From an uncultured virus (IMG/VR IMGVR_UViG_3300022660_001620) (taxonomy: Duplodnaviria > Heunggongvirae > Uroviricota > Caudoviricetes): a DNA stretch of 20,000 nt. Below, piece by piece: positions 1-20,000 of the stretch. The first letter of the stretch is position 1; every line of letters begins with the position of its first letter. The stretch lies in the IMG/VR virus record IMGVR_UViG_3300022660_001620; one strand, given 5' to 3'. The notes beneath the pieces are model-generated. The model searched no databases, was not told the DNA's origin, and saw only the letters and a program-made list of their open reading frames with translations. A program made the position numbers and the translations under genes.

Positions 1-213
1 CAGGCACCCGCCCAGGACGCAAAGACCGCCGCCGAGCTGATCGCTTCCCGCTTCGCAGGCTTTGCAGGCGTGACCGCCACCATCAAGGGCGCACAGACCG
101 CCGCGCCGGTGGTATGGCTGGCAGGCGATACCGAGAAACACGCCGACGCGATCAAGGCAGCAGGCGCAAAATGGAGCAACAAAAAATCTGCCTTTTATGT
201 CCGCGTCGCCTGA
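1..213 (+). CDS. 3' end of a hypothetical protein (partial)
   Basis: Frame 1 is open from base 1 to TGA 211-213: ...VVWLAGDTEKHADAIKAAGAKWSNKKSAFYVRVA*. Not in the ORF track because its start lies outside the window. Confidence 0.75.
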   Translation, partial: QAPAQDAKTAAELIASRFAGFAGVTATIKGAQTAAPVVWLAGDTEKHADAIKAAGAKWSNKKSAFYVRVA

Positions 214-275
214 CCCGGACACCCGGACACCCGGACACCTTCGCGGGCCGCACCGGCACAAAGCGACCCGACCCC
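213..275. repeat. Intergenic hairpin repeat, copy 1, with ACCCGGAC triplicated at 213-236
   Basis: ACCCGGACACCTTCG-CGGGCCGC-ACCGGCACAAA-GCGACCCG-ACCCC; homologous copies at 807-852 and 1955-2002. Confidence 0.9.
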
Positions 276-315
276 AGGCCACCGGCCACAAAATCACAAA
301 ATGGAGGTACACAAA

Positions 316-798
316 ATGTCCAGCTTCATCATGTCGCCCCAGTCCCACGCGACCCTTGCAAACGCCCTGGAATATATCTTGAACAGCGGCTTTAACCGCT
401 TCGGCTTTGACGCTCCCGACACCCTGCACAAAGCCCTGAATGACTGCCGTGATCGTTACGGCTTCTACTGTAACGGCCTGATCTACAACCGGCTTTACAG
501 CCTGAACGCCCGCGCCGTAGATACCCGATACAAACACGCGGACGCTTCCCAGGTGCCAGATATGCCGGAGGTGCCGCCGCTGATCGAGGAGCGCCAGCGC
601 GTCAACCACCACGAAAAGCTGCTGCCCTGGCATTACAAATTCTGCAAGATGCTTGATTGCCAGATTTACCAATCCAGTGAGGACGCGACCCGAAACGACC
701 CGCTTTTGCTTGCCCTGATCGACTTCTCCCGCGTCTACAAATCGTTTCTTGTGACCAACACCGACGAATACGACGCCGCCCCATGGGGCTGCATCTGA
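316..798 (+). CDS. Hypothetical protein (160 aa)
   Basis: GGAGG at 303-307, ATG 316 (MSSFIMS...), host-like codon usage; no family recognised. Confidence 0.8.
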   Translation: MSSFIMSPQSHATLANALEYILNSGFNRFGFDAPDTLHKALNDCRDRYGFYCNGLIYNRLYSLNARAVDTRYKHADASQVPDMPEVPPLIEERQRVNHHEKLLPWHYKFCKMLDCQIYQSSEDATRNDPLLLALIDFSRVYKSFLVTNTDEYDAAPWGCI

Positions 799-806
799 GC
801 CACAAG

Positions 807-852
807 ACCCGGAAACCTTGGCGGGCCGCACCGGCGAAAGCGACCCGACCCC
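807..852. repeat. Intergenic hairpin repeat, copy 2
   Basis: ACCCGGAAACCTTGG-CGGGCCGC-ACCGGCGAAA-GCGACCCG-ACCCC. Confidence 0.9.
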
Positions 853-889
853 AGCCAAACGGCACAAAACAAAACAGGAGGAAAAGACC

Positions 890-1924
890 ATGTACGAACA
901 ATACAGCATGATCGACCCGGCCCCGGAACAAACCACCCCGGAAGCGGAACAGACAGCCCCGGAAGCGGAGCAGGCCCAGCCCGAAACGGAACAGACCGCA
1001 CCGGCGACCCGCTATTATGAGATCAGCGAAAGCACTGCCCGCCGGGCGCACGACATGAACTCCATGCGGGACTATCCCACAAACCGTGCAACCGACGAAT
1101 ACCGCGCCGCCGTTGACGCTGCCGCCGCCCTGGTAGCATCCAAAAAGGCCAGCGTCAGCCCCTACTACCACGACAAGCTGGACGGCCTGCTTGATCGCTA
1201 CGCCCGCCGCCTTGCCGAGTGGACAAACGCATACAACCGCAACCGGGCGAGCTGCCCCAGCATCCTTGTTTCCGGCGGCTCCAATTTCCCGGTCAACAAG
1301 AAGAACAAGCAGAACGCCCGCGAGGACAGCTTGTGGCAAGAGTACAAAACCATCGAGGCCATCTTGGAAAAGATCAAGAGCGTCGGCACCGGCCCCGTTG
1401 ACCTGACCGACCCCCACGCCCGCGAAATCCTCACCGATCAGCTCAACGCCTACCAAAAGGCCCTGGATGATGCAAAGGCCGCAAACGCCTATTACCGCAA
1501 GCACAAAACGCTGGACGGCTGCCCCGGCATCGGCCCCAGGGAACGCGAATGGCTGACCCGGCCCGGCGTGTTCGCAAAGGGCGGCGGCTCCCCGCTGGAG
1601 CTGTACGGCTGCCCGTTCCCGCCTTACGAACTGCAAAGCCGCCGGGGATATATCAAGCGCGTTGCTGACCGTCTGGCCGAGCTGGACAGACTGGAAGCGG
1701 CAAAGGCCAACCCCGCCGAAAGCACAAAATTTGACGGCGGCGAGATCGTCCGCAACGCCGTGGAAAACCGGCTGCAAATCCTCTTTGACGACAAGCCCGA
1801 CGAGGACACCCGCGCCGCGCTGAAAGCAAACGGCTTCCGCTGGTCGCCCCGCAACCAGGCATGGCAGCGCCAGCTTACTGACAACGCCGAAAGCGCCGCT
1901 CGCCGGGCGCTGGGCCTGAACTGA
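890..1924 (+). CDS. Hypothetical multidomain protein (344 aa) resembling polyvalent/early-transfer protein domains of Firmicutes mobile elements
   Basis: AGGAGG then ATG 890. N-terminal 7-aa tandem repeats (PEAEQTA), central SCPSILVSGGSNFPVNKK motif, C-terminal RLQILFDDKPD...LKANGFRWSP...AWQRQLT domain. The family resemblance is from memory only. Confidence 0.8.
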   Translation: MYEQYSMIDPAPEQTTPEAEQTAPEAEQAQPETEQTAPATRYYEISESTARRAHDMNSMRDYPTNRATDEYRAAVDAAAALVASKKASVSPYYHDKLDGLLDRYARRLAEWTNAYNRNRASCPSILVSGGSNFPVNKKNKQNAREDSLWQEYKTIEAILEKIKSVGTGPVDLTDPHAREILTDQLNAYQKALDDAKAANAYYRKHKTLDGCPGIGPREREWLTRPGVFAKGGGSPLELYGCPFPPYELQSRRGYIKRVADRLAELDRLEAAKANPAESTKFDGGEIVRNAVENRLQILFDDKPDEDTRAALKANGFRWSPRNQAWQRQLTDNAESAARRALGLN

Positions 1925-1954
1925 CAACCAATTTCGTGGCCCCACGAAAATGAT

Positions 1955-2002
1955 ACCCGGACACCTTGGAGCCGTCGCACCGGCATAAAGCGACGGCACC
2001 CC
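1955..2002. repeat. Intergenic hairpin repeat, copy 3
   Basis: ACCCGGACACCTTGGA-GCCGTCGC-ACCGGCATAAA-GCGACGGC-ACCCC; perfect 8-bp stem. Confidence 0.9.
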
Positions 2003-2046
2003 ATACACAACCCGCCGCCCAGGGTAAAGGGCAGGGAGGACGCAAA

Positions 2047-2235
2047 ATGACCATCCGCGAGTATGCAAAAAGCGTCGGCTTTGAGATCGTCGGCAAGCTG
2101 ACCCGCAAAGTTGAACCCTACGGCATAGACCGAAAGCAGCGTGTCTATATCGACGAGGCCGGGAACAAATATTACCCCGACAACGGCGATGCCTGCGGTT
2201 TCTGCATCGTGACCGTTGACGGCAAGATCATCTGA
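2047..2235 (+). CDS. Small hypothetical protein (62 aa)
   Basis: GGGAGG RBS, ATG 2047 (MTIREYAK...). Confidence 0.7.
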   Translation: MTIREYAKSVGFEIVGKLTRKVEPYGIDRKQRVYIDEAGNKYYPDNGDACGFCIVTVDGKII

Positions 2236-2254
2236 CAAAACGGATGTACACAAA

Positions 2255-2413
2255 ATGGAACTGAATTGGAATATCCCCAGTGAAAGCCTGATACTGGACA
2301 AACTCGACGAGCTGCGCCAGGCTTTAGAGAACTTCCCCGAAAGCAGGCTTGCCCCTGTATGGCGACATGCTATCGAGGAGCTGGAAGCCCAGCTTCCTTG
2401 CAGCAAAGATTAA
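2255..2413 (+). CDS. Small hypothetical protein (52 aa)
   Basis: ATG 2255 (MELNWNIP...), preceded by GGATGTACACAAAATG, a near copy of the RBS region at 303-318. Confidence 0.5.
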   Translation: MELNWNIPSESLILDKLDELRQALENFPESRLAPVWRHAIEELEAQLPCSKD

Positions 2414-2436
2414 CAAACTCACAAGGAGGAATGCAC

Positions 2437-2904
2437 ATGATTGACCGATACAACCACTACGCCCGCTACAATGAGCTGATGGCCCTTGCATCTGGCTCCG
2501 CCCCTGCGCGCCGGAATGACGGTGGCTACATGGCCGCCCTTTACATTCTCTCCGCCGACACAGAACTGTATGGCATCGCCCGCTCCAAGATCGGCAGCAA
2601 CGGCGTTAGCTTTAGCAGTCTGTTAAGCGCAGCCCGCCGCGCCGAGCTGTCCGATTCTCAGGTTATCGCCGCCAAAGCGGCGCACAGCCTGTTCAATGGC
2701 GGTTCTGGCTCTACCACGCCTTGCGATCTTGTCCACTGCGATTACAGCACTCTGGACATCATCACCGACGCGCTGTATATCTGGAAAGGCGGGCGCATCC
2801 CCGCCGCCGACGGCAGCGGCCAAATGTACCTTGACCGCTCCACCGAGCACCGCCACAGGAGTTTTGAAGTTGCGCTTGCACAACACTTTGCCGCAGAGGC
2901 GTGA
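2437..2904 (+). CDS. Hypothetical protein (~155 aa)
   Basis: AAGGAGG RBS, ATG 2431 or 2437 (MIDRYNHY...). Confidence 0.75.
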   Translation: MIDRYNHYARYNELMALASGSAPARRNDGGYMAALYILSADTELYGIARSKIGSNGVSFSSLLSAARRAELSDSQVIAAKAAHSLFNGGSGSTTPCDLVHCDYSTLDIITDALYIWKGGRIPAADGSGQMYLDRSTEHRHRSFEVALAQHFAAEA

Positions 2905-2951
2905 CCCGAGATTCCACCTTTCCACAAAACGACCCGCACAGGAGGCAAGCT

Positions 2952-3188
2952 ATGTTCATTGCACCCGCAGGCACCGCCCTGTACACAAAAGAGCATGACG
3001 GCACAATCCAGCGTTGGTATCTGGATAGCTGGCACGGCGACTGGTTTTCCGTCGCCACAAAAAAGAACGCCAGGCTGTCCGACTACAAGCGCTACTATCC
3101 TGCCGCCGAGATTGGCACGGCCATCTATAAAACCCGGAAAGAGGCCGTTGCGGCACCCCGCCCGGCCACCGTTTACCAGCCGCGCTAA
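2952..3188 (+). CDS. Small hypothetical protein (78 aa)
   Basis: AGGAGG RBS, ATG 2952 (MFIAPAGT...). Confidence 0.7.
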   Translation: MFIAPAGTALYTKEHDGTIQRWYLDSWHGDWFSVATKKNARLSDYKRYYPAAEIGTAIYKTRKEAVAAPRPATVYQPR

Positions 3189-3196
3189 AAAAGCAT

Positions 3197-3225
3197 TAGA
3201 CCATCTTGATTTCGTATGATATAAT
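3197..3225 (+). promoter_or_regulatory. Sigma-A type promoter with extended -10
   Basis: TAGACC-N17-TATAAT with TGn immediately before the -10 (3217-3225). Confidence 0.65.
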
Positions 3226-3262
3226 GCGACAAAACGAGAATACGCAGAAACGAGGCGATACA

Positions 3263-3532
3263 GTGGACAATGCACACGCAATATACCCCGCGTTCCGTCT
3301 GGTGGCGCAGTTTGCCGACGGAACACGGCTTTTGTTCGACGGTTTCACCGAGGAGCAGGCCCAGCAGCGCATGGAGGCCGCCCAGGCCCAGCATGGGGAA
3401 ATCACCTGGTACGACGGCGTGACCGACGAACACTACGAAAACGGCAGATTTTACAAGCTCACCCCGCCACCGCCGGAGATCAGCATGATCGACCTGACGG
3501 AATACGGCCCACTTCACGAAAAGGAGGAATGA
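3263..3532 (+). CDS. Small acidic hypothetical protein (~89 aa)
   Basis: GAGG then GTG 3263, downstream of the promoter; ends 3 nt before the next gene. Confidence 0.7.
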   Translation: MDNAHAIYPAFRLVAQFADGTRLLFDGFTEEQAQQRMEAAQAQHGEITWYDGVTDEHYENGRFYKLTPPPPEISMIDLTEYGPLHEKEE

Positions 3533-3535
3533 CCA

Positions 3536-3757
3536 ATGCCTGTATCAGAAGCAAAGCGCCGCAACAATGATAAATACAATGCCAAATGCGACTATATCAG
3601 CATCCGCCCTGTAAAGCCCGTTGGCGCAGCCATCCGGGCCGCCGCGAAAGCAGCCGGGCAAAGTGTCCAGGGCTACATCCTGCAATCCTGCGCCGAGCGT
3701 CTGACGCGCGAGGGCCAGCCCTTGGAGCTGCCCGCAGAAGAAACCGACGCAGAGTGA
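3536..3757 (+). CDS. Small ribbon-helix-helix/Arc-like DNA-binding protein
   Basis: AAGGAGG RBS. Sequence SEAKRRNNDKYNAK-DYISIRP...IRAAAKAAGQSVQGYILQ fits the beta-helix-G-S-helix RHH pattern. Confidence 0.7.
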   Translation: MPVSEAKRRNNDKYNAKCDYISIRPVKPVGAAIRAAAKAAGQSVQGYILQSCAERLTREGQPLELPAEETDAE

Positions 3758-3768
3758 CCACAAAACAA

Positions 3769-3818
3769 AACACCGCCACGGAAAGCCAGACCGGCCCGCC
3801 GTGGCGGTGTTCTTTTTT
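3769..3818 (+). terminator. Intrinsic terminator, probably bidirectional
   Basis: 13-bp stem AACACCGCCACGG/CCGTGGCGGTGTT, T-tract after and A-rich run before; lies between convergent gene blocks. Confidence 0.8.
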
Positions 3819-4016
3819 GCTCATTCGCAAATTGTTTTTCCAGCGCCGCCACAGAGCGGCGGAAATCCTTTCGCGTTGCGCGTATGGTATTTTCCCTCAC
3901 TTGCCTTATAGGACGGCCCGTGCGCCCTGCTGGCCGCCACAAAAGCAGCTCTCCGGCAGCCTTGAAAGCGGGGGCTTTTCTCCCGCTCCAAAGTGCGGAA
4001 TTTTTTTCGGCGCTTA

Positions 4017-4499
4017 TTAGGTACGCGCGCGCGAGGCACGGGCCACAAGATCACCCGCGCCGGGCAGCTCCTCCAGCACTTCACCGAAACGCTCCATAGC
4101 CTTTTCGTGCCAATGGCGGGCCGTGCTGTCCGGGGTGTTGGTTCTGGTGGAGATTTTACCCCAACTGTACCCAAAAACATGGCGCATCAAGATCACCTGT
4201 TTGTACCTACCGTTCAGGGTGTCCAGGCAGGCCCGGATATTGGCCGCGTCTGCGGTCAGCTCCCGCTCCTTTTCCTCGATCTCCCGCAGCCGGTCACCAA
4301 TTCCGTTTTCCGCGACCCGCATCCCCATTGCTTCCGTCGGTTTTCCCGGCGACGAGCCATGCGGCATCCCATCAGCCGCCACGCCGCGCAGCCCGTTATA
4401 TTCCTGTTCCAGTTCCTCGCGCTCCTGTTTCAGCAGCCGCAGCATCCCCGGAATAGCCTTGTAATACATGGCTACGCGCTTCACGCTTTCGTACCGCAT
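4017..4499 (-). CDS. Phage transcriptional activator, RinA/ArpU/DUF1492-like (sigma-70 region-4 HTH)
   Basis: DGMPHGS motif, coiled coil, then LNGRYKQVILMRHVFGYSWGKIS...STARHWHEKA HTH. Last gene of the early operon. Confidence 0.75.
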   Translation of the reverse strand: MRYESVKRVAMYYKAIPGMLRLLKQEREELEQEYNGLRGVAADGMPHGSSPGKPTEAMGMRVAENGIGDRLREIEEKERELTADAANIRACLDTLNGRYKQVILMRHVFGYSWGKISTRTNTPDSTARHWHEKAMERFGEVLEELPGAGDLVARASRART

Positions 4500-4522
4500 C
4501 CCGTCGCCTCCTGTTCCCGCTG

Positions 4523-5155
4523 TTAAGTCAGCGTCCTGCCAAAAATCGGCTCGGTGGCCTCCGATTCGTCCACCTCCACCGGCTCACCCACCAGGGCGCT
4601 CAGTCTCCGGGCAAGCGCCGCATAGCCGTAATAATCCCCGCTCTCGGCGTACCCGCCAAACTTCCTGAAATTATCCTCCGTGGCCTTGACCGTCACAGCG
4701 ATACGCTCCTGTCCAAAGCCCAGCACTTTCTTTGTGGAAAGCACATAGATTTTTACCACCGTTTCCGCCGCGTCCCGCTGTTCGCCCAGCATCCGCCACT
4801 CCCGGTTGTTCTTCGGGGATTTGACCGCCGGAAGCACAAAACCGCCCGGCAGCAGATCGCCCAGTTCCTCGTCCAGTTTTTTCTTGGCCCGCTCCAACCC
4901 CACGGCTTTCTTGTTGGTGTCAAAGCGTCCCGCACGGGCGGCGGCATCGTCAACCACCCTCTGCAACCGGCTTTCGCCAATGCCGTAGCAGTCATTCAGG
5001 GCCACGATGAAGCACATCCCGATCACATCAGCCGCCGCCCGCCTGTTTTCGTCCACGCGCTGGCTCTCCGGCTTTTTCCCGCTGAGAAAATTCCGCTCCG
5101 TCTGCCGGACGATGTTCCGCCCGTAATAGATCGGCATCCTGTTCTTTCGGCTCAT
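4523..5155 (-). CDS. Hypothetical phage protein (210 aa)
   Basis: ATGA overlap with the upstream gene, AGGAGG RBS. Shows an apparent internal duplication (AAADVI...YGIGESRL vs AAETVV...LGFGQERI). Confidence 0.8.
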   Translation of the reverse strand: MSRKNRMPIYYGRNIVRQTERNFLSGKKPESQRVDENRRAAADVIGMCFIVALNDCYGIGESRLQRVVDDAAARAGRFDTNKKAVGLERAKKKLDEELGDLLPGGFVLPAVKSPKNNREWRMLGEQRDAAETVVKIYVLSTKKVLGFGQERIAVTVKATEDNFRKFGGYAESGDYYGYAALARRLSALVGEPVEVDESEATEPIFGRTLT

Positions 5156-5670
5156 GGTTTTCCTCCTTTTGCCAGCTCCCGCCAGCGTTTCACTTCTTCC
5201 TTGCTGTCTGCCGTGATGATCTCCGTAAACTTCCAGCCCGCAGGCCGGGCAATCAGCTCCAAAAACACCCGCCGCCGCACGGGGTAATCCCGCTGCATCC
5301 GCCGGACGAACTTGCTCTTGACCTCCACGATCTCCACGGTGCCGTCGGCATATTTCAGGCGAAAATCCGCCGTGTATTGCACAGGGCGCAGCTTTACACC
5401 GCCGTATTCACCGGCGGGGAACAGGGGAAAGCGCGGGTGCGCCTCCCACTCCACGATCTCACCACGGGCCACTTTGGGCGCAATGGTTCCTATGTAATAC
5501 TCATACTCGCCCCGGCTGTCAAAGTCACGGCCAGCAGCAGCGGCGGCCTTGACGGCATCGGCCAGCGCGTCCACCATGTCGTTGCGCTTCTTCCTGCCCT
5601 TGACGATCTGCTGCTCCGCCTGCGCACGATAACGGGGCGGCAAGTCCGACAGCTCCAGGCGCAGCGACAT
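5152..5670 (-). CDS. DUF1064-like PD-(D/E)XK nuclease
   Basis: FDSRGEYEYY, YTADF and EVKS motifs. Confidence 0.75.
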   Translation of the reverse strand: MSLRLELSDLPPRYRAQAEQQIVKGRKKRNDMVDALADAVKAAAAAGRDFDSRGEYEYYIGTIAPKVARGEIVEWEAHPRFPLFPAGEYGGVKLRPVQYTADFRLKYADGTVEIVEVKSKFVRRMQRDYPVRRRVFLELIARPAGWKFTEIITADSKEEVKRWRELAKGGKP

Positions 5671-6242
5671 TACAGCCCCTCCCGGCGCTGTTCGTCCTGC
5701 GTTGCCAGCATATCGGCGGTGTGGAGTGCCAGCACAAGGGGCGTTTTTTTCATGGCGGCGTTGAGCGCACGGCTCCCGCCACGGAAAGCGTCGTCATACG
5801 CGCCCATGTGCCAGCGGATGGCAAGGGCCTCGTCGTCGGTCAGCTTCATGTACTGCTGAATGAGATACACGGACTTCTCCCCGTGTCCCATGGGCAGACG
5901 CTCCTTGACCTCCCAGCCCGGCACATCCTCCCACTGCCCCTGCGCGTTTTTCTTCCGCTTGGTGGTGGGGGAGTAATATTCCGCCTTGCAGACATCGTGC
6001 AGCAGGGCCACGATGGCGTGGCTCTCCCCGGAATACTCGTCCCGCGTTCTGTAATTCCCGATCAGGGCATAGTAGACATTCAGGCTATGATCTACCAGCC
6101 CGCCGGGGTAGGCTCCGTGGTGCTTCGTGCTGGCCGGTGCCGTGAAAAAGTCTGTACTTTTCAGCCATTCCAGCAGCTCCGCCGCGCCCTCCCGGTTGAT
6201 CTGCGTTTCAAAGATTGCCTTGAAACACTCCGCTTTTGTCAT
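5670..6242 (-). CDS. HD-domain phosphohydrolase
   Basis: APAS..HH..YPGGLVDHS, LLHDVCK, GHGEKS, IRWHMG, HTAD motifs. Confidence 0.9.
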   Translation of the reverse strand: MTKAECFKAIFETQINREGAAELLEWLKSTDFFTAPASTKHHGAYPGGLVDHSLNVYYALIGNYRTRDEYSGESHAIVALLHDVCKAEYYSPTTKRKKNAQGQWEDVPGWEVKERLPMGHGEKSVYLIQQYMKLTDDEALAIRWHMGAYDDAFRGGSRALNAAMKKTPLVLALHTADMLATQDEQRREGL

Positions 6243-7105
6243 TCCCGTTTCCTCCTTTGCGGTGGTCTTGGTTTATGTCCTCCGCCGTGCCAGCACTCGG
6301 CCCGGCGTAAGATCACGGTGGTGTGACGAAAACCGGCATCGCTGACCTTGGTTTCCACCCTGTTCAGGGTGTAGCCGGGGTATTTGTGTTCCCAGTATGC
6401 CGCATCGTCTATGTACATGGTGCTGGCATCTTCCAGCTTCTTGCGGCTCCACTTGCTGTCATTGGGGGGCGGGGTCTTGGGCTTCTCCAGCCCCCGGCTT
6501 TGCCTCCAGCTCCGGGCGCACCGCTTGTTTTTGCTTATATATCTAACAAGGCTCTCCACGCTGCCATGGTCAACATCCAGGTATTCGCAGCGTGTCATGC
6601 CGATTTTCCCGTGTTTATCGTGCCACAGTTCCTCCAGCACATCGCGGTTAAGGCCCTTGGTATGCTGGATGATGGCGTGGTGATGGTGACGGCCACAAAC
6701 GCCGCCGTCCTCGGTGATAGTGCTGTACTCCGTGGCAGCTACCCACTTCGGGCGCTCTACCTGGTGCTTGTCACACCAGCGGTACAGCCTCTTGATGAAG
6801 TTTGTAAAATCCAGATCGGCCCGCTTCGTGTCGCCCGGCTCCGGCAAGTGTTCGTCGCTGTATGTTCCCGTCCAGGAGAAGTCCCCCTGTCCAAAGTTGG
6901 TGTTGACGAGCTGCACATGATACCGCTTTGCCCGGTTGTCGTTGTAGGTCTGTTGGGCCAGGGAGGAGGCTTCTTTTCTCTTTGCTCTCCGGCTGGCCCT
7001 GTGCTGGCTTACCGTCACCGGGTATAGATCGACTTCCATGTACGGCGCTGTGTCGTAGTCCTTGCCGCAGATATGCTTTTGTTCCCGGTAGTACATCTGG
7101 CCCAC
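6239..7105 (-). CDS. HUH-endonuclease, rolling-circle Rep-like replication protein
   Basis: Motif 1-like SWTGTY, motif 2 HHHAII, motif 3 LVRYISK. GGAGG RBS with GTG 7105 (alternative ATG 7096). Confidence 0.7.
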   Translation of the reverse strand: MGQMYYREQKHICGKDYDTAPYMEVDLYPVTVSQHRASRRAKRKEASSLAQQTYNDNRAKRYHVQLVNTNFGQGDFSWTGTYSDEHLPEPGDTKRADLDFTNFIKRLYRWCDKHQVERPKWVAATEYSTITEDGGVCGRHHHHAIIQHTKGLNRDVLEELWHDKHGKIGMTRCEYLDVDHGSVESLVRYISKNKRCARSWRQSRGLEKPKTPPPNDSKWSRKKLEDASTMYIDDAAYWEHKYPGYTLNRVETKVSDAGFRHTTVILRRAECWHGGGHKPRPPQRRKRE

Positions 7106-7144
7106 GACACTCACTCCCTCCAACTCGCCACCCCTGAGAGCAGC

Positions 7145-7297
7145 ACACGCTTACGGCGTGTCCCTTAACTTAATGCTGATATACCAGCCCATTGTCGGCC
7201 CTCGCCGACATTGTTTTTTCCCGCCGCCACGGCAGGAACAGGATTTTTCTGCAACCGGCGAGGCCGCGCCGCCATGCGACGCGACCGTTTCCGGCTG
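7145..7297 (-). other. Multi-hairpin intergenic region upstream of Rep; candidate origin or regulatory leader
   Basis: Stems at 7145-7161, 7193-7210, 7218-7238 and 7252-7297 around an AT-rich core at 7165-7183. Confidence 0.5.
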
Positions 7298-7633
7298 TTA
7301 AATTGTCTCGTCCGGCGGCAGTTTCAGCAGCTCTTTGAGCTGTTTCCAGATGCGGAATTGCCGCTTGTCCACCCGCTCCACACCGTCCCTGATAAGGGAC
7401 AGGCGGGCGATGATCTGGTCAGAATCCCGGCGGCGCTCCGCTTCGATCTGTCGCTCGATCTTGTTCCTGCCCGCCGTGCGGGCGATGGTAGTACGGTAGC
7501 TCACCGAGAGCGTCCGCCCGCTCAACAGGTGGACATCCAGAGAATACGGACAATCCCCGGTGCCTCTGTCCGTTGCGGCGATGTACTCCACCTGTTCCGC
7601 CGCGATGGTGTAATAGCCCTCAAAGTCGATCAT
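7298..7633 (-). CDS. Hypothetical protein (111 aa)
   Basis: ATGA overlap with the upstream ORF; operon packing. Confidence 0.75.
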   Translation of the reverse strand: MIDFEGYYTIAAEQVEYIAATDRGTGDCPYSLDVHLLSGRTLSVSYRTTIARTAGRNKIERQIEAERRRDSDQIIARLSLIRDGVERVDKRQFRIWKQLKELLKLPPDETI

Positions 7634-7785
7634 GCTTCCACCAGCTTTGTGATCTCACGCCCGCAGGCGGGGCAGAAGTGCCAACCGTTTTCCGCCGGGC
7701 CGTCCGCCTCAAAGTTTTCGATGTGGCCGCACTTGGCGCACTTCCAGGCATCATGCTCCGGGTCAATGCAGATGTATTCCGTCAT
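7630..7785 (-). CDS. Small zinc-ribbon protein (51 aa)
   Basis: GGAGG RBS, ATG 7785; WKCAKCG...HFCPACG. Confidence 0.75.
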   Translation of the reverse strand: MTEYICIDPEHDAWKCAKCGHIENFEADGPAENGWHFCPACGREITKLVEA

Positions 7786-7895
7786 TCCGGTTCCTCCTCC
7801 GGCTTGCCGTGCTGGCAGTCCTTGCACTCCACATCCTCGTTGGGGTTATCGCAGGGCCGCTCCTCCCACTCCGGGCAATTACACTGGTATCTCAT
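7782..7895 (-). CDS. Very small Cys-rich protein (37 aa), below the ORF-track cutoff
   Basis: MRYQCNCPEWEERPCDNPNEDVECKDCQHGKPEEEPE*; GGGAG RBS; fills the gap exactly, with an ATGA overlap. Confidence 0.65.
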   Translation of the reverse strand: MRYQCNCPEWEERPCDNPNEDVECKDCQHGKPEEEPE

Positions 7896-7899
7896 TCTT

Positions 7900-8637
7900 T
7901 TATCTCCCTTCCAATTCAAGTCGCGCGGCGGCCACTTCCAGCCAGTGCGCGTCGTTGTCTATCCCGATGTACTTCCTGCCCGCTCGCAGGCAGGCTTCTC
8001 CGATTGACCCGCTCCCCATGCAACAGTCGAGAACGGTTTGCCCCTCGTCCGTGTAGGTCAAGATCATTTGCTCGCACAGCCAAACCGGCTTTTGTGTCGG
8101 GTGCAGATTGGAGCGGCGTTTATCCGTCGGGCCTTTCAGCACATCCCTAGGGTATCTGTCCGTGCTGTCATAGCTGACATCGCCGTATTTCCCGTACATT
8201 TCCCCGTGTCTGCAGTTTCGCTTATGGCTGGCAGTGCTGACCTTTCGCTTGTGGCCGTGGGTCATTTGCGGGTTGTAGGTGGGCAGACGGTCATAAAAAA
8301 TCAGGATATTTTCATGGGCTTTCATCGGCATTTTCCGCGCGTTCAAATGCCCGGTTGCTTCGGTTTTCTCCCATATCCATTCATACCTGAACTCTTTGAG
8401 GTTGCTTACCCCCAGCACCTTGTCAAACGGAGATTGTGCAAACAGCGCCTTTACGCCGCCTGGCTTCACGGCCCTGTTTGCCGCAGCCCAAAACGCGGCA
8501 AGGTCTATCGGCGTGTCCCACTTACAGTTGGTGGTGCCATACGGCAGATCGGTGAAAAGCATATCAACACTGCCCGGCGCAAGCTGCAGCATCGTTTCTA
8601 CGCAGTCACCCAGCATAAGAATCGCGTTTTCTTCCAT
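7900..8637 (-). CDS. N6-adenine/N4-cytosine DNA methyltransferase, beta class
   Basis: GDC, catalytic TDLPY, WIWEK, HENILIF, HPTQKP, LDCCMGSGS (SAM-binding motif after the catalytic motif). ATG 8637 after GAGAGG. Confidence 0.92.
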   Translation of the reverse strand: MEENAILMLGDCVETMLQLAPGSVDMLFTDLPYGTTNCKWDTPIDLAAFWAAANRAVKPGGVKALFAQSPFDKVLGVSNLKEFRYEWIWEKTEATGHLNARKMPMKAHENILIFYDRLPTYNPQMTHGHKRKVSTASHKRNCRHGEMYGKYGDVSYDSTDRYPRDVLKGPTDKRRSNLHPTQKPVWLCEQMILTYTDEGQTVLDCCMGSGSIGEACLRAGRKYIGIDNDAHWLEVAAARLELEGR

Positions 8638-8647
8638 GCTGAACCTC

Positions 8648-10570
8648 TCATGCCGTGACTGCTTTTTCAAGCTGTTGCATGGTTTCGTATCGCTCCGTAC
8701 ACCATTCCGGCAGATTCGCCCGGACAAGGGCCGTCGCCATCGGCGGACACACAGCGTTTCCGCAGCGGGCAACCTGTTTTGTCTTGCCGTACTCGTTGCC
8801 CAGGTAGTCCCTGTCAATGATGTAATCAGGCGGAAATCCCATGGCGTTATAAAGCTCTCGCGGGGTCAGCATCCGCAGCATAATATCTGCGATGAAGTAA
8901 TACACGCCGCCGATCTCCAGCAAAAGCACATCATCCTCAGCCAGAGAATAGCCGCAGTATTCATTGAGCAGATCGCGGATTTTCGGCCAGTGCATCAAAT
9001 CTTTTCCGCCCGCTTTCACAAGACGGGTATGGCAGGCCGCGAACTCACCAGCGGATGCCGTGATCGTGCGCAACGGCTTTTTCGGGTCTTGCCCGATGTC
9101 CTGCCCCTTGAACTCGACGACATGGGCCGCCGTCAGGGCGTTGTGATCTATGGCCGTCACGGTTGGCACAGGCTCCGCCGCGCCCGCTCCGATCACCCCA
9201 CCGTAATACTTGCTGATATGTGCGCATACAACGGCTTCCCGGTCATGGCTGGTAACGGTGTGCATCGGTTTTGTCACATCCAGCGGCGCCCCGTTCCCGA
9301 AATACTCTACAAGCTGGGCCGTGGTCAGACCGTAGCGGTTTGAAGTGTCCGCCGTCGGCAAGGGCGCTGTCATTCCGTTGGCCCGTACATTTTCGGTTTG
9401 CTCTGTGTGATACTGAATCATGTTCGCCGCCACGACACACGCTTCCTGCTTTGTTACGCCGGTTGGTGCCGGGTCGTTTACATCCCGAATCCGATCACCG
9501 CCGCCGGTCTGGCCGATGCTCATAAGGCTGGCCGACGCAAGGATTTGTCCCCCTGCGGTGCGTATTGTGTGTACCGGCTCTCCGGCATCCGCGCCCACGC
9601 TCCCGCCGGTATTACTGAATGTGAACGGTGCCATAACAGGCTCGCACAGGCCGCCGGTATATTTCCCGGTGACGGTGTTGACCGGCTCCGCCGCGCCCCT
9701 TGTGTGTCCGTCCCCTCCGTGGTTACACTCCACAATGAACGGCTCGCCACTGCGGATGGTGAACTTGTCCACACCGCGAATAACGCGGCGCATCGTATTC
9801 TTTGCCAGCGGTCGGACAGCGTTCACGCCGTACTTTTCCTTGATCTCCTGCTTTGTTTCAAACACGGAATAACACGGGATGCTCCAGTCGATGATCTCCG
9901 CCGCGCTTCTCCACGGAAGCAGTCGCCCGTTCTGTACCTCCTGACTGTCTCTCGGCGCGTGGGTGCGCTCCGGCCAGACGATGGGCCGCCCGTCACATCT
10001 GGCGATCAGGACAAACCGCTTTCGCGTGGTAGGTGCGCCCAGGTCTGCCGCCACAATCTCCCGATGCTCCACGCGGTAGCCCAGTGCAAGCAGTTGTTTC
10101 TTCCACTGTTGAAATGTTTGGCCCGCTTTTTTCTTGATCGGCTTTCCTTTGCGCACAGGCCCCCAGGTAACAAACTCCTCGACATTCTCCAGAATAATCA
10201 CCCTTGGCCGTACAGTACCGGCCCAGCGCAGCACAATCCACGCAAGGCCGCGAATGTTTCTATCCACCAGCGCCGCGCCTTTTGCTTTGCTGAAATGCTT
10301 GCAGTCCGGGGAAAACCATGCAAGGCCGACCTTGCGCCCCCGGCAAACCTCCCTGGGGTCAACATCCCACACACTCGCCTGCAAATGCTCGGTGTACGGG
10401 TGGTTGGTTTTGTGCATCAAGATTGCGTCCGGGTCGTGGTTGATGGCGATAGCCACCGGGCGGCCCGTTGCCAGTTCCATTCCCGTTGAAGCACCACCGC
10501 CGCCGGCAAAATTGTCCACTATGATCTCGTCAAGAAAACTTAATTGACCGCGATAGCTATTGTCTTTCAT
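8648..10570 (-). CDS. C5-cytosine DNA methyltransferase with an expanded variable region (640 aa)
   Basis: Motif I FAGGGG, IV SPDC, VI ENV, VIII RKR, IX RMLTPRE, X GNAV. ATG 10570 after GGAGGAG. Confidence 0.93.
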   Translation of the reverse strand: MKDNSYRGQLSFLDEIIVDNFAGGGGASTGMELATGRPVAIAINHDPDAILMHKTNHPYTEHLQASVWDVDPREVCRGRKVGLAWFSPDCKHFSKAKGAALVDRNIRGLAWIVLRWAGTVRPRVIILENVEEFVTWGPVRKGKPIKKKAGQTFQQWKKQLLALGYRVEHREIVAADLGAPTTRKRFVLIARCDGRPIVWPERTHAPRDSQEVQNGRLLPWRSAAEIIDWSIPCYSVFETKQEIKEKYGVNAVRPLAKNTMRRVIRGVDKFTIRSGEPFIVECNHGGDGHTRGAAEPVNTVTGKYTGGLCEPVMAPFTFSNTGGSVGADAGEPVHTIRTAGGQILASASLMSIGQTGGGDRIRDVNDPAPTGVTKQEACVVAANMIQYHTEQTENVRANGMTAPLPTADTSNRYGLTTAQLVEYFGNGAPLDVTKPMHTVTSHDREAVVCAHISKYYGGVIGAGAAEPVPTVTAIDHNALTAAHVVEFKGQDIGQDPKKPLRTITASAGEFAACHTRLVKAGGKDLMHWPKIRDLLNEYCGYSLAEDDVLLLEIGGVYYFIADIMLRMLTPRELYNAMGFPPDYIIDRDYLGNEYGKTKQVARCGNAVCPPMATALVRANLPEWCTERYETMQQLEKAVTA

Positions 10571-10833
10571 AACTCCTCCACGGCCCGCTCCAGCCAATCC
10601 ATGCACTTGTTTACAGCCTCGCCAGTGTAGGGCTGCACGGCTCTGTCCAGCCTGTCCGGGTCCGCGCCCATCTTGGCAAGCAGGATCGCCAGCTCCTCGG
10701 TGTCCATAACTTCCATCTTGTCAGCGTTGTTCCGTACTACCTCCGGGCAATGCACTTTCCGCGCACACTGGCAGGCTTTCCCGCCCGGATTTAACAGGTA
10801 GCCGGGGACGCTGCATCTATTGCACATTTTCAT
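10567..10833 (-). CDS. Small Cys-rich hypothetical protein (~88 aa)
   Basis: GAGGGGTG RBS; CNRC and CQC; ATGA overlap with the MTase. Confidence 0.7.
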   Translation of the reverse strand: MKMCNRCSVPGYLLNPGGKACQCARKVHCPEVVRNNADKMEVMDTEELAILLAKMGADPDRLDRAVQPYTGEAVNKCMDWLERAVEEL

Positions 10834-10852
10834 GTGTGTCACCCCTCAAAGT

Positions 10853-11059
10853 TCATTCTTCATCGTACCTTGTCGCGTAATCCCCGGCGGCATAAAGCTC
10901 GCATCGCTCCATGTCCGGCCGTCTCACGCAACTGCTATTCATCAGCTTCCCGTTTTCCACTCTTTGCGGCTGATAGCTCTTGGAGCGTACCACACGGGAG
11001 CAGTATCCATCCCCATCCTCTTTGTATCGGTCAAGGTGCTTGCATCCGTGGCAGTTCAT
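10853..11059 (-). CDS. Small Cys-rich hypothetical protein (~68 aa)
   Basis: MNCHGCKHL...GYC...C; ATGA overlap at 11056-11059. Start uncertain. Confidence 0.65.
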   Translation of the reverse strand: MNCHGCKHLDRYKEDGDGYCSRVVRSKSYQPQRVENGKLMNSSCVRRPDMERCELYAAGDYATRYDEE

Positions 11060-11472
11060 GTCCCGCATCCTTTCCAACGGAAATTTTCGCACTGAAACGC
11101 CACCCCCTCCTTGTAACACATCTTCCCGCAGGCGGCGCAGTAGTCACCGCACAGATCGGCCAGAACCTCGTCCGCAACAGGATTGTCGATGCCATGCGCT
11201 TGCCGGACGCTCTCGATCTTCCCGAATACAGTGGTGATGTCCACCACCGCAGCGTCCCGCTCTTTGGTCAGCTTGGCCGTTGTCTGTTCCAGTTCGATCA
11301 TGCGCTTGGTAACCACATCCCGCTCCCCTCGGGCGGCGGAAAGCACTTCGTTCATGTATTCCAGCGCGGCGGCAGCATCTTTACAGGCGCACCGCATTTC
11401 CCAGTCACTTCCAGTTCCCTGGTCATAGCCTGATACGGCATCATACAACCGGCTAATCAATTCTTCATACAC
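11056..11472 (-). CDS. Hypothetical phage protein, coiled coil plus Cys-rich C-terminus (138 aa)
   Basis: DAAAALE, ERDAAV, C-x3-C-x2-C-x3-C...CENFRWKG. Confidence 0.75.
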   Translation of the reverse strand: MYEELISRLYDAVSGYDQGTGSDWEMRCACKDAAAALEYMNEVLSAARGERDVVTKRMIELEQTTAKLTKERDAAVVDITTVFGKIESVRQAHGIDNPVADEVLADLCGDYCAACGKMCYKEGVAFQCENFRWKGCGT

Positions 11473-11476
11473 GGCT

Positions 11477-11746
11477 TTATCCCATCCCTTTCAGGCTCCA
11501 GTCGATGGCTTGTCCGCACTGTCCACAAAAGCTGTTTCTGTTGCCGTCCTCGTTGTGGAGGTATTCGCCGCTCCCGCAGCGCTGGCAGGCCAGTATATTT
11601 CCGTCGCCGTCAGGGCAAGGGCGCAGCGGCACCAGCTTCCCCAGTGCATCCCGGCCCATCCGACAAGCCTCGTTCACCGTTTCAATGCCGTCGTAATGCT
11701 CCCGGTGTTCGGGGTCGAGGATTTCCCGCGCTCTTTCAATCAGCAT
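11477..11746 (-). CDS. Zinc-ribbon phage protein (89 aa)
   Basis: GGAGG RBS, ATG 11746; CQRCG...FCGQCGQAIDW. Confidence 0.8.
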   Translation of the reverse strand: MLIERAREILDPEHREHYDGIETVNEACRMGRDALGKLVPLRPCPDGDGNILACQRCGSGEYLHNEDGNRNSFCGQCGQAIDWSLKGMG

Positions 11747-12410
11747 CCGCGTTATCCTCCATCCCGATCTGCTCCGCTTCTTCCTCCGGCTCTGCGTCCT
11801 GCTCCGCCAGGGCAGCGGCGACCTCCGCCCGCCGCTTCTCCCGGTAGAACTGCTCCGTACAAAGCGCCTGGAACTCGGCCAGATCGGCCAAATACTCCTG
11901 TGTGATGATCTGCGTGGGCATGATCGCCGCCAGCACATCAAAGCCATTATGTAAAACCACATACCGCTGTCCTGCGGAGGTCTTGCGCACGGTGTAGGTG
12001 ATGTACTCGCCGTTCTTGATCTCCTCGGCAAAAGGCGCGGTCAATGCTTCGTTGTAGAAGATGATCTCGCCGTCATTCGCACAGCGCAGGCCCGTGGCCC
12101 ATACACCTTTATGGACGGCAAGCACTTTGATCTTCTCGGTTTTCTGCTCGCCCTCCTCAAACTCCGACAGATTCATGCCGAAAATATTGCGGATGCTCTC
12201 GGCATAGCTCTCTTTCAGGTAGACCTTTTCCCACGCCTTTTCGGTCATGTCCAGCACCGTTCTAACCTGATCTTCGCCCTCCATTTCCGGCAGCTCCGTC
12301 GCCCGGAATACCGCATTAGGCGTACCCAGCCAAATGCCGCTGCCCGCCACATGAATAACGGCACAGTAGCCGCAGCTCTTGACCAGTTTTACATATTTCG
12401 ACAGCTTCAT
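11736..12410 (-). CDS. Hypothetical phage protein (224 aa)
   Basis: GAGGAGG RBS, ATG 12410 (MKLSKYVK...); acidic C-terminal tail. Confidence 0.8.
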   Translation of the reverse strand: MKLSKYVKLVKSCGYCAVIHVAGSGIWLGTPNAVFRATELPEMEGEDQVRTVLDMTEKAWEKVYLKESYAESIRNIFGMNLSEFEEGEQKTEKIKVLAVHKGVWATGLRCANDGEIIFYNEALTAPFAEEIKNGEYITYTVRKTSAGQRYVVLHNGFDVLAAIMPTQIITQEYLADLAEFQALCTEQFYREKRRAEVAAALAEQDAEPEEEAEQIGMEDNADAD

Positions 12411-12423
12411 TTGGCCGTCCTCC

Positions 12424-12561
12424 TCATACAAATAGATACAGGATGCACAGCTTCAGCAGGGCCAGCGGTGCCACAGCGGCCAAAGCCACCCACAGCACAA
12501 CAACGGCCACCGCCAACACCCCGGCGATTACGCCCAGCAGATCAGCGAAAAACTTCTTCAT
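12424..12561 (-). CDS. Small membrane protein (45 aa), below the ORF-track cutoff
   Basis: MKKFFADLLGVIAGVLAVAVVVLWVALAAVAPLALLKLCILYLFV*; fills the operon gap. Confidence 0.7.
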   Translation of the reverse strand: MKKFFADLLGVIAGVLAVAVVVLWVALAAVAPLALLKLCILYLFV

Positions 12562-12565
12562 GCCG

Positions 12566-13096
12566 TTACCGCCTTTCGCCAACGGTAACATAGGCCGTCT
12601 GCCTTTTGTTCAGCTCCAAATCCACGGGAGCCTTGCAGGAAAGACAGGTGTGCGAGAAAGTTTCCGCCGTGATGTTGGTTTTGTAGCGGAAGGTCTTGCC
12701 ACATTTGCAGTGCATGAACACCGGGCGCAGCTTCTCCAGCGGGGTTTCATACCCGCAGGAACACTTAAAGCCGTAGGTTTCCCGCTTCGCGCAGAACGCC
12801 TTGACCTCGCCGCACTCCTCGCACTTCACGATCAGAAATCCCTTGTAAGGCCCCTGGTCGTCGTCCGCCTGACTGGTATTCCAATCCTCCCGGCGGCCAA
12901 ACATCCGCTCAACGCGGCTCCGGCGCTCCGGCTCGCGGCGGGGGGGAGTAGCGCCGATCTTGGGGCGGTTGTCCAGGCGGACACTCTCGCCGCTGGCGGT
13001 GTCCTCCAGAAACACGCCGCCGTCTTTTGCGTAGGCCCGCAGCGCTCCGCGCTGGCACAGCTCCCGCACATCCTGAATGTTAATATCCTCTCGCAT
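12566..13096 (-). CDS. Multi-zinc-ribbon hypothetical protein (176 aa)
   Basis: CEECG, CSCG, CKCG, CLSC; GAGGAGG RBS. Confidence 0.8.
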   Translation of the reverse strand: MREDINIQDVRELCQRGALRAYAKDGGVFLEDTASGESVRLDNRPKIGATPPRREPERRSRVERMFGRREDWNTSQADDDQGPYKGFLIVKCEECGEVKAFCAKRETYGFKCSCGYETPLEKLRPVFMHCKCGKTFRYKTNITAETFSHTCLSCKAPVDLELNKRQTAYVTVGERR

Positions 13097-13108
13097 TGGT
13101 TATCCTCC

Positions 13109-13336
13109 TCATTTGAATTTCTTAGATGCCGGGCAAGTTGCCCAGTGGGGAACAAAGGCGACTTCGCCCGTATTGGTTTCTGATGCCATGCCGATGATCG
13201 TGTCGCCCTCGTCCGTGATAAAGATGCCTTTTCCGTCGGTGCTGATGAAAACAGGCTCCGGGTCAACCGGCATCGCCTTTCCACTTTTCATCCGCACCCA
13301 GTCGATTTCCGCGCCGCAACCCTTACAGATGCTCAT
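13109..13336 (-). CDS. Small Zn-binding phage protein (75 aa)
   Basis: GGGAGG RBS, ATG 13336; CKGCGAEI.W...GK.MPVD...HWATCP. Confidence 0.8.
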   Translation of the reverse strand: MSICKGCGAEIDWVRMKSGKAMPVDPEPVFISTDGKGIFITDEGDTIIGMASETNTGEVAFVPHWATCPASKKFK

Positions 13337-13340
13337 AGCG

Positions 13341-13760
13341 TCAACCTCCCGTGCTGCCAAAGCCGCCACGGTCACGGTTGCCCAGACTCTCCACCGGCTC
13401 AAAGGTTACGCGCGGTGCTTTCTCCACAAGGCGGAATTGACAGATGCGCGTACCCTTGGGAACTGTTGTACCCTCTTGCCGCAGGCAGATAGCGGGGAAG
13501 CCCCACACATCGCCGTCGCCGCAGTAGTCGTTTTCGATTACGCCCATGCTGTTCGCAAGCAACAGGCCCCACTTCCCAAAGGTAGAGGAGCGCGGAACGA
13601 TGTGCGCATAGTAGCCATCGGGGATTTCAATAGAAACACCCAGGGAAATGATCTTGTATCCCAGAAATTCAAGGGTGGTTTCCTCTGCCGTACAAAGGTC
13701 AATCCATTCTCCGTGAACTTCCGGCAAGGGGTTCCCATGGGTGTTGATTCTCACATTCAT
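13341..13760 (-). CDS. dut: Trimeric dUTPase
   Basis: WIDL, PRSST, GVIENDYCG, RICQF and RGGFGSTG motifs. ATG 13760 after GGAGG. Confidence 0.92.
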   Translation of the reverse strand: MNVRINTHGNPLPEVHGEWIDLCTAEETTLEFLGYKIISLGVSIEIPDGYYAHIVPRSSTFGKWGLLLANSMGVIENDYCGDGDVWGFPAICLRQEGTTVPKGTRICQFRLVEKAPRVTFEPVESLGNRDRGGFGSTGG

Positions 13761-13762
13761 AT

Positions 13763-14035
13763 TCAGTTGCCTCCGCTTCTTCTGCAAAATTCTTTCGGTA
13801 TTACCGTGGGACCGTCGCCCGGCTCTGCCCGCCACACTTCCGCGTCCAATATTTCCATCCAGTCGCAGCCCCAGTATTCCGCCGCGTTCAGAATAGCGGC
13901 AAAATTTGAATGATGTGGGACGATCACTTTGCCGTACTTCGGATGCACCACCCGCGCCCTGCCTTTTGCGTTCCAACGCTGTTCCCGCTCCCGTTCTCTC
14001 GCCCGTTGATAAATCTCCTCTCGTTCGCCGGTCAT
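13763..14035 (-). CDS. Hypothetical protein (90 aa)
   Basis: ATGA overlap at 14032-14035; HPKYG...NAAEYWGCDW. Confidence 0.7.
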   Translation of the reverse strand: MTGEREEIYQRAREREREQRWNAKGRARVVHPKYGKVIVPHHSNFAAILNAAEYWGCDWMEILDAEVWRAEPGDGPTVIPKEFCRRSGGN

Positions 14036-14400
14036 TTTCCCGCTTCTCCGGCATCCCGTAAGCGGCGCAGCCATTCCGCGTCTTTCTCCTGTCCGTAGAA
14101 CGCATGGGCCAGCCACGCGCCGGATGCCATCATAGCAAGGCCGACAACGCCGACAATAATGATGTCCCCGATTTCAGAACATCCGCCAGAAGAAACAGTG
14201 ACAACAAAGCCAGCCATTCCGACGAATCCTCCAATGGTTTCCCGCACCCTGTTCCACTGCCGGGCGCGGTGGGCCTCACGCTTGCGGCGCAGCTCTGCCC
14301 GCTTCCGGCGCTTGATCTCAGCGTTGTACTGCTCCACGGTGTAAAAATTGACTGATGTACGCCTCTCGGTTTCGATGATCTCACAGTATGCGGTTGCCAT
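14032..14400 (-). CDS. Two-TM membrane protein with a basic N-terminus (122 aa)
   Basis: GAGAGG RBS; two hydrophobic stretches. Confidence 0.75.
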   Translation of the reverse strand: MATAYCEIIETERRTSVNFYTVEQYNAEIKRRKRAELRRKREAHRARQWNRVRETIGGFVGMAGFVVTVSSGGCSEIGDIIIVGVVGLAMMASGAWLAHAFYGQEKDAEWLRRLRDAGEAGK

Positions 14401-14433
14401 AGATAATCCTCTCTTTCGTGCTGGTGCCGGGTA

Positions 14434-14697
14434 TCAACCGGCGTTTTCTGCTATGCTTCTTGCTGCCGCGCTCCGGCCCATCCGGCGGCGCTCATAAAGT
14501 CGCTGCTGGGCCAGCTCGGCGCTGTACCCGATGCGTCCGTTGCCGTCCATCTCCCCGGTGTCGCCTCGCTTCAATTCGTTGTACACGGTAGAACGATGGA
14601 CTTTCAGCTTTGCCGCGATCTGCTCCGCGCCACATCCTTTGTTATAGAGGGCTTCCAACTCTTCGCGGTCTTTCAGGGTAAGATGCTTCTTGGTCAA
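14434..14697 (-). CDS. Stand-alone IS30-type helix-turn-helix protein (HTH_38-like), no DDE domain
   Basis: KHLTLKDR..LEALY..G....QIA.KL.VHRSTVYNELKRG...YSAELAQ matches the IS30 transposase N-terminus. AAGGAGG then TTG 14697; stops after 87 aa. Confidence 0.8.
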   Translation of the reverse strand: MTKKHLTLKDREELEALYNKGCGAEQIAAKLKVHRSTVYNELKRGDTGEMDGNGRIGYSAELAQQRLYERRRMGRSAAARSIAENAG

Positions 14698-14731
14698 GCC
14701 TTTTGTCCTCCTTTTCTGCTGGATTTTGGGC

Positions 14732-14779
14732 AAAAAAATAAATGCGGGAAAACTCTTGTCGAGTTCTCTCGCATTTATT
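14732..14779 (-). promoter_or_regulatory. Long inverted repeat with a minus-strand T-tract; attenuator/terminator or operator in front of the early operon
   Basis: AATAAATGCGGGAAAACTC-TTGTC-GAGTTCTCTCGCATTTATT (17/19 match); A7 at 14732-14738. Confidence 0.6.
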
Positions 14780-14892
14780 CTAATAACTCAGCTCTTTTTC
14801 TTTGCCCATTAATCAACAAGTAGAATTTTTGTTATTCGTTTTTCATTATTAGCCGTCAGAATTATAGTCACAAGGAAAGGAGGCTATGCCAT

Positions 14893-16029
14893 ATGCCAAA
14901 AAAAGGCGAAAACATCTATAAAAGGAAAGACGGTAGATGGGAAGGACGATATATCAGGTCACGAACTGATACCGGGAAAATAGTATATGGGTATGTATAT
15001 GCAAAATCATATCGTGAAGTCAAGACTAAGTTACGAGAAATCACCCATATATATAACCAGAAAACTTTTGTAACAGTTGCGACAAATCCATACTCATTTT
15101 CGAAAATCGCATTAGATTGGTTTGAAAGTGTCAAATCACAAGTTAAAGAATCTACACGGAATAAGTATCACAATATGCTTACTGACTATATACTCCCATC
15201 GTATGGGAATCAAACTTTGGACAGCATAACTTATGATTTTATAGAATCTCACTGTAACCTCCTGTTGGTATCAGGTGGAAAAAAGGGTAATGGATTATCA
15301 ACAAAAACGGTGACAGATGTGTTGTCAGTAATTCGTAATATCTTGAAATTTGCAATTAGGAAAGGTATATATGTACCTTGCGATGGTAGTGCTGTTCAAG
15401 TAAAACGTACAGCTAATCCGATGAGGGTTTTTAGTAAAACTGAACAAGCGCAGCTTTGTAAATATATATTAGCAGAGCCTGAACCATGTAACATAGGTAT
15501 TCTCGTATGTCTATTCACTGGATTGCGAATTGGTGAAATCTGTGCTTTACGATGGGAAGATGTATCCTTCTCTGATCAGACAATACACGTTCACCATACT
15601 CTGCAAAGGGTTCAAAATCAATCTGGTTGCGGAGCGAAAACAAAGATAGTTGTAACTACTCCCAAAAGTTCCTGTTCCATAAGAACCATCCCTATTCCTG
15701 ATGAACTGATCAAGATGCTTGCTGCACACAAAAAGTCATCCGTTGGGTATTTGCTAACAAATGACGAACATAAGTTTGTGGAACCGAGAACTATGCAAAA
15801 CAAATTTAAGAAGGCACTAAAATCAAGTGGCGTAGAATCTGCCAATTTTCATGCAACCCGTCATACATTTGCTACCAGATGTATTGAATTGGGATTTGAT
15901 GTGAAAAGTCTTAGCGAAATTCTTGGTCACGCAACTGTCAATATCACAATGAACCGATATGTTCATCCTACCCTGGAGCTAAAGAAAGAAAATATGAAAA
16001 AACTTTCTTCTTTATTAACCGTCAAATAA
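14893..16029 (+). CDS. Tyrosine recombinase/integrase with N-terminal arm-binding domain
   Basis: NIYKRKDGRWEGRY N-domain; catalytic TGLRIGE (R), TPKS (K), HATRH, LGH, NRYVH (Y). AAGGAGG RBS. Confidence 0.95.
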   Translation: MPKKGENIYKRKDGRWEGRYIRSRTDTGKIVYGYVYAKSYREVKTKLREITHIYNQKTFVTVATNPYSFSKIALDWFESVKSQVKESTRNKYHNMLTDYILPSYGNQTLDSITYDFIESHCNLLLVSGGKKGNGLSTKTVTDVLSVIRNILKFAIRKGIYVPCDGSAVQVKRTANPMRVFSKTEQAQLCKYILAEPEPCNIGILVCLFTGLRIGEICALRWEDVSFSDQTIHVHHTLQRVQNQSGCGAKTKIVVTTPKSSCSIRTIPIPDELIKMLAAHKKSSVGYLLTNDEHKFVEPRTMQNKFKKALKSSGVESANFHATRHTFATRCIELGFDVKSLSEILGHATVNITMNRYVHPTLELKKENMKKLSSLLTVK

Positions 16030-16036
16030 AATCGTC

Positions 16037-16082
16037 AACACCGCCTAATAATGCTGATTTCTCAGTGTTTGGCGGTGTTTTT
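16037..16082 (+). terminator. Putative intrinsic terminator after the integrase
   Basis: AACACCGCC...GGCGGTGTT followed by Ts. Confidence 0.55.
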
Positions 16083-16119
16083 ACTTGGAGTAAGATACTC
16101 TACGAATTTTTTTGTTTAT

Positions 16120-16165
16120 AAGACCCGAAAATAGCTCTCAAGAGCGTTTCGGGTCTTTTCTTTTT
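16120..16165 (+). terminator. Putative intrinsic terminator
   Basis: AAGACCCGAAA...TTTCGGGTCTT followed by TTCTTTTT. Confidence 0.7.
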
Positions 16166-16211
16166 CTATCATTTAATGCAAATTGCCTATAAAATTTTAT
16201 CATATTGCACT

Positions 16212-16234
16212 TATAAATGCAACTTGCATTTATA
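16212..16234. promoter_or_regulatory. Perfect palindrome, candidate XRE operator
   Basis: TATAAATGCAA-C-TTGCATTTATA, upstream of TATAAT (16262-16267) and the XRE gene. Confidence 0.6.
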
Positions 16235-16301
16235 GTTGGTTGTGGGATTTTGGGCATAATTTATAATAAAGATAAGATAGAAAAGCATGGAGGTGATTGA
16301 A

Positions 16302-16664
16302 ATGCAACCGGAAATTGATTACGTTAAAATTGGTCAGCGTATAAAAGCTGCTCGACTTGAAAAGGGGTATAGCCAGGCGGATTTGGGTGCGTTGATTGGT
16401 TGCTCGAACAATCATATGAGCCATGTCGAAGTGGGACAGACGAAAGTTTCTCTGGCAATGCTTTTGAAATTAGCATTTGCTTTAGAAAAAGATTTCGATT
16501 TCTTTTTACTTGATACGCCTTATGCAAAGCGTGACAGTATAATCAATACAGAAATCGCTGAAAAGCTGAAAAAATGTAATGCAACTACATTGATAACAGT
16601 GAGCAAAATCATTGATGCTTTAATTGAGCAGCAGAACATGGTTATGGTCACTGCGGATGATTAA
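16302..16664 (+). CDS. XRE-family HTH regulator
   Basis: IGQRIKAARLEKGYSQADLG...MSHVEVG; GGAGGTG then ATG 16302. Confidence 0.9.
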   Translation: MQPEIDYVKIGQRIKAARLEKGYSQADLGALIGCSNNHMSHVEVGQTKVSLAMLLKLAFALEKDFDFFLLDTPYAKRDSIINTEIAEKLKKCNATTLITVSKIIDALIEQQNMVMVTADD

Positions 16665-16687
16665 ATAAAATTATATAATGACCGAGA

Positions 16688-16756
16688 GTTAGGGCAAAGT
16701 TGGCGAAAGCCTGCGACGCAAAGCTATAGGGCCTGTAAAATGGCAGCCAGTTGTTA
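16688..16756 (+). ncRNA. c-di-GMP-I (GEMM) riboswitch
   Basis: GGGCAAA-GTTGGC-GAAA-GCCTGC-GACGCAAAGCTATAGGGCCT...ATGGCAGCCAGTTG matches the clostridial consensus. TATAAT at 16674-16679; gene starts at 16839. Confidence 0.88.
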
Positions 16757-16838
16757 TGCTTTCGATGACAAACCCAAGCTGTCAGGCCATATCGTGTCTG
16801 GCAGCTTTGTGCATTTTATGGGAAAGGAGTACATTCTT

Positions 16839-18248
16839 ATGTTTGAAAAGTTCAAACAAATATTAGGTGGCAGCAGCACCGCACAGCCTTCTACCGAAGA
16901 AGTAGAGCAACAACAATATATCCAGTACGCTGTGGAACTGGAGCAATCCCTGAGCAAACTGGAATCCTCCGTACATGAGAGTGACGATCCAGACCTGATT
17001 ATGCAGAGTGTAATGAAAACCGCTTTGGAGTTCTATCAAGGTGACTGGATTGGCTTTCTTGAAGTGGATCTGGAGTTGGGATTGTGGACACCGACCCACT
17101 GGTACAATCCAAGACCCGATGATAAGACGTTACAACTCTTGCAGGAATTTGAATCTGCTGAGTTTTTGCATAGATGGGTAAAGGCAATGCACGACAATGA
17201 CCCTATCATTGTTCGTGATGTGAATGAAGTAAAAAACGAGTACCCAGGTGAGTATGCAGTCTATCAAAGATTGTACTGCCAGAGTGTTTTGGCTGTTCCT
17301 GTGAAACCTCGTCCGATGGGTTTCCTTGTACTGAGAAATCCGCAGAAACATCTGGAACGAAGCAGTATGCTTCAGCTGCTCGCATTTGTGGTTCTCGCCT
17401 GTGTAAATGAGCAGAAGCTGATGCAGAGCATGAAGATGTCGGTTTCTCCTGAGAACATCGAACATGATACGGATGTCATCATCAATCTCTTTGGTAATCT
17501 GGAAATCTATACTTCCGGTGGTGTTCTTCGTGAATCTGATTTGAAATCGCCTATGTGTACCAGACTTCTGGCATATATGCTTCTCAACCGCAAGGTGACA
17601 ATTCCTGCATGGGAAATTGCGGAAGCGATATGGCCTGAAGAAGCCGTTGATGCAGATAACCCAAGTAAGAACCTTCGAGCATTGGTGTTCCGTTTAAGAC
17701 AGGCATTTGCCCTGATCTCGGAGTATCAGCTGATAGAAACAACGCCTAATGGCTACCGTTTCAATCCGAAGCTCCATATAATGACTGACCTCCAGTTGTT
17801 TGATAAGTATTGGGATGCAGCACAAACAACAGGCTCTACTACCGGCAAGGTGGAGATTCTGAAACGTGCTATGAACCTCTACAAAGGCAGAGTTCTTTTG
17901 TCTGCCGACTCTGAACATTGGATTATGCTGACTGCGGCAAATTATGAACTGCGCTACACCGGCGTTGTAAATGAGTTGCTGAAAACGCTGGAGGATGCGA
18001 AGGATTATCAAAACCTGCATAAGTACGCAGCACAATCTTTGGGTGCAGCTCCGGGCAATGTGAAAGCCTATTACTGGCTGATCGTCGCTATCTACAACAT
18101 GGGTGCGGACGAAATGGTTTCCACCCAGCTGGAAATGGCAAAGGAATATCTGACCGATGAGGAATACTACGATTTGGTCAATGCACTAAAAGATGCGAAG
18201 ATAACACCGCCTACAAACCGTTTCCGCAACGAAAAACTGACCATATAA
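16839..18248 (+). CDS. Transcriptional regulator: GAF-like sensor, OmpR-type winged helix and BTAD (SARP-like), 469 aa
   Basis: N-half ALEFYQGDW...SVLAVP...MGFLVLRNP (GAF-like); INLFGNLEI...LLAYMLLN...IAEAIWP...LVFRLRQ...GYRFN (wHTH); DLQLF...AMNLYKG...W (BTAD). AAGGAG RBS. Confidence 0.85.
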   Translation: MFEKFKQILGGSSTAQPSTEEVEQQQYIQYAVELEQSLSKLESSVHESDDPDLIMQSVMKTALEFYQGDWIGFLEVDLELGLWTPTHWYNPRPDDKTLQLLQEFESAEFLHRWVKAMHDNDPIIVRDVNEVKNEYPGEYAVYQRLYCQSVLAVPVKPRPMGFLVLRNPQKHLERSSMLQLLAFVVLACVNEQKLMQSMKMSVSPENIEHDTDVIINLFGNLEIYTSGGVLRESDLKSPMCTRLLAYMLLNRKVTIPAWEIAEAIWPEEAVDADNPSKNLRALVFRLRQAFALISEYQLIETTPNGYRFNPKLHIMTDLQLFDKYWDAAQTTGSTTGKVEILKRAMNLYKGRVLLSADSEHWIMLTAANYELRYTGVVNELLKTLEDAKDYQNLHKYAAQSLGAAPGNVKAYYWLIVAIYNMGADEMVSTQLEMAKEYLTDEEYYDLVNALKDAKITPPTNRFRNEKLTI

Positions 18249-18366
18249 CAACCATATAACACCTGTGTGACGTTCATATAACGCCAATTTCGCCATATAA
18301 CATTCATATAACACCGGAGGAATTTCCGTATAACGCAAAACGGCTGATTATAACAGCCGTATAACA
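18241..18366 (+). repeat. Phased array of eight TATAAC direct repeats
   Basis: TATAAC starts at 18244, 18255, 18277, 18296, 18307, 18329, 18349 and 18360 (spacings 11,22,19,11,22,20,11). Confidence 0.9.
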
Positions 18367-18474
18367 ATCTAAAATTTTCAAAGAACACCCGTCCGCTATG
18401 GTTTCAGGGCAAGAGCAAATTGCCTTAGAAATATAGTGTACGGGGGTTCTTATTTTGATACCACATAACCTACG

Positions 18475-18525
18475 GGGAGTGGTCGCTTTTGCGAGACATC
18501 GCATCAGCGGCTGCTCCCTTTTTTT
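18475..18525 (+). terminator. Intrinsic terminator
   Basis: GGGAGTGGTCGCT/AGCGGCTGCTCCC stem (with G-U pairs), inner TGCGA-GACA-TCGCA, then T7. Confidence 0.75.
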
Positions 18526-18611
18526 ATTTGCAACGGATTATCGGTGCCGCTCTCCTCCCGGCTTCTTGGAATTTTCATTTTTTGAATTTCAAGAAATCGG
18601 AGGAAACGTAA

Positions 18612-18899
18612 ATGTATTACGACCCAAAAGAAAGCGGGAAAAGAATAGCCGCACTTAGAAAAGACAGAGGAATGACACAGGAACAACTCGCTGAAAAGCT
18701 GAACATCAGTTATAGCATGATGGCGAAAATCGAAATTGGAAACAAAGGCATTTCGATTGATCTGCTGATTGAGTTGATAGTTTTCTTTGATGTTTCAATG
18801 GAGTACATCATTTTGGGGCAGGAGCTTCATAAAGACAAGTTGAAATCTCAGTACGAACTTGCGAAAAAACAGCTCCTGGAGTTGGGTGAAATGCTTTAA
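18612..18899 (+). CDS. XRE-family HTH regulator
   Basis: SGKRIAALRKDRGMTQEQLAEKLNIS...KIEIG; GGAGG RBS. Confidence 0.9.
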   Translation: MYYDPKESGKRIAALRKDRGMTQEQLAEKLNISYSMMAKIEIGNKGISIDLLIELIVFFDVSMEYIILGQELHKDKLKSQYELAKKQLLELGEML

Positions 18900-18906
18900 T
18901 TCAGGG

Positions 18907-18925
18907 CTATCACTCAGAGTGATAG
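18907..18925. promoter_or_regulatory. Perfect palindrome, candidate operator
   Basis: CTATCACTC-A-GAGTGATAG immediately after the XRE stop codon. Confidence 0.55.
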
Positions 18926-18989
18926 TTTACCGAAGAATGTATCACCAATGGTCAATAAAAAGATGGGTGGAAAAAGACTACAATTTTCT

Positions 18990-19360
18990 CACAGCCAAAG
19001 AAAACGGCTGTGTGTTCCTTGAAAATTGAATACACATTCATCAGATACGTTCCTGTTGTCGGTGTGAAAGCATCAGCCACATCAGCGGTACGCCATGAGG
19101 TATTAGTTGTAGAAACAGAGCAAAGGTAAATTACGAACTGCTTCTGAACTGGTATGAGCGAGAAATGCCGGCTTGTAAATATTGGATTGCTCCCAATACG
19201 GCGATGAAAACAACAGGGTTAAAGATACTTCTCTACGGAGCTGGCGGAGAACCCGGCAGAGGTTAGATTCCTATGGAGCTGATTAGCAGTCAGCCGTTTG
19301 ATGATTTCCCGATAAGATACTTCTTATCACCCAGGGGTGCCGAGGGCAAATATGGGGTTC
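18990..19360 (+). ncRNA. Candidate structured leader or ncRNA upstream of mazF
   Basis: No convincing ORF; several hairpins (18990-19012, 19061-19074 with GAAA loop, 19180-19198, 19260-19272, 19278-19294, 19311-19328). Confidence 0.4.
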
Positions 19361-19447
19361 AACATATTTTTTCGGAAGGGCTGTTTCTGTCTGTTTTCGG
19401 ATGGGACAGCCCTTCGTACATACCCAATGAAAGGAGGTTCACCATTT

Positions 19448-19858
19448 ATGATGAGAAAAAATTGGGTATATCGCCGTGGCGATATTTATTGTGCTGATCT
19501 GAACCCTGTAATTGGCTCTGAACAAGGTGGCACCCGTCCGGTGGTAGTGATCCAGAATGATACCGGAAATAAACACGCTCCAACTCTGATTGTGGCAACG
19601 GTCACAACGAAAATCAGGAAAAAAGAAAAGATGCCGACACATTATCTGATAAAAAACAATCCTGCTTTTTCTGAACCATCAGTTGTTATGTTGGAGCAGA
19701 TTCGCACGATTGATAAAAGTCGTATCGAGAGTTACTTAGGGAAAGCATCCCGAAGTGAAATGACAGGAATTGATAAGGCTCTGCTTACCAGTATGGCATT
19801 GCAGTACCTTTGTGGAAATCTGTCGGATAATAACGACGCATTACCTACAAATCCTTAA
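19448..19858 (+). CDS. mazF: PemK/MazF-family endoribonuclease toxin (no adjacent MazE seen)
   Basis: RRGDIY.ADL.P..GSEQGGTRPVVVIQND.GN...TLIVA.VTT...LEQIRTIDK.R; AAGGAGG then ATG 19448. Confidence 0.92.
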   Translation: MMRKNWVYRRGDIYCADLNPVIGSEQGGTRPVVVIQNDTGNKHAPTLIVATVTTKIRKKEKMPTHYLIKNNPAFSEPSVVMLEQIRTIDKSRIESYLGKASRSEMTGIDKALLTSMALQYLCGNLSDNNDALPTNP

Positions 19859-19918
19859 GCATAATTCATTCAACGAAAGCGTAATCATGTGGTAAGGAAA
19901 ATGAAGGTGGTGCATAAC

Positions 19919-20000
19919 GTGAATTTGAAAAACATGAAGGATGTGGACATCCGTACCGTGGACAAATCTTCGTTATCCGAACTGCGTGACATTAAGATAA
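19919..20000 (+). CDS. 5' end of a DUF6870-like protein (partial)
   Basis: MNLKNMKDVDIRTVDKSSLSELRDIKI... The DIRTVD...L..(I/L)RD motif resembles small proteins that precede serine-recombinase clusters. Start uncertain (19901 or 19919). Confidence 0.55.
   Translation, partial: MNLKNMKDVDIRTVDKSSLSELRDIKI

Follow-up and report, generated by a model that had tools for sequence, protein, structure and literature searches.

RAGATH-5 motifs follow successive genes in a gut Oscillospirales prophage and share their positions with self-cleaving ribozymes

Three repeats of about 55 nt are located on the plus strand of the window, a 20,000-nt stretch of DNA from an uncultured Caudoviricetes virus (IMG/VR record IMGVR_UViG_3300022660_001620), at positions 229-283, 807-860, and 1955-2010. 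By their matches to the Rfam covariance models, all three are assigned to RAGATH-5 (RF02685). In arrays of related loci, self-cleaving ribozymes take the same places behind orthologous genes. We propose, with a probability of about 0.5 and on the strength of comparative sequence analysis, that RAGATH-5 acts as a sense-strand RNA module that cuts the operon mRNA between genes or marks it for cutting.

Direct reading of the sequence confirmed the claim of the first-pass annotation that each of the three repeats sits in the gap separating the stop codon of one gene from the ribosome-binding site of its successor. Copy 1 (229-276, plus strand; Rfam match 231-283) is preceded by the stop codon TGA at 211-213 and followed by the start codon ATG at 316. 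The corresponding positions are TGA 796-798 and ATG 890 for copy 2 (807-853, plus strand; Rfam 809-860), and TGA 1922-1924 and ATG 2047 for copy 3 (1955-2003, plus strand; Rfam 1957-2010). The 13-mer ACCCGGAMACCTT occurs exactly three times in the window. With up to two mismatches, five matches were obtained against 0.88 expected from shuffled sequences; the two additional ones, at 213 and 221, stem from an 8-nt unit, ACCCGGAC, that occurs three times in tandem (213-236, plus strand; matches at 213, 221, and 229) and thereby gives copy 1 a triplicated 5' flank. In copy 1, the pseudoknot strands are found at 231-234 and 253-256, and the stem is formed by 244-251 with 263-270, including the mismatch C248.A266. 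The tail ACCCCA (271-276) is followed by a small hairpin, GGCC-ACC-GGCC (277-287, plus strand). Copy 2 consists of pseudoknot strands 809-812 and 831-834, a stem of 822-829 with 840-847 containing the mismatch C826.A843, and a tail at 848-853, with a trailing hairpin GCC-AAAC-GGC at 854-863 (plus strand); its knot starts 10 nt past the preceding stop codon. Copy 3 comprises pseudoknot strands 1957-1960 and 1980-1983, a stem of 1971-1978 with 1990-1997 that is free of mismatches, and a tail at 1998-2003, and its knot starts 32 nt past the stop codon.

The window represents a prophage of the cos type from gut Oscillospirales. Its terminase is of the lambda type, and the phage therefore packages double-stranded DNA. 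Positions 1-213 (plus strand) hold the 3' end of an upstream gene (cluster 8), whose product ends in ...FYVRVA and whose stop codon is the one preceding copy 1. In the nearest viral record (G001), the full-length cluster 8 gene sits after a fourth RAGATH-5 copy (60.7 bits). Copies 1 and 2 are followed on the plus strand by a 160-aa gene (316-798; cluster 6, phrog_35696, no assigned function) and a 344-aa gene (890-1924; cluster 2, phrog_19458), respectively, the latter labelled 'primase' in PHROGs and without a Pfam match. The 62-aa gene downstream of copy 3 (2047-2235, plus strand) has no family match and opens a run of several tightly packed genes without further repeats. The sole tyrosine recombinase of the window is encoded at 14893-16026, and a rolling-circle-type Rep gene (PF23343) is located on the minus strand. 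ARAGORN detected no tRNA, tmRNA, or tRNA-like gene in the window, and the Rfam scan of the window found no ribozymes other than the RAGATH-5 motifs.

Relative to the RF02685 gathering cut-off of 50 bits, copies 1 and 2 scored above (53.1 and 56.7 bits) and copy 3 below (41.7 bits, E = 1.5e-4). The low score of copy 3 results from its swapped outer stem; as with the other copies, its match spans all 53 model positions (1-53). When ribozyme models were searched at the three sites with E-values of up to 10, only RAGATH-5 matched, and no match was obtained for twister-sister, hammerhead, pistol, hatchet, or HDV-like ribozymes. The first-pass annotation had not recognized the element as a known family, a view that these matches contradict. 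It had itself named a match to a described Rfam family as a result that would speak against its proposal, and, since the copies match RF02685, such a match is what was found. The copies show nothing different in kind from the family, and their setting agrees with the family definition, namely prophage operons with twister-sister and hammerhead ribozymes nearby. The structure line printed with the RF02685 model contains no pseudoknot. The RAGATH discovery study is reportedly that of Weinberg et al., published in 2015 in Nat Chem Biol. The family has been catalogued in Rfam since the RAGATH work, and the present copies are further members. According to a passage of a 2024 article (PMC11061315), the functions of RAGATH members besides hammerhead variants, HDV variants, and twister-sister are unknown. 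A literature search for 'RAGATH-5' by name returned no paper, and RAGATH is absent from a review of ribozymes published in 2017.

The stem of copies 1 and 2 reads CGGGCCGC/GCGACCCG with a single C.A mismatch, and that of copy 3 reads GCCGTCGC/GCGACGGC with every position paired. Our own covariance model scored the three copies at 66.0, 67.5, and 66.3 bits, respectively (E about 1e-13). Because three copies alone cannot prove covariation, homologues are needed. A set of 72 distinct homologues revealed compensatory changes on both sides in 8 of 9 stem pairs, and 86.3% of the stem cells were paired compared to at most 41% with the partners slid, in an alignment that was fitted to our own covariance model and leans towards the structure. 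The outer stem pair (columns 16-53) occurred as G-C in 85, A-U in 27, and C-G in 4 sequences. The description of a compensatory outer stem with a C.A pair in copies 1 and 2 was thus borne out by reading and by homologue covariation, and the latter also backs the earlier claim that selection maintains the element as a folded single strand. The same holds for the pseudoknot that had been guessed between the CCGG of the 5' flank and the CCGG of the loop. This helix was paired in 91.5% of the cells, and two of its four pairs had changed on both sides; the outer pair was found as C-G (39), G-C (22), A-U (4), and U-A (1), and the next one as C-G (109), U-A (2), G-C (1), and U.G (1). From alignment A1, the pattern hits L020, L048, and L097, coding look-alikes without a stem, were removed by eye; alignment A3 contained the best 150 of 167 hits.

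The resulting fold is a stem of 9-10 positions closed by the loop A-CCGG-N(0-7)-AAA; on its 3' side come a single nucleotide and then CCA, which hardly varies (N-CCA). About 20 of 56 nucleotides are invariant and unpaired or in the loop, which is more readily reconciled with a tertiary fold than with a simple protective hairpin. Thermodynamic folding of the plus strand against shuffled sequences was not significant (z = 0.34, 0.76, and -2.27 for copies 1-3), a comparison that is uninformative in GC-rich DNA such as this.

In total, 167 copies were collected from 44 of 47 sources, 41 of the 44 being distinct, and they form arrays with as many as eight members on one strand. Within every one of these 44 sources, all copies share one strand. 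The window overlaps with locus L005, which represents the same DNA, and is omitted from the context counts; many of the loci belong to related phages, and the counts are therefore not independent events. A same-strand open reading frame of at least 40 codons ended no more than 90 nt upstream of all 160 evaluated copies, and a Shine-Dalgarno sequence with a start codon followed 30-154 nt downstream of 152 of them; four copies with the flank GGATAT were left out of this count by the regular expression. Of 144 distinct contexts, 107 had a spacer of 5-10 nt between stop codon and knot; the controls gave 341 of 8600 random positions (4%) and, for the opposite strand, 1 of 164. The stop codon was TGA in 100 of the 144 contexts, and a C followed it in 86. 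Small hairpins trail 102 of 125 distinct copies on the 3' side; among 40 tetraloops, 16 were of the GNRA type and none of the reverse-complement type. Likewise strand-specific is the leader motif ACGAAA, with 6.3 occurrences per kb near copies and 1.75 per kb elsewhere. An intrinsic terminator was rejected as an identity of the element, the stem being followed by ACCCCA without a U run. The 11 terminator-like sites at positions 1-4800 all fall outside the copies.

A comparison of the gene order between the repeats, as the first-pass annotation had advised, revealed that the content does differ among related phages. Gene clusters were arranged as 3|5|1 or 5|3|1. Behind cluster 1, the slot was occupied by cluster 11, 7, 21, 6, 28, or 29, or was empty. 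The repeat type tracked the genome to about the same degree as either neighbouring gene (identity 0.74 vs. 0.725), with no clear preference for one neighbour over the other. In a genome scan with a loose pattern, a crude hairpin filter kept 7 of 122 loci, which originate from metagenome-assembled genomes (MAGs) of Faecalibacterium (L154, L243, and L244), Oscillibacter (L167 and L168), Clostridiales (L178), and Proteobacteria (L150, probably by chance). An order-level search found the motif in 1 of 151 genomes, the centre genome, a figure of little weight given that 35 candidates were scored per genome.

An Rfam scan of 16 loci revealed seven twister-sister ribozymes (RF02681) and one type II hammerhead ribozyme (RF02276) inside the arrays and on the same strand, seven of the eight starting within -4 to +4 nt of the upstream stop codon. 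Both classes thus have the strand, the arrays, and the post-stop position in common with RAGATH-5, and they are interchangeable with it after orthologous genes, even though they resemble it in neither sequence nor fold. The slot after an orthologous 541-aa gene, with a 7-nt spacer, holds a twister-sister ribozyme in L256 and RAGATH-5 in L305 and L263. Behind the gene ending in ...Y(Y/F)(V/F)RVA, the window carries RAGATH-5, L278 and L299 a twister-sister ribozyme, and L253 a hammerhead ribozyme. This sharing of slots is an equivalence of place, not of chemistry. As the ribozymes in these slots are self-cleaving and lie on the gene strand, their presence points to a sense-strand RNA role for RAGATH-5.

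According to our proposal, RAGATH-5 would be read on the gene strand, within a polycistronic mRNA. Its operon would be an accessory, anti-defence-like one, carried by a temperate phage of the cos type with gut Oscillospirales as hosts. An H-type pseudoknot forms in every copy, the CCGG of the loop being paired to that of the 5' flank, and N-CCA comes after the stem. The elements are arranged in the order stop codon, 5-10 nt, knot, small hairpin, A-rich leader, and ribosome-binding site of the next gene. In this position, RAGATH-5 may act as an RNA-processing 'punctuation' module with the task of the twister-sister and hammerhead ribozymes that share its slots, and the operon mRNA would be cut between genes either by the RNA itself or by a host or phage ribonuclease. 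Family membership, fold, placement, and the interchange with ribozymes are shown by the data; that a cut takes place at all is our inference. That RAGATH-5 is a true RNA-cutting module, either a new self-cleaving class or a tRNA-acceptor mimic cut by an enzyme, is a more tentative suggestion, which we consider less likely than not. A new ribozyme may need the pseudoknot, longer flanks, or particular conditions, and the two conserved A.C/C.A pairs could reflect such a condition because they would be protonation-sensitive. The mimic may be a pseudoknotted tRNA acceptor arm, with stem and N-CCA, that passes the cut on to a tRNA-processing enzyme such as RNase P. Known RNAs for comparison are the pseudoknotted acceptor arms of tRNA-like elements and the minihelix substrates of RNase P. 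With these, the RAGATH-5 copies share a stem stacked on a pseudoknot, a covarying end pair, and N-CCA; they differ in lacking a T-loop, in a helix of 9-10 instead of 12 positions, and in a CCA located inside the transcript.

The fold, strand, and placement would be identical if the knot were left uncut and served as a protein-binding site, an exonuclease barrier, or an insulator uncoupling the translation of neighbouring genes. The trailing hairpin and the ACGAAA motif suggest a composite leader, which would suit such a role, and, going by the passage of PMC11061315, RAGATH-5 is not reported to cleave itself. An uncut knot leaves unexplained, however, why it is substituted by self-cleaving ribozymes, the only known chemistry of which is cutting. 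Moreover, the arrays contain no recurrent RNA-binding protein family, the cluster annotations being mostly of unknown function, and we regard this explanation as unlikely. The knot might also act on translation by causing readthrough or a frameshift at the upstream stop codon, as the structure of known recoding pseudoknots lies 5-9 nt downstream of the recoded codon, a geometry matched by the stop-to-knot spacer, and as both a TGA stop and a C after the stop prevail in the contexts. Yet in-frame extensions past the stop, at a median of 34 codons, do not exceed those of the two remaining frames (37.5 and 32), tandem stops occur at some copies, and the array ribozymes hug the stop codon just as closely, which makes recoding extremely improbable.

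The first-pass annotation had further remarked that the C.A pairs can form on the minus strand. This observation generalizes, as the homologues contain 186 A.C/C.A cells, which pair only on the minus strand, versus 24 G.U cells, which pair only on the plus strand. The ratio is about 6 to 1, the raw A.C/C.A count dropping to about 148 once a mis-registered column is removed, and base composition predicts about 2 to 1. The minus-strand folds of copies 1 and 2 reach -21.3 and -21.8 kcal/mol, compared to -12.3 and -13.0 kcal/mol on the plus strand, and are thus 8-9 kcal/mol more stable. Both the A.C excess and these stabler folds are what an opposite-strand fold would give, and they weigh against cutting. 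A functional fold opposite the genes, be it an antisense RNA or a single-stranded DNA hairpin for priming, promoter activity, or protein loading, would also be in line with the Rep gene on the minus strand. The A.C excess is not a general mutational habit, since the twister-sister helices of the same phages show one flagged non-standard pair in seven copies. Against this fold stand the tie of the copies to sense-strand stop codons, the sense-strand GNRA hairpins, and the double-stranded packaged DNA. The mismatches are also confined to two fixed positions, include 17 U.G pairs, which the minus strand would turn into mismatches, and coincide with a C/g consensus in Rfam. The earlier idea of an antisense-strand element thus retains the A.C excess in its favour, but it is opposed by the sense-strand ribozymes that replace the copies in their slots, and we consider it quite unlikely. 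Its single-stranded promoter variant is poorly supported, as a 10-position stem is too short for a -35/-10 pair; a promoter of the Frpo type was rejected on the stem of 9-10 positions and the lack of a promoter-like match at the copies. The earlier suggestion of an attC-like recombination site bounding mobile gene cassettes has in its favour the features that RAGATH-5 does share with integron attC: a single site close after each gene while the following gene lies at varying distances, same-direction arrays, gene content and order that vary among phages, and a better opposite-strand fold. It is poorly supported, because the copies lack GTTRRRY/RYYYAAC core sites, their two ends being free of GTT and AAC cores alike, and the tyrosine recombinase reaches 57.7 bits on the integron-integrase model TIGR02249 and 35 bits on NF011946, for which the cut-offs are 265 and 435. 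Unlike attC, the copies are highly conserved in loop and flanks, and ribozymes occupy the slots too. Given that the repeat type tracks the genome as the neighbouring genes do, homologous exchange between 56-nt direct repeats explains the gene turnover equally well, and an attC-like function is very improbable.

The find itself is ordinary, as it adds further copies of a catalogued motif. The context gathered here, however, provides experimental handles: a covarying pseudoknot, a fixed place after the stop codon, arrays of up to eight copies, and replacement by ribozymes. Should RAGATH-5 turn out to be a site of cutting, this would help to answer the older question of what self-cleaving ribozymes do in phage operons and would demonstrate that distinct RNA devices replace one another in a single task. 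If either form of the cutting proposal is true, phages would 'punctuate' the mRNA of their operons with modules that either cut themselves or are cut by enzymes and that can stand in for each other.

The window holds three repeats, each between a stop codon and the next start, as the first-pass annotation had described: copy 1 at 229-276 (+; upstream stop TGA 211-213, downstream start ATG 316), copy 2 at 807-853 (+; stop 796-798, start 890), and copy 3 at 1955-2003 (+; stop 1922-1924, start 2047). The 13-mer of their 5' flank has exactly three exact occurrences in the window. With up to two mismatches, five matches were obtained versus 0.88 expected, and the extra ones, at 213 and 221, correspond to an 8-nt tandem triplication preceding copy 1. 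There, the unit ACCCGGAC stands three times (213-236, +), triplicating the 5' flank and giving the copy 1 loop three alternative CCGG partners; this arrangement was found only in the window phage and its nearest relative, the viral record G001. The stem of copies 1 and 2, CGGGCCGC/GCGACCCG, contains one C.A, and every position is paired in that of copy 3, GCCGTCGC/GCGACGGC. Copy 3 is set off from its stop codon by an unusually long spacer of 32 nt, which is occupied by a perfect 8-bp inverted repeat, TTTCGTGG-CC-CCACGAAA (1932-1949); this repeat scored terminator-like on the minus strand.

The repeats are real but already catalogued, as the orphan motif RAGATH-5 (Rfam RF02685), a family that the first-pass annotation had not recognised. 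An Rfam scan of the window returned RAGATH-5 at 809-860 (56.7 bits) and 231-283 (53.1 bits), with a cut-off of 50 bits. At a permissive threshold, copy 3 gave a full-model match below the cut-off (1957-2010, 41.7 bits, E 1.5e-4), and RAGATH-5 was the only family to match the three sites. The discovery paper of the RAGATH motifs is reportedly that of Weinberg et al. from 2015; a full-text literature search for "RAGATH-5" found no paper. In a passage of PMC11061315, the functions of RAGATH members other than hammerhead variants, HDV variants, and twister-sister are described as unknown.

A covariance model was built from 53 copies, of which 49 were distinct pattern hits in viral contigs, three came from the window, and one from G001; three look-alikes had been removed by eye beforehand. 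The first search returned 124 matches. Among the 72 distinct ones, eight of nine stem pairs changed on both sides, and 86.3% of the stem cells were paired, compared with at most 41% when the partners were slid by 1-3 columns. A second set with 9-kb flanks yielded 167 matches from 47 sources, the best 150 of which were aligned (alignment A3; 118 distinct). In A3, the proposed pseudoknot helix between the flank CCGG and the loop CCGG was borne out, with 91.5% pairing and compensatory variation in its two outer pairs. The outer pair was C-G in 39 copies, G-C in 22, A-U in 4, G.U in 2, U-A and U.G in 1 each, and unpaired in 35, and the second was C-G in 109, U-A in 2, G-C and U.G in 1 each, and unpaired in 4; these counts, like those for the stem, exceed the number of independent events, because the alignments were fitted to their own model and the phages are related. 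The inner two pairs were invariant, and a flank G was matched by a loop C in 22 of 25 cases. Thus, the RAGATH-5 RNA is an H-type pseudoknot. Its 5' part consists of the CCGG of the flank, a linker of 8 nt (A-Y-A-C-C-Y-U-N), a stem of 9-10 positions, and an A, followed by the loop CCGG, N(0-7)-AAA, the returning stem strand, and N-CCA.

RAGATH-5 arrays comprise up to eight copies, 0.26-1.7 kb apart, and within each of the 44 sources with matches all copies lie on one strand. All 160 copies evaluated lay downstream of a same-strand ORF (at least 40 codons) whose end was no more than 90 nt away, and in 152 of them a start codon with a Shine-Dalgarno sequence followed at 30-154 nt. The spacer between stop codon and knot measured 5-10 nt in 107 of 144 distinct contexts. 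As controls, 341 of 8600 positions drawn at random from these arrays had such a spacing, as did 1 of 164 elements when their opposite strand was read. The gap to the following start was far looser. Small GC-rich hairpins follow 102 of 125 distinct copies, and 16 of 40 of their tetraloops were GNRA, with none of the reverse-complement type. The hexamer ACGAAA is a strand-specific leader motif, enriched in the spacers and leaders that surround the repeats: its density is 6.3 per kb at -20 to +90 nt of a copy versus 1.75 per kb in the rest of the arrays, and its reverse complement occurs 0 times near copies. A window example lies at 1943-1949.

Rfam scans of 16 related loci revealed 84 RAGATH-5 matches above cut-off, together with seven twister-sister ribozymes and one type II hammerhead. 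All eight ribozymes lie inside arrays on the same strand, and seven start within -4 to +4 nt of the upstream stop codon. Direct substitution is seen at two slots. Behind an orthologous gene of 541 aa, and with an identical 7-nt spacer, a twister-sister is present in locus L256 and RAGATH-5 in L305 and L263. Likewise, the gene with the C-terminus ...Y(Y/F)(V/F)RVA, which ends at 213 in the window, is followed there by RAGATH-5, in L278 and L299 by twister-sister, and in L253 by a hammerhead.

The first-pass annotation had suspected that the selected structure might lie on the strand antisense to the genes. The structural positions contain 186 A.C/C.A cells (about 38 from one mis-registered column) versus 24 G.U cells; a ratio of roughly 2 to 1 would be expected from the composition of the DNA (A 25%, C 33%, G 27%, T 15%). 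The excess resides mainly at two fixed stem positions (A3 columns 23/47 and 18/51): among the 118 distinct copies, the first mismatch position is C.A in 72, C-G in 27, and U.G in 17, and the second is A.C in 47. In the window, the mismatches are C248.A266 (copy 1) and C826.A843 (copy 2). Twister-sister helices of the same phages showed one flagged non-standard pair across seven copies. A functional fold on the opposite strand would account for this excess and for the 8-9 kcal/mol better minus-strand folding of copies 1 and 2. We nevertheless regard it as improbable, given that the knots are anchored to sense-strand stop codons, that the GNRA hairpins lie on the sense strand, that ribozymes swap into the slots, and that 17 copies have U.G. 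Another possibility is that the conserved A.C positions form A+.C pairs of wobble shape that serve a function. The excess is the feature that fits a sense-strand fold poorly.

An attC-like site, also raised by the first-pass annotation, was rejected, as the repeats lack core sites and the integrase reached 57.7 bits versus the 265 needed for the integron-integrase model. The gene-order comparison it had proposed showed that genes between repeats differ in content and order among related phages, a turnover that exchange between 56-nt direct repeats would explain equally well; repeat type showed no clear association with either neighbouring gene. A recoding signal was rejected too: the spacing fits, yet reading on in frame beyond the stop gives extensions no longer than those in other frames, and ribozymes lie equally close to stop codons. 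Terminator and promoter readings were likewise rejected. The stem is not followed by a U run as in a terminator, neither terminator nor promoter consensus matches occur at the copies, and the suggested ssDNA promoter is poorly supported.

The repeats reside in an operon on the plus strand (1 to about 4668) that is made up of small genes, mostly of unknown function. The window also encodes a tyrosine integrase (14893-16026) and, on the minus strand, two DNA methylases, a PF23343-type Rep, DUF1064, and a dUTPase. G001, a 27.6-kb viral contig, has 92% of sampled words in common with the window; 1 kb upstream of the window it carries a fourth copy (60.7 bits), and its genes for a lambda-type large terminase and for small terminases lie on the opposite strand. 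A DUF3800-VIII motif of G001 (locus L005, 4126-4192, -, 68.3 bits), outside the window, lies immediately 5' of a small-terminase gene. Inter-repeat genes of relatives include an ArdC-N-like family (phrog_34979), a methyltransferase-like DUF4942 protein, a SWIM-finger protein, and phrog_19458, and the module looks like an accessory one of anti-defence type. Bacterial genomes with the confirmed motif are MAGs labelled Faecalibacterium, Oscillibacter, and Clostridiales. The Pseudomonas rnk leader model gave a sub-threshold match at 3759-3880 (-; 34.6 bits, cut-off 55), owing to a GC-rich hairpin with a U run after it on the minus strand, within the presumed plus-strand operon, whose end near 3.5-4.7 kb is approximate. 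A c-di-GMP-I aptamer (16683-16758, +, 51 bits, cut-off 35) precedes ORF 16740-18248, which codes for a regulator of 502 aa carrying Trans_reg_C and BTAD domains; since the listed ATG (16740) is part of the aptamer, translation probably begins farther downstream. Beyond the integrase, outside the prophage, a pemK motif (RF02913, 19219-19276, +, 61.7 bits) lies directly 5' of a PemK/MazF-type toxin gene (19337-19858; PF02452, E 9e-34).

The interchange with ribozymes is the strongest clue to RAGATH-5 function, because the only known chemistry of the ribozymes substituting in the same slot and strand is the cutting of their own RNA. Family membership, fold, placement, and interchange are demonstrated; beyond these, we infer that RAGATH-5 would be a sense-strand RNA module punctuating the operon mRNA between genes, as its replacements do, with the mRNA presumably cut there by the RNA itself or by an RNase. 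One feature of possible relevance here is the stem end, where the first pair covaries (G-C 85, A-U 27, C-G 4) and a single nucleotide and then a near-invariant CCA come after it. The tRNA acceptor end and RNase P minihelix substrates have the same layout of helix end, one nucleotide, and CCA. Unlike tRNA-like elements, RAGATH-5 has no T-loop, and ARAGORN made no tRNA-like call. The assembled context makes the function of RAGATH-5 testable without settling it.
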